Positions 1 through 61,135 of a stretch of DNA of 61,135 nucleotides are shown here, one piece after another (the stretch's first letter is position 1; the number at the start of each line of letters is the position of its first letter). The notes beneath the pieces were generated by a model. It did no database searches, was not told the origin of the DNA, and saw nothing but the letters and a program-made list of their open reading frames with translations. The DNA is taken from sequence record PQ561393. One strand, written 5' to 3'. The stretch is from Escherichia phage Ec1-ASingh. The translations under genes and the position numbers were made by a program.

Positions 1-1173
1 ATGGCTGAAGGCTCACGCTATAGTAGCTATTTTATCAAAGAGACGTCTTCTGGTGTGACCCCGGCAACGGGCACTCTGAAGATCTTCCGTGCTACGAAGT
101 CCGGATTGGACATCAACATCGCTACGTTGCAATCGGAAGAGATTCGCGACGACGCGGAGGTTGCTGATTTCCGCCTGGGCACTCGCCACGTAGAAGGTAC
201 TGCGTCTGCAGAGTTCTCCTACCAAACGTTTGACGATTTACTTGCTGCGGCATTGCGCAGTTCGTTTGTCGGCGGTATTGTAAAAGGTGGGATTGACCGT
301 CAATCTTTCACTTTTATTGACCATAACGCGGATATTGCCGATTTCCCGTATACCATTTATCGGGGTTGTGAAATTAACACAATGGCGATCTCTATCGCTG
401 CATCGTCTATGGTCACTATTGAGTTTGGCATCGTCGGTCGTACAATGGAACAAGCGGCCTCTCTTCCGTCTGGGCTGACAGTTGCGGATAGAACAACTAC
501 AGCACCAATGGACGGTTTCTCTGGCGCACTAAATATGGGCGGTGCTATTGTCGATGTCATTACCGAAATGGCGATCAACGTGGAGAATGGTATCGAGCCC
601 CGTTTTGTAGTGGGTTCTAAGTTCTCTATCAAGCCTGGTTCAAAACGTCGCCAGGTAACTGGTACGATGACAGCTTACTACGAAGACAACGCACTCCGCA
701 CGAAGTTCCTGGACGAGCAAGAGAGCGAGCTTGCCATTGATATCATCGACGGTACTACTGGCGCAGGCTACCGCTTTACTATGCCTCGTGTTAAGATTAC
801 CGAAGCACCTCGCCCAATCGATGGTGAAGGTGATATCATGCTGAATATGTCGTATCGTGGCCTTCTCGACCAAACTGAAGGTTATAGTATATCGATCGAG
901 CAGCTCACTCCGCTGGCGTTCACGACGAACTTACCAGCAACTAAATCTGTGGCAATCGGCGATGCGCTGACGTTGACTGTTGCAGTGGGTAGCGGCCAAG
1001 CTCCTTACAGCTATGTATGGAAGAAGGACGGTGTCGTAGTTTCTGGTCAGACTACTGCAACCTTCAATAAGGCATCAGCGGTAGCAGGTGACTCCGGTAC
1101 TTACGTCTGTGAAGTGACGGATACAAGCGGCCGCACTGTGTCAAGTGTTGCATGTGTGGTAAACGTCGCCTAA
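1..1173 (+). CDS. Major tail protein with C-terminal Ig-like (Big_2-type) domain
   Basis: 390 aa ORF directly upstream of chaperone/tape-measure genes; C-terminal ~80 aa (..YSYVWKKDGVVVSGQ..DSGTYVCEVTD..) has an Ig-like fold signature; RBS for this ORF lies at the window's 3' end. Confidence 0.65.
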   Translation: MAEGSRYSSYFIKETSSGVTPATGTLKIFRATKSGLDINIATLQSEEIRDDAEVADFRLGTRHVEGTASAEFSYQTFDDLLAAALRSSFVGGIVKGGIDRQSFTFIDHNADIADFPYTIYRGCEINTMAISIAASSMVTIEFGIVGRTMEQAASLPSGLTVADRTTTAPMDGFSGALNMGGAIVDVITEMAINVENGIEPRFVVGSKFSIKPGSKRRQVTGTMTAYYEDNALRTKFLDEQESELAIDIIDGTTGAGYRFTMPRVKITEAPRPIDGEGDIMLNMSYRGLLDQTEGYSISIEQLTPLAFTTNLPATKSVAIGDALTLTVAVGSGQAPYSYVWKKDGVVVSGQTTATFNKASAVAGDSGTYVCEVTDTSGRTVSSVACVVNVA

Positions 1174-1193
1174 TATAGCCTTACTGGCAACCG

Positions 1194-1217
1194 AAGGGGT
1201 CGCAAGACCCCTTTTTA
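1194..1217 (+). terminator. Rho-independent terminator after major tail gene
   Basis: Hairpin aaggggtc-gcaa-gacccctt followed by TTTTT. Confidence 0.6.
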
Positions 1218-1231
1218 TTGAGGATTACACA

Positions 1232-1738
1232 ATGGCAGGTAATAAAACCGCAGCAGGCAAACAAGTGTCTTATGAACCGCAAGTCGCACCGTGGAACGAA
1301 CCAGCAGAGACAGGTGAACCCGACGTTGTTACTACGACCGCTGGAGTGAACGCAGTTAAGAAATCGTTCCGCGACTTCAATATGCGCAAACGTCTGGAAG
1401 AAAATCCAACCACTCTCTATCCGTTTGTGTATCCTGGGATGGGCGATACAGGTTACTGGCTTAAAATTCGTTCGCAGCATAGCGCAGAGTATCGCGAAGC
1501 TGAACAAAAGGCACAGCGGCAGATAAGCGCCATGATCCTTGCCGCCGGCGGTGAAGTTGACAAAGTTGACCCCGCGTTGATCAAAGACATCAGCCTCCGT
1601 GCATTCACTAAGCTGGTTGCGGAATGGAACTTCCCTGACGAGATGACTGAAGATAACCTCGTTGAGTTCCTTACCGATAACCCTATTGCGTATGACGAAA
1701 TTAATACGCTGGCCGCAACGGACTCCCTTTTTTTCTAA
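1232..1738 (+). CDS. Tail assembly chaperone (G-like)
   Basis: 168 aa ORF between major tail and tape measure genes; ends at slippery T-run. Confidence 0.55.
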   Translation: MAGNKTAAGKQVSYEPQVAPWNEPAETGEPDVVTTTAGVNAVKKSFRDFNMRKRLEENPTTLYPFVYPGMGDTGYWLKIRSQHSAEYREAEQKAQRQISAMILAAGGEVDKVDPALIKDISLRAFTKLVAEWNFPDEMTEDNLVEFLTDNPIAYDEINTLAATDSLFF

Positions 1739-2118
1739 GGGAACGTGAAAAGCTAATCAAGCATTTGCTGCTCGAGTGGAAACTTCAAAGCTGTCCACTC
1801 GGCAGCGAAACTCCTACGCTAACCCACCTGAAGCACGTCCGTAAGGTTACGGGCAAGACTCCATCACAGCTGGCTGAGTATGAAGCCAGCTCCGTACCTG
1901 AGTCACTCAGATACATTTACAACTACTTCCTTGACTTCTATAATGGTGATAAGTTCCGTTATTCTGAACTCTTGGCCTGGCAGCAGTACGCAGGTATTGA
2001 GCTGAATTACAGGGAAGCGGAACTCATACGTCAGATCTGCCTCGAGCGTAAGGCCTACGAATTTAAACGGCAGCAGGCAGAGATCGAATATATGAGGACC
2101 AAGAAGCCGAAGAGGTAA
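1232..2118 (+). CDS. Tail assembly chaperone frameshift fusion (GT-like), -1 shift at T_TTT_TTC 1729-1735
   Basis: Heptamer T TTT TTC immediately before stop of 1232..1738; -1 frame is open from 1705 to 2118 and ends 4 nt before tape measure start. Confidence 0.5.
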
Positions 2119-2121
2119 TCC

Positions 2122-5100
2122 ATGGCTGATGCAGCTGATATCGTCATCCGAGTTAGAACAGACGGGGTCGCCGGTGCGGACGCTGCGTTACGCCGTCTGC
2201 AACAAACTGGTGTCCGCGTTGAGACAGTCAGCGCCAGAGTAGAGAATGGCTTCCGACGTACTGCACAGAGCGCCGAATTCTTCCATACGTCTGTCAGCGC
2301 CGTTAATACTGTAATGACTGCAACCGCTATCCTGGCCTACGTGGGCGGGTTGGCGAAGCTGTCGGATGCGTGGACAGATGTAACAAACAAATTAGCGAAC
2401 GCCAACTCCGCGCATGAAGGCATGGCGGTGATCCAGGAACGTGTGTTCAATATTGCACAGCGCACTCGTACCAGCCTGGAATCGACGGCCACCCTGTATG
2501 CACGTATGGAGCGATCCCTTTCTCAGTACGGGGTGACAGGCAAAGAGGTTGCACAGATCACTGAAACGATTAACAAATCGATGATTGTGTCTGGTGCAAC
2601 CAGTGCGGAAGCAACGGCAGCGATTATCCAATTCTCACAGGGTCTGCAATCGGGTGTCCTGCGCGGTGACGAATTCCGTTCTGTAATGGAACAGGCCCCG
2701 CGTCTCGGCAAGATGATCGCAGACGGTCTGGGCGTGGGCACTGCTGGCCTGCGCGAGATGGCGAACACCGGCAAACTGACCGCTGATGTGGTCATCAATG
2801 CTATCTCCAGGGCTTCAGGTACTATCGACGAAGAGTTCGGTCGTACTATGCCTACCTTTGCACAGCGCTGGGCGATGGCAACAAACAACGTTGAACGATT
2901 TGCAGGGACTTCCGTGCAGGTGCAGTCCGTTGTCAAAGCGATGGGCGATGGTGTAGAGCTGCTGTCTAATAACCTGGGCACGTTGACCACAATCGTTACA
3001 GGCGTCGTTGCCGCGGTTGGCGGTAAGATGCTTGCGGCGCTTGGGTCGCAGGTAGTTGCAATGATTCGGCTTTCCGCAGTGCAGGCAAGTAGCTCCGCTA
3101 TCAATATTAAGATGGTGGATGCAATTACCCGCTCCAGTGTCGCACGCTACAATGAAGCACAGGCTACATTAGCACAGGTTGCAGCAGAACGCACCAGGAT
3201 CCAGGCTGCACTCGCTGCGAACCAGCAATATTATAAGGGCATTGCGACGACGAACGCCCTTATGCAGAATACCCGCCAGGCTCGGGAGGCTACCGTCGCA
3301 GCAGCGGCGGCACAGGCCACGATGTCCACCGCGATGGGTACTGCTGCCACTGCGAGCCGCGTGCTTACCATAGGCCTTACAGGGTTGCGCACGGTTATGG
3401 GTTTCCTGGGCGGCCCGTTGGGTCTGGTGCTTCTCGCTGCGACTGCATGGTATACGTACAGCCAGAACGCCAAACAGGCGACGCAAGATTCTATAGATCT
3501 TGCAAGCTCGCAGGAAGATCTTAAAACAAAACTCGAGTCGCTGAACCTTGTACAGCAACGTGCTCTTGAAGTCCAGCTCCAGCGTGCAGGTGTAACACTG
3601 GCAGAAAACATTGCTGCTGAGAAAAGAGAGCTCGCGGAACTTAATAACCGCTTGAGCACTACCAGCACAGTGATGGCCCAGAACGAGGAAGGGACTCGAG
3701 CCTGGAACAGTGCTTACGAAGCTCACAAACAACTTACGGGCGATATTGCTATTAAGCAAGGTGAACTTTCTACGCTGGAAGAAAAGGCAATCCAGATTAA
3801 GAACAACCTTGCAACGGTTCAGGATAATCTGCGCAATGCTGTAATGGGCTTAACTGGTGCTATCGTTGCGCAGAACCAGGCGCTTGACATTAACATCAGT
3901 TCCGCGGCAGGTCGTTCTAAGGAACTCCAGGCTGCACTGGTAGCACAGAATGCCGAGCTAGATATCTCTAACATGAAGTTAGCAGGTAACAAGCGAGGCG
4001 CGGCACAGTTACAGGACGCACAGAACCGCCTCGGTAAGCAGTACGCAGCAAACGAAGACTTTATTAAGAACTATATTAGCGGTCATCAAGACGCTATGGC
4101 TGTCTTGACCGACGAGCAGCAAGGTATCGTAGAGTTCCTTAATAAATCTGGTCAAGCCTATGACGCACAAGAAAAGCTCCAAGAAAAGCTCAAGGCAGGA
4201 CGTCAAGCTCTGAAGGACGAGAAAGCTCTTGCGGCTTATGGGGAGCAGTGGGACAAGGCTTACGAACGCGTCGAGGCCCGAGGTGCTACAGGTTTAGACC
4301 GTTTGCGCATTCAGCAGGAAGCAGAAGTCCGTATTATGAAGGACAAAGCAGAGAAAGCTAAAGCGACCGAAGAGGAACTCGGTGCAGCCCTTAAAGCAAT
4401 CGATGCTAAATATGCGCGTCAGCGTGCAGACCTTGCGGGGCAGTATAAGCCTGGCGCCCAGATGGTGCGTGAGTGGCAGATTGCACAGCAGGAGATTAAA
4501 CAGCTCCACGAAGCTGGTCTGCTGGATGATGCACAATACAACACCGCGAGACTGAACCTATCCGCGGAGTATTACCAGAAGCGTGCAGCGATGTCTACGC
4601 TCAACCCGTTCCAGCAGTCGGAAGACACTAAACGGTCGGAGATGGACGCTCTGCAAGCGCAGTACAATACTCAGCTCCAGATGGCAGAAGGTAATGAACA
4701 ACAGCTCACTGCCATCAAAGAGAACTACGAGAAACAGCGTTACGACATTCAGATGAAGTATGCGCAGCAACAGGCGCAGGCGCAAGCACAGACTACGCTG
4801 TCCTATATCCAGAGTGTAAGCACGATTGCAGACAGCATGGCGGGCATACTTGAAGCGGCAGGAGCTAAATCCTCAGGGGCTTACAAAGTTATGTTCGCGA
4901 TGTCAAAAGCATTCTCCATTGCACAGGCGACGCTTAGTTTGAGCACAGCTATCGTCCAGGCTATGGCTGACCCGTCCGCCCTTACCCCTGCGCAGAAGTT
5001 TGCTAACTACGCCGCTGTAGCTGCCGCAGGTGGTGCGCTGATACAACAGATTATGAGCGCTAGTTTGACAGGTATGGCACACGACGGTATCACCCAAGTG

Positions 5101-5379
5101 CCGCAAGAAGGAACATGGTTACTTCAGAAAGGTGAACGTGTACTTTCTGCCCAGCAGAACGCAGATTTTACTAACTTTATGAGCGGTGGAAATAATGGTT
5201 CTACTGGTAATCAGGGTGGCGCTACAATCGTTCAACATATCACTGTTACCGGTAATGGTGATAAAACACTCAAAGAGGCCATGCAGCAGGCTGCGAAAGA
5301 TGGTGCTCAACAAGGTTACGACATGGTCTTGCGAGATACTAACTCGCGCGGTAATATTAGCCGGTCGATTGGCCGTTAA
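2122..5379 (+). CDS. Tail tape measure protein
   Basis: 1085 aa, Ala/Gln-rich coiled-coil with hydrophobic central segments, follows chaperone pair. Confidence 0.85.
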   Translation: MADAADIVIRVRTDGVAGADAALRRLQQTGVRVETVSARVENGFRRTAQSAEFFHTSVSAVNTVMTATAILAYVGGLAKLSDAWTDVTNKLANANSAHEGMAVIQERVFNIAQRTRTSLESTATLYARMERSLSQYGVTGKEVAQITETINKSMIVSGATSAEATAAIIQFSQGLQSGVLRGDEFRSVMEQAPRLGKMIADGLGVGTAGLREMANTGKLTADVVINAISRASGTIDEEFGRTMPTFAQRWAMATNNVERFAGTSVQVQSVVKAMGDGVELLSNNLGTLTTIVTGVVAAVGGKMLAALGSQVVAMIRLSAVQASSSAINIKMVDAITRSSVARYNEAQATLAQVAAERTRIQAALAANQQYYKGIATTNALMQNTRQAREATVAAAAAQATMSTAMGTAATASRVLTIGLTGLRTVMGFLGGPLGLVLLAATAWYTYSQNAKQATQDSIDLASSQEDLKTKLESLNLVQQRALEVQLQRAGVTLAENIAAEKRELAELNNRLSTTSTVMAQNEEGTRAWNSAYEAHKQLTGDIAIKQGELSTLEEKAIQIKNNLATVQDNLRNAVMGLTGAIVAQNQALDINISSAAGRSKELQAALVAQNAELDISNMKLAGNKRGAAQLQDAQNRLGKQYAANEDFIKNYISGHQDAMAVLTDEQQGIVEFLNKSGQAYDAQEKLQEKLKAGRQALKDEKALAAYGEQWDKAYERVEARGATGLDRLRIQQEAEVRIMKDKAEKAKATEEELGAALKAIDAKYARQRADLAGQYKPGAQMVREWQIAQQEIKQLHEAGLLDDAQYNTARLNLSAEYYQKRAAMSTLNPFQQSEDTKRSEMDALQAQYNTQLQMAEGNEQQLTAIKENYEKQRYDIQMKYAQQQAQAQAQTTLSYIQSVSTIADSMAGILEAAGAKSSGAYKVMFAMSKAFSIAQATLSLSTAIVQAMADPSALTPAQKFANYAAVAAAGGALIQQIMSASLTGMAHDGITQVPQEGTWLLQKGERVLSAQQNADFTNFMSGGNNGSTGNQGGATIVQHITVTGNGDKTLKEAMQQAAKDGAQQGYDMVLRDTNSRGNISRSIGR

Positions 5380-5405
5380 TGTGGTCACTATAACAGGACG
5401 ATAAC

Positions 5406-5999
5406 ATGGCAATATTAGACTGGCCGGAAAATCTTAGGCCTTCTTCAATGAATTGGACGCTTTCATCTAGCGGTTCTATGTTTGAGAGCGTATTCAATAA
5501 ATCAACACAAACAGTCACCTTTCCTGGTTCTAAATGGAAAGTAACTATGTCTTTCCAAGACTTAGACGATTTCGAGTCGCGCCTTCTCGAATCCATCATC
5601 GTAGATCTTGATGGCATGGGTGGGCGAATTCGCCTGGGTGACTTTGGTCGTTGCGGTGTGCCAGCACAGGGCACACCTATAGTTAGCGGCGCTAACCAGA
5701 CAGGGAAAAGCATCCTTACTGCCGGATGGCTGCCGGACCGTATGATTCTTGCCCGCGGGCAATATTTAACAATTGAAGACGAAATGAAAATGGTGCTTAC
5801 GGATGCCTGGTCTGATGAGCAGGGTTTTGCAACCATCCGTATAGGCCCAATGCTTCGCATTTCTCCTGCTGCCGGCGCACCTATTGAAGTTCAAAGCCCG
5901 CGCGGTATTTTCATGCTAACGGAAAACGAGAACGGTGTTGCTCGTAAACCTGCGTTCTCGAATGATTTTAATCTGTCTTTCATGGAGTACATAGAATGA
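5406..5999 (+). CDS. Minor tail protein
   Basis: 197 aa ORF immediately after tape measure; RBS AGGACGA. Confidence 0.5.
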   Translation: MAILDWPENLRPSSMNWTLSSSGSMFESVFNKSTQTVTFPGSKWKVTMSFQDLDDFESRLLESIIVDLDGMGGRIRLGDFGRCGVPAQGTPIVSGANQTGKSILTAGWLPDRMILARGQYLTIEDEMKMVLTDAWSDEQGFATIRIGPMLRISPAAGAPIEVQSPRGIFMLTENENGVARKPAFSNDFNLSFMEYIE

Positions 6000-6580
6000 T
6001 TACCGCAGATTTATCTGAAGAGGTTGCATATTACTTGGCGCAAGGAAACGTAAACCTTGCTCTTGCAACGGAGATTGAATTTAACTCCGGTATATCACGC
6101 TATCACTCTGCCACCGGTCAAATAGAAATTGGCGGGGAGATTTTTTATGGCACAGGGCAGTTAGGCGATTGCTCTGTAATTAATGAAGAAAATAATACCT
6201 CTGACCAACAAATTAACTTGACGCTTAATGGCTTAAATAACGAACTCGTGGCAATAGCTTTAAACGAGAAAGTTGTCGGTCGTCGGGTGACTTGCTACAT
6301 TGTCGTTTTTGACGATGATTATACGGCAATGGCGTATAACATTATTTACGTAGGCAAGATCGCTCAACCTGCTTTAAGCGCGGGTGGTACTTGTGCGATT
6401 TCCTACAATGTGGGTAACATCTTTCAAGAATGGTCAAAAAGTAAACCATACCGCTTCACTGACGAGTCACATGTTAAAGATCATCCAGGCGACAGGATTT
6501 TCAGATATGTTGGCCAAATGTCTGAACGTTCTATTTATTGGGGAAGTAAAAAAGATGCTCCGGGGTTCACATACTCATGA
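5996..6580 (+). CDS. Minor tail protein
   Basis: 194 aa, 4-bp overlap with upstream tail gene. Confidence 0.5.
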   Translation: MITADLSEEVAYYLAQGNVNLALATEIEFNSGISRYHSATGQIEIGGEIFYGTGQLGDCSVINEENNTSDQQINLTLNGLNNELVAIALNEKVVGRRVTCYIVVFDDDYTAMAYNIIYVGKIAQPALSAGGTCAISYNVGNIFQEWSKSKPYRFTDESHVKDHPGDRIFRYVGQMSERSIYWGSKKDAPGFTYS

Positions 6581-6984
6581 AAAGATATATTGATTGGCAG
6601 GTACGTTTATTGGCTCTTACGGAATCTCTCCAAGAGGTTCCGTTTGAGTGGGGTGAGCATGATTGTTGTTTATTTGCTGCCGATGTAGTCGCAGCAATGA
6701 CTGGCGAAGATTATGCCGAGCCTTTCCGTGGCAAGTATACAACGGAAGAAGGTGCTAAGAAACTTTTAGAAGAGAAGGGCGGGCTGGTAGCATATATCAA
6801 TTCCGTTCTTCCTCAGAAAGATGTTAACTTTGCGCAACGCGGAGATGTAGTCCTGGTGACCACAGATCTTGGCGATACCCTCGGCATTTTCTGGAGCATG
6901 GGACAAGTGTGGTTACACGCGCCGGAAGGTGTTAAATTGTTCCCAAGAATGAAGAGCAAGATCACAAAAGCGTGGGGAGTATAA
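6577..6984 (+). CDS. Tail protein with NlpC/P60-like domain (gpK C-terminal-like)
   Basis: FEWGEHDCCLF (Cys motif), later GDVVLV..LHAP consistent with NlpC/P60 Cys-His pattern; tail gene context. Confidence 0.45.
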   Translation: MKRYIDWQVRLLALTESLQEVPFEWGEHDCCLFAADVVAAMTGEDYAEPFRGKYTTEEGAKKLLEEKGGLVAYINSVLPQKDVNFAQRGDVVLVTTDLGDTLGIFWSMGQVWLHAPEGVKLFPRMKSKITKAWGV

Positions 6985-6987
6985 CAG

Positions 6988-9234
6988 ATGCCACCTGCAA
7001 TAATTGCCGGAGCAATTGCGATAGGCGCCTCTGCCGCTTATGCTGCCGGATATATCGCATTAACAACAGCCCTTATTATTTCAACGGCCGCAACGGTTGC
7101 GGGAGCCCTGCTAACGAAAGTTTCTGTGCCTTCGTTAGGTAACTATACATCGCAGCAGGACAGAAAACAAGTATTGCGATCGTCGGCAGCACCAAAGAAC
7201 TATATTTACGGTAAGACTAAAATGTCTGGCGTAATGTTCTTTGCTGAAGAACAAGCTGGTGATCAAACGGATAAAGAATGGCTTCATATTGCCATCGCTG
7301 TTTGTGCCCATGAAGTGAATGCTATATTGGCTGTTTATTTAGGCGACGACGATATCAGCACCTACGGTGAATATGCACAATATCAAGTCCACAATAACTC
7401 GACCGATGTGTCTGATATGCTTTCGCGAGCACCGTCATGGAAGCCCGATATGATTGGCCAGGGCATCTGCTGGGTACGTCTGTCTCTTAAATTCAATCAG
7501 GAGAAATTCCCTTCTGGTTTACCGAATATTACTTTCCTTGTTGAAGGTAAGAAAGTTTACGACCCGAGATCTGGTCTAACTCAATATTCCAATAACGCCG
7601 CTTTATGCATTCTTGATTACTACCGCGATTATCTGAAAGTACCAGATTCAGAATTATTAATGGAAGAATTTATCGAAGCGGCTAATCTTTGTGATGAAAC
7701 CATCAACGGCAACTCCTATTCGGAACCTCGTTATACAATCAATGGGGTTTTCGATGCGTCGGAAGCTGTTTCGTCAACATTGGATGATCTTCATTTATGT
7801 TGTGCTGGTGAACCGACTTACATTGGCGGTAAACACGGCCTGTTAGTTGGTGCTTATTACGGCCCCGCTACTATGGTGCTGGACGAAAGTCAGATTGTTG
7901 AGGATATAAAGATCGTTCCTGAGACTCCATGGAACGAACGTATTAACATCGTACAAGGCACTTTCATTGATCCCGAGCAAGGTTACACGGAGGTTGATTA
8001 CCCTGCTGTAAAAGTTGATGCTTATATCATTGAAGATGGTGCTGAGTTCACAACGGATCAAAAATACCGCTTTGTTACTTCAGAGTTTCAAGCCCAGCGA
8101 CTTGCCCAGATAGCGATAAACCGCAAGCGCCTGGGGCGCACGATGGATATATCCTTAAACTTTGCGGGCTACCCTTATCGTCCAGGGCGGTATGTTAAAA
8201 TCAATATACCACAGCTAGGCATTGCTATGCAGGAATTCCGCGTCACTAAATGGGCGTTGAATCCTAATGGTACAGGTATCAAAATCACGGTTCGCCAAGA
8301 AAACGCTGACGTCTGGGGCGACGCTGTTGGTAAACCTATTGACAGACCAGACCTGACAAACTTACCAGGCCCGAACGTACCAGCACCCACGAACATTCAA
8401 TTTGTTCCTGTCGCATCGAATGCTGAAGTTAACTATCAAGGTGAGTTATCGTGGGTTAACCCCACTATTGTCGACTTTACACAGATCATTATTCAGGGTA
8501 ACGGTAAGACGATTGTTAGCCAACAGTCAACTGAAACTAAAATTCAGATTAATGGATTAGATCGGGGTGTCACCTATACGGCATATTTGCGTAACTCCGC
8601 TAAGGCTGGAATCCTAAGTAATGTAGCTACATTGCAATTCGTCTTAGCCATTGACTCAAAGTATTATGGTGACATTTACGCAAACAACGGTTATTTTAAA
8701 GGGATTATTTACGCGAACAATATTGTCGGCGATGTTTACAACAAAATGTCGGGTGGAATACCGTATGTGAACGTATCGGACGACTACGGAAACGGGTTCC
8801 CGTGGGCATCTAGTGCAGGTGAGCACGTGATATGGTCCATACCTGGAGAGGAGTTCGATAGAACCATGGACTCCAATCTATACCTAACATTAACCTCATC
8901 GGAGCGGCAATATTTCACTGTGGTAATGCGAGCGCCTGGACTGCCGGATCAACAGGTAGCCTATATCGACACAGGAAACGACGGGTCTAATTCCCCCGCA
9001 GTAGTACAGCTCAACGGGGTGACTGTTCCAGCGACTGACAGGGACACTCCTTGCCAGCTAGTGTGTGTGGTTGGGACAAACAGGTCGTCTGGGGCATCAT
9101 TCTACACACCGTTGGCAGTGCAAACATTGAAAGAGAATTCTTCCGGTGCTAAAGATTTAGTTGGGCGTACAGTTCGTGAAGTTCCGTGGGTGGCCCTGTA
9201 TAAAAAAGGCCGTACTCCTGTAATACCTGTGTAA
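6988..9234 (+). CDS. Tail tip / host-specificity protein (I/J-like) with fibronectin III-like segment
   Basis: 748 aa; hydrophobic N-terminus typical of tail assembly I-like proteins; position after gpK-like gene. Confidence 0.5.
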   Translation: MPPAIIAGAIAIGASAAYAAGYIALTTALIISTAATVAGALLTKVSVPSLGNYTSQQDRKQVLRSSAAPKNYIYGKTKMSGVMFFAEEQAGDQTDKEWLHIAIAVCAHEVNAILAVYLGDDDISTYGEYAQYQVHNNSTDVSDMLSRAPSWKPDMIGQGICWVRLSLKFNQEKFPSGLPNITFLVEGKKVYDPRSGLTQYSNNAALCILDYYRDYLKVPDSELLMEEFIEAANLCDETINGNSYSEPRYTINGVFDASEAVSSTLDDLHLCCAGEPTYIGGKHGLLVGAYYGPATMVLDESQIVEDIKIVPETPWNERINIVQGTFIDPEQGYTEVDYPAVKVDAYIIEDGAEFTTDQKYRFVTSEFQAQRLAQIAINRKRLGRTMDISLNFAGYPYRPGRYVKINIPQLGIAMQEFRVTKWALNPNGTGIKITVRQENADVWGDAVGKPIDRPDLTNLPGPNVPAPTNIQFVPVASNAEVNYQGELSWVNPTIVDFTQIIIQGNGKTIVSQQSTETKIQINGLDRGVTYTAYLRNSAKAGILSNVATLQFVLAIDSKYYGDIYANNGYFKGIIYANNIVGDVYNKMSGGIPYVNVSDDYGNGFPWASSAGEHVIWSIPGEEFDRTMDSNLYLTLTSSERQYFTVVMRAPGLPDQQVAYIDTGNDGSNSPAVVQLNGVTVPATDRDTPCQLVCVVGTNRSSGASFYTPLAVQTLKENSSGAKDLVGRTVREVPWVALYKKGRTPVIPV

Positions 9235-9243
9235 GGATAATAC

Positions 9244-11466
9244 ATGACCGTTATAAGTGGTGTTTTAATAAATGGGTTCGGGGAGCCAATGGCTAATACC
9301 CAACTCAGAGCGGTGGCCACATCTACTGCGTCCGCTATCGTGGGTGCCCCAGCTTATTCGAAAACGGGTACAGATGGCTCCTATTCGTTTACTCTGGAAA
9401 TAGGTTTTTATTCCTTCAGTATATGGTTTGATAACTTAGGATGGCAGTATGTGGGGGATATCCAAATACTAGAGAATACCCCGAACTCATCCCTTGACCA
9501 GCTTCTAGTGTTGCCGCCCAGTGTGCAGCCAATGGTGCTAACGAGAGTTCTACAGGCTCTAATAGATGCGGAAGCGGCGGCGGCACTCGCTGGTAGTCAG
9601 GCAGCCTTGGCGGAAGCGGCACGAAATGGAGCGGAAAGTGCCCGTGATGCAGCTGAGTCTATTGTGGATGTAAATGGAACTTACCCCACCATCGCAGCAG
9701 GGCTTGCCGCAACAACTTCCGGACAGTATTTCCGCGTTCCCCAGGGCGAAAATAGCGATGTTTCGTTCATTTACTACCAGAACAATAGCGGTACTGCCGT
9801 TGTTGTAGCTACGTTGTCGTCTGCATTTATCAATCAGCTGATTGGTAAGAACGACAACAAGACTCTTGCCACAATCATTGACAAAGACGGTCTGTCTTCG
9901 CTGGTAGTGGACGAGAAAGGGAATATCTTTGCCGGAGGCGATTCCACTCAGTCCGTAAATGAAAAATCCGACATGGTGCGGCAAAGCCGGGGGCCGGGGA
10001 TACGCCGAACCAGTCGCGCCGATGGCACGACTTTTGATCTGATCGACGATTACGGACAGTTATATTTGCCTGGTATGACAGTCAGTGTTCAGCAGACGTT
10101 CGAAAAAATTCGTACGCGTCTTAGCAACCTGATAAAAACCAAACGTGTGTTTGATGCCCGGGATTACGGGCTAAGTGCATTTTCGTCGGAAGACCAATGG
10201 TATGCGCTGCAACGCGCTACGCTCGCCGCATACTCGGCCGGCGGCGGGATGGTTTATATCCATACCGGGGCTTACCGGATTTCTCGACCTATTACCCCGA
10301 TGCCCGGTGTCGGATATATTGGGCCTGGGAAAAAGCTGGCCCGCCTGTTACCCTTTAAAGCGACCGCGCCGTTTCTGTATCGTGGTAATGAGACGTATAT
10401 TGATAACCTGTTATTCTCCGGATTCACGATCGACGGGGAGAACCAAACCCTAAACCCAACGTCAGGATATCTGCCGGAAATAAAAGCCATCTTCCTGCAG
10501 TATTGGTCCAACGGTATCATCGATAACATGGAAATTGTCAATATCGGCGCTACTGGTGTTGGGGTGGACATGCACAATAACTGCATCATCACCAGGAACA
10601 CCGTCGTTAACTGCGGGCGTTTGGCGGAAGAAGGGGCTTTGGGTGCTTCCGGGCTGGGTATCGGTACGGGATTCCTCGCAAGCGAGCCACTTTTTGTATC
10701 GCAAAACCTTTGTACGGATAATACAAACTACGGGATATTCTATGAACCTCAGCGCGGTGTAGGGACCGCACAGGACATTATCACCACAGCTAACGTCTGC
10801 CTTCGTAACTACGCAGGCATCGCCGACTGTGGTGTCGAGGGTCTTATCGTAGCTGACAACGAGCTGCGTGAAAATAAACACGGCTTCCTCATGTATCCTG
10901 GCACTAACAACGGTGGTAAGCCCGGGCGTCGCGGTCAGCTCCGCGGAAACGTTATCCGTGGCAATCTCGTAAACGGCATCACGTCGCTGTGCGAGAAAAC
11001 GGACCCGTTGCTCGGGGAATACGAGTTCAAGGATAACAAGATTTACGAAAACGCCGTCGATGGTGTCAACTTCCGCTACACGGTGTCGACGGTTAAAAAT
11101 CAGAACAACGTTATCCAAGCCAACGAGATTTATCGCAACGGTCGACATGGCATCGCCTTTGAGAAGGGAGATGTGATCAACGTCGATATCATGGACAACC
11201 GCATCTACAACAACGGTCAGACTGCGCCGGGTAACGCAATAGACATTACTGTGCCAATGTCTATGTCGTCAATCACTGGAAACAAGATCCGCGATACGCA
11301 ATCTGTGGTTACTCAGCAACGACCGCTGGCAATCTCTGGTAACCTTACTGACGTGGATATTTCAAACAACCACGGCTGCGGCAACGCGCAGTTCGGTCAA
11401 CTCAGCGGTACGCAGACCCGCGTTAACCTGAATAACAACCCTGGCATTTTTGAGGTGGTAGCATGA
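9244..11466 (+). CDS. Tailspike / tail fibre with right-handed beta-helix (pectate-lyase-like) domain, candidate polysaccharide depolymerase
   Basis: 740 aa; repeated N-x-G / I-x-N-N / R-x-N motifs characteristic of parallel beta-helix (..IYRNGRHGIAF..MDNRIYNNGQTAPGNAIDI..). Confidence 0.6.
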   Translation: MTVISGVLINGFGEPMANTQLRAVATSTASAIVGAPAYSKTGTDGSYSFTLEIGFYSFSIWFDNLGWQYVGDIQILENTPNSSLDQLLVLPPSVQPMVLTRVLQALIDAEAAAALAGSQAALAEAARNGAESARDAAESIVDVNGTYPTIAAGLAATTSGQYFRVPQGENSDVSFIYYQNNSGTAVVVATLSSAFINQLIGKNDNKTLATIIDKDGLSSLVVDEKGNIFAGGDSTQSVNEKSDMVRQSRGPGIRRTSRADGTTFDLIDDYGQLYLPGMTVSVQQTFEKIRTRLSNLIKTKRVFDARDYGLSAFSSEDQWYALQRATLAAYSAGGGMVYIHTGAYRISRPITPMPGVGYIGPGKKLARLLPFKATAPFLYRGNETYIDNLLFSGFTIDGENQTLNPTSGYLPEIKAIFLQYWSNGIIDNMEIVNIGATGVGVDMHNNCIITRNTVVNCGRLAEEGALGASGLGIGTGFLASEPLFVSQNLCTDNTNYGIFYEPQRGVGTAQDIITTANVCLRNYAGIADCGVEGLIVADNELRENKHGFLMYPGTNNGGKPGRRGQLRGNVIRGNLVNGITSLCEKTDPLLGEYEFKDNKIYENAVDGVNFRYTVSTVKNQNNVIQANEIYRNGRHGIAFEKGDVINVDIMDNRIYNNGQTAPGNAIDITVPMSMSSITGNKIRDTQSVVTQQRPLAISGNLTDVDISNNHGCGNAQFGQLSGTQTRVNLNNNPGIFEVVA

Positions 11467-12866
11467 CAACGTTAATTAAAAGTAACGCCCCATTCTTAGG
11501 CAAAAAAGCGGTATCGGAAAATGCACCTTTGCCTAGCGATGGCCTTTTGTACCTCGACTTCGAGAACAGCCAGTTTATCCGCAAAGCAGCAGGCGGTTCT
11601 ATCTTCCGAACCAATAAGGTTGCGGACATGATGTCGTTCACTCGCGTATCAAATGCAACGTATGTGGGAGAGAACGGCTTACTTCAATATGCTGCTGCAA
11701 ATGAGCCAGTTATTGAGTATGACCCGGCGTCCGGCGAGTGCAAAGGTCTTCGTGTGGAATACACAGCCACAAATAGGATCGCCAATAGCCAGCTTTTTGA
11801 TGCGGCTACCTGGACGGGGACAGGAGTGGTATTGACGCCAAACGATGCGGTAGCACCGGATGGTAACGCCACCGCCTATAAAATGATTGAATCCACCACA
11901 GACACGACAACACCGTCTTCCCGTAAAATTCGTACAGCGGTCACCATGGACGCAGTAGTGGGGCAACCCTATACCTTTAGCGTCTGGGCCAAAAAGAACT
12001 CGGGTAAAGTCGTACAATTGTCTGCTTCTGGCGGTGTTGCAACGCCTCAATACGCGAACTTCGACCTGGATGCTGGCCGCATTACGCTGAGTACACCGCT
12101 TCTGCTGCAAGCCAACATGCAAGCCTATCCTAACGGCTGGTACAGATGTTCTATTACAATCAATCCAACCGTGGCAGGCGACCCACTATTTGATATTGCA
12201 TTAACCAATGGCAATACGGCGGCAGGCTCACTTCCGTCGTACCCATCGTCCTCTTCAGGGTCTATCTACATATGGGGCGCTCAAGCCGAGCGAGCAGCCG
12301 GTTACACTTCGTACATCCCGACCAGCGGCGCGGAAAGCAAGCGTGATAATGACCTGCTCACCACACCAACTGGTTGGAATTTGATGGACTCTACACAAGG
12401 ATCCTTCTTTGTGGAAGTGCAGCACCCCTACAGCCTGAAACTGTTGTCCGGTGCGTATCAATCCCTGGCATGTGCGGTGGTTCTGGATAACGGTGTAGAA
12501 GGGGGCCATTACCGACTGGCTTATCGTACCCGTGATAACATGTATGGCCAGGCGGCGTGGGCGGAATTGAATGCTACTGGTGGGGCGACAGTAAGCGCTA
12601 ACATCCCAACGCTTTCCCCTGTAAGCAATTCTATTCAAGCCGCTTTTTGTTCATTTAATACCGCCAGTCTGCGAATGCGTGCTTACGACGGACAGGCCTG
12701 GTATCAGGCTAACCCGACGGCGATGCCTGCTACTTTATCTCGTATTTGTATTGGCCGCGGTTACGTCGGTTCGGTAAACTGGTTCACTGGTCACATCAAA
12801 AAGTTCGTATACTGGGCAAAAGAACTTACCGATGCCGAAGCTGTGGCATTTTTCGACGCACTGTAA
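11463..12866 (+). CDS. Tail fibre / receptor-binding protein (putative)
   Basis: 467 aa, 4-bp overlap with tailspike, last gene of tail module. Confidence 0.4.
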   Translation: MTTLIKSNAPFLGKKAVSENAPLPSDGLLYLDFENSQFIRKAAGGSIFRTNKVADMMSFTRVSNATYVGENGLLQYAAANEPVIEYDPASGECKGLRVEYTATNRIANSQLFDAATWTGTGVVLTPNDAVAPDGNATAYKMIESTTDTTTPSSRKIRTAVTMDAVVGQPYTFSVWAKKNSGKVVQLSASGGVATPQYANFDLDAGRITLSTPLLLQANMQAYPNGWYRCSITINPTVAGDPLFDIALTNGNTAAGSLPSYPSSSSGSIYIWGAQAERAAGYTSYIPTSGAESKRDNDLLTTPTGWNLMDSTQGSFFVEVQHPYSLKLLSGAYQSLACAVVLDNGVEGGHYRLAYRTRDNMYGQAAWAELNATGGATVSANIPTLSPVSNSIQAAFCSFNTASLRMRAYDGQAWYQANPTAMPATLSRICIGRGYVGSVNWFTGHIKKFVYWAKELTDAEAVAFFDAL

Positions 12867-12939
12867 TTGAGATACAGGTTATGTTTCATAAGTGTAGAAG
12901 TATATAGTTGTTAAGCCACGATACTCGGTATCAAAAGTA

Positions 12940-12988
12940 ATAAGGAAAGGAAATGGTAATAGCAACCGGTTTACGGTTGCTATTACCA
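12940..12988 (-). terminator. Terminator at convergence of tail module and minus-strand block
   Basis: Perfect 15-bp stem tggtaatagcaaccg / cggttgctattacca with 5-nt loop; U-rich tract follows on minus-strand transcript. Confidence 0.5.
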
Positions 12989-13057
12989 GATAGATAATCC
13001 TTAGAACGCTCTTTCTTTATCAAAACAGAATATCACCCACCAGTAGACCAGTTTCCT

Positions 13058-13168
13058 TTATACAACCCATGCCGCCAAACCTACCACAACCCACACTGCC
13101 GCGTTAAAGTAGACGAGTGCCCAACGGCGAGCTTGATAGGCGGGCATTTTATTAAGTAGCTTCCACAT
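13058..13168 (-). CDS. Small hydrophobic peptide (36 aa)
   Basis: ATG with strong RBS AGGGGGAA; MWKLLNKMPAYQARRWALVYFNAAVWVVVGLAAWVV; below the ORF-track size cutoff. Confidence 0.3.
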   Translation of the reverse strand: MWKLLNKMPAYQARRWALVYFNAAVWVVVGLAAWVV

Positions 13169-13179
13169 GTGTGTTCCCC

Positions 13180-13512
13180 CTAGATAATTTGCATTAAACC
13201 TGGTGCATATGTCTTTTCAAATCCTAGCTCAACCCGCGTCTCCCGCCAATTGTACCCTTCCAGATCGACCTCACCCGCGCAACGTATGCGCCCACCAGCT
13301 ACAGCCATCCACTCTTTTGACTTCCTGGTGTTAAGATCCAGTGGCTCAGTTTCAAAGATGTATACTTTACCGTCCGAATCAATAGCTGCGTACTTTGCCC
13401 ACTCTTCCACCGGAATAGGGAAACCGTATAATTTAACCCACTGCATAAACGGGCCTTCCACATTAGGAATCCCTTCATTATGCCTGTCTTTGTTCATACC
13501 GAGATATAACAT
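13180..13512 (-). CDS. Hypothetical protein
   Basis: ORF 13180..13614; start placed at internal ATG 13512, just after stop of upstream gene; true start may be 13614. Confidence 0.4.
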   Translation of the reverse strand: MLYLGMNKDRHNEGIPNVEGPFMQWVKLYGFPIPVEEWAKYAAIDSDGKVYIFETEPLDLNTRKSKEWMAVAGGRIRCAGEVDLEGYNWRETRVELGFEKTYAPGLMQII

Positions 13513-13516
13513 GTGG

Positions 13517-13693
13517 TCACTCCACGTATGTGTCGTAGATAGTGAGTGTCTGGTGCTCTTCGCCTGTTCGTTTACTATAAACGATAATATCGCCATGTTC
13601 CTCAACGAATGCAAGAAGCTCCTCCATCGTATTTATTTCAATTGGTTCTGCCCTGTGCCAATCGGATGCTTGTTTTAATATAAACATAGCCAT
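13517..13693 (-). CDS. Hypothetical protein
   Basis: ORF 13517..13750; start placed at ATG 13693 with RBS GAGGAGGG. Confidence 0.4.
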   Translation of the reverse strand: MAMFILKQASDWHRAEPIEINTMEELLAFVEEHGDIIVYSKRTGEEHQTLTIYDTYVE

Positions 13694-13792
13694 GCTAGTC
13701 CCTCCTCTTGGGTATGAACTAACAATATACTGAAATAAGTCTGAAAGCAACTAAATAAGGCGGGGCAATATGCGGCGTTTTGCGGGGTTGTA

Positions 13793-13826
13793 TACCCTGG
13801 CCAATACATACCCCTTGGCCAGGGTA
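13793..13826 (-). terminator. Stable hairpin immediately downstream of DNA polymerase stop (terminator or RNA element)
   Basis: 12-bp perfect inverted repeat taccctggccaa / ttggccagggta with 10-nt loop; weak U-tract. Confidence 0.3.
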
Positions 13827-13833
13827 TTTGCGC

Positions 13834-15819
13834 TTAACTGTACCCGAGTTTCTCGAGCAATTTTTCGGCTTTAGCAATGTAAGTGTCGTAGTCAATGTCG
13901 CTGGGTAGCTGGTCCACGAGTTCCATCATGGGTTTGCCACCTCCGGAACTACCAACACGGTTCCCGGATTTGATAATCTGGATCTCTTCCTGTGGCTCGT
14001 TGCTGTAGTACCATCGCACAACTTTACCGAGCGGGATCGTACCTTGCGCAGCACCTCCCGACACTGCTTTGATACACATAAACTTCCGTATATCTTTGCA
14101 CTCGTAGATCGTCTTGCCAACTGGTGTCCCGTCAATGAGCGTTTGCACAACTGCGTCCATAATGATCTCACCCATAGCATTTTTGGCAAGACCTGTTTCA
14201 CCGAACCATCCTTTACGCTTAACTTTAATCTTGCCATCTTCGTCAGGTGCGTAGATGGCGATGTAGTTGTTAACGTTGGCAGCGTTAAGGCGCATATAAG
14301 GTGACACTTCCATTTCAAACTTAGTCTGCCCTTCCCACCATTTAATGATGGAAGTGAACAGAGGCTTCTGTGTCTTCTTATACTTAATTACAATGCCGTC
14401 CGTGTTCGCACTGACCACATGTATCCCGTTCAGCTCCAGTGTCTCAATAAGCATAAGCAGGGAGAGCTGACCTGTAAGTGTCGTCTGAATAATCAGGTGC
14501 GGTGCGTACAGTATTGAGTAAGGGTTTCCGAACTTGCCATACGAGCCGTTGATAACGATCTTAAGGCTGTTTGCTTTCTTCTTATCCCCTGCGCGCTTGG
14601 CTGCAATACGGGTGTCAACAATGTGACGGAATACATCCAGGAAGCGAATGCTCAGGTGTTCAGGGTAGAGCTGCTGGTTCAGGATACAGATTGGATAATA
14701 GGACGTTACGTCCGCATCCACCATCTCTTCGTCGTCTTGAACGATCTGCTGCATGATCTTTTCACATGAGTGTAATCCGCCGATGCCCATGTTGTAGGTC
14801 GTGCCATTAATAGTGAAGTTGAGCGTGTCCATGGTGTGCGGTTGTTTAACATACCCGTCGTCACCAATCTGAAACACTGCATCCCGCACGATACCAAACA
14901 CCGACTGCATTAGCGGGGTCTGGAAGTTTAGGAACGTAGGTGGATTGAAGCGAAACCGTCTCCCGACCTCCACGACTGCCTTCTGCGGCTGGTATCCCAG
15001 GATCTTTTTCATCTCGTGCTTGATTACGTCTTCCGCAATCTGTGCATCTGAGCGTGACCGTAGATCGATATTGTATTCCAGGCTCATCTGCTCGCGTAGA
15101 GCTATTTGCTCGTCCAGCGATAAGAATAGCTGCAATGTTGTATCCAGGTCATTAATACAGTAAAACCGCACGATAGCGGCTTGCTCTTGGGACAGTGCCC
15201 ATTGAGGTGGAAACGGTAAATCCTGGAGCTTGCGCATGTGCATACGCCCGCCGTACTGTTTCAGGGAACCGAAGCCAGGTGCCACCTCCTGAATATCAAT
15301 GTGGTCATGCCAGAACTTCTTCACCCCCATGCTGGTAAGCACGTCCCACGGTGCCCACTCTTCAACGATAATACGGTCAGCCGCCTCTTTAAGCTTATCA
15401 CATCCAAGCCCGGCGCACGCAATGTAAGTTAAAGTGTTATCGAAGTTTCTGGAGTTGAACCCTACGGTGCGGAAGTTAGTCATCATCCATTTGTATTTGT
15501 CGGTGTCAATGCTACCACCCGCAAACATTTCGAAGTAATAGATCTTCCCGAATTTGACCCCTTTGAACGCGACCAGGAAATAGTTCTTATAGATTTCAAT
15601 ATCGTATATGAACGTTTCCTGAGCGAGGTACATCTCAATCAGCTCGCCGTCCGTCATGCGTGGGTCGTTAGCAGCAAAACGGATCGCGGCGTCTAACCCT
15701 GGCAGGTAGTCCGGGCGCTCCCATACCTTCTCAACGGGCAGACGCTTAACCTTTTCTTTCTTCTGTTTAGCTGCCGGTGGCAGGTCTTCCCAAAAGAAAC
15801 CAATGGCGTCTTTTCTCAT
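13834..15819 (-). CDS. DNA polymerase with N-terminal 3'-5' exonuclease motifs
   Basis: Exo motifs YDIEI, NFD, YxxxD; polymerase motifs DVTSYYP and KIVINGSYGKFG (family-B-like KxxxNSxYG); family assignment not fully certain. Confidence 0.7.
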   Translation of the reverse strand: MRKDAIGFFWEDLPPAAKQKKEKVKRLPVEKVWERPDYLPGLDAAIRFAANDPRMTDGELIEMYLAQETFIYDIEIYKNYFLVAFKGVKFGKIYYFEMFAGGSIDTDKYKWMMTNFRTVGFNSRNFDNTLTYIACAGLGCDKLKEAADRIIVEEWAPWDVLTSMGVKKFWHDHIDIQEVAPGFGSLKQYGGRMHMRKLQDLPFPPQWALSQEQAAIVRFYCINDLDTTLQLFLSLDEQIALREQMSLEYNIDLRSRSDAQIAEDVIKHEMKKILGYQPQKAVVEVGRRFRFNPPTFLNFQTPLMQSVFGIVRDAVFQIGDDGYVKQPHTMDTLNFTINGTTYNMGIGGLHSCEKIMQQIVQDDEEMVDADVTSYYPICILNQQLYPEHLSIRFLDVFRHIVDTRIAAKRAGDKKKANSLKIVINGSYGKFGNPYSILYAPHLIIQTTLTGQLSLLMLIETLELNGIHVVSANTDGIVIKYKKTQKPLFTSIIKWWEGQTKFEMEVSPYMRLNAANVNNYIAIYAPDEDGKIKVKRKGWFGETGLAKNAMGEIIMDAVVQTLIDGTPVGKTIYECKDIRKFMCIKAVSGGAAQGTIPLGKVVRWYYSNEPQEEIQIIKSGNRVGSSGGGKPMMELVDQLPSDIDYDTYIAKAEKLLEKLGYS

Positions 15820-16010
15820 TTCTTAGCTCCAGGCGGAATTTCACCTTTCCACAGACGGTAGAATATAGGTTTGTTCCTTAATTCCACACAGTCATCACAA
15901 GCTGGGCCCACTTTGTAGCGCGGATGGCCTTTGTGCTCCTGAGCCATCACATTCCAATGCTCTTCTAAGAGGCCCAATTCCCGCCCACAATAAAAACAGC
16001 ACTTACTCAT
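15816..16010 (-). CDS. Small zinc-ribbon protein
   Basis: 64 aa with CxxC...CxxC; ATGA overlap with polymerase start. Confidence 0.45.
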   Translation of the reverse strand: MSKCCFYCGRELGLLEEHWNVMAQEHKGHPRYKVGPACDDCVELRNKPIFYRLWKGEIPPGAKK

Positions 16011-16351
16011 AGCTCACCTTTCCGTTGCAGGTTTAACAGTTTGTCAATCACAATTTGTTTCCCTGCCGCTACACCAGTGTCCAGGATCTCCTGGCGCTCC
16101 TTACCAGTAAGCGCACGAGCTTCGCGACCTGCTTCGTACAATTCTTTATTGTCGCGAAGGTACTTGAGCACCTGCACAATTTCATTCTGAGGTGTATCAA
16201 TCGGCAAATGAAGCATTTCGGTCACTACCTTTTGTAGACCTGCGTATTTTGCGGGTCTAGCAAGCTGCTCACGCAGACGGGCGTTCTCCTGCTCCGCCTG
16301 CGTTGCACGTTTGCGATAGTCGTTCATTCGTCGTGTAAGTTCGTTAATCAT
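16007..16351 (-). CDS. Coiled-coil hypothetical protein
   Basis: Start placed at ATG 16351 (ATGA overlap with upstream stop); ORF track extends to 16453. Confidence 0.4.
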   Translation of the reverse strand: MINELTRRMNDYRKRATQAEQENARLREQLARPAKYAGLQKVVTEMLHLPIDTPQNEIVQVLKYLRDNKELYEAGREARALTGKERQEILDTGVAAGKQIVIDKLLNLQRKGEL

Positions 16352-17340
16352 AACTTGAACCCCGCTATTACCCCGCGCATGTTCTCGCCGTAGAAGATGA
16401 TCGGGGTGTTCATGTTTCGTTCGTCCATCACGTTGTACCGTGATGCGTCCCACTCTGTTGCAATACCTTTAAGCTGCAATAAAAGGTCTATATTGTAAAC
16501 CCCGACTGTCTGATACTCTTTAAACATAGCAGAAGCACCATCCAGCTCAACAAAGTGGGTTCTCGCCAGTGCGTTCTCGATGTATACCTTACCCATCTTG
16601 TCCGCGAACGGTTTGATCTTTTCGAGACAATTAAATAGTTCGCCGTCAATGGGGTACAGCGACTGACCCTTTTCCGTGCGTTCAATGATCGAATCAATGT
16701 TAGGCCACTCCAGAGCTAAGAGCTGGGTACGCAACCAACAGCCGTCCGCATAATGGAACGTCATGCTGTTTTTCGCCGCGCTAATATGCGTAGGCGCTTT
16801 TTTAATGCGCAGAAGCTCTTTAATTGCCATACGAGGAACAACGCAGTCCACAGGGAACACAGCACCGAACCAGTATTGCACGATACTAGCGTTATTGGTT
16901 GCGTACATGCTGCCCGCTTTCACCAGTACGCCGCAAGACCATGGGCGGGACGCATCGTCGCTTATAAACGGCTGTACGCGCTCTAAACCGCCGAGGAACG
17001 CTTCGCCGTTAATTGGGTAGGTTTCACCTTCAGGTTCTACGTGTACAGTGGGCCCGGTTAAGGTGTCCACGCTCACTTTAAACCCTCCAGACTTAATGTT
17101 CAATTTTCCGTTGGCCAGCATAGTCATCTGTACAGCGTCATCACACGCAGCGATAGCTTTAAGCATCGGTTCTGCTTTTGGTGTACAGTCAATCTGGAGG
17201 CCAATAGGTGCGCAGAGTGCAATCGTACCGTTAAACCCGCGAACGTATCCATTCTCGATACGGAAGTGGGTGAGCCCCTCCTGGAGCTCTTTACGGGCGA
17301 TCGAACCCTGCACGAAACGCAGTGCGCCTAGTAAGTCCAT
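16348..17340 (-). CDS. Sliding-clamp-like protein (beta-clamp-like), putative processivity factor
   Basis: 330 aa; pattern similarity to DnaN segments (..SDDASRPWSCGVLV....ATNNASIV..); adjacent to polymerase. Confidence 0.4.
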   Translation of the reverse strand: MDLLGALRFVQGSIARKELQEGLTHFRIENGYVRGFNGTIALCAPIGLQIDCTPKAEPMLKAIAACDDAVQMTMLANGKLNIKSGGFKVSVDTLTGPTVHVEPEGETYPINGEAFLGGLERVQPFISDDASRPWSCGVLVKAGSMYATNNASIVQYWFGAVFPVDCVVPRMAIKELLRIKKAPTHISAAKNSMTFHYADGCWLRTQLLALEWPNIDSIIERTEKGQSLYPIDGELFNCLEKIKPFADKMGKVYIENALARTHFVELDGASAMFKEYQTVGVYNIDLLLQLKGIATEWDASRYNVMDERNMNTPIIFYGENMRGVIAGFKL

Positions 17341-17789
17341 TATTTCACCTCCAGTCGAGCTGGGATAATAAGATCCACTGACCAGCTTGTCAATTCAACT
17401 TCGTTTGGAAGAGTGGGTTCACCCCATACATAATATTTCTTTAAAGGCCATCCCCTTATTGGGTCGAGAATACGGATGTTTCCCTCGAACGTTGATAGCG
17501 CAAGGATAGCGTGAGTCCCACCTTTCATATTAAGTGACGGCGTTGTCAAGATAAAAATCGCATCCCCAAATATTGTATTTTTTCGAGGGTGGCCGTAGCT
17601 GTATGGAATTTTGTATTCGTCCAGAATATCATCATACCACTCGCCTTTATCTCTTTTATAATACAGGCGCTCATGAAACTCATTATAGGCTTGATCCGCG
17701 GACAATCCAACAATCATCCCCATACAAGTAGCCATGCAAGAGTCGGGGGTTGGTTGCATTAAATGCTGCATCATCATTACCTCAATCAA
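17340..17789 (-). CDS. Peptidase C39-like cysteine peptidase domain protein
   Basis: QPTPDSCMATCMGMIVG (Q-x5-C-x3-C-LAM-like) and later HAILAL..ILDP, matching the C39 Gln/Cys/His/Asp arrangement; paralog of 48133..48594. Confidence 0.5.
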   Translation of the reverse strand: MIEVMMMQHLMQPTPDSCMATCMGMIVGLSADQAYNEFHERLYYKRDKGEWYDDILDEYKIPYSYGHPRKNTIFGDAIFILTTPSLNMKGGTHAILALSTFEGNIRILDPIRGWPLKKYYVWGEPTLPNEVELTSWSVDLIIPARLEVK

Positions 17790-18693
17790 ACAAATCGTGG
17801 AGACGCTCGTTGAACCGACCGTTGTGGTTAGCGAGTATCATAGCGTTGACCACACCGTAGGCCCACAGATTAAACGCTGCGCGGCTTTCATATATGGTTG
17901 ACAGGCGCTCGTAAGTGAAACCGTTCTCTTCTAAATATCGGAGAACGTTGTTTTGTTCTGTTTCTGAAAGATTACAAATATGCTGCCCTTGGGCGTGCCT
18001 TGAAGGAGATTTTTCAGAGACCTGCATTGGTCCCCATTTAGGTGTTTCAATAGCGCCGAAAGCGGCTGACTGAATCCAAGAGGATGAGTCGCATGAATAC
18101 CACGGATATCGTTCCATAAGCGGGCGGGAAGTAATCCCAAATCCATGCACTTTGATTTTAGCTCGCCCGCTTCCGTCCACCAAATGTTTATCCCACACTC
18201 TGTCCAACCAAACCTGGAGTTGCTGGGTACTTGCCCCAACCAATCCTCCAAGAGTGATGTAATCGTAATTGGCGACGTAGTGGTCGAGGTACTCGAAGGG
18301 TTCGTTGGCGTGGAAGCAGGGGAGGGGACGCACTCCGCGTAACTCCATCTCTTGCTGGTTTCGCCAAGTCTGTAAGGGGTCTCCGATTCCATCGAGGACT
18401 GACGCCATAAGGTTTCCGTCTTCAACCCGAATAATGTCTCTGTTCCGCTCGATATAGGCGCAGTATTCTTTAACTGAGAGTGTAACTCCGAGGGTAAAAG
18501 CAGAGAATGCTCCGGAATCGAGAAATATTCTTGCCTTGTCCGCTCGCATTGCATCAACATAGGATTGTTGCCCAACGTAGTGCCAGGACTCGAGAATATT
18601 TGGGATATTGCGCACGAGATTTTGTTCATGCTCGGTAAGTTTGACATAACGGTTCATCCCAGGCTTGTAACTGTTTGTGTAAACAGCGGCCAT
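17782..18693 (-). CDS. dpdA: DpdA-like DNA-guanine transglycosylase (TGT family)
   Basis: TGT-like FLDSGAF motif and (beta/alpha)-barrel-like pattern; start at ATG 18693 because a terminator hairpin lies inside the longer ORF-track version. Confidence 0.6.
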   Translation of the reverse strand: MAAVYTNSYKPGMNRYVKLTEHEQNLVRNIPNILESWHYVGQQSYVDAMRADKARIFLDSGAFSAFTLGVTLSVKEYCAYIERNRDIIRVEDGNLMASVLDGIGDPLQTWRNQQEMELRGVRPLPCFHANEPFEYLDHYVANYDYITLGGLVGASTQQLQVWLDRVWDKHLVDGSGRAKIKVHGFGITSRPLMERYPWYSCDSSSWIQSAAFGAIETPKWGPMQVSEKSPSRHAQGQHICNLSETEQNNVLRYLEENGFTYERLSTIYESRAAFNLWAYGVVNAMILANHNGRFNERLHDLFD

Positions 18694-18734
18694 ATAAATT
18701 TGGAAGGTATAATCACATTCAGCTTTGTACACTT

Positions 18735-18772
18735 TTCGCTCCAAACAAAATAAGCGCCCGTAGGCGCTTATT
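18735..18772 (-). terminator. Terminator between folE and dpdA
   Basis: Hairpin aataagcgcc-cgta-ggcgcttatt with U-rich run on minus transcript. Confidence 0.4.
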
Positions 18773-18905
18773 ATAGTACGTTGTGTTATTTGATTGCTAC
18801 ATGAAGCACAGTAACAGAGCGACAAGACTCCACACTGCAATCCAAGTGACCTTTCCACAACGATACGCAGGATTAATAGTCGTGTACTCCACAACGTATT
18901 TCATA

Positions 18906-19526
18906 TTAAGCCTTATGGCACAATGCCAGGAACTCTGCGCGGGTCTGCGGCTCGTCCTTTATCGCACCGCGGAGAGCAGTCGTAACAGTGTGGTGACCAT
19001 GCTGACAAACTCCGCGAGACTCCATACACATGTGACGAGCTGTGATGTAAACACCCACACCAACAGGCTCGAGATGTTCTTGGATTGCATCTGCGATATT
19101 GTTGGTAAGCCGTTCCTGAACCTGTAAACGTCGAGCAAAGGCATCAACAACACGATTGAGCTTACTAAGACCAACAATGCGGCCGGACGGAATGTAGGCA
19201 ACAGTAGCGTGGCCAAAAATGTCGGCCATGTGATGCTCACATTTACTATAGAAAGGAATACGCACAACCGCAACCATCTGGTCGGCACCTTCTGCTCCAT
19301 CTTCGAACACCTTAAAGAGCCCAGGGATATCCACGGCGTAACCGCCAAACCAGTGTTCAAACGCTTTCGCAACACGGGTTGGCGTTTCAAGCAAGCCCGG
19401 GCGCAGTGGGGCATCGCTATCGCCAGATTCAATAATGCCCAGGATCTCTCCCATACGGTCAGCGATCTGGACTCGGCACAGCTCGAGTTGAGTACGTTCC
19501 ATCATTTCGTGTATCCTACATGGCAT
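18906..19526 (-). CDS. folE: GTP cyclohydrolase I
   Basis: CEHH zinc motif, ATVAYIP..GLSKLNRVV..FARRLQVQERLT, HxC..RG; near colinear with bacterial FolE. Confidence 0.9.
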   Translation of the reverse strand: MPCRIHEMMERTQLELCRVQIADRMGEILGIIESGDSDAPLRPGLLETPTRVAKAFEHWFGGYAVDIPGLFKVFEDGAEGADQMVAVVRIPFYSKCEHHMADIFGHATVAYIPSGRIVGLSKLNRVVDAFARRLQVQERLTNNIADAIQEHLEPVGVGVYITARHMCMESRGVCQHGHHTVTTALRGAIKDEPQTRAEFLALCHKA

Positions 19527-20026
19527 TTGGAAGTTTCTTCAATGGTGCATTTTACAAGCTCTACACCGTGTTCGTCCAGCAGGCGCGGGCCGATAACTTC
19601 GACCATATATGCAGCCAGGTTTTCAGCAGTCGGGTTAAACGGCAGCGATACCAAAGAATCGAAGAAATGGATTTCGTCTTTTGCTTCGATAAAGCCGGGG
19701 CGGTTGGAATCTTCAATCAAGCTGGCAATACCGGCTATCAGTTTGTCTTGTTCCCAATGCAGGAAGCGGTGATCCCAATTGGTTTCCAGCCACTCACAGA
19801 GAGTAGACTTAACCACACTGAAATCAATCACGCGGCCAATATTGTCCAGAGCAGCGGATCCAACTTCGTATTCTTTTGCAAGGGACTTGATTTGACCATC
19901 CAACTTCGGTGCAACGTGGAAGTGGAAGACGTAGTTGTGCCCGTGCAGGTGGCGGCACTTACTTTCATGGCCAACTACACGGTGGCCAGCGCAAATTTCA
20001 TGCGAACGGATTACTTCATAGCTCAT
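19502..20026 (-). CDS. queD: 6-carboxy-5,6,7,8-tetrahydropterin synthase
   Basis: CxxHxxxxH...CxxLHGH motif (ICAGHRVVGHESKCRHLHGH), NPTAENLA, C-terminal ETSKC; start set at ATG 20026 with RBS. Confidence 0.8.
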   Translation of the reverse strand: MSYEVIRSHEICAGHRVVGHESKCRHLHGHNYVFHFHVAPKLDGQIKSLAKEYEVGSAALDNIGRVIDFSVVKSTLCEWLETNWDHRFLHWEQDKLIAGIASLIEDSNRPGFIEAKDEIHFFDSLVSLPFNPTAENLAAYMVEVIGPRLLDEHGVELVKCTIEETSKCHVGYTK

Positions 20027-20463
20027 TAGAATTTCTCCGCGTGTTTGTCGTACGCATCGTTGATTAATTTGGTAAAACAATCGTTGTGCTCGCTCCAGAT
20101 TGTCTGCCCCATGCTTTTAGCAACAAGATGATAGGAATTTGTTGCATCGTCTTGAAATACACTAACGACTACATCTGACCCGTTCTGAACGTAACCAATT
20201 AGGGCTCTAAACTTCTCGAAGACGCCTTTTTCTTTAGGATCTCCAGCCAGACGTGACAGCAGTGACTTGACAGTGGGCTCGTATTCGGGCCAGTCCTGCT
20301 CGATAAAAATACCTTCAACTTGCTGTTTCCCGTCAGCTTTTCGACCGTCAGCGACTGCGTTTGCAAGATCTTCGAGTTGCTCTTGCTGGTCACGGGTAAG
20401 GTACTTTTTCACATCCTTTAACTTAAAAGTCAGATAGCGGTGTTCGAAACGTTTATCCTTCAT
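20026..20463 (-). CDS. Hypothetical protein within 7-deazaguanine module
   Basis: 145 aa from ATG 20463; no recognisable motif. Confidence 0.4.
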   Translation of the reverse strand: MKDKRFEHRYLTFKLKDVKKYLTRDQQEQLEDLANAVADGRKADGKQQVEGIFIEQDWPEYEPTVKSLLSRLAGDPKEKGVFEKFRALIGYVQNGSDVVVSVFQDDATNSYHLVAKSMGQTIWSEHNDCFTKLINDAYDKHAEKF

Positions 20464-20725
20464 TTTCTGCCTGCTCCATAAATTCACGGTACTTGCGAAC
20501 GCACTCGTCTTTACTACGGGACGCAAAACAGCGCCAGCCGTTGTCCAGCTTGTACGACCAGTAAAAGGCACCAAAGCGGTTCTTCATTTGCTTAGTTACG
20601 CAGACGCTCTGCTTCAGCATCGGGTTCTGAGACTTAATAAACGCAGCACGTTCAGATTGTGACAGCATTTCATATGCCTCCCGTTGCATGTTAGCATACA
20701 TCATTTCACGGAAATTCATCTTCAT
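20453..20725 (-). CDS. Hypothetical protein within 7-deazaguanine module
   Basis: 90 aa ORF. Confidence 0.4.
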   Translation of the reverse strand: MKMNFREMMYANMQREAYEMLSQSERAAFIKSQNPMLKQSVCVTKQMKNRFGAFYWSYKLDNGWRCFASRSKDECVRKYREFMEQAENEG

Positions 20726-20759
20726 AAGAAGCTCCTGGACGTCCCTGTCCGGTTGTTAG

Positions 20760-22190
20760 TTATTGTTCATCCAGATAGTTAATTACCTCTGGCGCGTTAT
20801 TAATACTAAACGCAGTCCGTCGCATCATGCAAGGGCCACACGTACCGCAATGCAGGTCGCCGTTCTTATAACAGCTCCACGTATGGGCCAACGGTGCTCC
20901 CTGCTCGAGCCCCAGGGCCACGATCTCGTGCTTCATTAAGTTACCCACAGGCATGAGCACCCGCACGCGCTTACCGTCGCCTACAGCGAACGGTAATAAC
21001 GCATTAAAGCGGTTAATGAACTCGGGTTCGTTATCGGGGTAGGCGCCCGCTTCTTCCAGGTTATTACCCAGCACGATGTAGTCAAACCCTTTCGCTTCTG
21101 CGTAGGCAGTGGCGACAGACAGCATAACCAGATTACGAGCAGGAACCCACTCATGAGCGAATTCCGCGCCCGCTTCTCCGCCTGCAATTGTTGCAGTGTG
21201 GTCAAACAGGGGACTATCTGATGGGTCGTAAATGGGAATCGGGAAAAGGACAAGTGGCACCCCCATCGCTTCAGAAATTTCTTTAATTGCTTTCAGCTCA
21301 TGCTCTTCAGCACGGCAGCCGTATTGGAAGTTAATAAGGGTTACTTCCATGCCCTGATTTTTGCACACCTGCGCGGCAACGGTGCTATCCAGGCCCCCAC
21401 TAGCAACGACCAGCGCCCGCGGAGTTTTCTTCTCGTCTAGAAAAAAGCCCCGTCGGTCCAGATCTGTGGAGTGCCCACACACCATGTTACAGGTATACGG
21501 TTCTTGCATCTGAGGTACGCAGTTATGCGGCAGCATGGACGCTTCGCTCGCTAACCACACACCAGAATCGTTCTTCCCAATCCAGATCGGGCGGTAGTTA
21601 CACGCAGTGAAAATAAATCCAGGCGCGTCTTCGTGTGTTGCCAGAATTGCGTAACTCCCTTTCAGGCGCGAAATAGCTTCCACGAAAATGTCATAGATCT
21701 GGTGGTGGAGCAACGGTTCTTCCGGTTCCGGAGTTAGCTCGCACAGCAGTTCAACGATCGCAGCACTATCAATTTCACTTTGGTGAGGTCTCGGTCTGGT
21801 GCGCGAACGCAGTTCTTTATCGTTTGCGATAGTACCGTTGTGAACGATAGCCCACGGGCCGAGTGCATACGGTTGCTGGTCATACCCGTTCTTTTCTTTC
21901 ACCCATTCGGTAGTCGGTTCAGCGCGTGCATTACCGATGAGGGTTACAGGGCAACGGTGAAGCGTGGCGTGTTGGACGATGTCCTGCATGGTGCAGTTAT
22001 GCAGGTAGGACCCAGCTTTTTCCGTTGTCATACACTGATACGAAACGTAAGGTTTTGGCAGGTGCGTAATTCGCGCGCCAATACCGTCGCGCCCGCGGTT
22101 GATAGCACCGCGTACCATGTCGTCAGCCATAACGCGCAAACGATCTTTATCGACAATGCCGTTAGTTACAAATCCAAAGATTGAGCACAT
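20760..22190 (-). CDS. queC: Gat-QueC: class-II glutamine amidotransferase fused to QueC (7-cyano-7-deazaguanine synthase-like)
   Basis: N-terminal MCSIFG (Ntn Cys nucleophile, as in AsnB); C-terminal SGGLDS PP-loop, VPARN, YPD, CYxxxxxHCGxCxxC zinc motif as in QueC. Confidence 0.85.
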   Translation of the reverse strand: MCSIFGFVTNGIVDKDRLRVMADDMVRGAINRGRDGIGARITHLPKPYVSYQCMTTEKAGSYLHNCTMQDIVQHATLHRCPVTLIGNARAEPTTEWVKEKNGYDQQPYALGPWAIVHNGTIANDKELRSRTRPRPHQSEIDSAAIVELLCELTPEPEEPLLHHQIYDIFVEAISRLKGSYAILATHEDAPGFIFTACNYRPIWIGKNDSGVWLASEASMLPHNCVPQMQEPYTCNMVCGHSTDLDRRGFFLDEKKTPRALVVASGGLDSTVAAQVCKNQGMEVTLINFQYGCRAEEHELKAIKEISEAMGVPLVLFPIPIYDPSDSPLFDHTATIAGGEAGAEFAHEWVPARNLVMLSVATAYAEAKGFDYIVLGNNLEEAGAYPDNEPEFINRFNALLPFAVGDGKRVRVLMPVGNLMKHEIVALGLEQGAPLAHTWSCYKNGDLHCGTCGPCMMRRTAFSINNAPEVINYLDEQ

Positions 22191-22504
22191 AAGATATTTC
22201 CTTCAATTGGTGAATGTGGACACCATGCAATGATCCCGTTAGATGGCGGAGTCACTGACGTGTTGTAGGTTATTTTAACACGGGCGCTGCTGACATCTGT
22301 GTTGATTATTACAGTACCGTCCTGCAGAAGTAAATCAACACCATAACCCGCACGCAATACAGCCAGCAAGCCTTTTACGGATATATCCTGCATGGGCATT
22401 GATCTGCTGTGAAATCTACAGACAACCTCGTTATATCCCTCTGGGCGTACCGGAAACACCTCTTTGAGGATATCAACTCGAGTTTTTGGGGCTGGTGTGA
22501 ACAT
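22166..22504 (-). CDS. Hypothetical protein within 7-deazaguanine module
   Basis: 112 aa ORF between queE and gat-queC. Confidence 0.4.
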   Translation of the reverse strand: MFTPAPKTRVDILKEVFPVRPEGYNEVVCRFHSRSMPMQDISVKGLLAVLRAGYGVDLLLQDGTVIINTDVSSARVKITYNTSVTPPSNGIIAWCPHSPIEGNILCAQSLDL

Positions 22505-23205
22505 TATTCCACCTCTAAATATTTGTGGACCTGTAATTGCACAATATACCCGTGGAGCTGGCAGGAAGCAACTACCGCCTGGATGTTGCGCTTGTTAGCG
22601 GCCGCATCTTGTTCGTCCATAGGTTGCAGGTAAATAGGGCCGCGGTAGTACGACGGCGGACGGGCGATGTGTGGTGTGGCGCGGTGCATAAGAGCCTGCA
22701 ACGGTAAACCGTCTTCCTCACGCATGTTGCCTGCCTGCAGCACGTATTTAAAGGCGTTTGCGCGGGCTGCTACGCTTGGATGAATCTTAGCTGCTTTCGG
22801 GCTGCAAACGACTGTTGCTTCATGGTGTAGCTCCAGTGGGATCTGCATTGTGCCGTTCGTTTCAATCTGAACTTTAAACCCCTTCGTATTAATCAACCAG
22901 TTAATCAGGTTAACCACTTCGGGTTGGCGGAAAGGTTCACCGCCGGTAATAACAATCAAACTGGTTTTAGCGTCACCGCGCTTCGCACGTACCTCGTCCA
23001 GGATTTGATGGTGCATCATGCGCTGGCGCCCTTCAGTGTACTCGGTGTCACAACCAGGGCACTGAAGGTTACAACCTGCTAAACGGATGAATACTGCCGG
23101 GTGACCACAATAAGGGCCTTCGCCTTGTATCGTGTGAAAAATGGAGTGGACATCCAAATGATAGCCGCGATCAATTTTCTCAGGTTCCTGAGTATTTAGT
23201 TTCAT
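22504..23205 (-). CDS. queE: 7-carboxy-7-deazaguanine synthase (radical SAM)
   Basis: IQGEG...PAVFIRLAGCNLQCPGCDT matches QueE Cx14CxxC-type cluster motif; start at ATG 23205 (a terminator hairpin lies inside the longer ORF-track version); alternative start 23268. Confidence 0.8.
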   Translation of the reverse strand: MKLNTQEPEKIDRGYHLDVHSIFHTIQGEGPYCGHPAVFIRLAGCNLQCPGCDTEYTEGRQRMMHHQILDEVRAKRGDAKTSLIVITGGEPFRQPEVVNLINWLINTKGFKVQIETNGTMQIPLELHHEATVVCSPKAAKIHPSVAARANAFKYVLQAGNMREEDGLPLQALMHRATPHIARPPSYYRGPIYLQPMDEQDAAANKRNIQAVVASCQLHGYIVQLQVHKYLEVE

Positions 23206-23279
23206 AGTATGTTCTCGATTGATGATGCGTAACGCTTGAAGGTATGACAAATGAAGGATAGCGGACATAAGAACCTCGG

Positions 23280-23312
23280 GGTAAAGATAACAAAGGGGTC
23301 GTAAGACCCCTT
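23280..23312 (-). terminator. Rho-independent terminator
   Basis: Hairpin aaggggtc-gtaa-gacccctt (same stem as terminator at 1194) followed by U-rich run on minus transcript. Confidence 0.5.
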
Positions 23313-23335
23313 CTGAGTTGCCGAGTTTGTACTGA

Positions 23336-24190
23336 TTACTCTGCGGACTGGTTGCCGTCCTGGCCTTCAGCTGCCGCCGGTGCAGGGATACTGACGCTGG
23401 CTGCGGCTGCTGCAATGTTAGCAGGAACCGGAACAGCGACGCGACCGCTGATACCGTGATATTTTTTCCAGCGAGCGTATTCGGCTTTCACGTTGGCTTC
23501 GTTCAGGCCTTTTTCCAGCGCCACCGGCAGCACGTAGGAAATCGGAGCGGTCTGGCCCATCGTGGTAGAGATGGCGTCGAACAGATCCCATGCAGCGCGG
23601 CACAGGGTGCCCACGGACGGTTTACGGATACCGTTCTGCTCGGGTTCTTTTTTCGCTTCGCGTTCCTGGCGCTTACGTTCAGCTTCCGCTTCGCGGTCAG
23701 CTTTTTCTTTCGCCTTTTTCTCTTCACGGGCTTTCTTATCCAGTTCAGCCTGTGCAGTTTTAGCGGCGTCCAGCTTTGACTTCAGATCTTTACCGGCCTG
23801 CTCGATCTGAGCCACCAGGCCTTCAGATTCGGTCACAGCCTGTTTCAGCGCGGTGCTTTCTTTTGCCTTACGGCCGGCAGCTTTAACAACCTTCAGACCT
23901 TCTTTAGCAGTCTTCAGGTTATCAGCGATAGCAGTCTGCGCGGATTTAACGTCTTCAACGGTGGAAGTTTCGTTCAGCGCACCGACAACGGCGTCAACGT
24001 TCGCTTTCGCGGAAGTGATGGTGTTATAACCGCCAGTCGCTTCAGTGATAGCGTCTTTTTCTTTCTGCTCCGCAGCTTCTTTAGCGCGACGTTCAGCGTC
24101 GGCCTTCTTCTGCTGTTCAGTCTTTTCAGCCGCTTTCTTAGCGGCTTCTTCCGCCTGGATCTGCTCTTTGGTTTTTTCTTTGCCAGCCAT
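23336..24190 (-). CDS. Lys/Glu/Ala-rich coiled-coil protein
   Basis: Start at ATG 24190 with RBS GGAG; highly charged low-complexity middle, structured C-terminus. Confidence 0.45.
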   Translation of the reverse strand: MAGKEKTKEQIQAEEAAKKAAEKTEQQKKADAERRAKEAAEQKEKDAITEATGGYNTITSAKANVDAVVGALNETSTVEDVKSAQTAIADNLKTAKEGLKVVKAAGRKAKESTALKQAVTESEGLVAQIEQAGKDLKSKLDAAKTAQAELDKKAREEKKAKEKADREAEAERKRQEREAKKEPEQNGIRKPSVGTLCRAAWDLFDAISTTMGQTAPISYVLPVALEKGLNEANVKAEYARWKKYHGISGRVAVPVPANIAAAAASVSIPAPAAAEGQDGNQSAE

Positions 24191-24288
24191 ATTCTTTACT
24201 CCGGTTTGTGTGTTTGGATCGGTGAACTGCTTTAATGTGGTTGCAGCATAACTAATCAAACGTTGATACGCAACTATTAATAAAGTCT

Positions 24289-25023
24289 TTAACCGATTCT
24301 TTCTTTTTGCCAGGCACCGAGTGTATTACTGGATGTATTACGCTTCACACCCTGCGCTTCGAGAGTGTTCATCATCTCTTTACGCAGCTTGAGGATTTCG
24401 CTTTTATCGGTGGGTTTACCGGCTGCCTCCCACATAGCGTCCGCAACCTCAAAGATAATGTCCCGTGTGCCGCTTGCTCGCGGCGCTGTGCTGCGCTCGC
24501 CGCTGCTCTGTGCAGTTGCAGCACTGGTATCCCTGCCGGGCCTCCAAGCGGGCTGTGTGCCCGGTGTCACCTGTACGGGAGCTCCCGCTTCAATGGCAGC
24601 TTCTCCAGAGTGATCTGGTAAGGACTGGAAGTAAGGAGCTTCGCCATCGTGTACAATAGGACGATCACCGGTAGGACTATACAGGCAAGAACCCTGCCTG
24701 TCTTCGCCAATAGCCCAGTTGGCTTGTGAATCCGAATTCTCACCAATTTGTGTCTCCTGCATTTTGTTGAAGTAGTACACCAGGATTCGACAGACCACAT
24801 TACGCGCATAAGTCGCGCCGTCAGTGTTACCGGTCGTGTTGATGTACAGGAGTTGAAGCTGCACGTTGTCGAACTCTTTCTTAATCGAGTCCTCGTCCAG
24901 CGGTAGCACAATTGAACATTCACTACAGGTTAGGATCCCGTAGTCGTGAAGGCGTTGCCAGTTGGGATGTTTGGCAAGCGCACGCATGTTGTCGCCATCA
25001 ATTAAGATATACATTATTACCAC
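24289..25023 (-). CDS. Hypothetical protein, possible NYN/PIN-like N-terminal domain
   Basis: N-terminal YILIDGDN motif; disordered Ser/Thr/Pro-rich centre. Confidence 0.35.
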   Translation of the reverse strand: MVIMYILIDGDNMRALAKHPNWQRLHDYGILTCSECSIVLPLDEDSIKKEFDNVQLQLLYINTTGNTDGATYARNVVCRILVYYFNKMQETQIGENSDSQANWAIGEDRQGSCLYSPTGDRPIVHDGEAPYFQSLPDHSGEAAIEAGAPVQVTPGTQPAWRPGRDTSAATAQSSGERSTAPRASGTRDIIFEVADAMWEAAGKPTDKSEILKLRKEMMNTLEAQGVKRNTSSNTLGAWQKERIG

Positions 25024-25256
25024 TCATTACATTCACGGGACATAGCCCAGATTTCGTCATAAGGATCAAAGTCACCTTCACCGCTAGAAGGCATGTATGC
25101 GACTTGCGATTCGTGGAACACTGCAACCCCGTGAACGAAACGACGAGCTTTCTCACCTTTGAGAACTCCAAAGTTAAGCTCGCGCCACTGCCGAAATGTG
25201 CGCCACTCGCCTTTCTCTGGAGTGTGGTCATTAGTTCTAAACGTCATCTTTGCCAT
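25017..25256 (-). CDS. Hypothetical protein
   Basis: 79 aa ORF between helicase and downstream gene. Confidence 0.4.
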   Translation of the reverse strand: MAKMTFRTNDHTPEKGEWRTFRQWRELNFGVLKGEKARRFVHGVAVFHESQVAYMPSSGEGDFDPYDEIWAMSRECNEW

Positions 25257-25264
25257 ACGCTACC

Positions 25265-27271
25265 TCAAAACGGTATGTCGTCATCAAAGTCCATAGGCAC
25301 TGGTTCGCCTTTACCGTTTAGCATATGCGTATTGCCGTTGAACTGCAAACTGGTGGGCGGTTCGTCCTCATCGTATTTGTTGGTATAGGTGCCGCCAGCT
25401 TTAATAATTCCTTTGGCGCTCATGATCTGCACTTCAGGGCGCTCGTCTGTCTGCGCCTGAGTTTTAAATGCTGTGCCGTCATAGCACTCGTTGAGCACTT
25501 CAGGGAACTTTTTAGCCATGTCAACATAAATGTGCGTCGGAATACGAAGCTGGGACACGACCTCTAGCGCTTCATCTATGTTGCTCGGCACCGGCCGGTC
25601 GCAGTGTTCCCGCCACCAGCGACGACCCTTGTTACCAGCGAACCCATCGTGGAACATGCAGATATACTGGCTAATGGCTCTTCCGTTATTATTGTCGACA
25701 TGGTAGTCGACGCGCAGGGATGCGGGTTTACTGGAGTCCCCACGGTTATAGTGCGCGTAATAGCTTATCAAGTTAACCTTAAAGACTTCTGTGACTGGTA
25801 AATCATTCTTGATAATCTGTTTGGTGCTTGCACCAGCCATCAGTTTCTTCTCGAACGTAAATTCGTGCCCGCAGAAGTCTTTTGCAGTTGCTATCCCATC
25901 CTTACCGCGCACAAAATACCCGCGCAGTAAAAGCTCGTTCACTTCCCCGAAAGTCATTCCCGTTGTGTTAACAGGTGCTAACCCTCCGCAGTAACGGACT
26001 GACGCATGGTTCCACATGCTGCAAATAGGACATTTCTTAACAGGTGCTTCGCCTTTACCTTTCTGCCCTGGACGCTTAGGTATTACAGGATCATTAATAG
26101 GACCGAGGCGACGGGTGTTACCGGAGTAATCCAGAACCAGACAGTTCTGTTTGTGGGATGCTGCTATAGCTTGCAAACGGCCAAGAGTAGTAGACAGGTC
26201 AAACCCATCAGCATAGTCTGGGCGAGTCCCACGACCAAGAATCTGTACCCACAACCGTGAGGATTCAGACGGTCTAAGAACGATGATAAGATCCAGGCCA
26301 GGATGGTCAAAACCAGTTGTAAGAACGTTGTTGTTAACGACGGCAGTGATGCGTCCAGATTTAAAGTCTGCAAGTGTTTTATCACGCTCGGCTTTCGGCG
26401 TGTCCCCTGTAACCATTGCGCAGGAAATACCGCGCATTTTTAACACACGGATAATGTCTTTACAGTGATCCACCCCTGATCCAAAGATCAACCAGGATTG
26501 GCGGTTGTCTTCCTGTGCAATACCAATAGCATCGTCAATTAAATACTCGGTTACTTCAGGGTTGTTAACAACCTTCTGGAGCTCACTTTCAATGAACTCA
26601 CCTCCCCGCTTGTGTACCCCACTAACATCCAATTCTTTCTTGGTTGCTTTTGGTACTACAGGAAGCAAGTAACCTTCTTTAATGAACCAGTTGAAGCATT
26701 CCATATTACAAGCATCAAACACGATCTTATCAAACATCGCATTAGGTGCATCGTCGTCCTTGACAATTGAACCGTAACCCAGGCGCCAGCCCGTAGCAGT
26801 CAACCCAATAACTTTCATATCGGGATTATGCTTACGTATCTCCGCAAAGAATTTTTGATAACTGGTTTGCTGGTTAGGGCTAATTAAGTCACATTCGTCA
26901 ACAATAATAATGTCAACGTCTGTGAAGTATTGCACAGCCTTACAGATAGACTGGATGCCTGCAAAGGTGATCATCGCGTGCTTGTCTTTACAGTTCATAC
27001 CTGCGCTATAGATACCGGATGGTGCTTCCGGCCACAGCTTGTGGAACTTATCATGGTTCTGCTCGATAAGCTCTTTAACGTGCGTAACAACGATGGAGCG
27101 CACACTCCCCCAATTGTTATGAATGAATTGTAGCAGACCTGCGATAACGAGGGATTTACCCGTACCCGTTGGCAGTTGGATAAGCGGGTTCCCGGACTTG
27201 TTACCATACTTCATAAAGTAGCGGATAACTGAATCCACTGCTTCCTGTTGATAGTCGCGGAGTTTAAACAT
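25265..27271 (-). CDS. Superfamily-2 DNA helicase
   Basis: LRDYQ, PTGTGKS (Walker A), DECD (Walker B), TAT, QILGRGTR (motif VI); C-terminal Cys cluster. Confidence 0.8.
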   Translation of the reverse strand: MFKLRDYQQEAVDSVIRYFMKYGNKSGNPLIQLPTGTGKSLVIAGLLQFIHNNWGSVRSIVVTHVKELIEQNHDKFHKLWPEAPSGIYSAGMNCKDKHAMITFAGIQSICKAVQYFTDVDIIIVDECDLISPNQQTSYQKFFAEIRKHNPDMKVIGLTATGWRLGYGSIVKDDDAPNAMFDKIVFDACNMECFNWFIKEGYLLPVVPKATKKELDVSGVHKRGGEFIESELQKVVNNPEVTEYLIDDAIGIAQEDNRQSWLIFGSGVDHCKDIIRVLKMRGISCAMVTGDTPKAERDKTLADFKSGRITAVVNNNVLTTGFDHPGLDLIIVLRPSESSRLWVQILGRGTRPDYADGFDLSTTLGRLQAIAASHKQNCLVLDYSGNTRRLGPINDPVIPKRPGQKGKGEAPVKKCPICSMWNHASVRYCGGLAPVNTTGMTFGEVNELLLRGYFVRGKDGIATAKDFCGHEFTFEKKLMAGASTKQIIKNDLPVTEVFKVNLISYYAHYNRGDSSKPASLRVDYHVDNNNGRAISQYICMFHDGFAGNKGRRWWREHCDRPVPSNIDEALEVVSQLRIPTHIYVDMAKKFPEVLNECYDGTAFKTQAQTDERPEVQIMSAKGIIKAGGTYTNKYDEDEPPTSLQFNGNTHMLNGKGEPVPMDFDDDIPF

Positions 27272-27275
27272 GTGC

Positions 27276-28223
27276 TCACCCGTAGTAGTCGGCAGCTACG
27301 TAAGAGGGACACGCAGCTAACTGGTCTTCTTTACTCAACGTCCCTTCACTACCGTCAGTGATGTAGGCCGCAGCGGCTGCAACCTTTAGACCACAACGCC
27401 ATGTCCCATCTTCCAGCGCATAGCTATGCTTACAGGTGCGGCAGTTCACTTCCGGCATTTCACCTAACTGGCACACTGGGCGCTGATCGCACCATTTACA
27501 TTTCCAGAAGGTTTTGTCACGGGAGATTTTTGGTGGTGGTGCATCCGACAGCGCAATGATGTGCCCACGGTCTTTGTAACGCTCTGCCACTTCAGGATCG
27601 AATGGTACGATTTCCGCCCAAATCTCATCCGTATTTTTGTTCACCGCAATGTACAGCGATGCCGGGAGTTTGTAATACAGCATGTATTCCTGCTGCTGCA
27701 CGTAGTGCTCCCATTTAGATTCCTTCACACCGTCAGCTTTCAGTTTCTTGAACGAAGTGTCGTTGTGGGTTTTCATTTCCGTCAGGATTGGTGTTTCTGG
27801 CTGGGGCATATCAGGGCAACCAATGATGACTCCGTCAATTGCCGAACCGAAGTGCCCGTTGAGATAAGAGACGCGATACTGTCCGCCAGTTTCGTCCTGT
27901 TGAACGATTTGTAACCCTGCCGTGAGTAACAGTGCAACAAATCGTCCTTCCTCCAGGTGACCTCGGTTAAAAAGACGCAGGGTCTGACCGCTGAAGTGTG
28001 GTTTAGTTGCCCAGCGCCAGCCGTAGAAAATCTTGGCGCCGCACTCATCGCCAATAAGGCTGATGCCCAAGTGGGTTCTGAAGCCCCCATCGCCAGCCCG
28101 ATACGCATCCTCAATATGAGGCAGCACCTTTCCCAGCCACACCCTGTAGGCGGAGCCTTGATCCCGCTCGATACACTCATTAAAGAGCTCCATCGTTTTA
28201 ACTGCTGGATAGAAATGTCCCAT
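27276..28223 (-). CDS. PD-(D/E)xK exonuclease (Cas4/RecB-like) with C-terminal Cys cluster
   Basis: Nuclease core pattern plus CxxC..C..C at C-terminus; recombination-module context. Confidence 0.55.
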   Translation of the reverse strand: MGHFYPAVKTMELFNECIERDQGSAYRVWLGKVLPHIEDAYRAGDGGFRTHLGISLIGDECGAKIFYGWRWATKPHFSGQTLRLFNRGHLEEGRFVALLLTAGLQIVQQDETGGQYRVSYLNGHFGSAIDGVIIGCPDMPQPETPILTEMKTHNDTSFKKLKADGVKESKWEHYVQQQEYMLYYKLPASLYIAVNKNTDEIWAEIVPFDPEVAERYKDRGHIIALSDAPPPKISRDKTFWKCKWCDQRPVCQLGEMPEVNCRTCKHSYALEDGTWRCGLKVAAAAAYITDGSEGTLSKEDQLAACPSYVAADYYG

Positions 28224-28285
28224 GATACCCTCTGCTTAGAAAAATACAGCGCCCTGAGGCGCTGTAAAATTATACACCAGTTTTA

Positions 28286-29221
28286 TTATTCCTGCGCTTG
28301 CATTTTCCAAGGCGGGGTCTGGGACTGTGCAGCTTGCTGGATGTCATCCGGTTGTTCCTGGGCAGGCTGCTGCTGGGTGTTCTGCTGCACTGGCTGCTCG
28401 GAACCCGGCTGGACTTGCTGCTGTGCCCAGGTAGGTTGCTGAGTCTGCGGCTGCGCCGGAATATGCTCACCTTCCAGCGGCTGCTGTTGCTGTACCGGCT
28501 GCTGCGGCTGCTGTTGCGCTGTGCCCCAAGGCTGGGTCTGGGCTGCCTGGGTAAAGTTCACGCTACCAGGATCTTGAACTGGTTGCTGCGGCTGCTGCGG
28601 CTGCTGTACTGCCTGCTGTACTGCCTGTTGCACAGGCTGTTGCTGCGGCTGACCCCATCCCTGCGGCTGTTGCGTCGGTTGCTGCGGCTGCTGGGGTTGT
28701 CCCCATCCAGGCTGAGCCTGCTGGGTAGGCTGCTGGGCAAACGCACCGCTGACAGGAGCTGCACCCTGCTTAATGTCCGCTTTAGTGGCATAGCGAACAC
28801 CGGCCATGTCTTCGATCGCTTTATACTGTTTCGGTTCAGCCTTATCGTCATAGCCTTCCTGCTTAACGACTTTCACTTTCAGGTTGAACGGAATACCGTG
28901 AAGCTGCTCGGTATCGTTCCAGACCGGAACTTTAACAGCGCGGGACAGTTCAGCCAGCTCTTCCATCGCGATGGATACCGCGACAGGGTTCGAGTTCTGT
29001 ACGTTGTAACCGCCAAAGATCACACGACCAGCGAAATCACCCTGCAACACTTTGAACTGAAGGTTCAGTCGTGCGCCGCCTGGGGTTTTGGTTGGTTTGA
29101 TTTCAGAGTTAACAATCTGCACCGGATACCAGCCATCCGGAACGGTGTCGATCTGACGCTCTTTGTGATCACCTGCGTTGAACTGCATACCGATGCCGGC
29201 CATTGCTAAAATCATGCTCAT
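28286..29221 (-). CDS. ssDNA-binding-like protein with Gln/Pro-rich low-complexity tail
   Basis: Structured N-terminal ~140 aa followed by ~150 aa of QQPQ/GWGQPQQ repeats; sits between Sak4-like ATPase and exonuclease. Confidence 0.45.
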   Translation of the reverse strand: MSMILAMAGIGMQFNAGDHKERQIDTVPDGWYPVQIVNSEIKPTKTPGGARLNLQFKVLQGDFAGRVIFGGYNVQNSNPVAVSIAMEELAELSRAVKVPVWNDTEQLHGIPFNLKVKVVKQEGYDDKAEPKQYKAIEDMAGVRYATKADIKQGAAPVSGAFAQQPTQQAQPGWGQPQQPQQPTQQPQGWGQPQQQPVQQAVQQAVQQPQQPQQPVQDPGSVNFTQAAQTQPWGTAQQQPQQPVQQQQPLEGEHIPAQPQTQQPTWAQQQVQPGSEQPVQQNTQQQPAQEQPDDIQQAAQSQTPPWKMQAQE

Positions 29222-29949
29222 TGTGCGATACCTTTAATCTTATTGATTACCATACCCAAATGCGGATATTCCATTTGCTGAAGCATACCAGAACGATCTT
29301 TCGCGGTGTTCTGCATGTCAGGCTGTGTCAGCAGGTAACGGAAATCCTGCTGTTGCTGGTCTTTACCGATAGCTAGTTTGAAAACTTCATCAAAGAAGTA
29401 CGGCAGTTCCGGACCTAACTTGGCACCAGGCATGGACGGACCATACGCAGTAATGCCAGTTACTTCGTCTTTGTTACGCGACATCTTAGCGGACATGTAG
29501 ACGTTAAATCCAGGGATGTCGCGGAACGAACGAATTAGGGTTTGCATTTTCTCAATCAGCTCGCCATATGCTTGGCGCGGGTCTTTCACTGACCGTTTAG
29601 CGTTGTTCAGGCACTGTTCTGCAATCTCCGTTAAGGAGTCCAGCGAAATACTATCGAACTGGTCTTTGCAGTTGTTTGCAGGGTTAGTGATGAACATGAA
29701 CGCCTGCTGGATGTCTTCAAAGCTGTTAATCTTGATCGTTGGGATATCGTAGCAGATATCCGGGCGATCCGCACCGAACACGCGCTCTATGTTTGAACGG
29801 GTAAGGGACAGCAGACCTGACTCAGCAGACAGCAGTAACGGACGCGGTAGAGTAGCTGTCAGCATCGTTTTACCGTAACCCGCTTCGCTGTAGACCAGGA
29901 GTTTAACACCTGTATCCAGTACCGCTTGTGACGTTGTAGTAAATTCCAT
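29218..29949 (-). CDS. Sak4-like RecA-fold ATPase (AAA_24-type)
   Basis: Walker A SEAGYGKT near N-terminus, Walker B-like hhhhD; start at ATG 29949 with RBS AAGAGG. Confidence 0.55.
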   Translation of the reverse strand: MEFTTTSQAVLDTGVKLLVYSEAGYGKTMLTATLPRPLLLSAESGLLSLTRSNIERVFGADRPDICYDIPTIKINSFEDIQQAFMFITNPANNCKDQFDSISLDSLTEIAEQCLNNAKRSVKDPRQAYGELIEKMQTLIRSFRDIPGFNVYMSAKMSRNKDEVTGITAYGPSMPGAKLGPELPYFFDEVFKLAIGKDQQQQDFRYLLTQPDMQNTAKDRSGMLQQMEYPHLGMVINKIKGIAQ

Positions 29950-30014
29950 TTGGAACCTCTTAGGTGGCGAGGGGTGCATATTACCCCTCGGGGTTAACGG
30001 ATGTAAACGGTCAA

Positions 30015-31025
30015 CTAGCTCATATCCGTTGGATCACGGAAAGACTGGTGCGTGGGGATCCGCAACTTGTCTTTCATTCCATGCAGGAAGAATTTAAACT
30101 TAGAAATTCTACCAAGAAATTCTTCCGGATGCTGGAAGTAATACAGACGCTCTTCGTGGGTAAGTTTACCCGCGCCAACCGTCATTTCATCACCGACCTT
30201 CAACTTAATGTGGTCAGGTAGGTTTTCTGGTACAGTCAGAAGTGTAACCACAAATGACCCGATCATTCCGTTTGGCACCATATTATCCTGGTGCGTACTG
30301 CGGAACGTATGCCCTAGCTCGTTGATCTGAGCTTCGTTCTGGTTGGACATTCCTTCATTAATGCGGGTGATAACACCTTCCCCATCAGTGAAGCGTTTGA
30401 TGCGACCGTATCCACCTTCGCGCGAAGTGGCACGTCCGCGTTTGCATGGCTTGCCGGGTTTGCGAGTGATAACACCCTCATAACCCATTTCAATCCAGAC
30501 CGCCTCCTGCTCCAGCAGCTCGTTCATGTTGTTAACGAGTACCATTGGCACAACCTTCAGATCCATTAAGCGACCTTCCAATTGTTCCTGTTCTACGTAC
30601 TCGCTTAACATAGCATGACGTTTTTCGTATGGCAAGTGTTGAACACTGTCCGCACACAAATCAAAGACGTGCCAGGTCCAGATAAACTCACCTTCGATTG
30701 TGCTACTTGCAGAGCTGGTCTTACGACACAAATCCGGATCGCACTCGTCGCCGACAGCAAGCTCACCATCAAAACCCTCATAACAAGGTTTAGAGAATAA
30801 GCGCGTCAGGTGTTTATTTGCAAACGGTTTCAAGCTACGACCAGTCAGCGTACCGTCGTAATTAAGACCGCGCACACCGTCGATCTTAGGTAGCGCGTAC
30901 AGTGGGAACGAATCAGGCCGTTCTTCAAAGTCACACGCCAGGAAAGGTTTAAACTTACTCATTAACTGTTCCTCAGACGAATAGAGGTTGTATCCACCAG
31001 CAGCTGACGAAACTTGCGTTTCCAA
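30015..31025 (-). CDS. ATP-dependent DNA ligase
   Basis: KIDG adenylation motif (PKIDGVRG), FDGELAV, EGVITR, downstream Lys motif. Confidence 0.8.
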   Translation of the reverse strand: METQVSSAAGGYNLYSSEEQLMSKFKPFLACDFEERPDSFPLYALPKIDGVRGLNYDGTLTGRSLKPFANKHLTRLFSKPCYEGFDGELAVGDECDPDLCRKTSSASSTIEGEFIWTWHVFDLCADSVQHLPYEKRHAMLSEYVEQEQLEGRLMDLKVVPMVLVNNMNELLEQEAVWIEMGYEGVITRKPGKPCKRGRATSREGGYGRIKRFTDGEGVITRINEGMSNQNEAQINELGHTFRSTHQDNMVPNGMIGSFVVTLLTVPENLPDHIKLKVGDEMTVGAGKLTHEERLYYFQHPEEFLGRISKFKFFLHGMKDKLRIPTHQSFRDPTDMS

Positions 31026-31573
31026 TATTCGACGGTGTCCTCGTCTTGTACCCTCGCCACTGGTGTTGTCTTCCGCTTAGGTGCAGAACGGGAATCCGCA
31101 ATCTGCTTCCTAAGCCCAGCACAACGGAGCTTCTGTCTTTCCAACCGCATATACATCCCAGCAGTGTCATCACACTTTTGTTGGGCTTTAGTGCGGTTTT
31201 CTTTACATTTGTTATTATGCCCTTTGATGTGGCGGAATTGCAATGTAAGGTCATTTGACTTTGCAATACGTTCCATCCAATCAAGAGCTTCCTTTTCCGC
31301 ATTACGTGCCGCACGTTTGCGGGTAAAGAGATCGATTGCTGGTATACAATCAATCTGGATCAGTATACGGTCACCCCGCATTACGTAGCCGTTCGTAATA
31401 GCATGATGCAATCCATTGCAAGCGGCTTTTGCTTCAGCCTCGCCGCTGTCCCGTGTACCAGTTAACGGCCCGCCGAATGTACCCCTGCCGCGGTTAGACG
31501 CAACCCACACGCCATAGCCGCCAGCACGGGTATCCGGGCAGAATGACGCATCAGTAATGATGGTCACCAACAT
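30962..31573 (-). CDS. Ribonuclease H
   Basis: ITDASF...GGYGV (TDGS...GGxG-like), E, D and HIKGH...CD motifs in RNase HI order. Confidence 0.65.
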   Translation of the reverse strand: MLVTIITDASFCPDTRAGGYGVWVASNRGRGTFGGPLTGTRDSGEAEAKAACNGLHHAITNGYVMRGDRILIQIDCIPAIDLFTRKRAARNAEKEALDWMERIAKSNDLTLQFRHIKGHNNKCKENRTKAQQKCDDTAGMYMRLERQKLRCAGLRKQIADSRSAPKRKTTPVARVQDEDTVEYWKRKFRQLLVDTTSIRLRNS

Positions 31574-31576
31574 CCG

Positions 31577-32002
31577 TCACTCCTTAACCTTAATAGAGAC
31601 CTGAGGTGAGCCCCATTTGGACGTCACGCACTCGTCCATCACGTTGCGCTGCTCGTCCGTCAGCTTACGGTAGTTGCCCACTTTCAGCTCGACCTTAGTT
31701 TCAACTACTTCGTTGACGTCAACGCCCAGCTCGCACAGTTGCGGGAGGAGGCTGCTCCAGATCGCTTTATCGACTTTGCGGTCAATACCGCAAACGATTT
31801 TCAGCTCATCGCCGGTAGGAAGTTTGATGGTGTTAGTACCTTCTTTCTTCTGGTCTTCCGGCAGGTACAGATTTACCACAGTGTCACGTAGTACGCGCTC
31901 CTGCGCCTGAATCTTCTGGAGTTCCTGTTTCTTAAGGAACCATTCGCCCAGGAGCTGAAGTTTAGCTTCCGGAGTCATTTCATTTGCTGGTAACTGAGCC
32001 AT
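31577..32002 (-). CDS. Hypothetical protein
   Basis: 141 aa ORF. Confidence 0.45.
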   Translation of the reverse strand: MAQLPANEMTPEAKLQLLGEWFLKKQELQKIQAQERVLRDTVVNLYLPEDQKKEGTNTIKLPTGDELKIVCGIDRKVDKAIWSSLLPQLCELGVDVNEVVETKVELKVGNYRKLTDEQRNVMDECVTSKWGSPQVSIKVKE

Positions 32003-32083
32003 GATGTGCCTCTTTGGTTGTGGGTTATTGCTTAGGGGTAATTTACTAGGAACTTAGTTCGCTGTAAATACCCCTAGCGGATA

Positions 32084-32689
32084 TTAAAACTTCTTACCGC
32101 CTTCCTTGGCACGGTTCTCGCGCTTATGGTCTGCCCGGTTGGCGTTGTACGCACGTTTGTCGCCGATCGCTCTGGAAATATCCCAACCCCAGTTCTCGGC
32201 GTGATAGATCATGTCCATCACAACCGCCAACTCAAAGGCAGCGACAGCGAGTGTGTCCTCAGTACCTTCGCCAGCTTGCATGAGCTGGTTTTTGCGCACA
32301 CCTTCCAACGCAAAACTAATATGAACATGCATGTCAAGATAATAACGATACATGTTTACATTAACTTCGGACATTGGAAGTTCTACAGCCGCGCCCAGGC
32401 GATGCACTGCGTCCCATGCTTTTTCAATATCCCACTTCTTATGACCGAAGAAGTCATAAATGCGGATAGCTGCATCCGCCAGCTCGATAACTGCGTTCTG
32501 GTAGTCGGGAACATGCGGGTCAGGGATATCCTGGGAAAAGCCCACAAAGGATTCCGTGACTTCAGAATGAATCAGCGCAATGGTGGCACCGTCGGAACGA
32601 ACAGGCTCGTCCCACCAACCGGCCTTCACATTGTGGTTATAAATCGCATCTCGAAGTTCGTTACTAATGGCGTCATATACATATTTCAT
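32084..32689 (-). CDS. MazG-like nucleotide pyrophosphohydrolase
   Basis: ExxE ... E-L-A-D pattern (HSEVTES ... AVIELADAAIRIYDF) typical of all-alpha NTP-PPase. Confidence 0.5.
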   Translation of the reverse strand: MKYVYDAISNELRDAIYNHNVKAGWWDEPVRSDGATIALIHSEVTESFVGFSQDIPDPHVPDYQNAVIELADAAIRIYDFFGHKKWDIEKAWDAVHRLGAAVELPMSEVNVNMYRYYLDMHVHISFALEGVRKNQLMQAGEGTEDTLAVAAFELAVVMDMIYHAENWGWDISRAIGDKRAYNANRADHKRENRAKEGGKKF

Positions 32690-33150
32690 GTTGCACTTCC
32701 GTTACGTTTGATATATTCAAGGGCGTGCGCTTTGAAGATAACACGGAAATCATCCAGTGAGATTTCGCAGCGCGGGGGATTGTCCGCGTGATGGTTCTTT
32801 TCGTCAGCGAACAACATAATAGGATTCATAAACAGAACGACCTTCCACTTCTGTTTATTCTGGCGGTAGATAAGGACAGGGAATTTGTTAGCTTCGATAG
32901 CGCTAACTAAGCACTGTTTCCACCATGTGTTAATGGACAATGCTTCTTGTCTCTTAACTTCAACAGCATAGAAACAAGTATTGGAAATATCACAACCGCC
33001 AACAGCCGATTGATTCTGATTGCGTTGGGCGATGGGCTTGGCTGGGAGTGGCATATGGAGAGCTGCATAGACTTCTGCATAAATGCTATTAAAGAAGTCA
33101 CAAATTTCTCTTTCACCTGTCTGCCCCTTAGTCCTGACATTAATTGCCAT
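32686..33150 (-). CDS. PD-(D/E)xK Holliday-junction-resolvase-like nuclease
   Basis: GQTGEREICDFF ... AVEVKR (D/E...E.K motif arrangement). Confidence 0.45.
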   Translation of the reverse strand: MAINVRTKGQTGEREICDFFNSIYAEVYAALHMPLPAKPIAQRNQNQSAVGGCDISNTCFYAVEVKRQEALSINTWWKQCLVSAIEANKFPVLIYRQNKQKWKVVLFMNPIMLFADEKNHHADNPPRCEISLDDFRVIFKAHALEYIKRNGSAT

Positions 33151-33160
33151 GCTTGACTCC

Positions 33161-33190
33161 GGTTAAAAAAATAGGGCACCGAAGCGCCCC
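33161..33190 (-). terminator. Rho-independent terminator
   Basis: Hairpin gggcaccgaagcgccc (UUCG loop on minus transcript) followed by U7. Confidence 0.55.
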
Positions 33191-33297
33191 AAAGTATCAG
33201 TCCATTTTACCATGCTTGCAGCTAGACAGTTTCGCGTTGGAAAAGGGGTTTAACTACTAACGTCACTGTCAGGCTGCAAAGTAAATTTTAATTGCTT

Positions 33298-33570
33298 CTA
33301 CACTCGATTGTAAACCATGAGATCCAGATAATATACACCGTCTGGCATATCTTTCGCGACCTCGAGCGGCTCGCCAAGGATAGTCTCCTTGATATCCTCG
33401 CCCATTCCATGGATCGGGCAGTAAGGAGTCGCACAACGTATCAACTCCGAACGTGTGCCCGGGCTCACTGTTATGCGCACCGTTAGATCGTTTGGGCCAA
33501 TAGCGTGGCCCATCAGATACTGGATCTTCTGGCGATAGAGCGTGTGCTTGACCTGCTCCAGCGCGTTCAT
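33298..33570 (-). CDS. Hypothetical protein
   Basis: 90 aa ORF; 4-bp overlap with upstream ORF. Confidence 0.45.
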   Translation of the reverse strand: MNALEQVKHTLYRQKIQYLMGHAIGPNDLTVRITVSPGTRSELIRCATPYCPIHGMGEDIKETILGEPLEVAKDMPDGVYYLDLMVYNRV

Positions 33571-33854
33571 TTAATGACCTCCCATTGCCCGAGGTTCCAT
33601 GCTGTGGACGGTATGGTACGCAGTTCGCCAGCATCATTGCGCACTGCTGCCAGCTGTACGCCGGCGCGTGCGGGGCTGTACAGGCGCTCAATACGGTAGA
33701 CCTGCATATGCGTAAACTCGCTAGCGTTCGCGTTGGTGCAGCGTACCACCTGACCAGGAAATACCATTGGGCCGGGAAGCTGCGCAGCCATTGCCACCGC
33801 AAGTTCGTTCTGAGTGTACGGACGGACAACTACTTCACCAATGATCATAATCAT
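33567..33854 (-). CDS. Hypothetical protein
   Basis: 95 aa ORF. Confidence 0.45.
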   Translation of the reverse strand: MIMIIGEVVVRPYTQNELAVAMAAQLPGPMVFPGQVVRCTNANASEFTHMQVYRIERLYSPARAGVQLAAVRNDAGELRTIPSTAWNLGQWEVIK

Positions 33855-34024
33855 TCCTCTTTCAGTGAGTTGAGGCGTTCGCCACGCTGTACAGCGGACT
33901 TCACCTGATGGGGTTGATAACCTAGCGCCAGAGCAATTTCGTTAGTAGTATAACCGTTCTGACGCATTGAATACGCAGCGATTGCACGGCTGCGAGCGTT
34001 AACTATTTGACGTTTAGTTGCCAC
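33851..34024 (-). CDS. Small HTH DNA-binding protein (57 aa, GTG start)
   Basis: Not in ORF track (under size cutoff); ..YTTNEIALALGYQPHQVKSAVQRG.. helix-turn-helix-like; ATGA overlap with downstream ORF; start uncertain. Confidence 0.3.
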   Translation of the reverse strand: MATKRQIVNARSRAIAAYSMRQNGYTTNEIALALGYQPHQVKSAVQRGERLNSLKEE

Positions 34025-34410
34025 GGGCAGAACCTCACAGGTTGTGGTAAAGGGAGCGGCTCTTTACCAGCATACAGATGACTGTGCATTTCCTGCAACA
34101 TGGACACCTGATCAAAGGTAAGATCATTCCGCTGCATCAATTCGACCATTAAGTGGCAAATAGATGTCTTGAGGTACTCATCCGAATGGGATGCACCAAA
34201 TCGATATAACTTAACACTACCGACGCGCATATGAGCTGGCATTTTGTTATTCCAGATCATCTTGACCACATTAAACAGGTGGCTTGTCCGCATCTCGCTA
34301 GGGCGTACAGCTTCGCCACCATTAACTGCGGCCATCTTCCAACGGTAGTTCGGATCAACCTGAACTCCCATTTGCTTCGCCAGTTGGCTCGCTACAATTA
34401 AGTCTTTCAT
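34003..34410 (-). CDS. Hypothetical protein
   Basis: 135 aa ORF. Confidence 0.45.
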   Translation of the reverse strand: MKDLIVASQLAKQMGVQVDPNYRWKMAAVNGGEAVRPSEMRTSHLFNVVKMIWNNKMPAHMRVGSVKLYRFGASHSDEYLKTSICHLMVELMQRNDLTFDQVSMLQEMHSHLYAGKEPLPLPQPVRFCPWQLNVK

Positions 34411-34643
34411 AATACAGACCTCGATGCTTTGACCAGGATTGCAGCAAGCTCGACCGCTTCTTCACGATTAAGGTACAGGCAATCCCCGTCTTCGTTAATA
34501 ATACGGAGACCCGCTGTTTCCAGGCCGCCTACGTGACTTTGACGAAGCTCCACGGTGCAACAATCTTGAATGTCCCACGTTGTTTTGATAGCTGGGCGGT
34601 TGTTCCATTTAGCGTGTGGATCACGACGTTTAAGAACGGCCAT
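34407..34643 (-). CDS. Hypothetical protein
   Basis: 78 aa ORF, 4-bp overlap. Confidence 0.4.
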   Translation of the reverse strand: MAVLKRRDPHAKWNNRPAIKTTWDIQDCCTVELRQSHVGGLETAGLRIINEDGDCLYLNREEAVELAAILVKASRSVL

Positions 34644-34869
34644 TTTGTTCCTCGCTCAGGTTAAGCGCATTACAAATGAGCTCTGCCGACTCAGAGTCGA
34701 AACATTCACAGACGGAGTCGAACTCAGGCAGACCATCGAAACCTTCGTATTGTTCTAAAGGTTTCTTTGTATCGACAATTGTGAAGGAAAAACAACAGTG
34801 CAAACTTTGCGAACCTTCTATAACTTTATATCTGGCCATTTCTTCGCTCCAAATAAAAAGGGTGTACAA
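34630..34869 (-). CDS. Hypothetical protein
   Basis: 79 aa ORF. Confidence 0.4.
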   Translation of the reverse strand: MYTLFIWSEEMARYKVIEGSQSLHCCFSFTIVDTKKPLEQYEGFDGLPEFDSVCECFDSESAELICNALNLSEEQNGRS

Positions 34870-34909
34870 CTATATTAGCTGCACACCCTTTATACTGCAA
34901 CGTTGACTA

Positions 34910-35233
34910 TTATTCGTCGGACTTATACTGCCTCGCGAATACTCTAGCAGCTTCCAGAACAGGCTCACCATGATGGTCCCACATATCTAACGGTGAGTGC
35001 CCGCAGTTATACCCAGGATCGTGACCCTGCATATTATCTCCACAGCAGCAGACACCCGTTTCAATGTGTGCATGATCCAGCACGTAAAGCAGGTCGCATA
35101 GCTTCTCAATTGCTTCGTTTGCGCGGGCTTGCTCCACCTCTGCTTTATGTTCGAATACCATTGCAACAATGATCATTATAACAACGAACACGATCAAACA
35201 GAAAATCATCCACTCTGCGTATGTACCTGTCAT
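34910..35233 (-). CDS. Membrane-anchored Cys/His-rich protein
   Basis: N-terminal TM helix (WMIFCLIVFVVIMIIVAMVF), then CCCG..H..C cluster. Confidence 0.45.
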   Translation of the reverse strand: MTGTYAEWMIFCLIVFVVIMIIVAMVFEHKAEVEQARANEAIEKLCDLLYVLDHAHIETGVCCCGDNMQGHDPGYNCGHSPLDMWDHHGEPVLEAARVFARQYKSDE

Positions 35234-35562
35234 TTCTGCACCTTAACGCGCACATGGCGACCGATTAATTGGGTGAAGCAACCATTGGGGATTGCCTTAC
35301 AGCTCGCATTGTGCCGCACTGTAAGGCGTACAAGATCGCGCTCAAATATAACGTGGCGCAGTTGTGTCGCAAGGCGCTCGTAGTAACCTGCGTCGCCTAC
35401 GTCGTTGTTACTGATCGCGTCCGCGTACTTTAGCAAGTCTTCCAGGTCGTGGCGGCGTTGAACACTAAGCTCGAACATTGCCATTTCAGGGTCAGGGAAA
35501 TCATTCGCAGGGAAAACCGCCTCATAGACGATCCGCAACGCTGCGACACTTACACGGTTCAT
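35230..35562 (-). CDS. Hypothetical protein
   Basis: 110 aa ORF, first gene downstream of divergent promoter region. Confidence 0.45.
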   Translation of the reverse strand: MNRVSVAALRIVYEAVFPANDFPDPEMAMFELSVQRRHDLEDLLKYADAISNNDVGDAGYYERLATQLRHVIFERDLVRLTVRHNASCKAIPNGCFTQLIGRHVRVKVQK

Positions 35563-35599
35563 TTTACACTCCTACGAATTAATTTAGTTCCGAGTCCTA

Positions 35600-35627
35600 T
35601 TGCAAACGGTCTTACACTTGCTATAAT
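35600..35627 (+). promoter_or_regulatory. Sigma70-like promoter (TTGCAA-N16-TATAAT)
   Basis: Near-consensus -35/-10 with 16-nt spacer, ~35 nt upstream of ATG 35662. Confidence 0.45.
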
Positions 35628-35661
35628 AGCATTATACAAACAAGGTACAGGGGATTACAAA

Positions 35662-35955
35662 ATGAACGCACTGGCAATTAACATCGACAACATCAAACGC
35701 GCAATGAACAAAGACGAACAGTATTCCGCTATTAAGGAGGACGGTTCCTACAAGATCACTTTCGGTGCATACGGACGCCAGATTACCGTTACCGCTACCC
35801 CGCTGACTCGTCCCATCGTAGAGCAGATGGAAGATGGCGATTACCCTGTCAGCTACACAATTGACATCAATAAAGACGATGACTTTTGCACTACCGACTA
35901 TGACACTATGTTTAACGTCGTTGCTAACATCTTTATGTCATACTACCAGGATTAA
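35662..35955 (+). CDS. Hypothetical protein (lone plus-strand gene inside minus-strand block)
   Basis: 97 aa from ATG 35662 with RBS; ORF track's longer version overlaps the minus-strand gene. Confidence 0.5.
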   Translation: MNALAINIDNIKRAMNKDEQYSAIKEDGSYKITFGAYGRQITVTATPLTRPIVEQMEDGDYPVSYTIDINKDDDFCTTDYDTMFNVVANIFMSYYQD

Positions 35956-35975
35956 TAATCCGCAGTAAAGCAAAA

Positions 35976-35996
35976 GGGCGCCGAAGCGCCCTTTTT
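35976..35996. terminator. Bidirectional rho-independent terminator
   Basis: gggcgc-cgaa-gcgccc followed by T5 on plus strand and T-rich on minus strand. Confidence 0.6.
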
Positions 35997-38535
35997 ACAT
36001 GTTTTCAATGAGTTGGTCAACTTTCACAAGATCTATTCTGTAAGCAGTTCCGCTGAATGGTTTAGATAGACCGTCAGTGTAAGGCGGGTTCTGTAGCTCC
36101 GCACGCGATAACGGTTGCATTGCACCTAAGTCAATCACGGATCTTACAGCATTCTCAAACATCTCTTTCTTACTTCTACCCTTACTAAACGCAGCCAGGT
36201 TTATGGTATGCGCACGCAAATCACTTTTAGTAAGAACGAAATTCTGAGTCAATAACGGGTAGTTGGCCTGATCACGCCCGTTACATTTTTCAATCAAACT
36301 TTTAATCTTACTAAGCACTAAGCGGTCACAGTTAATGTCGTCTGACCCGATAAGACCCTGTTTGTGTTTCTTGATAATACGTTCGTTACTGGTGTTAATG
36401 AACGTAGACGCCCATTCGAAGTGACGCATCGTTACTTCAGGATTATAGCAGTTGTCCGCTACAGCTAACAGGCACGCAATTTTAAGGATTTTAAATGCGC
36501 GTCGGTTATGCGCTTGACGAACTACCTCATCCGTTTCAATATTACCGTTTACCCCGTTTAACAGCCTATTAATTTCAACGTCAAGATTATCGTACGCCTC
36601 ACCCGCTTCATGGTCCAGCTTAACCGTACAGGGTTCTGTCCCAGCGTGCAGTTTAACCGCTTGAGTGATAAGCTCCCCTAATCCGCGCAATAACCCTTCA
36701 GGCATGGGCTGAACAGCGTTCTTATTCTCGAGCGGACGCAGTACATCGCAATCCCATATAGTCAAACGAGATATAAACCCGCCTGAAAGCATGTCCTGAG
36801 TAACCGTCGAATAAAACTCGTCAGGTGTACACTCACCCGCAAGACTGTATGCTGCAAGACGCCCACCAACGTGGTTATTCTCTTTGTTAGAGTATTTAAA
36901 CCCGTCTGCACGAGAATAGAATGAACTTTGGTTATACAGTGTCAACATCGCATGTTGCAATTCAGGAGCCTTACCATAACCTGTCGCAATACCTTTAAAA
37001 AAATCTGCAATTTCTTCCATGTAATGCACAAACGACAAACGGTCCATAGCACCGTCCGCAACAATAACGGATTTCATTAATGCTTGCTCGGATCCATATC
37101 TTGCGGTATCAAGGAAACTTCGCGCGCCAAATAGTTGAGTCCCATCCTTACCGCCGAACATTTCTACTGTCTGTAACACGTTCTGGATATTGGAACGGAA
37201 TGCGTCCTTACCTAGCCCCGAACGAGCTACAAGAACAAAATAGTTGTTCAGACCGCCACGTGTGTGGGTGTTCCATGCTTTACCACATACCCCGCTTAAC
37301 AGCGCCAGGGTTGACAGTATCGCAATGTCTTTCACCGGACGTAAGCTAATAGAGAACATGTAACGAGCAAGCTCACCAGCAGCACCTGGAGGCCAGTCAA
37401 GCCCACCGTCCGCTTCGATAGTGTAGTTCCCATCAGTTGCGAGGAATTCGCTCGGTGCAGGTGCAGGGAGAGACGCTTCATATTGCTTTTGCTTCTGTTC
37501 AAGTGTGCGCTGGATGTTAGCCTTCATAATGGCTTCACGTTCCATGTTGGACACTTGCTCGTCCATGCGACGCCGTTTAATCATACGGTCTAGATGATAG
37601 GGCTTCTTCACTTTATCATGGATAGCACGACGTTCGTCAAAGTAGCGGTCGCCCATTTTGGACATATAAAACATGCGACGAACTTGGAAGTTATATTTCG
37701 TGTAGAATGCAATAATATCTACAAGTGCAAATTCTGCTTCGGATTGAGATGGAAACGCGCGTTCACCTATGTCGTAGTTAACGTCCCCGTTAAGGTAACG
37801 CCCGTCCCATAGCTGACGGAATAGATTACCGTTGCTTGCTTCACATGCTTTGATATAGAGGTCTTCGTCTTTGATAGCGTACGGGTCATTTTCATATTCT
37901 TCTTCCGTAAGTTCTACCATCTCGAAGCCATCTAACAATGACACACCATTCATCTGGCTGCGCATGTTGTAAAGCAGTTCCGCGATATACGTTTCGCTTT
38001 CGTGCCCTGGTTTACCTGCAACCTCCAGAGGGCTGATGTTCCAATGGTTGCCGGTGCAAATCATAAAACGGTATTGGGTGTATATTTCAACACCGTCGCG
38101 ACGCTTGCCCTCTTGTGGTAAAGCATAGACCCACAGGTGCAAACCGTTACCGCTACGCGATATTTCAGTATAGCTATGGAAGGATCTTACAATCTGCTCG
38201 TAACGGGCGCCCGCTTTTTGAATAGTTTCAGCATCCCATTCCTGTTTAATATCCATGTCAATGCAACAGAACGGATCGGACGGCATGAGGTAGAACCCAG
38301 CCATCAACGAGTGACCGTTCATGTTATAATATTTAATACACTGTTGAACGCTTTCAAAGTCCATCAAAAGATGAAGGTTAGGTGGGTGTCTTTCGTTACC
38401 GTCCTTGCAGAGCGGCACCATGTTGCCTAGTTCGTTGTCCCAGACATACGGTTGTTTATCATTAGACCCGTTATTCTTAAATCCGCAGACGGCCCACTGT
38501 GGCACATCTTTTATCGCTTGCGGGAACTTGTCCAT
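35995..38535 (-). CDS. DNA primase/helicase (AEP/PrimPol-like N-terminal domain plus P-loop NTPase)
   Basis: SGNGLHLW-type primase-polymerase motif in N-terminal third; Walker-A-like ARSGLGKD in C-terminal half; 846 aa. Confidence 0.7.
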   Translation of the reverse strand: MDKFPQAIKDVPQWAVCGFKNNGSNDKQPYVWDNELGNMVPLCKDGNERHPPNLHLLMDFESVQQCIKYYNMNGHSLMAGFYLMPSDPFCCIDMDIKQEWDAETIQKAGARYEQIVRSFHSYTEISRSGNGLHLWVYALPQEGKRRDGVEIYTQYRFMICTGNHWNISPLEVAGKPGHESETYIAELLYNMRSQMNGVSLLDGFEMVELTEEEYENDPYAIKDEDLYIKACEASNGNLFRQLWDGRYLNGDVNYDIGERAFPSQSEAEFALVDIIAFYTKYNFQVRRMFYMSKMGDRYFDERRAIHDKVKKPYHLDRMIKRRRMDEQVSNMEREAIMKANIQRTLEQKQKQYEASLPAPAPSEFLATDGNYTIEADGGLDWPPGAAGELARYMFSISLRPVKDIAILSTLALLSGVCGKAWNTHTRGGLNNYFVLVARSGLGKDAFRSNIQNVLQTVEMFGGKDGTQLFGARSFLDTARYGSEQALMKSVIVADGAMDRLSFVHYMEEIADFFKGIATGYGKAPELQHAMLTLYNQSSFYSRADGFKYSNKENNHVGGRLAAYSLAGECTPDEFYSTVTQDMLSGGFISRLTIWDCDVLRPLENKNAVQPMPEGLLRGLGELITQAVKLHAGTEPCTVKLDHEAGEAYDNLDVEINRLLNGVNGNIETDEVVRQAHNRRAFKILKIACLLAVADNCYNPEVTMRHFEWASTFINTSNERIIKKHKQGLIGSDDINCDRLVLSKIKSLIEKCNGRDQANYPLLTQNFVLTKSDLRAHTINLAAFSKGRSKKEMFENAVRSVIDLGAMQPLSRAELQNPPYTDGLSKPFSGTAYRIDLVKVDQLIENM

Positions 38536-38622
38536 TAACTACCCCTTTATGAAACAGGCCCCACAAGGTGAGGCCGTAGACGCGCAGTTATACAGTGACA
38601 GCGCCACTTCATGCAAATTATG

Positions 38623-39156
38623 CTACTCAATCCAACGGTAGAATTCTTTGATAAAATCAGGCTCGCTGATAAATCTGTCAAACGGAGTAAGTGTGTTACC
38701 GGCAAGAGTTAACATACTCGTCCTGACTACTTTTACGTTTCCATCAACAGCTGATTGGGCAGCGCGAAAGCCCTCAATCCGGGCAGTGTAATATTGCCCG
38801 GTGCTGCTGGATTTACCCAAATACACACGGTTGATGTCCGTGTCATGTAAATGCCCGGATTGATGTTTTACCTCATGTGCCGGTGAGATAGGAACCATCG
38901 GAGGGAATGACTCCCGAACTTCGTTAAAACCTTCCCACGCGTACTGCTTGATCGCAGTTTTCATCTGAGACTCAGTAACAACTTCTTCTGTCATTGCTTC
39001 AGCTTCTTCCGCCATAGCGATAACTTCCTGACGCAGATTCCAGAATTGGTTTTCGTTGTACGAACCGTCTTTATCAGCAAGACGTGCGGATTCGCTCAGT
39101 GCTTCGATCATTGCTGCGTTGCTGCGGATAAGCAGTCCAATCAATTTACCGTTCAT
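38623..39156 (-). CDS. Hypothetical protein
   Basis: 177 aa ORF. Confidence 0.45.
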   Translation of the reverse strand: MNGKLIGLLIRSNAAMIEALSESARLADKDGSYNENQFWNLRQEVIAMAEEAEAMTEEVVTESQMKTAIKQYAWEGFNEVRESFPPMVPISPAHEVKHQSGHLHDTDINRVYLGKSSSTGQYYTARIEGFRAAQSAVDGNVKVVRTSMLTLAGNTLTPFDRFISEPDFIKEFYRWIE

Positions 39157-39160
39157 AGTT

Positions 39161-39373
39161 TTACCTGAATGTTTTTAATAAATCGGCTTCAGCGACAACG
39201 CGGATAGCAGGACCATCCACGTCATAATTACCAGGATAGAATAGACCTTCTGCGTAATCCGCTGCCTCTTTGGTGTCGAACACCTGCAACACCTTTGACA
39301 CTTTACACAGAGTACCATCGAACTCTTCGTCAAAGAATTGCTCTACTTCACAAACACAGAACTTGCCGCCCAT
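39161..39373 (-). CDS. Hypothetical protein
   Basis: 70 aa acidic ORF. Confidence 0.4.
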   Translation of the reverse strand: MGGKFCVCEVEQFFDEEFDGTLCKVSKVLQVFDTKEAADYAEGLFYPGNYDVDGPAIRVVAEADLLKTFR

Positions 39374-39850
39374 TTAAAACTCCTTGAGCTTAATTGTGAC
39401 GTCGTCTACCTGCACGTAATGGCCAACAAGCCATTCATACTCTTCAACTTCGTTGCACTTGTTGCCCTTGGCGAGGGTGACATGTGGTCTGAACTCATAC
39501 CCGTTATACAGCAGGCCCAGACTGTCGTAAACGTGACGCGCCTCTTTCCAGTCACGTTCGTTAAGCACTGCGACGGTGACGTCAGCACCTTCCCAATACT
39601 CAATCGCCATGATAGGCGAACGTGACGGAAGCGGCCCGGTGAGCGCATCACACGGGATGTACTGTGATTCTGCAGCATGCATAAACGCCATAGTGACGTG
39701 CAGCTTGGACGGCTCAACACCAACCAAACCCAGGATTGTCGGATAATCGTCCAGGGAGACTTTAGCACTGACAATCAGCTTTAATTCTTTGGTGATTGCC
39801 GGCTTATCAAACTTACCGTATATCTTGTTACCGCGTATCTTGTTAGCCAT
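39374..39850 (-). CDS. 2H phosphoesterase (LigT/ThpR-like cyclic phosphodiesterase)
   Basis: Two H-x-T-x motifs (LHVTMAF at His51, PHVTLAK at His123) spaced ~72 aa in a 158-aa protein. Confidence 0.6.
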   Translation of the reverse strand: MANKIRGNKIYGKFDKPAITKELKLIVSAKVSLDDYPTILGLVGVEPSKLHVTMAFMHAAESQYIPCDALTGPLPSRSPIMAIEYWEGADVTVAVLNERDWKEARHVYDSLGLLYNGYEFRPHVTLAKGNKCNEVEEYEWLVGHYVQVDDVTIKLKEF

Positions 39851-39851
39851 A

Positions 39852-40301
39852 TTAATAAGCTCCAGCTAAACCCATCATAAGACGGATACATTTCATAAGA
39901 GACGGGCCTTTGATAGCACGTCTGCGCTTCTCGATACCGTTATGATCCAGCTTCGCAGGGTTGTCTCGACGCCACTGTTTCAGACGTTCAATCTCCTGTT
40001 CCTGCAAATGTTGTGCGGAGATTTTAATGCTTGACCACATTTCGTCGGTCAAGACTTTGCCGTGTTGCAACAGTAGATCCCAGGCCATAGTCGGGCGGCG
40101 CTGGTCTACGTCGTAGGCTTGGATGATTCCGTCGTACCACTTGATATGGTCGTATACACCCTTGTAAATGGTGATGCGGCCCAGCGTTACGTTACGCGCG
40201 TCAATAACAAATATGCGCGTATAGTCGGCGCTGCCTGTACCCTGCACGCTACCGCGCAGACCAATCAGTGCCAGCTTGTCACACGTTTCTTTAATGTTCA
40301 T
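39852..40301 (-). CDS. Hypothetical protein
   Basis: 149 aa ORF. Confidence 0.45.
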   Translation of the reverse strand: MNIKETCDKLALIGLRGSVQGTGSADYTRIFVIDARNVTLGRITIYKGVYDHIKWYDGIIQAYDVDQRRPTMAWDLLLQHGKVLTDEMWSSIKISAQHLQEQEIERLKQWRRDNPAKLDHNGIEKRRRAIKGPSLMKCIRLMMGLAGAY

Positions 40302-40333
40302 TTCGTTCTCCCTTTATTGGTAGAACTATAATA

Positions 40334-40603
40334 CTACTGATTTAGGTCGTAACGCAAGCTATGCGAATAGACAAAGACCTCACTATTTTCAGGTAGCCAT
40401 GCGATAATACGCCCACGGGTTTTAGGCTTGCCGCACACCTGATAAGCAAACTTCCAAGCGGGTACACCATAGATATACCCTTCCTGGTACACACCAGGCG
40501 CACTAACTACCAGATGTCTTTTATGTACTTCGTCAAAGACAATTTCACCTGCTTTCAGATCCTGGATGCGCTTCACACGGTAACGAGGTTTAAGATTTTT
40601 CAT
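40334..40603 (-). CDS. Hypothetical protein
   Basis: 89 aa from ATG 40603; N-terminal part of the ORF-track version is the alternate frame of the upstream gene. Confidence 0.4.
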   Translation of the reverse strand: MKNLKPRYRVKRIQDLKAGEIVFDEVHKRHLVVSAPGVYQEGYIYGVPAWKFAYQVCGKPKTRGRIIAWLPENSEVFVYSHSLRYDLNQ

Positions 40604-41021
40604 GTATACCCCACAGCTTCGCAAGGACGTCGTGAATTTCTTTAGCGGTAGAGGTTTCCCATTCGTCTTCCTCTTCCGCCATTGTATAAGACGTTGCACC
40701 AGCAGAGAACCCTTCCCGATGCGCTTCGCGGATACGTTCAAGCAGTACCTCGCAGTCCGTGCGGGCATAGTCCAGCCACTTCGCATGTTCAGCAGCGTCA
40801 ATTTCAGCCTGTAATTGCATCCAGTGTGGCTCATTCTTGCCGCAGTCAGGGCACTGGAACTCATTGGTGCGGAGCATCGTGCTGTGACGGTAGCAGTAAG
40901 TAGTTGGCTCGCCGTTAAGACGCTTGCCGCAGGTGTTGCAGCGCATTGGCCCAATGACGGGCATTCCGGGCCACTTGTTAAAAATCCACCCGTCAATTTT
41001 CTTTCCGACGATAGACATCAT
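40590..41021 (-). CDS. Zinc-finger protein
   Basis: CNTCGK...CPDCGK motifs; start at ATG 41021 (ATGA overlap with upstream stop). Confidence 0.4.
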   Translation of the reverse strand: MMSIVGKKIDGWIFNKWPGMPVIGPMRCNTCGKRLNGEPTTYCYRHSTMLRTNEFQCPDCGKNEPHWMQLQAEIDAAEHAKWLDYARTDCEVLLERIREAHREGFSAGATSYTMAEEEDEWETSTAKEIHDVLAKLWGIHEKS

Positions 41022-41203
41022 TCTTGCTCCACTTTGATACCAGTCCAGATACGCAGTTCGTAGCGGACACGGATAGGCCAATTGGGTTTCACGATCCAAA
41101 GGCTAGGCTTATAGATAGTGAAGTAGTATTTACCGAACTGGAACGAACGCCCTGATGCTGACTTCTGAAACAGGATAACACGCTTGCCCAGATTTATGCT
41201 CAT
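41018..41203 (-). CDS. Hypothetical protein
   Basis: 61 aa ORF, translationally coupled. Confidence 0.35.
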   Translation of the reverse strand: MSINLGKRVILFQKSASGRSFQFGKYYFTIYKPSLWIVKPNWPIRVRYELRIWTGIKVEQE

Positions 41204-41508
41204 AATGGCGCTCCAGTGAGCTGAAGTGCGTAACGGTCAATCTTTGCACGCACATTGCGGATTAATTTCTGGCGACGGGTAATACGCAGGCGCTCCAGGA
41301 CACAGGCACGGTAGTTACTGTCGGGCAGCTTCTCCAGACGGTAGTCGAGCGCGTTGAGCTGGTCCTTGAGCATTACATCCGCCCAAAGTAAACGGAAACG
41401 GAATGATTTACCCCATCCACTAACCCGCCCAGGTAAACGTGGAAGGTTATACCCTTCAAGTATCTTATCCACACTACACCCCATAGACGCAGTAGATGAT
41501 TGCATCAC
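41200..41508 (-). CDS. Hypothetical protein
   Basis: 102 aa ORF; start may be internal ATG 41484. Confidence 0.4.
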   Translation of the reverse strand: MMQSSTASMGCSVDKILEGYNLPRLPGRVSGWGKSFRFRLLWADVMLKDQLNALDYRLEKLPDSNYRACVLERLRITRRQKLIRNVRAKIDRYALQLTGAPL

Positions 41509-41659
41509 GCAGCGACTTGTGATACATGGTGCAAGCGTACCAACCTTCAGGTTTCTTCTTGATGGTCAGAATCGGCTTACCTCTCTGGATTACGTAGTAG
41601 CATTGATTAGCGATGTCCCGCTTAACGATGTACGGGACTTGACGGAAGCGCTTCTGCAT
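41474..41659 (-). CDS. Hypothetical protein
   Basis: 61 aa ORF. Confidence 0.35.
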   Translation of the reverse strand: MQKRFRQVPYIVKRDIANQCYYVIQRGKPILTIKKKPEGWYACTMYHKSLRDAIIYCVYGV

Positions 41660-41970
41660 TATTGGTGTCCTTTAAGTTTAGCAACGATTTCATCCAACTT
41701 CGGATTGTTGGCAACACCTAACATCTCGCCCAGGTAATGCAACTCCAGGAGCATCTCGGCCATCTCCGCAGCACACGCAACAGCACGAAGGTTGGCAGCG
41801 AGTTCTTCCTCTTTCTCCACACGCTTGCTGTCTTGTGTGGTATAGTCGCCGTCCATCTTAACCAGCACGTGAGCGATAGCACCATGCAAAGGTGCGTCGA
41901 TGCTGGCATGGTTAGTATAGAACGACTCGCTGGACTTCCACGGACCTTTAGTACCTTTGAAGAATTGCAT
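41659..41970 (-). CDS. Hypothetical protein
   Basis: 103 aa ORF with RBS AGAGGAGA. Confidence 0.45.
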   Translation of the reverse strand: MQFFKGTKGPWKSSESFYTNHASIDAPLHGAIAHVLVKMDGDYTTQDSKRVEKEEELAANLRAVACAAEMAEMLLELHYLGEMLGVANNPKLDEIVAKLKGHQ

Positions 41971-42027
41971 GGTATGTCTCCTCTGTTGAACTAAATATAT
42001 AGTACAATGTTCGGACTTGATTTACAA

Positions 42028-42297
42028 CTAGACGAACGAAAAGATCCAGTTCATGAGTTTCACAATAGCCAAAAGAAACCCTGACGCAAGGGTTAATATA
42101 ATCATCCATGTAATAAATTCAGCCAGTGTACCGTTCACTGAATGAGATTTAAGAAAGTCCGCCTCCGCTTCCAGTCTGCCATCTTCCCAGCATTGCCATT
42201 CCATCGAACCGTGGGAATGCGGGTTATGTTCCCGTGGAGCCCCATGTTCGCCCGCGACATAACCTTCTGAACGTATTTGATCTAGATGTTTGCTCAT
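42028..42297 (-). CDS. Tail-anchored membrane protein
   Basis: 89 aa with C-terminal TM helix (WMIILTLASGFLLAIV). Confidence 0.4.
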   Translation of the reverse strand: MSKHLDQIRSEGYVAGEHGAPREHNPHSHGSMEWQCWEDGRLEAEADFLKSHSVNGTLAEFITWMIILTLASGFLLAIVKLMNWIFSFV

Positions 42298-42298
42298 G

Positions 42299-42925
42299 TT
42301 AACCCTTTTTACGTGATTCCAGCTCTGTTAATAATACTTCCGCCCATTCGCTCCAGAACTCCATCTTACGGGTGTTCTCCACGTTGGATTCGGCATAGCG
42401 CTCGGCGGCAGCGAGTGCCCTTTTAAGCCTGTCTATAGACATATCGGATACGCGAACTGAGTTGTCGCCTTTACCCCATATTTCAAAGCGGGTCGCACTG
42501 GTACGAAAATCGAACCCGTCGAAGTGGAATTGAGCGTCACGCCACCAGTGCGGTGCGTCAAGACAGCCTGTAAATGGTTTCTCGACCCAGCCAGCTTTGA
42601 TTAAAGCCTCGCGGACCTTTGGGTCAAAGGACTGCACCTTTTTACGGCGGATAAGCCAGGTGTGCTTAAACGGGAACCCGCCTCCCAGCCCGAGCGTCGC
42701 TAACCGACCTTTAATGCCGCCCGCCGACCGGTTTAAAGCATGGCAGAAGTCTTTCATTTGCATATGCGATGCAAGCATACTAATAAGAAGGACATCTTCC
42801 TCCACTTTCCATCGCATACCAACGGCACAGCCTTCGCAGTCGCCCGGAAGGTTTTTATCGTGCTTCATTCTACGCTTTGCGCGTGCCTGTTGGAACTTAT
42901 TCCAGGCCAATTCTTCTTTGTCCAT
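42299..42925 (-). CDS. SANT/Myb-like domain protein (putative DNA-binding)
   Basis: W-x2-EED-x-LL ... AL-x-RS-x3-IK-x-R pattern resembling Myb/SANT repeat. Confidence 0.4.
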   Translation of the reverse strand: MDKEELAWNKFQQARAKRRMKHDKNLPGDCEGCAVGMRWKVEEDVLLISMLASHMQMKDFCHALNRSAGGIKGRLATLGLGGGFPFKHTWLIRRKKVQSFDPKVREALIKAGWVEKPFTGCLDAPHWWRDAQFHFDGFDFRTSATRFEIWGKGDNSVRVSDMSIDRLKRALAAAERYAESNVENTRKMEFWSEWAEVLLTELESRKKG

Positions 42926-42934
42926 GACAACCTC

Positions 42935-43390
42935 TTATAAGCAAGGGCGTAACACGCCATTCGGATCAGCGTACATGAACCCTTTATTAGTGAGCACGCT
43001 GATATAGTTCGGGAACTGCTTCCACGCCAGGCACATGTATTTCTGGCCGTCCTTATCGAACATGAATTCCAGATGCACATTGTATCCGTTATCACGCGCC
43101 CACACGCTAATATGCGTCCAAGCATAAGGGCCAGGCGTCTGCTTCTGAACTGTACCGTCGATCTTAATGCGGAAGCTGGTGTCTTCGTAGCGCACCAGTT
43201 GCCCACGAATAAAGTTCGGAGCTATTGTATGACCCCGTTCGACCAGCTTTTTGACAACCGATGCCTGATAGCTGTTACCGCGACGCTGTGTATGACACCT
43301 GTCGCGCAACCATGTCAGCATATATGGGTGATCTTCAAGAGGGAATATTTGCTTGAGATCCTGCGGGCTTAACACTTCTTTCTTGGCCAT
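42935..43390 (-). CDS. Hypothetical protein (first gene of long minus-strand block)
   Basis: Start at ATG 43390 with RBS AAGGAGG. Confidence 0.5.
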   Translation of the reverse strand: MAKKEVLSPQDLKQIFPLEDHPYMLTWLRDRCHTQRRGNSYQASVVKKLVERGHTIAPNFIRGQLVRYEDTSFRIKIDGTVQKQTPGPYAWTHISVWARDNGYNVHLEFMFDKDGQKYMCLAWKQFPNYISVLTNKGFMYADPNGVLRPCL

Positions 43391-43574
43391 TGGCAACCTC
43401 CTTAATACGTATGCGCACACATTACATTGACGGGCCGGCCGAACGCAATAGAGGTGACCACATTAAAGGTTAGTGCTTGAGATACAGTGTGGTCATGCTC
43501 GCCTCACAGACCCTCATGCGCAATCGGGGGGAGAGTGAATTTTTATGGTGCCCACTTTTAGAATTTGAGATTGT

Positions 43575-43629
43575 TAGCTGGCTATAGAAATATTTTTGCT
43601 GTTTATGCGAGATTGTATAGCTGGCTATA
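43575..43629. repeat. Direct repeat pair (g)attgt-tagctggctata, 43 bp apart
   Basis: 12-bp tagctggctata at 43575 and 43618. Confidence 0.6.
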
Positions 43630-43669
43630 TTGAGTTTTACAGGTCTAAATGTGCGTTGGCAAATTTTGT

Positions 43670-43985
43670 TGTAGGCTGTAGTAGACGTGTAGTAGGCGAT
43701 CTACTACACAAATAAAATATGGCGAAACCCGCGGCAGTGCTGGGAAATTTTGGCTCACAGCTCCGACTTGCACTGGCTGTAGTACGCGTTAAAGGGGTAT
43801 CTCGTAATACGCCAGCTAATAATTAGCCAAGTTAACGATTATTCTATAATAAAAAAAAAACATACTACATATACTACATATATATTTAGATACTCTCTAC
43901 AAACCCTGAAAACTCTCGCTTTTCGCGAAAATATTCCCGTTAAATCGCCCCCTACTACAGCGTACTACAGCCTACTACAGACCGA
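43670..43985. repeat. Iteron cluster: 9 copies of TACTACA / TGTAGTA
   Basis: Copies at 43678, 43688, 43702 (forming inverted repeat gtgtagtag-gcgat-ctactacac), 43778, 43863, 43872 and three tandem 10-mers cNtactacag at 43951-43980. Confidence 0.65.
43849..43860. other. A-tract (A12) within AT-rich segment
   Basis: ataataaaaaaaaaa flanked by AT-rich sequence between iteron copies. Confidence 0.6.
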
Positions 43986-44175
43986 GTCCGTGCCTGGGCG
44001 TGTGCGGACGGGCATAGCGCCTGCGTGCGTCTGCCCGCGCGTTATTAGCACATATTAAAACGGATTGCAAGCGATTATTGCGCTCGATGTGAAATCGGGC
44101 AAGCGAAATTGGATTTTTGTGGAGCAAAAACGATTCTATTTTATAGCAAAATATTCGGTAATTCAGACAATCCGC

Positions 44176-44285
44176 CTGCTAGTTATCAGATTGCTGACCA
44201 TCAGACTGCTAATTATTAGGTTGCTAACGATATGCAGCTAATGATCCGCCAGCTAACCATTAGAAGGCTAACGATTAGAACGCTA
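44176..44285. repeat. Tandem array of ~7 degenerate 14-16 bp repeats (consensus yTGCTAAyNATyAGA)
   Basis: ctgctagttatcaga / ttgctgaccatcaga / ctgctaattattagg / ttgctaacgatatgca / gctaatgatccgcca / gctaaccattagaa / ggctaacgattagaa. Confidence 0.6.
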
Positions 44286-44579
44286 TGGGATTTTTGCGGG
44301 TGTTTAAAGGGTGTTGGGTAGGGGTGCATAATCCCGAAAATAGCGCTCACTTTTCGGGGTTGTAGGCCGCGTTATACGGTTGCCGGTAGGGTAGCGAGGG
44401 TTAGGGGCTAAAATCGCTTAAAATCGCGCACAGCGCCTTTGGTTGCGTCGCTGTAAGGCAATATAAGCCGGACTGATTTGGGTCTGTAGGTTAGTATTGA
44501 CTGAAAGGAAGGCGGCTTACAGGGCGATACAGCGAAGGAACTAACGTGGTCAAGCTCGGAAGGTGGGGTGTTTTGGGGT

Positions 44580-44617
44580 GTAATAAACGTGAAAAACCCG
44601 TTGGATATCAACGGGTT
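44580..44617 (-). terminator. Rho-independent terminator ending the early minus-strand block
   Basis: 9-bp stem aacccgttg / caacgggtt, loop gatat, then U-rich run on minus transcript. Confidence 0.55.
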
Positions 44618-44643
44618 ATCAACTGTATAATGCAGTTAGAGGT

Positions 44644-44889
44644 TTATTTGATAGCTAACAATACCGCATAGCTATTATCTGGAAGCGTACCAGTACCAAC
44701 AATCTTCACCGGGCGACTTGCGCGAGCGTTGTAGCGGTCAACCAGCTCTTGCGCCGCGTAGGCGGCATTCGCTTCGCCGTTGAGGTTGTAGTCGTTGGGG
44801 GTAACGACGCACATATCAAGACCAGATGCCTTATAGCGCAGACCTTTCGTGCCGGTGGCAGACAGGGTTTTCACATGAATCGCTTTCAT
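44644..44889 (-). CDS. Hypothetical early protein
   Basis: 81 aa ORF. Confidence 0.45.
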   Translation of the reverse strand: MKAIHVKTLSATGTKGLRYKASGLDMCVVTPNDYNLNGEANAAYAAQELVDRYNARASRPVKIVGTGTLPDNSYAVLLAIK

Positions 44890-45236
44890 TTGACTTCCTC
44901 CGACCAGCGTTTGCAGTTCTTAAGCAGGCTAATGAATCCAGCCAGTGTGGATGCGGTGCAAGCGATGCGACCGAAAGCTCGAAGCTCGGCAAACACCTTG
45001 CCACTATCCCATACGGTTAACAAAATTTTGTAGCCGTAGCAGTTTACACGGTAGAGAACATAAATGTCGCTCGGGTTAGGGTTAACGCGAGCAACAATGG
45101 CAGTCTTGTGCAGCTTGAACATCCAGGACCCAATGATACGGCGAGTGATAATTGACTGGCTAACGATACTAGACATAATAGTTACCTGTGTGGTTATGCG
45201 GGAGTGCATAATAATGCTCACCGGATAGATGAGCAC
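44886..45236 (-). CDS. Hypothetical early protein
   Basis: GTG start at 45236, alternative ATG at 45209. Confidence 0.4.
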   Translation of the reverse strand: MLIYPVSIIMHSRITTQVTIMSSIVSQSIITRRIIGSWMFKLHKTAIVARVNPNPSDIYVLYRVNCYGYKILLTVWDSGKVFAELRAFGRIACTASTLAGFISLLKNCKRWSEEVK

Positions 45237-45245
45237 GATATGAAC

Positions 45246-45533
45246 TCACTTGATAGTGACCGAGCAGCCGAAGCCTTCGAGCTGGGCTTTCATTGTCATC
45301 ATCGCCTGCATATGTTGTACGGCGGTTTGCGTGGATGCCGGTTCTGTTGTCAAGACATACTTGTCGCCACCAAGAAAATCGGTAGCCACCTGAATATTGA
45401 CAGTTGGAAGGTGTGCGTACACGAAGCCATCACGAAACAGCTCGTGGGCGGTGATGTCATGGTTGCGTGACATCAGATGCGCAGCAGTGGACAGGAAAGC
45501 GTGAGACAGACGAACTTCGATAACAGTTTTCAT
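45246..45533 (-). CDS. Hypothetical early protein
   Basis: 95 aa ORF. Confidence 0.45.
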   Translation of the reverse strand: MKTVIEVRLSHAFLSTAAHLMSRNHDITAHELFRDGFVYAHLPTVNIQVATDFLGGDKYVLTTEPASTQTAVQHMQAMMTMKAQLEGFGCSVTIK

Positions 45534-45610
45534 GGTAACACCTTATTTTGAGAAGTAGAGACCCGCGAACAGCGGACCGGCGAACACGATAAACGCAGCG
45601 ATGTAGTACA

Positions 45611-46081
45611 TCATTTTGCCACCGCGTGGAATTTACGCCAGCCGTAGAACTCAATGGTGGCGTTGTTCAGATTCCACCCCTTCTGAGCTGCCAGTTCACG
45701 AACCACATGAATGTCAATCTCAAAACCCTGCTTTTTGATGTCGTCAAGCGTTGACCAAACTTCAGCGCATTTACCTTTAATCGGGCGACGCACACCATTG
45801 CGAATTTCGCTGCGCACCTTAGACGCTTTAGGCGCTTCCGGCGCGGCAGGTGCAGGCACCGCAACGGTGGCGATTTTGTCTGCCGCGATAGACGGGTTAG
45901 CTGCGCGGTTGACAGCCGCTTCGCTGAACCAGTAACGACCGCCGTCTTCGAGTGCTTCGAGGTTAATGAGCGAGTTTGCTACTTCGGTAGAGCAGTTGAA
46001 AATCTTTTTCAGAGCGCGACGCGCGTTAGACATGTTGGTGAAGAATTTAGCATCTTTGGTCGGTTTGGTTACAGTTGTCAT
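45611..46081 (-). CDS. Hypothetical early protein
   Basis: Start at ATG 46081 with RBS GAGGG; ORF track extends to 46171. Confidence 0.45.
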   Translation of the reverse strand: MTTVTKPTKDAKFFTNMSNARRALKKIFNCSTEVANSLINLEALEDGGRYWFSEAAVNRAANPSIAADKIATVAVPAPAAPEAPKASKVRSEIRNGVRRPIKGKCAEVWSTLDDIKKQGFEIDIHVVRELAAQKGWNLNNATIEFYGWRKFHAVAK

Positions 46082-46152
46082 TTTTAAACCCTCATTTTGT
46101 TCTAGCGATAGTGCTAGTGGAAGCACACTCAGCGAATGTGCAACCATTAGAA

Positions 46153-46338
46153 CTATTCGGTCAGTAAACAAGCAGGCAGTGAACCTAATTGCTGTACTGC
46201 GAACTTGTAAAACTCTACCATTTCGGTATCACCCATTCGCTGCGCTTCTGCGCACAGTTCAGGCAGAACGTCGCGAGCGCGTGAAACTGCTACAGACAGC
46301 GCGTAGACTTGGTCTTCGGTGAACTGCAATGTAACCAT
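46153..46338 (-). CDS. Hypothetical early protein
   Basis: 61 aa, first ORF downstream of divergent non-coding region. Confidence 0.4.
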   Translation of the reverse strand: MVTLQFTEDQVYALSVAVSRARDVLPELCAEAQRMGDTEMVEFYKFAVQQLGSLPACLLTE

Positions 46339-46465
46339 TTTGTAACCCCTTATTTCTGTGTTTTGCTGCTGTGTTTATATAGTAGCAGAACTAGAACTAA
46401 TGTCTAACTTTGTATTGTAAAGTAATGTAAAGGCACTACTACGTTAGGTCCATGGTGTATGGGTG

Positions 46466-46477
46466 CATGGGCCCATG
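46466..46477. repeat. 12-bp perfect palindrome catgggcccatg
   Basis: Self-complementary sequence in G-rich non-coding region. Confidence 0.6.
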
Positions 46478-46486
46478 GAGTGTGGA

Positions 46487-46517
46487 GGGTGTAGGCACGC
46501 TCAGGGTGTAGGTACGC
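46487..46517. repeat. Direct repeat gggtgtagg(c/t)acgc x2
   Basis: 14-bp units at 46487 and 46504. Confidence 0.6.
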
Positions 46518-46519
46518 AA

Positions 46520-46536
46520 GGGGTGGGCAGGGTGGG
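46520..46536 (+). other. Canonical G-quadruplex motif GGGG-T-GGG-CA-GGG-T-GGG
   Basis: Four G3+ tracts with 1-2 nt loops on plus strand within a 120-bp G-rich stretch. Confidence 0.5.
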
Positions 46537-47106
46537 CTCAGGTATGGTGGGGTAGGTATAGCACGCACACGCGTCTAGCATGTTTACGTATTAGATGCAA
46601 CTAATATCTTAAGTCTTCTGTAGCAAAAAGTGCTAAATCGAGATCGGCGCGAATCTATGCTAGGGTACAAGGTAGAGGGTAAAAGCGCCTACAGCGCCTT
46701 ACAGCGCCCTATAGCATAGGTGTATACATGTACAGGACTATGCAACAATCATACCAACATGCGGATGCACTATAGTAGTGCATGTGTGTACACATATCTA
46801 TACAGACAAAGAAAGACAAACAATCTAATCAATGTATGTAACAATAAGCATACTAATTAATAGACAAGCTATCGGTCACACGGCGTGACTATCACCTCAC
46901 CGATGATCAGCGATGCAACTGATAACGCCGCCGCGGCCTCCTGGTAACGTATCTCGCTTTCGTCTTACCAAGATTGAGTCGCCAGTAGGCACCCACACGC
47001 ATCCGTTTCGTCAGTAGACAAACTATCAAGTGGACTGTGCCACCTCACCCATCATAAACTTGCCCGTACCTGTTATTTCCATGTGTAAATACTCGAGAGG
47101 TGTACC

Positions 47107-47334
47107 GTGCATATTCCGCTGACTTTACTGTATCTTTCCATCCTGTACTTCGTTTTCCAGAGCGTGCTCATTGCTGCTGGCGTAACCGTTGGCACCGTGT
47201 TTGTCGTGTACGCACTTGTCGTGCTGCTTACTAAGGATGATGCTAAATCCCTGCGTTACACCTGCAACGTTCTTAGTTTGCTTGTCATAGTGGTGCCATG
47301 CCTGACGATCCTATGGGATTTCTACACGGAGTAA
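47107..47334 (+). CDS. Small membrane protein (2 TM)
   Basis: GTG start with RBS GAGAGG; two hydrophobic helices. Confidence 0.45.
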   Translation: MHIPLTLLYLSILYFVFQSVLIAAGVTVGTVFVVYALVVLLTKDDAKSLRYTCNVLSLLVIVVPCLTILWDFYTE

Positions 47335-47423
47335 TGTGGTCACTAGAATCAACTTGCACGGTATTTAAATCCGCGTTAGTTCCCTGCTATAGTTAGTCTG
47401 CAAACAACAAAGGGGGAACTAAA

Positions 47424-47798
47424 ATGGGTATCAAAGAAGTTTGGTCTCACGTTAAGACGTTAAGCAGGCCTCAGCGTCAGCTTCTGGTGATTGTACCGAA
47501 CCGTAATTATTTAGCGGAGCTCTGTGCTCAAGCGTTCGATGAATGTGACACTCGGCGTATGGTTCGTCGTGGGTTGCTCGTTGTGCTCATCCGCTATGAG
47601 GATCGAGACATGAAGGTTATGGTGGGCGCTTACCACGGGGAAGAGCTGGTCTGCCGAACCAAAGAGCAGTTAATGGGCCGACGCGACCAGGACGTTGTAA
47701 TCTGCGATCCTGTTAATATGGGTGCCAAGCTCAAGCACGAATTGCAGTGCCTGTCGGCTACCTTCGGGGCTCATTTCAGTGTAGTGGTGGACAAATGA
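47424..47798 (+). CDS. Hypothetical protein
   Basis: 124 aa, RBS GGGGGAA. Confidence 0.5.
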   Translation: MGIKEVWSHVKTLSRPQRQLLVIVPNRNYLAELCAQAFDECDTRRMVRRGLLVVLIRYEDRDMKVMVGAYHGEELVCRTKEQLMGRRDQDVVICDPVNMGAKLKHELQCLSATFGAHFSVVVDK

Positions 47799-48133
47799 AA
47801 GACATCCTTCTTCCTAAGCTGTATACGGCGCTCCGTGATACGTTGCTTCAGGCCGATTGGGTGACTTCCCATAGCAGTCCTGAAGATACGTTTATTGTTC
47901 TGGTGTCGCCGGACAACGTTGTTCGCTGCGTGCTGCACTACATGCCGGAGTGCCAGAACGTGTACCCGAACGGGACGTGGACGCTGAAGCTCAACACGGA
48001 CGAGGGTACATGGGTCGCTGAAACGGCAACCCGTCCTATTGAGACCGACTCAACCTTCTTCATGTCCGACTTCCGACGCTTGCTTTCTATCAGTGTCATC
48101 CTCAAAGACCAAATCAGCAAGGACCCATTTTAA
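47795..48133 (+). CDS. Hypothetical protein
   Basis: Start at ATG 47795 (ATGA overlap). Confidence 0.45.
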   Translation: MKDILLPKLYTALRDTLLQADWVTSHSSPEDTFIVLVSPDNVVRCVLHYMPECQNVYPNGTWTLKLNTDEGTWVAETATRPIETDSTFFMSDFRRLLSISVILKDQISKDPF

Positions 48134-48594
48134 TGCGCAGAATTGTACATCAGACGCAGCCGACCCCGTTGTCGTGCATTGCTACGTGCCTGGCTATGCT
48201 CGTTGGCCGTAAGGCTCATTTCGTCGACCAGGAGTTCACGCAGGATTACGGGCAGCAAAAAGTCGACGTCCCAATGGCCCTGGCTCCGTTTAATATCATG
48301 TGTAAACCACAGCTGGCGGCGGGCGTCCATCAGCTTGCAACGGGGTCGCTGTACCTTGCCACTGTACCGTCGCTCATGAGTGCGGGCCTGTTCCACCAAA
48401 TCATTATCGACACACGGTCTGGAAAGGTTGAAGTCTTCGATCCTGGCCAGGGTGTTAGCAAAACGACGCAGTATTATGTCCCTCCGGAGTCGCCAACGCT
48501 CGACCCGGACAGTCAATTTTATGATCCTTTGGCGTTTCCATTGCGGACGTGGATCTTGGACTATGAACTGGTGATATTGGACGATGCCGACTAA
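48133..48594 (+). CDS. Peptidase C39-like cysteine peptidase domain protein
   Basis: QPTPLSCIATCLAMLVG and HQIIID...VFDPGQG; same Gln/Cys/His/Asp arrangement as C39 bacteriocin-processing peptidase domains; paralog of 17340..17789. Confidence 0.5.
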   Translation: MRRIVHQTQPTPLSCIATCLAMLVGRKAHFVDQEFTQDYGQQKVDVPMALAPFNIMCKPQLAAGVHQLATGSLYLATVPSLMSAGLFHQIIIDTRSGKVEVFDPGQGVSKTTQYYVPPESPTLDPDSQFYDPLAFPLRTWILDYELVILDDAD

Positions 48595-48928
48595 TCATAG
48601 AGTTCCATATTTTACAAGATACGAAGACGCTAAGGCCTACGCCCAGGCCTTAGCGGATCGGTGCAGGACACCCGACCGCACGCGCTATGTCGCACTAGCA
48701 TGGGCGAATCGTTGGGCCGTGGGTACTAAGAAGCAGTTAGAAGATCTCGGCCTGGGGCCGCTGGTGCCGCTGTACAGCCGGCAAAACGTGCGCATGAAGC
48801 AGGAGGAGCAAGCACAGATTTTCGCATACTGGAACCAGTGTGGGAATATTAAAAAGACAGCTACGAAGTTTGGCGTGTCATACGGCAAGGTATATCATAT
48901 CGTTCGTTTAATGAGGAACAAGAAATGA
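48584..48928 (+). CDS. HTH DNA-binding protein
   Basis: C-terminal IKKTATKFGVSYGKVYHIV helix-turn-helix-like segment. Confidence 0.45.
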   Translation: MPTNHRVPYFTRYEDAKAYAQALADRCRTPDRTRYVALAWANRWAVGTKKQLEDLGLGPLVPLYSRQNVRMKQEEQAQIFAYWNQCGNIKKTATKFGVSYGKVYHIVRLMRNKK

Positions 48929-49401
48929 CGGCTATTGCATATCGTGACGGGATTATTGCTGCGGACCGACAGGTTACATGGGGTTCCGTGGCGGGTGTCT
49001 CCAAAAAGATTCATAAAATAAATGTCCATCCTTACGGGCTGTGCCTTGTAGCGATGAGCGGGTTCGTTTACGGTGAAGAAATCATTCTGGACCAGTTGCG
49101 CACCAACAGCTCGGGCAGGGGTGAAAACATCGGTGAAATGCAGCGCGACAGCCGGTACGGCTTCCTGATCACTAAGGAGATGAAAGTTCACGCTATTTAT
49201 GGTGACGGTCGGGTTGGCATGGAAGAGCATCACGAAAACCACTTCATTGCGGAGGGTAGCGCATTTCAGTTCCTGATGGGCGCGATGGCAGCCGGTGCAA
49301 GCGCTCGTGAAGCAGTTGCTCTGGCGTGCGACTACTGCGATTCCTGCGGCCAGGGTATTGATACTATTGACGTTCGTGAGGCGCTGAAAGATGAAGAATG
49401 A
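48925..49401 (+). CDS. HslV/proteasome-beta-like Ntn hydrolase (peptidase T1-like)
   Basis: Met-Thr N-terminus, TAIAYRDGIIAADRQVTWG, SKKIHK, and C-terminal GSAFQ..AAGASAREAVALA..D resembling HslV Thr1/Lys33/GSG/SAREIAEKAL regions. Confidence 0.5.
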   Translation: MTAIAYRDGIIAADRQVTWGSVAGVSKKIHKINVHPYGLCLVAMSGFVYGEEIILDQLRTNSSGRGENIGEMQRDSRYGFLITKEMKVHAIYGDGRVGMEEHHENHFIAEGSAFQFLMGAMAAGASAREAVALACDYCDSCGQGIDTIDVREALKDEE

Positions 49402-49783
49402 TGGTGGTGCGTGCTTCGACAATGTAATCCCGAATGTTCTGTATCTAGCACGAAGGATTAAGACGTGCCATTTCGAGGAGACGCCGTTAGGGATACATGT
49501 GGTCATCAACGGGGAATTGCACCTTTGTCAAAGTGAAGACCTTGCAATTGCGGTCCTGGACAGCAATACTAACTGCAAAGGTGAGCTTTATGTGTACTGC
49601 GCAGAAACGGAAACGCTCGTTCTGCAAGGTATCGGTATCGTCACAGGTATTGCGGATTGTGCTTACCACATACGGGAGATTCTGGATGGCCAGATTGAAG
49701 CTCGCGAGGTCGATCAAGCCGAGGGGCAAGGTAACAAGAACGACACTGGTAACGGGCCTTTTAACCAGGCCTACGAAGGGTAG
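49391..49783 (+). CDS. Hypothetical protein
   Basis: 130 aa ORF, overlaps upstream stop. Confidence 0.45.
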   Translation: MKNDGGACFDNVIPNVLYLARRIKTCHFEETPLGIHVVINGELHLCQSEDLAIAVLDSNTNCKGELYVYCAETETLVLQGIGIVTGIADCAYHIREILDGQIEAREVDQAEGQGNKNDTGNGPFNQAYEG

Positions 49784-49802
49784 AAAGAAACGTTTCAAGT
49801 GT

Positions 49803-49964
49803 ATGGGCGGACCCTTCGACGGGAAAACTATTGCATTATGGGACGAAATGCCCGGTAATACTGGAACAATGGAGTTCAGTATTCCGAGCTACAATAACGG
49901 CGAACGGGGTTTATACAAACCGGACGCGGAATTCGCGGATTGTGTAACCTGGAGAACGGTATGA
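49803..49964 (+). CDS. Hypothetical small protein
   Basis: Start at ATG 49803; upstream part of the ORF-track version overlaps the preceding gene; weak RBS. Confidence 0.3.
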   Translation: MGGPFDGKTIALWDEMPGNTGTMEFSIPSYNNGERGLYKPDAEFADCVTWRTV

Positions 49965-50164
49965 GTAAAGCAGAGTCGGAAGCGCAAGTTCTTTCTCTTA
50001 TGATGCGAGGCCATGCAGCAAAAGAGGGCATCACCAAAGAAATGGAAGATGTCCTTGGAGAGCTACAGGCCATGCGCCTGCGTTATAAGAACGAACAGGG
50101 CGATAAAGGGGAAGCGGCATTTTTCTGCGCTTTAGCTGTTTTTAATGCGGAACTACAATTATGA
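49961..50164 (+). CDS. Hypothetical protein
   Basis: ATG 49961 with RBS GGAG, ATGA overlap. Confidence 0.4.
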   Translation: MSKAESEAQVLSLMMRGHAAKEGITKEMEDVLGELQAMRLRYKNEQGDKGEAAFFCALAVFNAELQL

Positions 50165-50703
50165 TCCCCGCATGGGTTCCCTCATGGGTTCCCAAGTGGC
50201 TCTGGGCCGCCCTGCCTTATTTGGTAGTGGCGGTTTTGATCGCTGCTGGGGTGTGGAAGTATAACCATGACGTAGAGAAAGCCAGAACTGGAGGTTTCGA
50301 TGCCGGTGTCGCGTACCAAAAAGGCATTGAGACGATCGATACTCTGCGCACACGACAGGAACGAGAAGATGAGAAGAAGCGAATTGAAGGGCAGGCGGCT
50401 GCTCGTGTTGCTGATGCTAATCGCGATCGTGATCTTGCTTTGTCTCAGCTTGACGGGCTGCACAAAGAACTCAACCGGATACGTGCAATCGGACAGCGCT
50501 ATACCGGACCTCAGTCCTCTGGCACGTCAACCGGAGAGATCATCAATATGCTCGCCGACCTGTACGAAGCGAGCGAGCGAGACTACAATGCAGCGGCAGC
50601 AGAAGCTGACAGCTATTACAACGCCGGACTCACCTGTGAAATCCAATACGACTCCTTGAAGGCCAAACATGATGAAGCAAAAGGTAGCCAAGCGGCTAAC
50701 TGA
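50161..50703 (+). CDS. Inner-membrane spanin (Rz-like)
   Basis: N-terminal TM helix then charged coiled-coil periplasmic domain; contains embedded lipoprotein ORF. Confidence 0.6.
   Translation: MIPAWVPSWVPKWLWAALPYLVVAVLIAAGVWKYNHDVEKARTGGFDAGVAYQKGIETIDTLRTRQEREDEKKRIEGQAAARVADANRDRDLALSQLDGLHKELNRIRAIGQRYTGPQSSGTSTGEIINMLADLYEASERDYNAAAAEADSYYNAGLTCEIQYDSLKAKHDEAKGSQAAN
50369..50659 (+). CDS. Outer-membrane spanin (Rz1-like lipoprotein) embedded in +1 frame of Rz-like gene
   Basis: Signal peptide with lipobox LSLTGC, Pro-rich mature region; RBS AGGAA upstream of ATG 50369. Confidence 0.55.
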   Translation: MRRSELKGRRLLVLLMLIAIVILLCLSLTGCTKNSTGYVQSDSAIPDLSPLARQPERSSICSPTCTKRASETTMQRQQKLTAITTPDSPVKSNTTP

Positions 50704-50890
50704 CAAAGAGCTCGAAGCGCACGCCTCTAAGGTGGGTGAAGATTGCAAAGAGCAGTACGAGAATTACCGTATGCAGATACTCGCTATTCTTGATCAGGCG
50801 ACTGAAGCTGGTAATGTTAATCTTGCAGGATTCATGTTCGCCTTTAGCGCAGTCAGTAACGAAATCGCAAGGCGCAACGGTATTAAGTAA
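50669..50890 (+). CDS. Hypothetical protein
   Basis: 73 aa ORF. Confidence 0.4.
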   Translation: MMKQKVAKRLTDKELEAHASKVGEDCKEQYENYRMQILAILDQATEAGNVNLAGFMFAFSAVSNEIARRNGIK

Positions 50891-50952
50891 CGTTGCACAA
50901 TGTGATATCCCGCCTTACCCTGCCCCTTGTTTAATCAACAGGGGGCATTTTT

Positions 50953-51387
50953 ATGAGCACACCGCGCGGCATTCGCAACAATAACCCAGGCAACATTCGC
51001 TGGGGGGACGACTGGAAAGGGCTTGTCCCTCCAGCTAAACGCACTGACAAAGATTTCTGTCAATTTCTCGAAAGCAAATGGGGGATTCGCGCACTTGTGA
51101 AAGTGCTGTTAAACTACCGTAAGCGGCCGGGGGTGCCTGGGGTAGGAAATTCAGGGATTGACACTGTGAGAGAAATCATTTCTCGTTGGGCGCCACCTAA
51201 CGAGAACAATACGGAAGCCTACATTCAATCGGTCGCTAAGGCTTGCGGTGTTAAGCCAAATGAAGCAATCGATATTACGGACAAATCTCTTGTGTTGAAA
51301 ATGGTGAAGGCTATCATTCAGCACGAGAACGGTGTCCAGCCTTATACAGACGCCATTCTGTTGGCGGGCATCGGACTAGCATTCTAA
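50953..51387 (+). CDS. Putative endolysin / peptidoglycan hydrolase (assignment by context)
   Basis: 144 aa soluble protein with RNNNPGNIRWG motif, located between spanins and holin-like genes; enzymatic class not established. Confidence 0.35.
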   Translation: MSTPRGIRNNNPGNIRWGDDWKGLVPPAKRTDKDFCQFLESKWGIRALVKVLLNYRKRPGVPGVGNSGIDTVREIISRWAPPNENNTEAYIQSVAKACGVKPNEAIDITDKSLVLKMVKAIIQHENGVQPYTDAILLAGIGLAF

Positions 51388-51400
51388 TAAGGGGCCACTA

Positions 51401-51739
51401 ATGGATCCAATCAGAGTTGACTGGGATTGGTTTAAAGTAGCGGTATTTACTTTGATCGCCCTTGTTGGCGGTTGCTTAGGCTACACCGCAAGAAAGCTGG
51501 ACGCTAAAGAAAAGTTCAGTTTGGGTGTGTTTTTCTTTGAAGGCATATCCTCTGCATTTTTCGGTTTTTTGATTGGACTAGTGAGCATGGAGCACAATGC
51601 GTCCTTAGGATGGGGCGGTTCTATCATCGGTGTGCTGTCATGGTTCGGTGCCCGTTCTATGGTCAGTATCCTTAAACCGATTGTGATGAAACGTCTCGGG
51701 CTATTCTTCGGAGTTAACACAGATGAAAAGTCTAACTAA
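51401..51739 (+). CDS. Holin-like membrane protein (3 TM)
   Basis: Three hydrophobic helices, charged C-terminus. Confidence 0.45.
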   Translation: MDPIRVDWDWFKVAVFTLIALVGGCLGYTARKLDAKEKFSLGVFFFEGISSAFFGFLIGLVSMEHNASLGWGGSIIGVLSWFGARSMVSILKPIVMKRLGLFFGVNTDEKSN

Positions 51740-52025
51740 CATCCGCTGGTCATTACCGAGCCCATCGCTCATGCTCCACTATTGTCTTATCGCGCTGTTC
51801 TTGGCGTCGATGGGCGCCGGAGTAGTGTGGTATTCTCATGTAGAGAAGGTGATGGCGACAGTGGATACGAACGCCAAACAGGTTACAGGTCTTGCAGATC
51901 GTCTTCGGGGCGAGCTACCAGATCGTCCTGAGCTGGACGCAAAGCTAACCAGAATACAGGTTAAGTCCGACCAGATTCAATCCACTGTTCAATCCGTTGT
52001 ACCTAACACAACCGTCGTCAACTAA
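51723..52025 (+). CDS. Membrane protein (1 TM), lysis accessory candidate
   Basis: N-terminal TM helix, soluble C-terminal domain. Confidence 0.4.
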   Translation: MKSLTNIRWSLPSPSLMLHYCLIALFLASMGAGVVWYSHVEKVMATVDTNAKQVTGLADRLRGELPDRPELDAKLTRIQVKSDQIQSTVQSVVPNTTVVN

Positions 52026-52029
52026 ACTA

Positions 52030-52066
52030 AAGCCCACTCCATCTCATTCGGGGTGGGCTTTTTTAT
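52030..52066 (+). terminator. Rho-independent terminator after lysis genes
   Basis: aagcccac ... gtgggctt hairpin followed by T6. Confidence 0.55.
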
Positions 52067-52155
52067 TCCCTCCTGTATCCATCTTTGCCGTTTAACTTGC
52101 GTTATGTTAGTCCATCACTTATATTCCTGTCATACATGATATGGGGAATGGCGCA

Positions 52156-52707
52156 ATGGGAAACACACTTTTACCGTGGACTCAGAGCATTGAGTATGAG
52201 ACGGATCTAAGTCCGGATGAGATGCGTCTGCGCGATGCAGTCGTTAAGGAATACCTCTTTGACCACGATTGGGTGAAAGCGTGCAAGCGTCTCGGCATGA
52301 ACTCTGCTATGGCGGATGAGTATGCCCGTCGCTTCCGCGATGACTCGTACGTGCAGAAACGCATCAAAGACTTTGAATTAATAGAAGCTGAAAAGCCTGA
52401 GGCTAACAAGAAAGCAGAGTTCGACCAAAAGAAACAACGTATCATTATGCAGCTTGAAGAGCAAGCTACTTATCACGGGCCTGGTGCATCCCACGCTGCC
52501 CGTGTCGCGGCACTCAAGCAGTTAGCAGTCATCTACGGGTTCGAAGCTCCTAAACAGGTTAAAGCGGAAGTGGGCGTGTCTAGCGGGGTTATGCTTGTAC
52601 CAATGACCGCCGATATGAGTTCGTGGGAGAAGTCCGCGGCCGAGGCACAAACTAAACTTCAAGAGGATACGATGAATGGACTCGACATTGACCCGACCGT
52701 CCACTAA
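52156..52707 (+). CDS. Terminase small subunit (putative)
   Basis: ORF immediately upstream of and overlapping terminase large subunit; start at ATG 52156 (RBS GGGGAA) or 52141. Confidence 0.45.
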   Translation: MGNTLLPWTQSIEYETDLSPDEMRLRDAVVKEYLFDHDWVKACKRLGMNSAMADEYARRFRDDSYVQKRIKDFELIEAEKPEANKKAEFDQKKQRIIMQLEEQATYHGPGASHAARVAALKQLAVIYGFEAPKQVKAEVGVSSGVMLVPMTADMSSWEKSAAEAQTKLQEDTMNGLDIDPTVH

Positions 52708-54274
52708 GATCGTTTGGAAGCCACATCCAGGGTCACAAGTGCTGGCCCTGAGTTGTCCTGCCGACGAAATCCTCTATCACGGCACTCGTGGCCCTGGTAA
52801 GACCGACGCCCAGCTAATGCGCTTCCGCCGATACGTTGGTATGGGGTATGGGAAGCATTGGCGCGGTATTATCTTTGACCGCGAATATAAGAACCTCGAT
52901 GACTTAGTTGCTAAGAGCCAACGTTGGTTCCCTGAGTTTAACGACGGGTGTAAGTTTCTTTCATCCAAATCAGATTACAAATGGGTATGGCCCACAGGAG
53001 AAGAACTTCTTTTCCGTGTTGCAAAGAAGCGCAAAGACTACTGGCTTTATCACGGTCAGGAATTTCCATTTATTGGTTGGAACGAATTAACCAAATACCC
53101 CGATGGTGATTTATACGAGGCAATGAAGTCTTGTAACCGTACATCGTTCATCGCGGAAGAGAACCCGATTATTATCGATGGGGACATCTACCATGAAACG
53201 GGGCAGATCGTTCTGGTTTCTGACGAGCACCATGCAGCGACAAAATTCATCCTTCCGGATCTACCGTTGCAGATATTTGCAACGACGAACCCCTTTGGCG
53301 TGGGCCACAACTGGGTCAAGAAATACTTCATTAACATGAGCCCTCTGGGCGGCATGTATAAAGAGACAACAAACGTATTCAACCCGCGAACTCAGACTTA
53401 TGTCGATGTTGTGCGCACGCGCTGCCATATCTTTGGGAGCTACCGTGAGAACCGCAACCTGACACCTGAGTATGTCGCTCAACTGGTTAACATTGACGAC
53501 CCGAACTTAAAGCTCGCCTGGCTGGGCGGAAGCTGGGACATTACTGCGGGCGGTATGTTTGATGATCTTTGGCGGCGATCTGTACATGTGGTCAAACCAT
53601 TCCGCATCCCCGATAGTTGGAAAATTGACAGATCGTTCGACTGGGGCTCCAGTAAACCGTTCTCTGTTGGCTGGTGGGCCCGTTCTGATGGTAGCGATGT
53701 CATTCTTGCAGACGGTAGCCGCATGTCTACGGTTCCAGGTGACCTGTTCCGAATCATGGAATGGTACGGAACAAATGGGAAACCGAACGAAGGGTTGAGA
53801 ATGTTGGATTCACAAATTACTCGTGGTATTATCCTGAAAGAAATAGACGCAGGATTGTACGGTCGAGTGATGCCAGGCGCGGCGGATAATAGTATCTGGG
53901 ACGTGAAAGACGGTAACAGTACGGCAGCGACAATGGCTAAACCGATTGAAATCAACGGGAAGAAATATCCTGGGATCCAATGGAAGCGAAGCGACAAGAC
54001 GCCCGGTTCCCGTAAGGCGGGCTGGAAGCAGATACGAGAATATCTTGCTGCCGCACTGCGCAAACCAGGCGATCCGATTATTCGTGAAAAACCTGCAATC
54101 TTTGTTTTTGATACTTGCGCACATTTTATTGATTTAGTCCCGTCACTACCTCGGGATGAGGAAGATATGGACGATGTCGATACGGACGCAGAAGATCATA
54201 TAGGGGACGAAGCTCGTTACCGTGTACTTGACGAACGACGTGGCGGCTCCACTGGTAAGACAACAGGCACATAA
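52676..54274 (+). CDS. terL: Terminase large subunit
   Basis: Walker A GTRGPGKT near N-terminus, 532 aa, followed by portal gene. Confidence 0.85.
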   Translation: MDSTLTRPSTKIVWKPHPGSQVLALSCPADEILYHGTRGPGKTDAQLMRFRRYVGMGYGKHWRGIIFDREYKNLDDLVAKSQRWFPEFNDGCKFLSSKSDYKWVWPTGEELLFRVAKKRKDYWLYHGQEFPFIGWNELTKYPDGDLYEAMKSCNRTSFIAEENPIIIDGDIYHETGQIVLVSDEHHAATKFILPDLPLQIFATTNPFGVGHNWVKKYFINMSPLGGMYKETTNVFNPRTQTYVDVVRTRCHIFGSYRENRNLTPEYVAQLVNIDDPNLKLAWLGGSWDITAGGMFDDLWRRSVHVVKPFRIPDSWKIDRSFDWGSSKPFSVGWWARSDGSDVILADGSRMSTVPGDLFRIMEWYGTNGKPNEGLRMLDSQITRGIILKEIDAGLYGRVMPGAADNSIWDVKDGNSTAATMAKPIEINGKKYPGIQWKRSDKTPGSRKAGWKQIREYLAAALRKPGDPIIREKPAIFVFDTCAHFIDLVPSLPRDEEDMDDVDTDAEDHIGDEARYRVLDERRGGSTGKTTGT

Positions 54275-54285
54275 GAGGCGGAACG

Positions 54286-55821
54286 ATGGGTGCAACTACT
54301 ACACATCCGCAGTGGCTAAAATTCAGTCCTCTTTGGGAAAAGATGCTGGACTGTTTTCAGGGTGCGGACCATATTAAGTCTTTAGGGACTAAATATCTTC
54401 CAGCCACTGCATCTATGGAATATGACGGGATGGGCGCTAACGAAGACGGACGTAAGCGCTACGATGCCTATTTACAGAGAGCGAAGTTCCCGGAATACGT
54501 GAACGATGCTGTTCTGCAACACGGGGGCACGCTGCACCGTAAACCGGCCGTTATTGTGCTACCAGAAGCGATGGAACCACTTCGTAAGCGAATCACCAGC
54601 AAAGGTGAAGGGTTAGATCAGCTACTGCGCCGCATAAACGAGCTACAGCTTCGCGATGGTCGCTTGGGCCTTCTGGTAGACCTGCCCCAAGGCGAAACTC
54701 GCGGCACGCTGCCCTACGTTGCCGTATATGAGGCTCTCGCGATTCGCAATTGGGATGACGGCGATGATACTCTGGGCCATAAAGCACTTAACTTCGTTCG
54801 TTTGGATGAAAGTAAGTATGTCATGGATCATGCGTCAAAAGACTGGCACTGGAAAATCATTTACCGCGATTTGCTGCTGGGTGCTGTGGAGAAAGACGAA
54901 CAGGAAAATGCGGGCGCCAAATATCATCAAGAACTGCGTGAGGTAGTTGGTACGGATGATGCTGCGCAGGAAAGCGTGATTGCAGAGGTCATCCCTATGT
55001 ACAACGGTAAAGCTATGGAAGCTATTCCGTTCGTATTCTGTAACGCGATGGATCTTGTCGCTGAACCTGACCGTCCACCTTTGCTGACACTTGCCAACCA
55101 GGCAATCAGTATCTACCAAGGCGAAGCGGATTATCGCCAAGCCCTGTTTATGCAGGGGCAGGACACACTGATCGTTAAGGGTGGCATTCTGAACACCAAT
55201 CAGGTGGACGACAAAGCTCCTGTCCGTGTTGGTGCTGGTGCGCGTATTGACGTTACACAGGAAGGTGACGCTAAATACATTGGCGTTAACTCCCAGGGCT
55301 TACCTGAGCAACGTAAAGCGCTCGAAGCTGACCACAAGGACGCGCAGGCTCGCTCCGGTAGTTTGACCAGCGCTGAAAGTGCTTCCCAGGAGTCGGGTGA
55401 TGCACTGCGTATTCGTACTACAACCAAGACTGCGTCACTGGTAGGTATTGCTATCACTGGTGCTGCTGCACTGGAGCAGGTGTTACGCTACATTGCGGAA
55501 TGGATGGGTCTTGATCCGAACGAAGTCACTGTTGCACCGAACATCGACTTTAGCAAGACTATGATGATCGGACAGGACTTTGTGCAGGTAATGACTGCTA
55601 AGAACCTGGGCGCACCTATTTCCGCTGAGTCAGTGCATAACTGGCTGGCAGACAATAGTATGACGACGCTCTCGTTTGAGGACGAGATGAAACGCATCCG
55701 GGAGGAGAATGAGAAGTACAAAGACCTTCTCCAACCTATGCAGAAACCTGATCAAAACCAGCTCCAGCAAACAAGCAACGGCGATACTGGTAAGACCAGC
55801 ACCACTCCACCGAAACAATAG
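54286..55821 (+). CDS. Portal protein
   Basis: 511 aa directly after terminase large subunit; acidic C-terminus. Confidence 0.7.
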   Translation: MGATTTHPQWLKFSPLWEKMLDCFQGADHIKSLGTKYLPATASMEYDGMGANEDGRKRYDAYLQRAKFPEYVNDAVLQHGGTLHRKPAVIVLPEAMEPLRKRITSKGEGLDQLLRRINELQLRDGRLGLLVDLPQGETRGTLPYVAVYEALAIRNWDDGDDTLGHKALNFVRLDESKYVMDHASKDWHWKIIYRDLLLGAVEKDEQENAGAKYHQELREVVGTDDAAQESVIAEVIPMYNGKAMEAIPFVFCNAMDLVAEPDRPPLLTLANQAISIYQGEADYRQALFMQGQDTLIVKGGILNTNQVDDKAPVRVGAGARIDVTQEGDAKYIGVNSQGLPEQRKALEADHKDAQARSGSLTSAESASQESGDALRIRTTTKTASLVGIAITGAAALEQVLRYIAEWMGLDPNEVTVAPNIDFSKTMMIGQDFVQVMTAKNLGAPISAESVHNWLADNSMTTLSFEDEMKRIREENEKYKDLLQPMQKPDQNQLQQTSNGDTGKTSTTPPKQ

Positions 55822-55910
55822 TTTGCATCAACATTAATTATGTCTTAACTTTACTGCGTGCGGGGACGGCCTCGCACGCTTCGTGACACGGGTCACAAAT
55901 GGAGAATAAA

Positions 55911-56798
55911 ATGCGTAAGAATTTAATTGCGATTGCACTGATGTCTTTCCCTGTTGTAGTTATGTCCGCGCTGTCACGCTTCGGCGGTATTGCGCTGTCC
56001 TATGACAAGGAGGATGAAGTCCCGGAGGCACATAAGGAACTGTATACCGAACGTGACGGTAAATGGATCCTGACTGGTGTCGAGGGCGGCGGATACGACA
56101 ACGTTCAGCGCCTGCAGGGTTCGCTCGATAAGGAACGCAAGGATCACAAGGAAACGAAAGGTAAGTACGCCAAGCTGAATGGGCTTGACATCGACGAACT
56201 GCTTACCCGCAACAGTGAGTACGACGAGCTGAAGATCAAAGCCGAAGGCGGTACTGTCGACGAAACCAAGATCGAGCAGATGGTTGGTATTCGCCTGAAG
56301 CAAAAGTTAGCGCCGCTGGAACGTGAGCGTGACGAGCTGAAGACCAAAGTGCAGACCTACGAAACGCAGGTCAACGAGCTGACTGGTAAAGAACGCTCCC
56401 GTCTCATCCGTGATGCAATTCGTGGCGCCGCATCCAAGTTGAAGGTGACCGACACCGCACTGGAAGACGTTGAAGTGTTTGGTGAGCGCCTGTTTGAAGT
56501 TGACGACTCCGGCCGTGTCGTCGCGAAAGACGGCGTCGGTATTACCCCAGGCATCGACCCTGCAATGTGGTTAGGCGACCAGCGTGACAAGAAACCGCAC
56601 TGGTTCCCGGGCAACGTTGGCGGTGGCAGCGGCGGCGGGCGCGGTCAAGGCAACTACGGTTCTAACCCGTGGAGCCATGAGGGTTGGAACCTTACCGAGC
56701 AGGGTAAGATCCTCAAAGAAGATCGTTCCAAAGCAGAACGTATGGCCGCCATGCACGGCGTCGATCTGAAGAAACCTGTACGTCCTGCTAAAAAATAA
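55911..56798 (+). CDS. Scaffolding protein (putative)
   Basis: Coiled-coil, charged, Gly-rich C-terminus; between portal and capsid; start at ATG 55911 with RBS GGAG; hydrophobic N-terminus is unusual. Confidence 0.45.
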   Translation: MRKNLIAIALMSFPVVVMSALSRFGGIALSYDKEDEVPEAHKELYTERDGKWILTGVEGGGYDNVQRLQGSLDKERKDHKETKGKYAKLNGLDIDELLTRNSEYDELKIKAEGGTVDETKIEQMVGIRLKQKLAPLERERDELKTKVQTYETQVNELTGKERSRLIRDAIRGAASKLKVTDTALEDVEVFGERLFEVDDSGRVVAKDGVGITPGIDPAMWLGDQRDKKPHWFPGNVGGGSGGGRGQGNYGSNPWSHEGWNLTEQGKILKEDRSKAERMAAMHGVDLKKPVRPAKK

Positions 56799-56818
56799 TT
56801 TGTAGATATTGCAAGACG

Positions 56819-56885
56819 CTCCCGTTGGTGTTAATTTTACATCAACGGGAGCACGGGCTCCAGTTCAAATAGGAAATTTGGAGCC
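56819..56885 (+). promoter_or_regulatory. Two tandem hairpins between scaffold and capsid genes
   Basis: ctcccgttg-N15-caacgggag and ggctcca-N16-tggagcc; first stem is the same sequence as the terminator stem at 44597. Confidence 0.4.
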
Positions 56886-56934
56886 GTCCACGGGGATATG
56901 GCGCCATAAACTGAAACCGTTTTTGGAGACGACC

Positions 56935-58041
56935 ATGTCGAGAATCCTTGTGTCTGGTGCGCCGATGCTGAACCTTCGCGCTACCAATTCAATTCTGATG
57001 TCCGCGGTGCGCCGTGGTGCCATCACCGAGCTGGACGATGTTATCGTTCCGGAAATCTTTGTACCTTATGTTCAGAACCGTACTACTGAAAAGTCCCGTC
57101 TGATCCAGTCCGGTGCTTTGCAGGTGTCCGAGCGTCTGAACGCCGCCCTGTCGGGCGAAGGTACAACCTTCAACCAGCGCTTCTTCAAAGACCTGGACCG
57201 TGATGAAGAGAACACCTCTTCCGCATCTAACCCGGCCGATTCCACCCCGGGCGGTATTGCCTCAGGGCGTGAGATTCAGGTTCGCCTGTCCCGAAACAAA
57301 TCCTGGGGTTCCGCGGATCTGCTGGACAGTCTGATCGCTCCGGACCCGATGATGGCGATTGGTGATCTGGTCGCCGGATATCGTGCTAACCGTTTGCAGC
57401 GTGCATTCGTTGCGACCGTTAAGGGTGTGTTTGCAATGAACGCCGCTGCGCCAGTAACCTCTGGTGATAAAGCATCCACCCACACTCAGAACGATATGAC
57501 CCGTGACATCTCCGGTTCTACGTTCACCGACGGTGTGACCAACTTCAACCCGGCTGGCGTGATTGCTGCTGCTGGTACTATGGGTGACTCCCTGAACGAA
57601 CTGTCGATGATGATGGTTCACAGCGTTGTCTACCAGCGTATGCAGTTGCTGAACCTGATCGACTACATCCCTGATGCAAGCGGTCAAGTGAACATCGCTA
57701 CTTACATGGGCCGTGAAGTTATCGTGGATGACTCTATGCCGGCCACTGGTGGCGTGTTTGAAACCTGGCTGGTCGGTGCTGGTTCGTTCCAGCTCGGCGT
57801 CGGTTCTGCTAAAGTACCTGTCGAGACGGAACGTAAACCTGCATCCTACCAGGGCGGCGGTTCTGAAATCCTGCACCATCGCTGGGAAAACATCATCCAC
57901 CCTGTCGGTCACGCATGGGTTGGCACTGCGGCAGAAGGCGGCCCGATGAACTCCGCGCTTCAGACTGCTGCGAACTGGGCGCGTGTATTCCCGGAACGTA
58001 AGCAGATCAAAGTCGCTCGACTGATCACCCGTGAGTTTTAA
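56935..58041 (+). CDS. Major capsid protein
   Basis: 368 aa from ATG 56935 with RBS GGAG; position after scaffold; followed by strong terminator. Confidence 0.7.
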   Translation: MSRILVSGAPMLNLRATNSILMSAVRRGAITELDDVIVPEIFVPYVQNRTTEKSRLIQSGALQVSERLNAALSGEGTTFNQRFFKDLDRDEENTSSASNPADSTPGGIASGREIQVRLSRNKSWGSADLLDSLIAPDPMMAIGDLVAGYRANRLQRAFVATVKGVFAMNAAAPVTSGDKASTHTQNDMTRDISGSTFTDGVTNFNPAGVIAAAGTMGDSLNELSMMMVHSVVYQRMQLLNLIDYIPDASGQVNIATYMGREVIVDDSMPATGGVFETWLVGAGSFQLGVGSAKVPVETERKPASYQGGGSEILHHRWENIIHPVGHAWVGTAAEGGPMNSALQTAANWARVFPERKQIKVARLITREF

Positions 58042-58063
58042 TTCTCCAGTACCAGTGTAATCC

Positions 58064-58085
58064 AAGGGCCTACGGGCCCTTTTTC
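58064..58085 (+). terminator. Rho-independent terminator after capsid gene
   Basis: agggcc-tacg-ggccct followed by T5. Confidence 0.6.
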
Positions 58086-58110
58086 GTAAGCAACTAAGAA
58101 GGGGATAAAA

Positions 58111-58452
58111 ATGCGATACGGTAGACACTTGCGGCATCGCCGTCACAGCCGACACGAACGTCACGGTACTAAAGTCCGTGAGTTTATAGCCGGCCCAATT
58201 GTTGTGAGCATTCCTACAACCGCTACAGCGGCAGTCGGTGCAACGTTGACCATTAACGCCACTGTGACAGGCGGGCTTGCACCGCTCACCTATCAGTGGA
58301 AGAAGGATGGTGCAAACGTATCTGGCGCAACCTCGAAGAACTTTACTAAGGCGACTGCGGCGGCAGGGGACTCAGGTAGCTACACGTTAACTGTGACGGA
58401 TGCGGCTGGTAAATCGGTCACGTCAAGCGCTTGCGCTGCAACGGTGGCGTAA
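58111..58452 (+). CDS. Ig-like (Big_2-type) domain head decoration protein
   Basis: C-terminal ~80 aa highly similar to the Ig-like domain of the major tail protein (..YQWKKDGANVSG..DSGSYTLTVTD..); His/Arg-rich N-terminus. Confidence 0.5.
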   Translation: MRYGRHLRHRRHSRHERHGTKVREFIAGPIVVSIPTTATAAVGATLTINATVTGGLAPLTYQWKKDGANVSGATSKNFTKATAAAGDSGSYTLTVTDAAGKSVTSSACAATVA

Positions 58453-58485
58453 CCGACTTTTGTAATGGTTGTGACATATGATAGA

Positions 58486-58522
58486 GGGGTGTTACACTTC
58501 GGTCGTAACACCCCTTTTATTT
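58486..58522 (+). terminator. Rho-independent terminator
   Basis: 10-bp stem ggggtgttac / gtaacacccc followed by TTTTATTT. Confidence 0.6.
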
Positions 58523-58535
58523 GAGGACTGGATAA

Positions 58536-59258
58536 ATGAAAGAAAAGATTATTGAAACACTCCTGAAACTGGACACGACGAACGACAATCAGTGGACGCA
58601 GGACGGTCTCCCGAAAGTAGATGTCCTGAAGTTCTTGTCTGGCGGTGAAACTTGGACCCGCGACCAGATCTCTGAAGCTGCGCCTGGGTTCACCCGTTCT
58701 AACCCTATCATCGGGGACGGTTCTAATGGAGAACTCAACGAAGTGGCTTCCGAACAACCTGTTGAGGGCAAACAGGGTCAGGCATCAGCTCAGGAACAAG
58801 GTTCCGCGGAGCAGGCGGCCGAAGGTGGTGGAGCAGGCCCTGCTAGACAGCAGGAAGCACCGAAGGACGAGACTAATGTGGTCACCAATTCAACCATAAC
58901 CAAGTTGACGGTTGACGTTGGTGTTAACTTCCCAGATCTGATCAAGAACTTCTTAATGGGTCTTGACTTTGTTGACGTGAAGGAAATGAGCGACGACGAG
59001 TTGGCTGAACTGGCCGCGAAGCATAGCGACATCCTGTCGGCTGACAACCAGTTCCTGTCTGAAGTGAACGAGTTTGTGACCAAACGTGCTCACTACCTGA
59101 ACGCGGTTGTGGAGGAGCAGTCTAAACGCGCTCCAGCTGAATCTCAGGCGGACATGCTGGCGCAGTTCCACGCGCGCATGTTCGAAAACCAGCAGAACCT
59201 CCCGATCAACAAGCCTCGTCAGCTTCAGGTACGTGGCCCGCAATACTTTCCTAAGTAA
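58536..59258 (+). CDS. Hypothetical structural protein
   Basis: 240 aa ORF in head module. Confidence 0.45.
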   Translation: MKEKIIETLLKLDTTNDNQWTQDGLPKVDVLKFLSGGETWTRDQISEAAPGFTRSNPIIGDGSNGELNEVASEQPVEGKQGQASAQEQGSAEQAAEGGGAGPARQQEAPKDETNVVTNSTITKLTVDVGVNFPDLIKNFLMGLDFVDVKEMSDDELAELAAKHSDILSADNQFLSEVNEFVTKRAHYLNAVVEEQSKRAPAESQADMLAQFHARMFENQQNLPINKPRQLQVRGPQYFPK

Positions 59259-59268
59259 GGGGTGAAAC

Positions 59269-59379
59269 ATGGCGCTTCCAAAACCTCAGTTAGTATGGTT
59301 CCTCAAACAGCAGAGGAAGAAGCGCCAGGAACCTGTTCCCCTGGCGCAAGGTGTAACGTTTAAACCGAATGAGGGATAA
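59269..59379 (+). CDS. Small basic ORF (36 aa)
   Basis: ATG with RBS AAGGGG; not in ORF track (size cutoff); coding status uncertain. Confidence 0.2.
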   Translation: MALPKPQLVWFLKQQRKKRQEPVPLAQGVTFKPNEG

Positions 59380-59381
59380 AA

Positions 59382-59885
59382 ATGGCTGCGACTTTAATTG
59401 TGGAAACTGGTTCGGGTAATCCCGATGCCAACTCCTATGTCACAGCTGACTATGTGGATGACTACCTTGTGTCTCGCGGGGTAGTTGTTCCACCTACCGA
59501 GAAGCTGATCCCGTTGATTATTCTCGCAGCTGATTTCATGGAATGTATCCCGCGCTATAAGGGGCGTAAGACTAACCCCGACCAGGCGCTTGCATACCCG
59601 CGCGCAGGCCTGCGCAGTAATGGCCAACCCTTACCAGAAGACAGCATACCGGCGCAGCTTAAAAAGGCACAGGCGCAGCTTGTTATGGATCAGGTGCAAA
59701 GCGGTAAACCGTTACTTTCCAGCAAGACCGAATATGTATTGAAACGTCGCACGCTGGGGCCACTGACACAGGAATGGGCAACGGGTAATAGCCAGCAGGT
59801 GCAAGGCGCACAACCGCATCCACGCTTCTGGGCGCTGATGCAAGATTTCTTAAACGGTATGGGTGGCTCGGAGGTTATCCGATGA
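59382..59885 (+). CDS. Head-tail connector / head completion protein (putative)
   Basis: 167 aa, first of four translationally coupled ORFs preceding the major tail gene. Confidence 0.45.
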   Translation: MAATLIVETGSGNPDANSYVTADYVDDYLVSRGVVVPPTEKLIPLIILAADFMECIPRYKGRKTNPDQALAYPRAGLRSNGQPLPEDSIPAQLKKAQAQLVMDQVQSGKPLLSSKTEYVLKRRTLGPLTQEWATGNSQQVQGAQPHPRFWALMQDFLNGMGGSEVIR

Positions 59886-60253
59886 CTATTGCTAGTGAAT
59901 TCTACGATATGGCGGTAGAGATGTTAGGCGATGCCGAAATCGGTTTTGACGGTACGCTTACCATCACGAGCTCTGTCTCTAACCCAGGCAAGCCGTGGAA
60001 CCCAGGGCAGACAACGGAGGACGTTGCTATCCGTTTATTCTACACGGATCAGAAAGCCGGGTATGTTAACGGTAGCCCGATTCTGAAAGGTGAGAAAGTG
60101 TTCCTGTGCTATGCACCCGAGGGCTATAACTTTGGTTATGTCAACGGATCAGGGTTCACTGACCACAACGGTCGGAAATGGAAAGTTAACGCAGTAGAGT
60201 CTATCGGCGCAGGTAATCAGGACATCGTTTACTACTTGAAGATAGGTGCATAA
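59882..60253 (+). CDS. Head-tail joining protein (putative)
   Basis: 123 aa, 4-bp overlap. Confidence 0.4.
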   Translation: MTIASEFYDMAVEMLGDAEIGFDGTLTITSSVSNPGKPWNPGQTTEDVAIRLFYTDQKAGYVNGSPILKGEKVFLCYAPEGYNFGYVNGSGFTDHNGRKWKVNAVESIGAGNQDIVYYLKIGA

Positions 60254-60669
60254 TGGCCAGACCTAGTTTCCGCGACCAGTTCACTAAGGCGCAGCTTACC
60301 GCCATGCAGAAGGCTGCTAAGATGGTGAAAGAACGCACGTACGGCTTTGTTGCTGCCGTCGTTGACGATACACCTGTGGATACTGGTGCGGCAAGGGGCG
60401 GTTGGCAGATTGTTAAAGACCCTGGGCAGATAACGGAGGACACTCCGTTAGACCCTACGGGCGCCGCTACTAAGGCGATGCTCATTAAAAAGATTCGTTA
60501 CCTCCCAATTCACATGGATTGGGATATTTACTTTGGGAACGGAAAACCTTATATCTCTCGCCTGGAGTACGAAGGTTATTCTAAACAAGCTCCGAACGGG
60601 ATGCTGCGTAAAAATATAGCACGCGGCGGTGAAGCGTTCAACGGGTTTAAATTGGGAGACTTCTCATGA
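60253..60669 (+). CDS. Tail completion / neck protein (putative)
   Basis: 138 aa, coupled. Confidence 0.4.
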   Translation: MARPSFRDQFTKAQLTAMQKAAKMVKERTYGFVAAVVDDTPVDTGAARGGWQIVKDPGQITEDTPLDPTGAATKAMLIKKIRYLPIHMDWDIYFGNGKPYISRLEYEGYSKQAPNGMLRKNIARGGEAFNGFKLGDFS

Positions 60670-61133
60670 GTTACCCTTTTGATTGGGTTGAGGATCTAAT
60701 CTACGGTCATCTCGCTTCAGGTCTACCCGATAAAGTGAACGACATGGCCTGGAAGAACTTGACATTTGACCCCGCTGGGCGTACAGTGTGGTTAAAAGTT
60801 ATCAATGCGCCAATTACCGAAGAGGGTATCACTCTTGGGCCGACTGGCGATAACGAACTCCGCGGTTTCCTCCAGATTGGTATTTATACAGCCATCGGGC
60901 AAGGTGTTGCGGAGAGTAAAGAAGTCTACGGGCGCGTGAGCGAACGCTTTAACGTACCCCAGCGACTAGCAGGCCCGACGGGGGACAGCTTCGTTAAGTT
61001 CACGAGCAAAGGCTATTCACAAGGTGGACAGACTTCTATCGGGGACTTCACACGAGGTGGGACTGAAGGTGTTTGGGATGCAGATTATATTACGGTCTAC
61101 TGGCTCGCACGTGAGCCTAAACAGAGGAATTGA
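60666..61133 (+). CDS. Tail terminator-like protein (putative)
   Basis: 155 aa; stop 2 nt before window end; RBS of position-1 ORF follows. Confidence 0.4.
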   Translation: MSYPFDWVEDLIYGHLASGLPDKVNDMAWKNLTFDPAGRTVWLKVINAPITEEGITLGPTGDNELRGFLQIGIYTAIGQGVAESKEVYGRVSERFNVPQRLAGPTGDSFVKFTSKGYSQGGQTSIGDFTRGGTEGVWDADYITVYWLAREPKQRN

Positions 61134-61135
61134 TC

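Follow-up and report, generated by a model that had tools for sequence, protein, structure and literature searches.

The question raised by positions 44644-46338 of Escherichia phage Ec1-ASingh (PQ561393) is what a compact block of small leftward genes contributes to infection. The present analysis considers this island within the whole 61,135-nt stretch of DNA, referred to here as the window. The initial annotation described five genes for small proteins of unknown function ending at a strong terminator, none with a recognisable motif, and proposed that they act early in host takeover or against host defences.

Results

Judged from its sequence, the window is a Queuovirinae (Nonagvirus-like) siphophage of a Klebsiella-phage clade. 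Over 3.5 kb around the island it has ~93% DNA identity with two Klebsiella phages, vB_Kpn2-P2 (PP848851) and vB_Kpn_K9PH25C2 (OY979394), the second of which is assigned to Queuovirinae. The product of one island gene, g4, shares 99% identity with a protein from another Klebsiella phage, vB_KppS-Pokey, which was placed in or near Nonagvirus by its authors (PMC8006926). The K9PH25C2 map has a single intergenic region from which two divergent arms leave. One arm passes from small genes through a “late transcriptional activator”, lysis genes and terminase to the structural genes, while the other starts with the five-gene island, continues through a 1.2-kb non-coding region and ~14 small genes, and then carries primase, ligase, SSB, helicase, 7-deazaguanine (que/dpdA) and DNA polymerase genes. 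Given this layout, the island at 44644-46338 opens the replication arm as its promoter-proximal gene group, and the homologous island has the same leading place on the arm of phage 9g that has been called early or early/middle.

All five minus-strand ORFs (61-156 aa) were found where the initial annotation had placed them, and both close relatives (PP848851 and OY979394) carry them as annotated hypothetical CDS. Their isolation between two non-coding regions, of 768 bp (46339-47106) and 1223 bp (43421-44643), was likewise borne out. Compared with both close relatives, substitutions concentrate at third codon positions in all five ORFs and dN/dS is ~0 to 0.46 in every one, which argues that these are genes under purifying selection as opposed to chance ORFs. 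Plus-strand ORFs within the island were judged spurious because the substitution pattern tracks the minus-strand frames. Read leftward, the five begin with g5 (46153-46338), for an acidic protein of 61 aa (pI 4.4), followed by g4 (45611-46081), for 156 aa from its ATG, with the mechanical ORF extending to a TTG at 46171. Then come g3 (45246-45533; 95 aa), g2 (44886-45236), for a basic protein of 116 aa from a GTG at 45236 or 96 aa from an ATG at 45176, and g1 (44644-44889; 81 aa), at the start of which g2 and g1 overlap by 4 nt (ATGA). Good Shine-Dalgarno sequences were seen for g1, g3, g4 and g5, and the start of g2 is ambiguous.

None of the five proteins matched Pfam, NCBIfam or PADLOC at E up to 1, or the PDB in a sequence search, and no functional assignment came from fold searches with the g4 and g1 models. 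The absence of recognisable motifs was thus correct for these databases, but three of the proteins do match PHROG profiles: g1 belongs to phrog_3199 (E = 7.6e-22), g2 to phrog_13865 (E = 1.5e-16) and g4 to phrog_17772 (E = 7.3e-62), all of them families without known function. Neither Rfam families nor tRNAs turned up in scans of the region or the window.

The count of five genes needs to be raised to six. The 77-nt “gap” between g4 and g3 is filled by a micro-ORF (45543-45614, minus strand) that encodes the 23-aa peptide MMYYIAAFIVFAGPLFAGLYFSK and whose ATG start shares bases with the stop of g4 (ATGA). The peptide is a single hydrophobic helix with a GRAVY of 1.39. In both close relatives it comes after the homologue of g4, with nucleotide changes that are all synonymous, and metagenomic relatives carry the variants MFYFAAFLVFAGPLAAGWYFSSK and MYYVAAFIVFAGPLVAGFYFSK; the counterpart in JenK1 and 9g, MFYLLAFLVFGAPIVAGLYYTEGK, has a strong Shine-Dalgarno of its own. 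By tblastn the micro-ORF was present in 20 records, all Nonagvirus-like, and every match that was checked adjoins a g4 homologue. Although annotated in the BASEL phage FritzHoffmann (bas20_0075), it was overlooked in the annotation of the closest Klebsiella relatives and in the RefSeq records of 9g and JenK1. We infer that its product is a membrane peptide translationally coupled to g4. Small hydrophobic peptides of bacteria and phages include type I toxins (Ibs, TisB) and regulators (KdpF, AcrZ). The micro-ORF peptide is like them in consisting of one hydrophobic helix, here of 23 aa, but we know of no sequence similarity to Ibs, TisB, KdpF or AcrZ, and it would differ from type I toxins in being co-translated with g4 without antisense RNA control.

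A sigma-70-like promoter was predicted by pattern scan on the minus strand at 46379-46406, ~40 nt upstream of the g5 start. It comprises TAGACA, a 16-nt spacer and TACTAT with a TG extension (TGn-TACTAT, an extended -10), with 9/12 matches, and is kept within the Klebsiella clade; 10 such sites were found by the scan compared with 6.9 expected by chance. At the far end of the island, an intrinsic-terminator-like hairpin on the minus strand (44583-44610) has a 9-bp stem (arms at 44588-44596 and 44602-44610) and a 5-nt loop, followed by U5. Its 91-nt context has a folding energy of -19.3 kcal/mol (z = -5.5 vs shuffles), and in the alignment the hairpin also occurs, with altered stem bases, in the E. 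coli Nonagviruses JenK1 and 9g. The terminator of the initial annotation is therefore a real and conserved structure, but the strength attributed to it was not supported, as the U-tract is just 5 U, two of them able to pair in the stem, and the hairpin was absent from the output of a consensus terminator scan. Between the g1 stop and the hairpin, the alignment identified a 17-nt block, TGTATAATGCAGTTAGA (44620-44637), that is identical across the Klebsiella clade and E. coli Nonagvirus except for one base in JenK1. On the plus strand this block reads as an extended -10 promoter, with a promoter scan match at 44602-44631.

The left non-coding region (43421-44643) contains repeats and an A/T-rich stretch. 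Nine of the 15 TACTACA copies in the window fall here (43677-43979), as do an ~85-nt block (44060-44145) conserved out to Nonagvirus and a GCTAAC..ATTAG array with a 15-bp period (44163-44290), which by alignment is an insertion of the Klebsiella clade missing from JenK1 and 9g. A further candidate, AAGCGATT, was rejected as a conserved binding site; its 3 exact copies all lie in 44069-44885 and its one-mismatch count is not enriched (57 vs 54.6 expected). The divergent non-coding region (46339-47106) holds two copies each of the conserved blocks GATGCAACT and CACCTCACC. In 9g a physical DNA end was mapped at 28,243, inside the divergent intergenic region (Kulikov et al., PMC4276943), and this position aligns to ~46940 of the window, in a conserved block between the two CACCTCACC repeats.

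The largest gene of the island is g4. Its basic product (pI 9.8) is divided in the AlphaFold2 model into an N-domain (residues 11-61, pLDDT ~75), a disordered Pro/Ala linker (65-89) and a C-domain (93-151, pLDDT ~90) composed of a beta-hairpin and three helices. It belongs, as a type-2 member, to an unnamed family of phage domains whose C-domain motif is NGxRxP..G..C..W ... N..N...EY..WRKF and which was found in 637 protein clusters (50% identity), mostly at or near the C-terminus. Among cultured phages, full-length g4 is present in Nonagvirus, with homologues at ~60% identity, and the C-domain is spread over Seuratvirus, Nipunavirus, Amoyvirus, Vid5 and others; a search of plasmids with g4 gave no match. 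The names given by the source to ten distant relatives were “hypothetical protein” or blank. In CAjan the g4-type gene lies in an island resembling 44644-46338, and in PaMx25 and R7M it follows the helicase, inside the replication module. In PaMx25 the next gene likewise encodes a small protein, one that has a hydrophobic helix at its N-terminus. Within the window, tblastn with g4 detected a type-1 paralogue at 23336-24190 on the minus strand (E = 1.6e-6; phrog_11298), a 284-aa protein with a K/E/A-rich region and the C-domain, that adjoins queE; its orthologues PaMx25 gp42 and R7M gp50 are directly upstream of queE. On this sequence comparison g4 is in one of two ancient paralogue lineages core to Queuovirinae and is not an accessory gene.

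Fold neighbours of g4 were weak matches, mostly to HTH and winged-helix proteins. Its C-domain, modelled as a compact, basic three-helix bundle with a beta-hairpin before it, may resemble domains of this kind (GntR/FadR, BrxR, CapW, homeodomain). Pfam returned no HTH or other match for g4 or for the C-domain in 148 family members, and a BFVD search with g4 returned only uncharacterised family members and low-probability HTH and initiator matches. The only match in a PDB profile search with the 148 members, to CP12, was spurious. Some family members have weak SAP or Rho_N matches at the N-terminus, all below Pfam gathering scores; these belong to other members only, and a SAP/HeH assignment for the g4 N-domain was discarded at an hhalign probability of 2%.

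Because the last helix of g4 hardly changes between phages whose hosts are many and very different, the ligand of g4 is probably a universal one and not a DNA site peculiar to one clade. Reading of the clade-specific iterons by this helix is disfavoured for the same reason, since the repeats differ between genera. The product of g4 probably binds nucleic acid, and would act on phage DNA, whether in transcription, replication or DNA organisation, and not on host defences. Conservation of g4 and the presence of its paralogue in the replication/queE module are in line with DNA-binding work of a housekeeping or regulatory kind rather than with an arms race, and an anti-defence role for g4 is unlikely.

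The remaining genes show a different mixture of conservation and replacement. The model of g1 has the predicted fold beta-beta-beta-alpha-beta-beta and aligns over 57-65 residues with HicB (6g1n, 6g1c) and TTHA1756, a possible likeness to HicB-like antitoxin N-terminal domains or dsRBD-like small alpha-beta folds. A HicAB-like pair formed by g2 and g1 was considered and rejected, with profile matches absent and the pairing not conserved. Members of the g1 family include CAjan gp69, a protein in the class-I early region of the T7-like phage vB_PaeM-G11, and two copies each in the islands of JenK1 and 9g. The family also includes 9g gp36, which carries a TetR-like label; we did not accept this label, as neither gp36 nor g1 has a Pfam match and the g1 model contains beta strands and is not all-helical. 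The g2 family is doubled in the JenK1 island (gp74 by PHROG score, gp69 by tblastn match to g2), and both families recur, sometimes duplicated, in the islands of Nonagvirus and Seuratvirus. The other two genes are clade-specific orphans. For g3 the protein clusters numbered only 16, none of them below 64% identity, and the phage records 2, with dN/dS of 0.04-0.27, and its slot in two metagenomic relatives (L010, L011) is occupied by an unrelated 158-aa gene. For g5, tblastn in the phage collection matched only the 2 Klebsiella relatives (dN/dS ~0-0.04), PHROG, Pfam and PDB gave no match, and the slot in Nonagvirus holds a g2-family gene. Replacement of g3 and g5 in relatives indicates that the island consists of conserved anchors, namely g4 with its peptide and g1, and of slots that turn over.

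Discussion

We consider it somewhat better than an even chance (probability about 0.55) that the island is an immediate-early operon in which a DNA-directed anchor, formed by g4 and the membrane peptide, is combined with small host-interaction cargo. Kulikov et al. (2014, PMC4276943) described the 9g arm that starts with the homologous island as early or early/middle, and by position and by analogy with this phage the island of the window would also be expressed early. The six leftward genes would be transcribed as the leading unit of the early/replication arm, starting from a sigma-70 promoter of the host type that borders the divergent region, where, judging from the homologous region of 9g, the packaging end may also lie, and ending, at least in part, at the conserved hairpin terminator. 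One putative anchor would be g4, a two-domain basic protein with the C-domain of an ancient unnamed phage family, coupled to the 23-aa peptide; the second would be g1, a small alpha/beta protein found also in early regions of other phages. The g2 protein would represent a family that is duplicated within such islands, and g3 and g5, orphans in turnover slots, would be the best candidates for host interaction, whether in takeover or anti-defence.

The strongest competitor is the proposal closest to the initial annotation, in which the island is an anti-defence or host-takeover cassette and at least one of the small proteins inhibits a defence system or a nuclease or shuts off the host. The position and organisation on which that proposal was built have stood up, with the island promoter-proximal on an arm called early in 9g, and to these can be added the turnover of the g3 and g5 slots between close relatives, a pattern that accessory early genes would be expected to show. 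Expansion of the g1 and g2 families by paralogues in Nonagvirus islands, the relative of g1 in a T7-like class-I early region, and the small size and acidity of g5 point the same way. However, profile searches with the five proteins and fold searches with g4 and g1 found no island gene resembling any known anti-defence, nuclease-inhibitor or defence-related family, and we found nothing relevant in the literature on transcriptomics, escape mutants or anti-defence for these genes. Moreover, both g4 and g1 persist across genera, which genes in an arms race typically do not, and restriction is already evaded in this clade through 7-deazaguanine DNA (PMC8594841). As an account of the island, an anti-defence cassette is accordingly possible but rather doubtful.

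An alternative explanation could be a regulatory switch, in which g4, possibly together with g1 and g2, governs the face-to-face/divergent promoters and the downstream non-coding region and so balances productive infection against a low-virulence, carrier-like state. This is kept alive by the stable pseudolysogenic associations of 9g, whose authors also noted a temperate-like layout and divergent promoters (PMC4276943), and by the low virulence of Klebsiella relatives: cultures did not crash under Pokey or Eggy, two phages described as putatively temperate while lacking an integrase (PMC8006926). The basic, predicted HTH-like nature of g4 and the repeat-rich non-coding DNA on both sides of the island are also consistent with a switch. 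The last helix of g4, though, hardly varies among the phages of many hosts while the flanking repeats are clade-specific, which argues against recognition of these sites through that helix, and the g4-type gene of PaMx25 and R7M is located within the replication module as opposed to a switch region. The TetR-like label on the 9g member of the g1 family is unsupported. We regard a switch as unlikely.

It could also be proposed that the left 1.2-kb non-coding region, with its iterons and A/T-rich DNA, is a replication origin and that the island proteins are initiators or accessory factors. The 15-bp-spaced repeat array, the nine TACTACA copies, the A/T-rich tract and the conserved blocks would be in keeping with this, as would g4 relatives that neighbour the helicase in other genera, matches in BFVD (though very weak ones) to replication initiators, and read coverage 1.5-fold higher over the early half of 9g (PMC4276943). 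An origin-associated module is nonetheless very unlikely, because the iteron array is an insertion of the Klebsiella clade that JenK1 and 9g do not have and the island proteins resemble no known initiator. The invariant helix of g4 also argues against sequence-specific reading of iterons.

By analogy with lambda, the end at which packaging starts is normally the last DNA to enter the cell. A first-step transfer like that of T5, in which the island enters first and the repeat-rich non-coding block that comes after it acts as an injection stop, is for this reason highly improbable even though the homologous 9g physical end is ~600 bp from the island, given that packaging was inferred to start at that mapped end (Kulikov et al., PMC4276943), that no homologues of T5 pre-early genes were seen, and that two-step injection in Queuovirinae is without experimental hint.

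Returning to the operon of anchors and cargo, a more far-reaching version of this reading can be imagined, although we think it quite unlikely that all of its parts would hold together. The g4 C-domain would be a new, widespread class of phage nucleic-acid-binding domain with one universal ligand, maybe modified or replicating phage DNA, represented in 7-deazaguanine siphophages by two ancient lineages, one of them always beside queE. Expressed early and translated together, g4 and the 23-aa membrane peptide would serve to organise the phage genome on entry or to protect it, and undescribed inhibitors of host immunity would be the products of the turnover slots (g3, g5 and the g1 and g2 families).

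The main leads from this study are the unnamed domain family and the overlooked micro-ORF. The family defined here has no match in Pfam or NCBIfam and no name given by the source. It comprises 637 clusters, is core to 7-deazaguanine siphophages, with two copies per genome, and is an obvious target for biochemistry. The anatomy of anchors and slots directs the search for host-interaction candidates toward g3, g5 and the g1 and g2 families and away from g4. In published tests the Klebsiella members of this group had poor lytic behaviour and low virulence, with no culture collapse (PMC8006926), and the function of the promoter-proximal cassette therefore bears on the use of these phages in therapy.

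Compared with known systems, the island is already present as hypothetical genes in related GenBank phages and is a typical, fairly ordinary early block. Class-I or immediate-early regions such as T7 0.3-0.7 and the immediate-early ORFs of T4 are likewise made up of small, fast-evolving genes driven by host promoters, mostly of unknown function and with a terminator at the end, and a phrog_3199 member sits in such a region in vB_PaeM-G11. The island proteins have no sequence or fold relationship with Ocr, gp0.7, gp2 and similar proteins, and the island differs from the T7 and T4 regions in that its timing is deduced from position and homology and that two of its genes are conserved core rather than accessory. 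The closest counterparts are the left-end islands of Nonagvirus (9g, JenK1 and FritzHoffmann, which is BASEL Bas20), which occupy the same place between the divergent promoter region and ~0.8-1.1 kb of non-coding DNA. They share the anchors, i.e. a g4 homologue (~60% identity), a 24-aa peptide and genes of the g1 and g2 families, as well as the terminator hairpin. The window has one copy of each of these two families where Nonagvirus islands have two, carries the clade-specific g3 and g5 where Nonagvirus instead has phrog_5461, phrog_18706 and g2-family genes, and has an extra iteron array in its non-coding region.

Discussion

A hydrophobic, conserved micro-ORF of 23 aa lies on the minus strand at 45543-45614, overlapping the stop codon of g4, the island gene whose product ends in a beta-hairpin and three-helix domain, and it was found in every Nonagvirus-like record retrieved (20/20). 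In FritzHoffmann (Bas20) it is annotated as bas20_0075; the closest relatives and the RefSeq records of 9g and JenK1 carry no annotation for it. The 9g record leaves a 270-bp unannotated gap in the island (3140-3408) that holds the ORF for the 24-aa form of this peptide together with a 61-aa ORF, the latter, judging from reading frame and length, apparently corresponding to JenK1 gp72, a phrog_5461 member.

The C-terminal domain of g4 recurs in a K/E/A-rich protein of 284 aa (23336-24190, minus strand) that adjoins queE, an arrangement syntenic with PaMx25 gp42 and R7M gp50. For Pantoea phage Vid5, the tblastn match to this domain, at 4123-4683, falls on the opposite strand from the CDS labelled Vid5_gp80, pointing to a probable error of strand or annotation in the Vid5 record. 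The neighbour of the 284-aa protein, a 244-aa phrog_7864 protein (24289-25023, minus strand), appears, when judged by eye, to end in a three-helix segment similar to that of the g4 domain.

Between the stop codon of g1, the last gene of the island, and the terminator is a 17-nt block, TGTATAATGCAGTTAGA (44620-44637), that is invariant in the Klebsiella phage clade and the E. coli Nonagvirus phages except for one base in JenK1. Its plus strand is predicted from sequence to be an extended -10 promoter, the direction of which would be antisense into g1 and g2. The non-coding region of 1.2 kb (43421-44643) contains 9 of the 15 copies of TACTACA in the window, in both orientations, along with an A/T-rich tract at about 43840-43890, an approximately 85-nt block (44060-44145) whose conservation extends to Nonagvirus, and a GCTAAC..ATTAG array of 15-bp period (44163-44290) restricted to the Klebsiella clade. 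The region may serve as an origin, supply middle promoters or act as a partition-like site. Directly upstream of the first gene past it are two copies of an element of about 20 nt, ATTGT(T/A)TAGCTGGCTATA... (43570-43590 and about 43610-43630), and all three copies of GCCAGCTAA in the window occur in this region; both motifs may function as promoters or operators specific to the phage.

In the divergent region, two conserved CACCTCACC repeats (46893-46907 and 47041-47055) enclose a point near 46940 whose homologous site in 9g is the physical end mapped for that phage's DNA, and GATGCAACT occurs twice, at 46594 and 46912. Possibly, 46875-47055 is a packaging-recognition region.

According to a preprint (bioRxiv 10.64898/2026.07.11.737809), Bas20 and Bas21 are T5-like members of the Markadamsvirinae that inject their DNA in two steps, and Retron-Kva2 is reported to restrict only T5 and Bas20/Bas21. 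This assignment conflicts with the GenBank classification of Bas20 as a Nonagvirus and therefore, at least for Bas20, shared taxonomy fails to explain the restriction of both it and T5 by Retron-Kva2.

Follow-up and report, generated by a model that had tools for sequence, protein, structure and literature searches.

The closest described counterpart of the locus examined here is the control and packaging region of the Nonagvirus phage 9g. For its 603-bp intergenic region, two divergent promoters, Pl and Pr, have already been proposed (PMC4276943), and the terminase cut at nt 28243 was mapped via the starts of sequencing reads (Kulikov et al., 2014; PMC4276943) and again by run-off sequencing and restriction mapping (Tsai et al., 2017; PMC5567051). 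Tsai et al. interpret the 9g data as headful packaging that begins at a pac site, not as the result of fixed terminal repeats (PMC5567051). When we checked the 9g sequence record, C28243/T28244 and a BglII site 2 bp away agreed with the published coordinates. The records of phages HdK1 and HdSG1 (MK373794 and MK373795; Korf et al., 2019; PMC6563267) carry exact terminal repeats of 3367 and 3363 bp, respectively, whose right ends fall at the same base (between GGCGGCTC and TTAGATCTC) and coincide with the mapped 9g cut. In the Pseudomonas phage iggy, the terminal repeat comprises 1091 bp (PMC10484667).

The DNA analyzed here (referred to as the window) consists of 61,135 nucleotides of Escherichia phage Ec1-ASingh (PQ561393), a Queuovirinae siphophage related to Nonagvirus 9g, and its assembly is of the collapsed circular type with no duplicated end. 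Between a minus-strand ATG at position 46338 and a plus-strand GTG at 47107 lies a gap of 768 bp (46339-47106). An earlier note on this DNA had described the gap as non-coding and as parting the minus-strand early from the plus-strand late genes; this description holds, the gap is the sole early/late divergent junction in the genome, and all the features that had been listed for it were found where they had been placed. The nearest matches are two Klebsiella phages, which are 92-94% identical across the gap region, and relatives turned up across a large number of public sequencing runs and assembled metagenomes, several of the contigs being of full genome length. We counted conservation over 15 distinct related sequences, including those labelled L007, L008/L009, L024, L030, L031, and L036.

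Synteny places the gap opposite the 603-bp intergenic region that 9g, JenP1, and SE1 possess; HdK1 and HdSG1 are syntenic here as well. In the window as in 9g, the position is at the only divergence of the early from the late/lysis arm, 130-170 bp ahead of the first rightward gene, and another large non-coding region lies about 2-3 kb to the left; the genes for TerS, TerL, and 7-deazaguanine synthesis are orthologous. The two regions differ in length (603 bp in 9g versus 768 bp in the window). The function that the earlier note passed over is the one that homology makes most likely, namely that of the terminase cut (pac) site and terminal-repeat boundary of Nonagvirus phages. Taken as a whole, the gap is probably where a 9g-like (Queuovirinae) phage combines its central control and packaging functions; it is composed of modules that differ strongly in constraint, and the terminase cut would be located in its right third.

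Conserved right block and predicted terminase cut

The most conserved block of the gap spans positions 46888-47106 (0.92-0.98 identity; plus strand). It exceeds most of the neighboring coding sequence in conservation and represents the sole part of the gap common to all 15 relatives; L007 and the Logan contig L023 share only this part of it. We suggest that the terminase recognizes and cuts the DNA in this right third, and that the rightward operon has its proximal promoter and leader farther downstream in it.

Homology to Nonagvirus can be detected directly in this region of the genome. Positions 46875-46909 match 9g in a blastn search with 86% identity (E 1e-4) right beside the mapped cut, and positions 47041-47100 match SE1 with 77% identity (E 1e-4). 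The first of these segments includes ATCACCTCACCGATGATCA (46891-46909, plus strand), the Nonagvirus form of which is ATCACCTCACYGACGATCA; its 9g counterpart is positioned directly upstream of the pac repeats. The anchors GTCACA, ATCACCTCACYGAYGATCA, TAACGCCGC, the second CACCTCACC, and TAAATACTCGAGAGG are collinear in both genera, and both possess a GC-rich dyad just before the cut. In the window this is the 8-bp palindrome GCCGCGGC (46930-46937), 3 nt before the predicted cut. It reads GCCCGGGC in five of the 15 relatives, a paired change by which palindromy is kept, and the dyad GCCGC-GGG-GCGGC occupies its place in 9g.

Alignment to nt 28243 of 9g predicts the initiation cut of the terminase, and with it the right end of a terminal repeat, between positions 46940 and 46941 (with a margin of 5 nt to either side; 46936-46945). 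The predicted cut is positioned 166 nt before the GTG at 47107, the equivalent distance in 9g being 131 nt, and it aligns with the right end of the exact terminal repeats of HdK1 and HdSG1. While the 9g cut has been mapped physically, that of the window is placed near 46940 by homology only. The packaging enzymes are orthologous to the Nonagvirus terminase: TerS is 60-61% identical to the TerS proteins of SE1Kor, JenP2, and FritzHoffmann, and TerL is 80-90% identical to that of 18 records and 62% identical to that of iggy.

The window departs from 9g at the pac core. The 12-bp core of the latter, SRYCRCGGGRCG, which is present there in two 21-bp repeats, is not conserved; it is absent at 46890-46945 even when up to two mismatches are allowed, its matches genome-wide are fewer than expected from shuffled sequences, and the homologous 12-mers differ from the 9g core at six and four positions (counted by eye on the alignment). 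Chi sites that might protect a DNA end were not found either, there being no GCTGGTGG in or near the gap, and the contig ends of metagenome assemblies were uninformative as a proxy for the termini. A search of IMG/VR with ATCACCTCACCGAYGATCA recovered three true relatives, while the hits in L016 and L019 were chance matches in coding sequence.

Downstream of the predicted cut, TGGACT-N18-TAAACT (47031-47060, plus strand) is a candidate for the proximal rightward promoter. It is a weak match (rank 220) and is nearly invariant in the 15 relatives, nine of its 30 positions varying, mostly in one sequence. Its spacer contains the second CACCTCACC (47041-47049), and 9g has the same layout (CACCTCACC-N5-TATATT). 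A strong rightward sigma-70 promoter was not found before 47107. The segment TAAATACTCGAGAGG (47088-47102, plus strand), conserved in both genera, contains the Shine-Dalgarno sequence of the 75-aa gene that starts with the GTG at 47107.

That the gap conceals a gene for a small protein, or else a non-coding RNA with a defined structure, is an explanation to which we give very little credence. Several ORFs of 30-54 aa are present, three of which, at 46897-47029, are open in six relatives; the equivalent region of JenP1 contains an annotated CDS, and base pairing is conceivable between the CCUC of the first CACCTCACC and the GAGG of the Shine-Dalgarno sequence. However, the ORFs of the G-rich and AT-rich segments are interrupted by frameshifts and stops in relatives, and none of them is kept. 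The three open ORFs lie in a block with hardly any variation, where they overlap each other in different frames; the few substitutions in them are amino-acid-changing, and they possess neither a Shine-Dalgarno sequence nor a Nonagvirus counterpart. Since the ORFs are either broken in relatives or overlap while accumulating amino-acid-changing substitutions, the region has to be regarded as non-coding, and this conservation analysis led us to reject a hidden gene, the outcome that the earlier note had named as fatal to its own reading. With respect to RNA, RNAalifold gives a consensus of -9 kcal/mol over 267 columns, which is weak, and single-strand folds are no better than those of shuffled sequences (z -1.3 to +0.3). 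Rfam yielded nothing at the gathering score and, at E values up to 1, just a meaningless miRNA match (mir-3149, E 0.76); a search for tRNA and tmRNA found none.

Candidate leftward promoter, dyads, and the AT-rich middle

The left third of the gap (46339-46557) would provide the leftward immediate-early operon with its leader and with a sigma-70-like promoter. According to the ORF list, the first leftward (early) gene is a 61-aa ORF (46153-46338), with a homologue annotated in K9PH25C2 and Kpn2-P2; positions 46339-46378 (minus strand) make up its 5' untranslated leader together with the ribosome-binding region. Next to this leader, TAGACA-N16-TGc-TACTAT (46379-46406, minus strand) is a candidate for the early-left promoter, P_L1; it is the best sigma-70-like match in the gap and ranks 57 genome-wide. 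Relatives carry TAGACA or TAGCAT, a spacer of 16 nt, and TACTAT or TATTAT at this position, such that the substitutions in both hexamers stay promoter-like. Just upstream of P_L1 lies an A/T-rich, UP-element-like tandem of GTAATGTAAA (2.1 copies; 46412-46432), in which ATTGTAAAGT..TGTAAAG shows no variation in five relatives. For the divergent promoters that the earlier note deemed likely, there is the 9g precedent of Pl and Pr, and the leftward candidate is plausible and conserved; the best rightward match is weak, and the number of sigma-70 promoter matches does not exceed that of shuffled sequences.

The middle of the gap (46558-46870) combines operator-like dyads and a 10-bp tandem repeat with an AT-rich stretch that carries promoter-like elements in both directions. 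A first candidate operator, the box GTATTAGATGCAACTAATATCT (46588-46609) with its dyad TATTAG-N6-CTAATA, is common to 9g, where it overlaps the leftward promoter TTGCAT-N17-TACTAT; the box is unique in the window (0 expected), and the dyad is present in 11 of the 15 relatives. A second one, the dyad TAGCA-N5-TGCTA (46621-46635) within the invariant stretch CAAAAAGTGCTAAATCGAGATCG, is likewise unique in the window (0.07 expected) and was found in exact form in 11/15 relatives; L007, which was scored negative for this region, has GCAAAAAGTGCTA upstream of another early gene. Tandem Repeats Finder detected a 10-bp repeat, AGCGCCTTAC (2.6 copies; 46684-46708), which corresponds to the TACAGCGCC repeats at 46690 and 46700. 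In their stead, 9g carries ATACCAGGTA repeats (consensus ATACCAGGTARC) with a spacing of 27 nt. The AT-rich segment (46740-46870) has the second-lowest GC content of the genome (31.7% at 46748). Within it, GCACTATAGTAGTGC (46768-46782) can be read as a -10 element in either direction, and TAGATA-N17-TACTAT (46800-46772, minus strand) is another candidate for a leftward promoter.

Iteron-like repeats beside an AT-rich unwinding element might also be expected of a replication origin. Tandem repeats are indeed found on either side of the 120-nt stretch that ranks second in AT content genome-wide, in a non-coding region at which transcription diverges. Still, we consider an origin at this site unlikely, since the gap contains no DnaA boxes, the repeat and AT-rich modules are missing from L007, which retains only the sequence from 46888 onward, and the cumulative GC-skew minimum is found at 43-44 kb, away from the gap; on these grounds, the presence of the repeats and of the AT-rich stretch notwithstanding, the gap does not fit an iteron-type origin. 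The second non-coding region is the better origin candidate because it has more repeats and the lowest GC content of the genome (25.8% at 43817).

The G-rich array and its G4 motif

Conservation within the gap is lowest (0.57-0.63) in a G-rich tandem-repeat module at 46440-46559 (plus strand). This module is lineage-specific, variable, and indel-prone, measuring 67 to 136 nt depending on the relative, and L007 lacks it altogether. The module comprises a 17-nt unit, AGGGTGTAGGCACGCAA, present in 2.4 copies at 46486-46525 (Tandem Repeats Finder), a 15-nt unit present twice at 46531-46559, and the direct repeat GGGTGTAGGYACGC (46487-46500 and 46504-46517). G accounts for 46% of positions 46440-46560, and the G-richest 120-nt stretch of the 61 kb (47.5% G) begins at 46454. 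This array is specific to the Klebsiella-phage lineage; at the equivalent place, Nonagvirus genomes, 9g among them, are C-rich rather than G-rich on the same strand, the strand polarity hence being opposite. Given that plus-strand G-richness is kept in 12/15 relatives (G4Hunter score of at least 1.4), there may be some selection on base composition or on G-tract binding sites.

Two elements of the module had been singled out in the earlier note as a possible regulatory switch or recognition site. The first is GGGGTGGGCAGGGTGGG (46520-46536, plus strand), and the G4 prediction recommended there as a check did identify it as a canonical motif, with loops of 1, 2, and 1 nt and the top G4Hunter score of the genome (1.76). 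Canonical G4 motifs occur three times on the plus strand of the genome and not at all on its minus strand, against 0.31 expected from second-order Markov simulations, and four of the six G4Hunter regions that score at least 1.5 are on the plus strand in the two non-coding regions. The second element is the perfect 12-bp palindrome CATGGGCCCATG (46466-46477). Comparison with related genomes, also recommended as a check, showed that neither of them is conserved. The window contains 17 perfect 12-bp palindromes, which is the chance level (about 15 expected), and CATGGGCCCATG is present in only four of the 15 relatives and reads CATGGGCGCATG in the two closest phages.

If the G4 motif folded, either as DNA or in a transcript, it could serve as a switch for the divergent promoters. 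It resembles canonical promoter G4 motifs in having four G-tracts (G3+N1-7), very short loops, and a location upstream of a promoter (110-180 nt from P_L1), and it is identical in the two closest phage genomes. It differs from them in being unconserved in close relatives, in its location on the strand that serves as template for the adjacent operon, and in the probable presence of 7-deazaguanine in the DNA. The exact motif is kept in seven of the 15 relatives; it was lost through single substitutions in the G-runs (L024 and L031), through deletions of 9 nt (L036), 34 nt (L008/L009), or 71 nt (L030), or through absence of the whole module (L007). Among 11 sequences checked, L030 and L036 contained no G4 even when loops of up to 12 nt were allowed, and a search of IMG/VR with the motif as a pattern gave no match. 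Furthermore, leftward transcription uses the G-rich strand as its template so that the resulting RNA is C-rich. We therefore regard the switch as highly improbable.

Modification of the DNA argues in the same direction. Like 9g, the window encodes FolE, QueD, Gat-QueC, and QueE, and the closest relative possesses a DpdA homologue annotated as queuine tRNA-ribosyltransferase; this gene set suggests that the phage DNA is probably partly 7-deazaguanine (dG+-modified), which would destabilize a G4. In 9g, about 25% of the dG is dG+, and the target motif of this modification is not known (PMC10484667). A single 7-deaza-G (c7G) in the core severely destabilizes or prevents an intramolecular G4 (PMC5664352). 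The predicted terminal repeat has plus-strand G-tracts in each of its non-coding arms (46503-46556, and three at 44299-44586). One could imagine that these arrays fold only on fresh, unmodified DNA, not after the insertion of 7-deazaguanine by DpdA, and in this way report the modification status to transcription or packaging; we give this idea a very low probability. The G4 motif and the palindrome are probably incidental, as they are unconserved even among close relatives. The array upstream of the leftward promoter would evolve by slippage, with the canonical G4 motif arising as its by-product.

A different role for the repeats is conceivable, one that is compatible with the packaging function of the gap. 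Phage or host regulators that tune the immediate-early promoter might have their sites in the G-rich array, in the TACAGCGCC repeats, and in the two dyads, the array then acting as protein-binding DNA and not as a G4. We put this forward tentatively. The repeats follow each other in tandem with regular periods (units of 17, 15, and 10 nt), the core CAGGGTG reappears in the diverged array of L008/L009, and in these same relatives both TACAGCGCC copies read TACAGGGGC, a joint change from CGCC to GGGC in the two TACAG repeats. CGCTGTA (5 of 20 occurrences versus 0.66 expected) and CTGTAG (8 of 28 versus 0.92 expected) are enriched in both non-coding regions; apart from this TACAGCG-type motif, the words common to the two regions are at chance level overall. 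Both dyads are unique in the genome, and a gene for a Mor-like HTH activator is located 1.5 kb rightward. On the other hand, slippage alone can yield concerted changes of tandem copies, the copy number of the array is variable, and the array is dispensable in L007 and mostly deleted in L030. The small early proteins adjoining the gap have no detectable DNA-binding domain; Pfam and PHROGs searches with the flanking small proteins gave no DNA-binding assignment besides that of the Mor-like 114-aa protein.

The predicted terminal repeat

With the gap as the packaging site, the terminase would cut concatemers there and package leftward, and packaging would stop about 3.15 kb past the next copy of the site, near 43790 in the second non-coding region. 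Virion DNA would carry a terminal repeat of about 3.15 kb, comprising the immediate-early operon and most of the gap. A tentative left end of this repeat, outside the gap, can be placed between 43789 and 43790 (43785-43806), where GCGT is followed by TAAAGGGGTATCTCGT. It resembles the left ends of HdK1 and HdSG1, which begin with ATAAAGGGGTCTCGT; the match is weak (E 6.7 when taken alone) but collinear. To the right of each predicted cut, at a distance of 8-9 nt, lies GTATCTCG, which has only three occurrences in the genome. At most, this hints at a recognition motif (RTCTCK, represented by GTATCTCG in the window) that the two cuts have in common on their right side; its offsets differ between the genera.

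The terminal repeats of HdK1 and HdSG1 likewise have their right end in the divergent gap and their left end in the second non-coding region, and consequently carry the small immediate-early genes. The sequence record of iggy also ends at the divergent junction. In contrast to these repeats, that of the window, extending over about 3.15 kb from 43790 to 46940, is only predicted. A comparable arrangement exists in phage T5, in which a terminal repeat of about 10 kb bears the pre-early genes (the first-step-transfer region) and repeat-rich non-coding DNA. In both cases the repeat would hold the first-expressed genes and be bounded by repeat-rich non-coding DNA; there is, however, no sequence or protein homology between them, and the repeat of the window would measure about 3 kb versus about 10 kb. 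To our knowledge, two-step DNA entry has not been reported for the Queuovirinae.

The gap does not imply a new type of system. In this 7-deazaguanine phage, a textbook G4 motif appears to be a by-product of slippage-prone repeats, and a variable one. For a widespread lineage of Klebsiella phages, our analysis predicts the physical ends of the genome, with a cut near 46940 and a repeat of about 3.15 kb that contains the immediate-early genes. Correct ends would be useful for genome maps, for engineering, and for the characterization of therapeutic phages.

The divergent junction and its genomic setting

The sequence corresponds approximately to a complete Queuovirinae siphophage genome, and its segment 46000-47500 is 92-94% identical to the Klebsiella phages vB_Kpn_K9PH25C2 and vB_Kpn2-P2. 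According to the annotation of these two phages, small genes, a late activator and the lysis, terminase and structural genes are grouped in one arm, and replication and 7-deazaguanine genes in the opposite one. As the earlier note had proposed, the gap at 46339-47106 separates minus-strand early genes from plus-strand genes; it is the sole divergent junction of the genome. It also proved to be non-coding when inspected for a missed protein gene: ORFs in its G-rich and AT-rich parts are not kept in relatives, where frameshifts and stops interrupt them, and the three that remain open (46897-47029) overlap in different frames within a nearly invariant block, their variable sites altering amino acids. 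An Rfam search of the gap gave no match and a tRNA search no hit; the consensus RNA fold across relatives is weak, and single-strand folds are no better than those of shuffles.

The lineage of phage Ec1-ASingh is common in public datasets, because near-identical relatives of the 156-aa early protein P0002, far more than 100 in number, turned up in assemblies of public sequencing runs and in metagenomes, many of them on contigs of 59-62 kb (longest listed, 64.8 kb). A 64,760-bp contig with a P0002 relative might include both terminal repeats.

The G-rich module, its G4 motif and the palindrome

All sequence elements previously named in the gap were recovered: the canonical G4 motif GGGGTGGGCAGGGTGGG (46520-46536, plus strand), the 12-bp palindrome CATGGGCCCATG (46466-46477), the direct repeat GGGTGTAGGYACGC (46487 and 46504) and the repeat TACAGCGCC (46690 and 46700). 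Tandem Repeats Finder resolved the repeats into arrays of 17-, 15- and 10-nt units. The stretch 46440-46560 is 46% G, and no other 120-nt window in the sequence is as rich in G as that starting at 46454. Three canonical G4 motifs occur on the plus strand of the genome and none on the minus strand, versus 0.31 expected, and the motif at 46520-46536 has the highest G4Hunter score in the genome (1.76).

We gathered 15 distinct versions of the gap, drawing on phage records, IMG/VR and metagenome assemblies. Constraint across them is very uneven and reaches its minimum (0.57-0.63) at the G-rich module. The exact G4 motif is present in seven versions; in other related sequences it has been lost by substitution (GGG to GGA in L024; CAGGG to CCTGG in L031), by deletion of 9 nt (L036) or 71 nt (L030) or through a 34-nt gap (L008, L009, L038), and in L007 all of 46351-46888 is missing. 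The G-rich array measures between 67 and 136 nt, a variation that tandem repeats prone to slippage would be expected to show. G-richness itself is kept among relatives (34-46% G), so that selection for base composition or for G-tract binding sites is possible. The equivalent place in Nonagvirus is C-rich on the plus strand. In four Nonagvirus genomes (L003, L004, L005, L014) the first leftward gene has a G-rich tract, GTGGGGTTAAGGGGGTTTTTAAGCGGGACACGGGT, in its 5' leader, on the RNA-sense strand; the tract has a plus-strand G4Hunter score of -1.5 to -1.8 and a polarity opposite to that of the Klebsiella-phage array.

For transcription of the adjacent operon, the strand that bears the G4 motif at 46520-46536 is the template, and the DNA of this phage probably contains 7-deazaguanine in part. 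A 7-deazaguanine cluster is present on the minus strand (18906-23415), comprising FolE (18906-19526), QueD (19502-20080), a Gat-QueC fusion (20760-22190) and QueE (22504-23415); a putative DpdA (17782-18894, minus strand) had no Pfam match at E up to 0.01. Through the same gene set, phage 9g has deoxyarchaeosine in place of about 25% of its dG (PMC10484667), and an intramolecular G4 is severely destabilised, or fails to form, when its core contains a single c7G (PMC5664352). Assuming random modification of some 25% of G, we estimate that about 3% of molecules would retain an unmodified 12-G core.

The G4 motif is real as a sequence, but its repeated loss in close relatives, its template-strand position and the probable presence of 7-deazaguanine speak against a conserved G4 function and against the regulatory switch suggested in the earlier note. 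The palindrome fares no better as a recognition site: perfect 12-bp palindromes number 17 in the sequence versus about 15 expected, which makes CATGGGCCCATG unremarkable, the site reads CATGGGCGCATG in the two closest phages, and the palindrome is kept in only 4 of the 15 versions. Both elements are most likely incidental.

Candidate promoters, operators and the second non-coding region

The gap holds candidate promoters in both directions. The best sigma-70 match is a leftward candidate (TAGACA-N16-TGc-TACTAT; 46406-46379) with an A/T-rich tandem just upstream, which L008/L009 retain in the form TAGCAT-N16-TATTAT or TACTAT; a second leftward candidate lies at 46800-46772. The best rightward match before 47107 (TGGACT-N18-TAAACT; 47031-47060) is weak, and promoter-like matches in the gap are no more frequent than in shuffles. 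This rightward candidate carries CACCTCACC in its spacer, a layout shared by 9g. Outside the gap, a good sigma-70-like promoter (TTTAAA-N18-TGc-TATAGT; 47364-47393, plus strand) between the genes for a 75-aa membrane protein and a 124-aa protein outscores every same-strand candidate within it. A 114-aa protein (48584-48928, plus strand) with weak Mor/HTH_28 matches, annotated in relatives as late transcriptional activator, is a possible regulator of late promoters.

Two genome-unique dyads are candidate operators: TATTAG-N6-CTAATA (46589-46606), inside a box shared with 9g, and TAGCA-N5-TGCTA (46621-46635). The TACAGCGCC repeats are altered in concert in L008/L009, and their CGCTGTA/CTGTAG core is common to the repeats of a second non-coding region. 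That the repeats in the gap serve protein binding is plausible, and compatible with a control and packaging region.

The second region (43393-44643; 1.25 kb) occupies a syntenic position in every relative and shows partial homology to 9g and HdK1 (E 9e-11). Its tandem repeats are CCTACTACAG (three copies; 43951-43980), ATACTACAT (2.3 copies) and a 15-nt GCTAAC-type unit (44252-44285), of which more degenerate copies begin near 44160. The region also includes the 120 nt with the lowest GC content in the genome (43817; 25.8%) and three plus-strand G-tracts with G4Hunter scores of at least 1.5 (44299, 44385, 44554). Just after the last immediate-early gene, a minus-strand hairpin, AACCCGTTG-ATATC-CAACGGGTT, followed by a T run (44595-44625), corresponds by homology to a terminator that the HdK1 and HdSG1 records annotate; a simple terminator scan made no call there. 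The cumulative GC-skew minimum falls at 43-44 kb, away from the strand switch at 46.3-47.1 kb, and skew is positive across the minus-strand genes at 44.6-46.3 kb, in contrast to the rest of that arm. The second region is a better origin candidate than the gap, where a replication origin is unlikely given the lack of DnaA boxes, the absence of the modules from L007 and the position of the skew minimum. No Chi sites were found within the gap or close to it.

The conserved block and the predicted packaging cut

The block 46888-47106 is conserved at 0.92-0.98, above most flanking coding sequence; it is the only part of the gap present in all 15 versions and also the part alignable with Nonagvirus. 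Positions 46875-46909 are 86% identical to 9g (E 1e-4), 47041-47100 match SE1 (E 1e-4), and the anchors GTCACA, ATCACCTCACYGAYGATCA, TAACGCCGC, a second CACCTCACC and TAAATACTCGAGAGG follow in the same order in both genera.

A sharp mosaic junction lies at 46887/46888: L007, with different early genes and a 380-bp gap, shares only the sequence from 46888 onward, and the independent Logan contig L023 begins exactly there. Some Nonagvirus genomes diverge directly past the conserved TAAATACTCGAGA (in JenP1 and HdK1, right after AAATACTCGAGA). The place of the first rightward small gene is taken in HdK1 by an HNH endonuclease gene (3536-4015) that comes next after TAAATACTCGAGA, an arrangement suggestive of a site for homing insertion within the gap; JenP1 likewise diverges after TAAATACTCGAGA, yet its annotated HNH gene (gp69) is elsewhere in the locus.

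In 9g, Kulikov et al. reported a read-start hot spot at nt 28243, within the 603-bp divergent gap, for which they proposed promoters Pl and Pr (PMC4276943). Using run-off sequencing together with restriction mapping, Tsai et al. verified that terminase cuts at 28243, described two 21-bp repeats ahead of the cut and inferred a terminal redundancy of about 3.0-3.2 kb (PMC5567051). The 9g record agrees with the published cut in C28243, T28244, a BglII site 2 bp away and the 473-bp spacing to the first early gene. Exact terminal repeats are present in the GenBank records of HdK1 (3367 bp) and HdSG1 (3363 bp); their right ends fall at the identical base, between GGCGGCTC and TTAGATCTC, and their left ends in the second large non-coding region. 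A fixed repeat of about 3.36 kb would also account for the DraI doublet at 8.4 kb in the data of Tsai et al., the sum of 5.2 and 3.36 kb being close to this size. Phage iggy, whose TerL is 62% identical, has 1091-bp terminal repeats (PMC10484667), and its record starts and ends at the divergent junction.

By alignment, the terminase cut is predicted at about 46940/46941. An 8-bp palindrome, GCCGCGGC (46930-46937), ends 3 nt before it; five of 15 relatives carry GCCCGGGC, a paired change that preserves the palindrome, and in 9g the dyad GCCGC-GGG-GCGGC occupies the corresponding position. The left repeat end is tentatively placed at about 43789/43790, between GCGT and TAAAGGGGTATCTCGT, which resembles the HdK1 end at ATAAAGGGGTCTCGT; this match is weak alone and collinear with significant matches nearby. 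Each of the two predicted cuts has the 8-mer GTATCTCG, which the genome contains three times, 8-9 nt to its right. TerS shares 60-61% identity with its Nonagvirus counterpart, and TerL 80-90% with 18 records. A defining feature of the 9g site, its 12-bp pac core, was not found here, which fits a diverged TerS; the recognition sequence must therefore differ. The gap is most likely a control and packaging region of the 9g type, not previously described in this lineage of Klebsiella phages.

Follow-up and report, generated by a model that had tools for sequence, protein, structure and literature searches.

The region 47424–49783 of the Escherichia phage Ec1-ASingh sequence (PQ561393) is, in the reading we favour with somewhat better than even confidence, the conserved leading segment of a rightward operon, which has a divergent control region on one side and the lysis and packaging genes on the other and carries two independently spreading accessory hydrolases. 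We analysed it within the window, the whole stretch of 61,135 nucleotides. An earlier note had annotated the region as a cassette of a C39-like cysteine peptidase, a helix-turn-helix (HTH) protein and an HslV/proteasome-like hydrolase, and had regarded this arrangement as not standard for a phage. The annotation is correct but unsurprising: the layout is normal for Queuovirinae, both enzyme families are already catalogued, and the cassette is no new system.

At the DNA level the genome is 95.6 and 93.2% identical to two Klebsiella phages, and OY979394.1, a close Klebsiella phage relative, is classified in Queuovirinae. By these genome comparisons, the window belongs to a Klebsiella phage of the Queuovirinae. 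The C39-like gene precedes the gene for the phage proteasome homologue (PPH) in all six cultured genomes in which both positions were read (9g, JenP1, CAjan, HdK1, ChristophMerian and CSP1), and GenBank labels in relatives include ‘peptidase HslV family’ and ‘late transcriptional activator’. The supposedly non-standard arrangement is thus a conserved Queuovirinae layout. The gene between the two peptidases varies, being Mor-like, a 61-aa membrane protein, an unrelated 122-aa protein or absent, and in loci L058–L060 the C39-like and PPH genes overlap directly. The order of the two peptidase genes is kept in all Queuovirinae lineages examined, even when the middle gene differs.

Six ORFs (O1–O6), all on the + strand, were confirmed in the region, and all five junctions between them overlap. 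The ATGA/TAATG chaining that the earlier note had described applies to three of these junctions, namely O1/O2 (ATGA, 47795–47798), O2/O3 (TAATG, 48131–48135) and O4/O5 (ATGA, 48925–48928), but not to O3/O4 (ATG 48584; stop 48592–48594) and O5/O6 (ATG 49391; stop 49399–49401), where the genes overlap by 11 nt. The chain runs beyond 49783 through O7, O8, an Rz-like spanin gene and O10 (Table 1). O1 is preceded by a strong Shine-Dalgarno sequence, AAGGGGG, and has homologues in the closest lineages only. In Nonagvirus-type and Klebsiella-type relatives (17 loci), the C39-like gene always has O2 directly before it. An O6-related protein follows PPH in Seuratvirus-type loci, and the gene is missing from Nonagvirus-type loci. 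Since the frames of the O1–O6 region are also annotated in the phage of 95.6% identity, and O2, O3 and O5 are conserved across 17 related loci, we regard O1–O6 as real genes. The small hydrophobic ORF upstream of O1, for which a PHROG search gave no match, probably opens the rightward unit.

Table 1. Features discussed in the text, with positions in the window.
Feature	Position	Strand	Description
Second C39-like paralogue	17340..17777	-	145 aa; 30% identical to O3; phrog_4049 (E 2.6e-38)
Short direct-repeat cluster	46814..47055	+	AGACAARCWATC x3 and CACCTCACCSATSAT x2; in the ~1-kb non-coding region upstream of the operon
Small hydrophobic ORF	47107..47334	+	75 aa; GTG start; also annotated in OY979394.1 (L001 4109-4336)
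Sigma-70-like promoter match	47364..47393	+	TTTAAA-18-TATAGT with upstream TG; 30 nt before O1
O1	47424..47798	+	124 aa; no family match
O2	47795..48133	+	112 aa; phrog_21152 (E 2e-27)
O3	48133..48594	+	153 aa; standalone C39-type papain-fold cysteine peptidase; phrog_4049
O4	48584..48928	+	114 aa; putative C-terminal Mor/resolvase-type helix-turn-helix, residues ~72-113; sub-threshold matches
O5	48925..49401	+	158 aa; PPH-type proteasome-family Ntn hydrolase; phrog_1040 ‘peptidase HslV family’
O6	49391..49783	+	130 aa
O7	49803..49964	+	
O8	49961..50164	+	ATGA junction with O7
Rz-like spanin	50161..50703	+	ATGA junction with O8
O10	50669..50890	+	
Terminator-like hairpin	50921..50947	+	11-bp stem followed by a T run; end of the unit

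The C39-like nature of O3 held up, with structure matches and conserved Gln, Cys, His and Asp residues in its favour. The AF2 model (pLDDT 90.7) predicts a papain-like fold nearest to bacteriocin-processing peptidase domains. Its best structural matches were the C39 domains of PCAT1, LahT, ComA and CvaB, and PCAT1 led the Foldseek results with an E of 1.9e-3 and a TM of only 0.50. Gln9, Cys15, His88 and Asp103 follow each other in the residue order expected of Peptidase C39. C15, H88, D103 and P104 do not vary among 105 relatives of O3 with 23–49% identity, and conservation of Q9 is at least 90%. Alignment by hhalign placed C15 on the catalytic Cys32 of CvaB, and the spacings are alike in O3 (Q9-x5-C15; H88-x14-D103-P) and CvaB (Q26-x5-C32; H105-x15-D121-P). 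Unlike the C39 domains of peptidase-containing ABC transporters, O3 is free-standing and comes without a transporter, and its sequence similarity to those domains is too low for a Pfam match. O3 itself gave no Pfam match at E up to 1, and 25 of the 105 relatives matched Peptidase_C39 (PF03412) at E up to 0.1 (best 2.4e-6), so in these profile searches its link to this model is transitive only, through relatives. A direct sequence search of O3 against the PDB returned nothing useful, and the family profiles likewise stayed below significance.

The family of O3 comprises 769 representative clusters, nearly all of 135–160 aa; about 170 genomes of cultured phages carry a member, among them those of 9g, CAjan and Vi01-like phages. 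A phage-encoded double-glycine leader substrate was considered and rejected: there was no strict GG-leader among 2100 candidate start sites, and the nine loose matches look like chance. The ‘LTDKELEAH’ stretch of O10 was discarded as a GG-leader because it contains no Gly-Gly. No transporter-like gene was found among O1–O10. The paralogue of O3 elsewhere in the window is located between a processivity-factor gene and dpdA, and is common only to this genome and one sister phage.

For O5, profile, structure and catalytic residues agree on a proteasome/HslV-like protein, as had been proposed. Neither of the outcomes that the earlier note named as refuting its reading, missing similarity to T1/C39 folds or missing catalytic residues, was observed for either peptidase. 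The O5 family profile matched 169 proteasome-beta, BPH and HslV chains (best E 8e-6), and the AF2 model reached a pLDDT of 94.8. O5 shares with HslV (ClpQ) the proteasome-beta fold and the N-terminal Thr nucleophile. The residues of interest are Thr2, Asp14, Lys28, Gly46 and Ser112; against E. coli HslV, hhalign set D14 on D17, K28 on K33 and S112 on S124, and T2, D14, K28 and G46 are kept in 52–53 of 55 unique PPH ORFs. Where the N-terminal motif was found (53 ORFs), Thr comes right after Met in 42, while in 10 it follows Val, Ile or Leu, which presumably stand for alternative start codons; the remaining one is a spurious pattern match. PPH thus has no propeptide, with Thr directly after the start codon in essentially all ORFs. 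Direct searches with O5 gave no Pfam match at E up to 1, including the Proteasome model, no NCBIfam match at E up to 0.01 and nothing useful in the PDB, and PF00227 was touched by only three of 28 O5 relatives, at 0.014.

PPH was described in 2021 as a protein of about 140 residues with no propeptide and without helix H2 (Fuchs et al., PMC8665760), in work that was bioinformatic only. Similarly, O5 is compact (158 aa; relatives of 141–167 aa, found in phage genomes and viral contigs), and both are encoded by tailed phages of Proteobacteria. Both also have equivalents of Thr1/Asp17/Lys33/Gly47, no propeptide and no H2, and both group with HslV and BPH. O5 therefore fits the PPH type, a placement made by the published PPH features, and in none of those compared does it differ. 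HslV differs from O5 in its length of 176 aa and in possessing the H2/pore segment and the basic pore cluster, and O5 has no hslU-like neighbour.

These differences bear on the suggestion that O5 might pair with host HslU. In the O5–HslV alignment, a 13-residue deletion falls at the HslV helix H2/pore segment, and the O5 model has a single helix (48–58) followed by coil between strands 38–44 and 77–82. HslV Lys28, which we take to bind the HslU C-terminus, aligns with the variable Val25 of O5. The basic pore cluster Arg86/Arg89/Lys90, which is HslU-responsive in HslV (PMC5777263), is not conserved in O5. PPH as published lacks H2 (PMC8665760). In its relative BPH, which also descends from HslV, the residues of the HslU interface are lost, and a pull-down with BPH did not recover HslU (PMC5777263). 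The missing matches to the Pfam Proteasome model and to any NCBIfam model also speak against HslU docking. We found no HslU-type AAA+ gene in the operon and none adjacent to PPH in other loci, and no conserved gene family came up among the neighbours of PPH in 34 other loci. As no unfoldase gene lies nearby and the H2/pore segment is deleted, pairing of O5 with HslU is unlikely on these alignments. The wider idea of a host-proteostasis hijack, in which O5 would mimic HslV, dock on host HslU and redirect ATP-dependent proteolysis, strikes us as very unlikely.

The HTH assignment of O4 stands only tentatively, as all scores lie below curated cut-offs and the matches are limited to the HTH itself. 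Pfam returned HTH_28 (7e-5) and Mor (7e-4), both under the Pfam cut-offs, with 20.0 bits for Mor (PF08765) against a cut-off of 24.9. O4 matched phrog_532 at 1.9e-4, and its profile also weakly matched a resolvase HTH. Residues 87–114 aligned with 93–120 of Mu Mor (hhalign E 2e-4, 46% probability) over just 28 C-terminal columns. O4 may resemble the Mu middle/late activators Mor and C in its C-terminal HTH, and its gene lies just upstream of late genes, but nothing aligned outside the HTH, and the N-terminal dimerisation region of Mor/C was not matched in O4. O4 probably acts as a regulator, turning on the lysis and structural genes that lie downstream.

We then asked whether the peptidases form one system. 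A single functional unit, in which the C39-like enzyme and PPH, controlled by the HTH protein, work on one shared target either in turn or as a complex, would account for a gene order that is kept in all Queuovirinae lineages seen, up to the direct overlap in L058–L060, for the translationally coupled junctions here and for the presence of both genes in five unrelated lambdoid-type loci. Nevertheless, we judge such a unit unlikely. Shared descent alone would already produce synteny inside one viral subfamily, and the HTH gene is absent between the peptidases in Seuratvirus-type and other lineages. Each peptidase gene also occurs alone far more often than with the other. Some 34 distinct PPH loci from outside Queuovirinae lack a C39-like gene within 6 kb, and 68 of 80 C39-like loci, collected with a 15-sequence subset of the 105-sequence alignment, have no PPH gene within 5 kb. 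The five non-Queuovirinae loci with both genes have them about 4 kb apart and in different modules: the C39-like gene of lambdoid-type contigs belongs to a nin-like region, with a replication gene on one side and NinB/NinG-like genes on the other, and in one such contig, L125, PPH lies between spanin genes and terS (neighbour names read from the sequences). In Salmonella, a C39-like homologue stands alone at the edge of a P4-like satellite. Outside Queuovirinae, no conserved partner gene was found beside PPH in 34 loci, only large-terminase genes recurring (7/34), and beside the C39-like gene only general lambdoid nin-region neighbours recurred.

Activation of PPH by propeptide cleavage through the C39-like enzyme was rejected, given that essentially every PPH gene encodes Thr right after its start codon; with a Met-Thr start and no propeptide for a partner to remove, PPH would not need the C39-like enzyme for its activation. 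The earlier grouping of both peptidases and the HTH protein into one system therefore did not hold, as each peptidase occurs alone in many phages and the middle gene is swapped or absent elsewhere. By their distribution, O3 and O5 are separately mobile and spread independently of each other. Because the order persists in all Queuovirinae lineages and five other loci carry both genes, some functional link between the C39-like enzyme and PPH could still exist.

Judged from their residues, the active sites of O3 and O5 are catalytically intact. Under the mechanism we propose, O3 and O5 would each act alone as peptide-bond hydrolases on specific host or phage proteins, in middle-to-late infection. 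In O3, catalysis would rely on a Cys/His/Asp triad and a Gln oxyanion hole, as in PCAT peptidase domains. O5 would have a Thr1/Lys33/Asp17-type site and need neither a dedicated ATPase nor HslU, its nucleophilic Thr being exposed simply by removal of the initiator Met. O4, encoded between them, would turn on the lysis and structural genes through its Mor/C-like HTH. An intact triad is no proof of general protease activity, since BPH has an intact active site and yet is inert on standard substrates (PMC5777263).

The patchy, mobile distribution of both enzymes points to host takeover or counter-defence rather than core morphogenesis. A specific, quite improbable version is that the two are phage counter-defence or host-takeover proteases, of which the C39-like enzyme may remove Gly-Gly-linked ubiquitin-like conjugates of bacterial immunity and PPH may degrade host immune or stress proteins without an ATPase. 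If true, this would be the first biological role for a viral proteasome homologue and for a phage family of hundreds of sequence clusters. Searches against PADLOC defence models and NCBIfam gave no match except one spurious weak one for O1. Two other roles appear less probable still. It is highly improbable that O3 assists lysis as an endo(iso)peptidase of the cell envelope that is released with the endolysin through the holin lesion: lambdoid-type family members lie in the nin-like early region and not in the lysis cassette, the paralogue has replication and DNA-modification genes around it, O3 is structurally closest to cytoplasmic leader-peptide peptidases, and inspection of the 153 residues by eye revealed no cell-wall-binding domain or signal sequence. 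We give hardly any weight to O3 or O5 as a prohead or tail maturation protease, even though PPH lies 1–3 kb from a large-terminase gene in seven of 34 other loci (terminase read from sequence), immediately precedes terS in L125 and is about 2.7 kb ahead of that gene here, and the head module has no detectable prohead protease. That module consists of a scaffold and an SPP1 gp13-like capsid protein, a capsid type that assembles without a protease, and both peptidase genes are patchy and accessory rather than core. The apparent N-terminal ‘extension’ of the capsid ORF gives such a protease no support: it is an ORF-calling artefact of an upstream TTG, and translation probably starts at ATG 56935.

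The two families are common among phages and have intact active sites. A targeted literature search found no described function or substrate of, or experiment on, phage PPH or phage C39-like proteins. Queuovirinae are not among the phages covered by a transposon-mutagenesis preprint. With both genes next to each other and E. coli K-12 as a host, Queuovirinae are a convenient system for studying the function of these enzymes.

Finally, we considered the control signals and timing of the unit. The genes had been placed in a late region, which is uncertain: timing was read from consensus scans alone, and the promoter and hairpin scans point to a separate, possibly middle, unit. The sigma-70-like promoter upstream of O1 and the terminator-like hairpin before the endolysin gene suggest a separate, possibly middle, transcription unit between these two putative signals. 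The promoter is a consensus match only, and such sites are no commoner in the region than in shuffled sequences. The 3′ arm of the hairpin contains the GGGGG Shine-Dalgarno of the endolysin gene (ATG at 50953), and the hairpin is identical in the closest relative and not conserved in more distant ones. Rfam and tRNA scans of the non-coding region upstream of the operon gave no match. All exact copies of AGACAARCWATC and CACCTCACCSATSAT are confined to one 250-bp stretch. At least three matches of the 15-mer repeat occurred in none of 100 shuffles, and of the 12-mer in 14 of 100; these direct repeats are possible regulatory sites.

Over the 3.2 kb around the cassette, the window shares 95.6% identity with Klebsiella phage vB_Kpn_K9PH25C2 (60,209 bp; Caudoviricetes, Queuovirinae) and 93.2% with vB_Kpn2-P2, and its 61,135 bp correspond to about one complete genome. 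All six ORFs that had been proposed as a coupled chain (O1 to O6) were found, with overlaps at five of five junctions. Beyond O6 the chain runs on through O7, O8, the Rz-like spanin gene and O10 to its end at 50890. The cassette ORFs are real genes: their frames are annotated alike in vB_Kpn_K9PH25C2, the closest relative, and 17 related loci retain O2, O3 and O5. Coordinates are collected in the table.

Positions of genes, junctions and other features in the window
Feature	Position	Strand	Description
Gene block	47.1 kb to end, on to ~12.9 kb	+	cassette, lysis, terminase, portal, scaffold, capsid, tail
Gene block	13-46 kb	-	replication and 7-deazaguanine functions
Non-coding DNA	46340-47100		~1 kb, between the divergent blocks
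Tandem 17-mers (two)	46486-46519		AGGGTGTAGGYACGC
AGACAARCWATC, three copies	46814-47055		CACCTCACCSATSAT 20-30 bp after two of three
Sigma-70-like site	47364-47393		possible start of unit transcription
O1/O2 junction	47795	+	ATGA
O2/O3 junction	48131	+	TAATG
O3/O4 junction	48584-48594	+	11-nt overlap
O4/O5 junction	48925	+	ATGA
O5/O6 junction	49391-49401	+	11-nt overlap
Spanin gene	50161-50703		Rz-like
ORF embedded in spanin gene	50300-50659	+	other frame; lipobox (LSLTGC) after hydrophobic stretch
Terminator-like hairpin	50921-50947		after O10; strong, 11-bp stem then TTTTT, 6 nt before endolysin ATG (50953)
Major capsid ORF	56809-58041		mechanical ORF, begins at TTG
C39-like paralogue	17340-17777	-	145 aa

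O5 is a PPH-type (phage proteasome homologue) protein, and its description as proteasome/HslV-like was borne out by profile, structure and catalytic residues. It matched PHROG 1040 ('peptidase HslV family') at 5.5e-32, and its family profile matched 169 chains of proteasome-beta, BPH (a related HslV descendant) and HslV with a best E of 8e-6. Aligned by hhalign to E. coli HslV (from NC_000913.3), its Asp14, Lys28 and Ser112 fell on Asp17, Lys33 and Ser124, with a 13-residue gap at HslV helix H2. Thr2, Asp14, Lys28 and Gly46 are retained in 52-53 of 55 unique O5-family ORFs. In essentially all family ORFs Thr immediately follows the start codon, a second residue that methionine aminopeptidase accepts, so that the nucleophile becomes free once the initiator Met is cleaved off. 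These features agree with PPH as published by Fuchs, Alva and Lupas: proteins of about 140 residues from tailed phages and prophages, without H2 or propeptide, which radiate from BPH and HslV (PMC8665760). The earlier note had also raised pairing of O5 with host HslU. Such pairing is unlikely, since O5 lacks both H2 and the pore cluster that responds to HslU, and BPH, a relative of PPH, did not bind HslU (PMC5777263).

As had been proposed from the sequence, O3 is a cysteine peptidase, a divergent one of the C39 type. Direct sequence searches with O3 against Pfam and PDB gave no useful match; the assignment is carried by a confident AlphaFold2 model (pLDDT 90.7), conserved catalytic residues and family-level matches. 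In 105 diverse members of the C39-like family (phrog_4049), Cys15, His88, Asp103 and Pro104 never vary and Gln9 is kept in at least 90%, and 25 of these members matched Pfam Peptidase_C39 (best E 2.4e-6). By hhalign, Cys15 aligned on the catalytic Cys32 of CvaB, whose query sequence had been verified beforehand (100% identity in plasmids), and the His-to-Asp-Pro spacing agrees too. The vB_Kpn2-P2 orthologue is named 'Peptidase C39 domain-containing protein' in UniRef. An exhaustive profile search returned 769 representative clusters, almost all 135-160 aa and standalone. No GG-leader substrate was found among phage-encoded proteins.

For O4, 'HTH protein' is a reasonable label judging from sequence likeness, which is confined to the C-terminal 30-40 residues (HTH_28, 7e-5; Mor, 7e-4; phrog_532, 1.9e-4). 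Against verified Mu Mor, hhalign gave an E of 2e-4 across 28 columns, and the family profile also matched resolvase HTH weakly. 'Late activator' is an inherited label.

We then asked whether O3 and O5 belong to one system. The arrangement, described earlier as non-standard for a phage, proved regular: the C39-like gene lies just upstream of PPH in all six cultured Queuovirinae genomes where both positions were read (9g, JenP1, CAjan, HdK1, ChristophMerian and CSP1). Among cultured phages PPH is essentially confined to Queuovirinae (53 records). The gene between the two varies by lineage: this lineage and Nonagvirus-type loci have a Mor-like gene, Seuratvirus-type loci encode a 61-aa membrane protein, and locus L117 encodes an unrelated 122-aa protein; at L058-L060 there is none, and the C39-like and PPH genes overlap. 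Outside Queuovirinae, about 34 distinct loci have PPH but lack a C39-like gene within 6 kb, and PPH is absent within 5 kb at 68 of 80 C39-like loci. The C39-like family is found in about 170 cultured phages, among them Vi01-like, Pseudomonas and Vibrio phages; in lambdoid-type contigs the gene has a replication gene on one side and NinB/NinG-like genes on the other (neighbours named from sequence reading). At L125, PPH is flanked by spanin genes and terS. In related loci, neither family was accompanied by a conserved partner gene, an unfoldase gene or a substrate gene. Matches of distant family members to the window revealed a second C39-like copy (phrog_4049 at 2.6e-38; 30% identity to O3), flanked by the gene for the DNA polymerase processivity factor and by dpdA, next to folE and queD-like genes. 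Only vB_Kpn2-P2 carries it too, without annotation (99.3% identity); after that, the best match is 41%, in Enterobacter phage FENT2 (150 kb). This second copy and its narrow sharing support the C39-like family as a mobile accessory gene.

Folds, conserved catalytic residues, lack of a propeptide, gene order and distribution are established for the cassette. O3 and O5 would be active hydrolases, each independently acting on specific proteins in mid-to-late infection, and O4 would regulate downstream genes. Transcription of the unit may start at the sigma-70-like site and stop at the hairpin; in that case the unit would be a counterpart of the lambdoid nin-Q region, which likewise holds a C39-like gene. 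Public annotation already carries these domain assignments; PPH has been published as a family, and the C39-like family is a PHROG without a name. Literature searches turned up no study of what PPH or C39-like proteins do in phages. The question of what these enzymes cut is real and not particular to this locus.

Several further observations concern related loci. In Salmonella enterica contigs L004/L005, a C39-like homologue (8001-8411; 136 aa, 37% identity) stands at the end of a P4-like satellite (with primase, Derepression and Ogr_Delta genes) beside host aceBAK, alone in a type of slot that often carries accessory cargo. In a 55-kb viral contig, PPH (L008, 5853-6182) directly follows a KTSC-domain gene, with a Tad2-like (PF11195) gene two genes downstream; its surroundings are small accessory genes of anti-defence type. 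vB_Kpn_K9PH25C2 (OY979394.1; L001, 5926-6201) has an extra 276-bp gene between its O4 and O5 equivalents. An optional 91-97-aa gene between the Mor-like gene and PPH is present there and at L011, L048, L051 and L052; its presence in these relatives and absence from the window show that genes are gained and lost in the cassette.

The 3' arm of the hairpin carries the GGGGG Shine-Dalgarno of the endolysin gene, and the hairpin could serve as a terminator or regulate endolysin translation. The closest relative has it unchanged, and more distant ones lack it. The ORF embedded in the spanin gene is probably an o-spanin, with ATG 50369 its likely start, and is kept in L059 and L060. In the non-coding region, Rfam and tRNA scans found no family and no tRNA, and AGACAARCWATC and CACCTCACCSATSAT have no further exact copies across the genome. 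The head module contains a scaffold gene and a capsid gene of the SPP1 gp13-like type, with no protease gene detected; the true start of the major capsid protein is likely ATG 56935 (MSRILVSG...).
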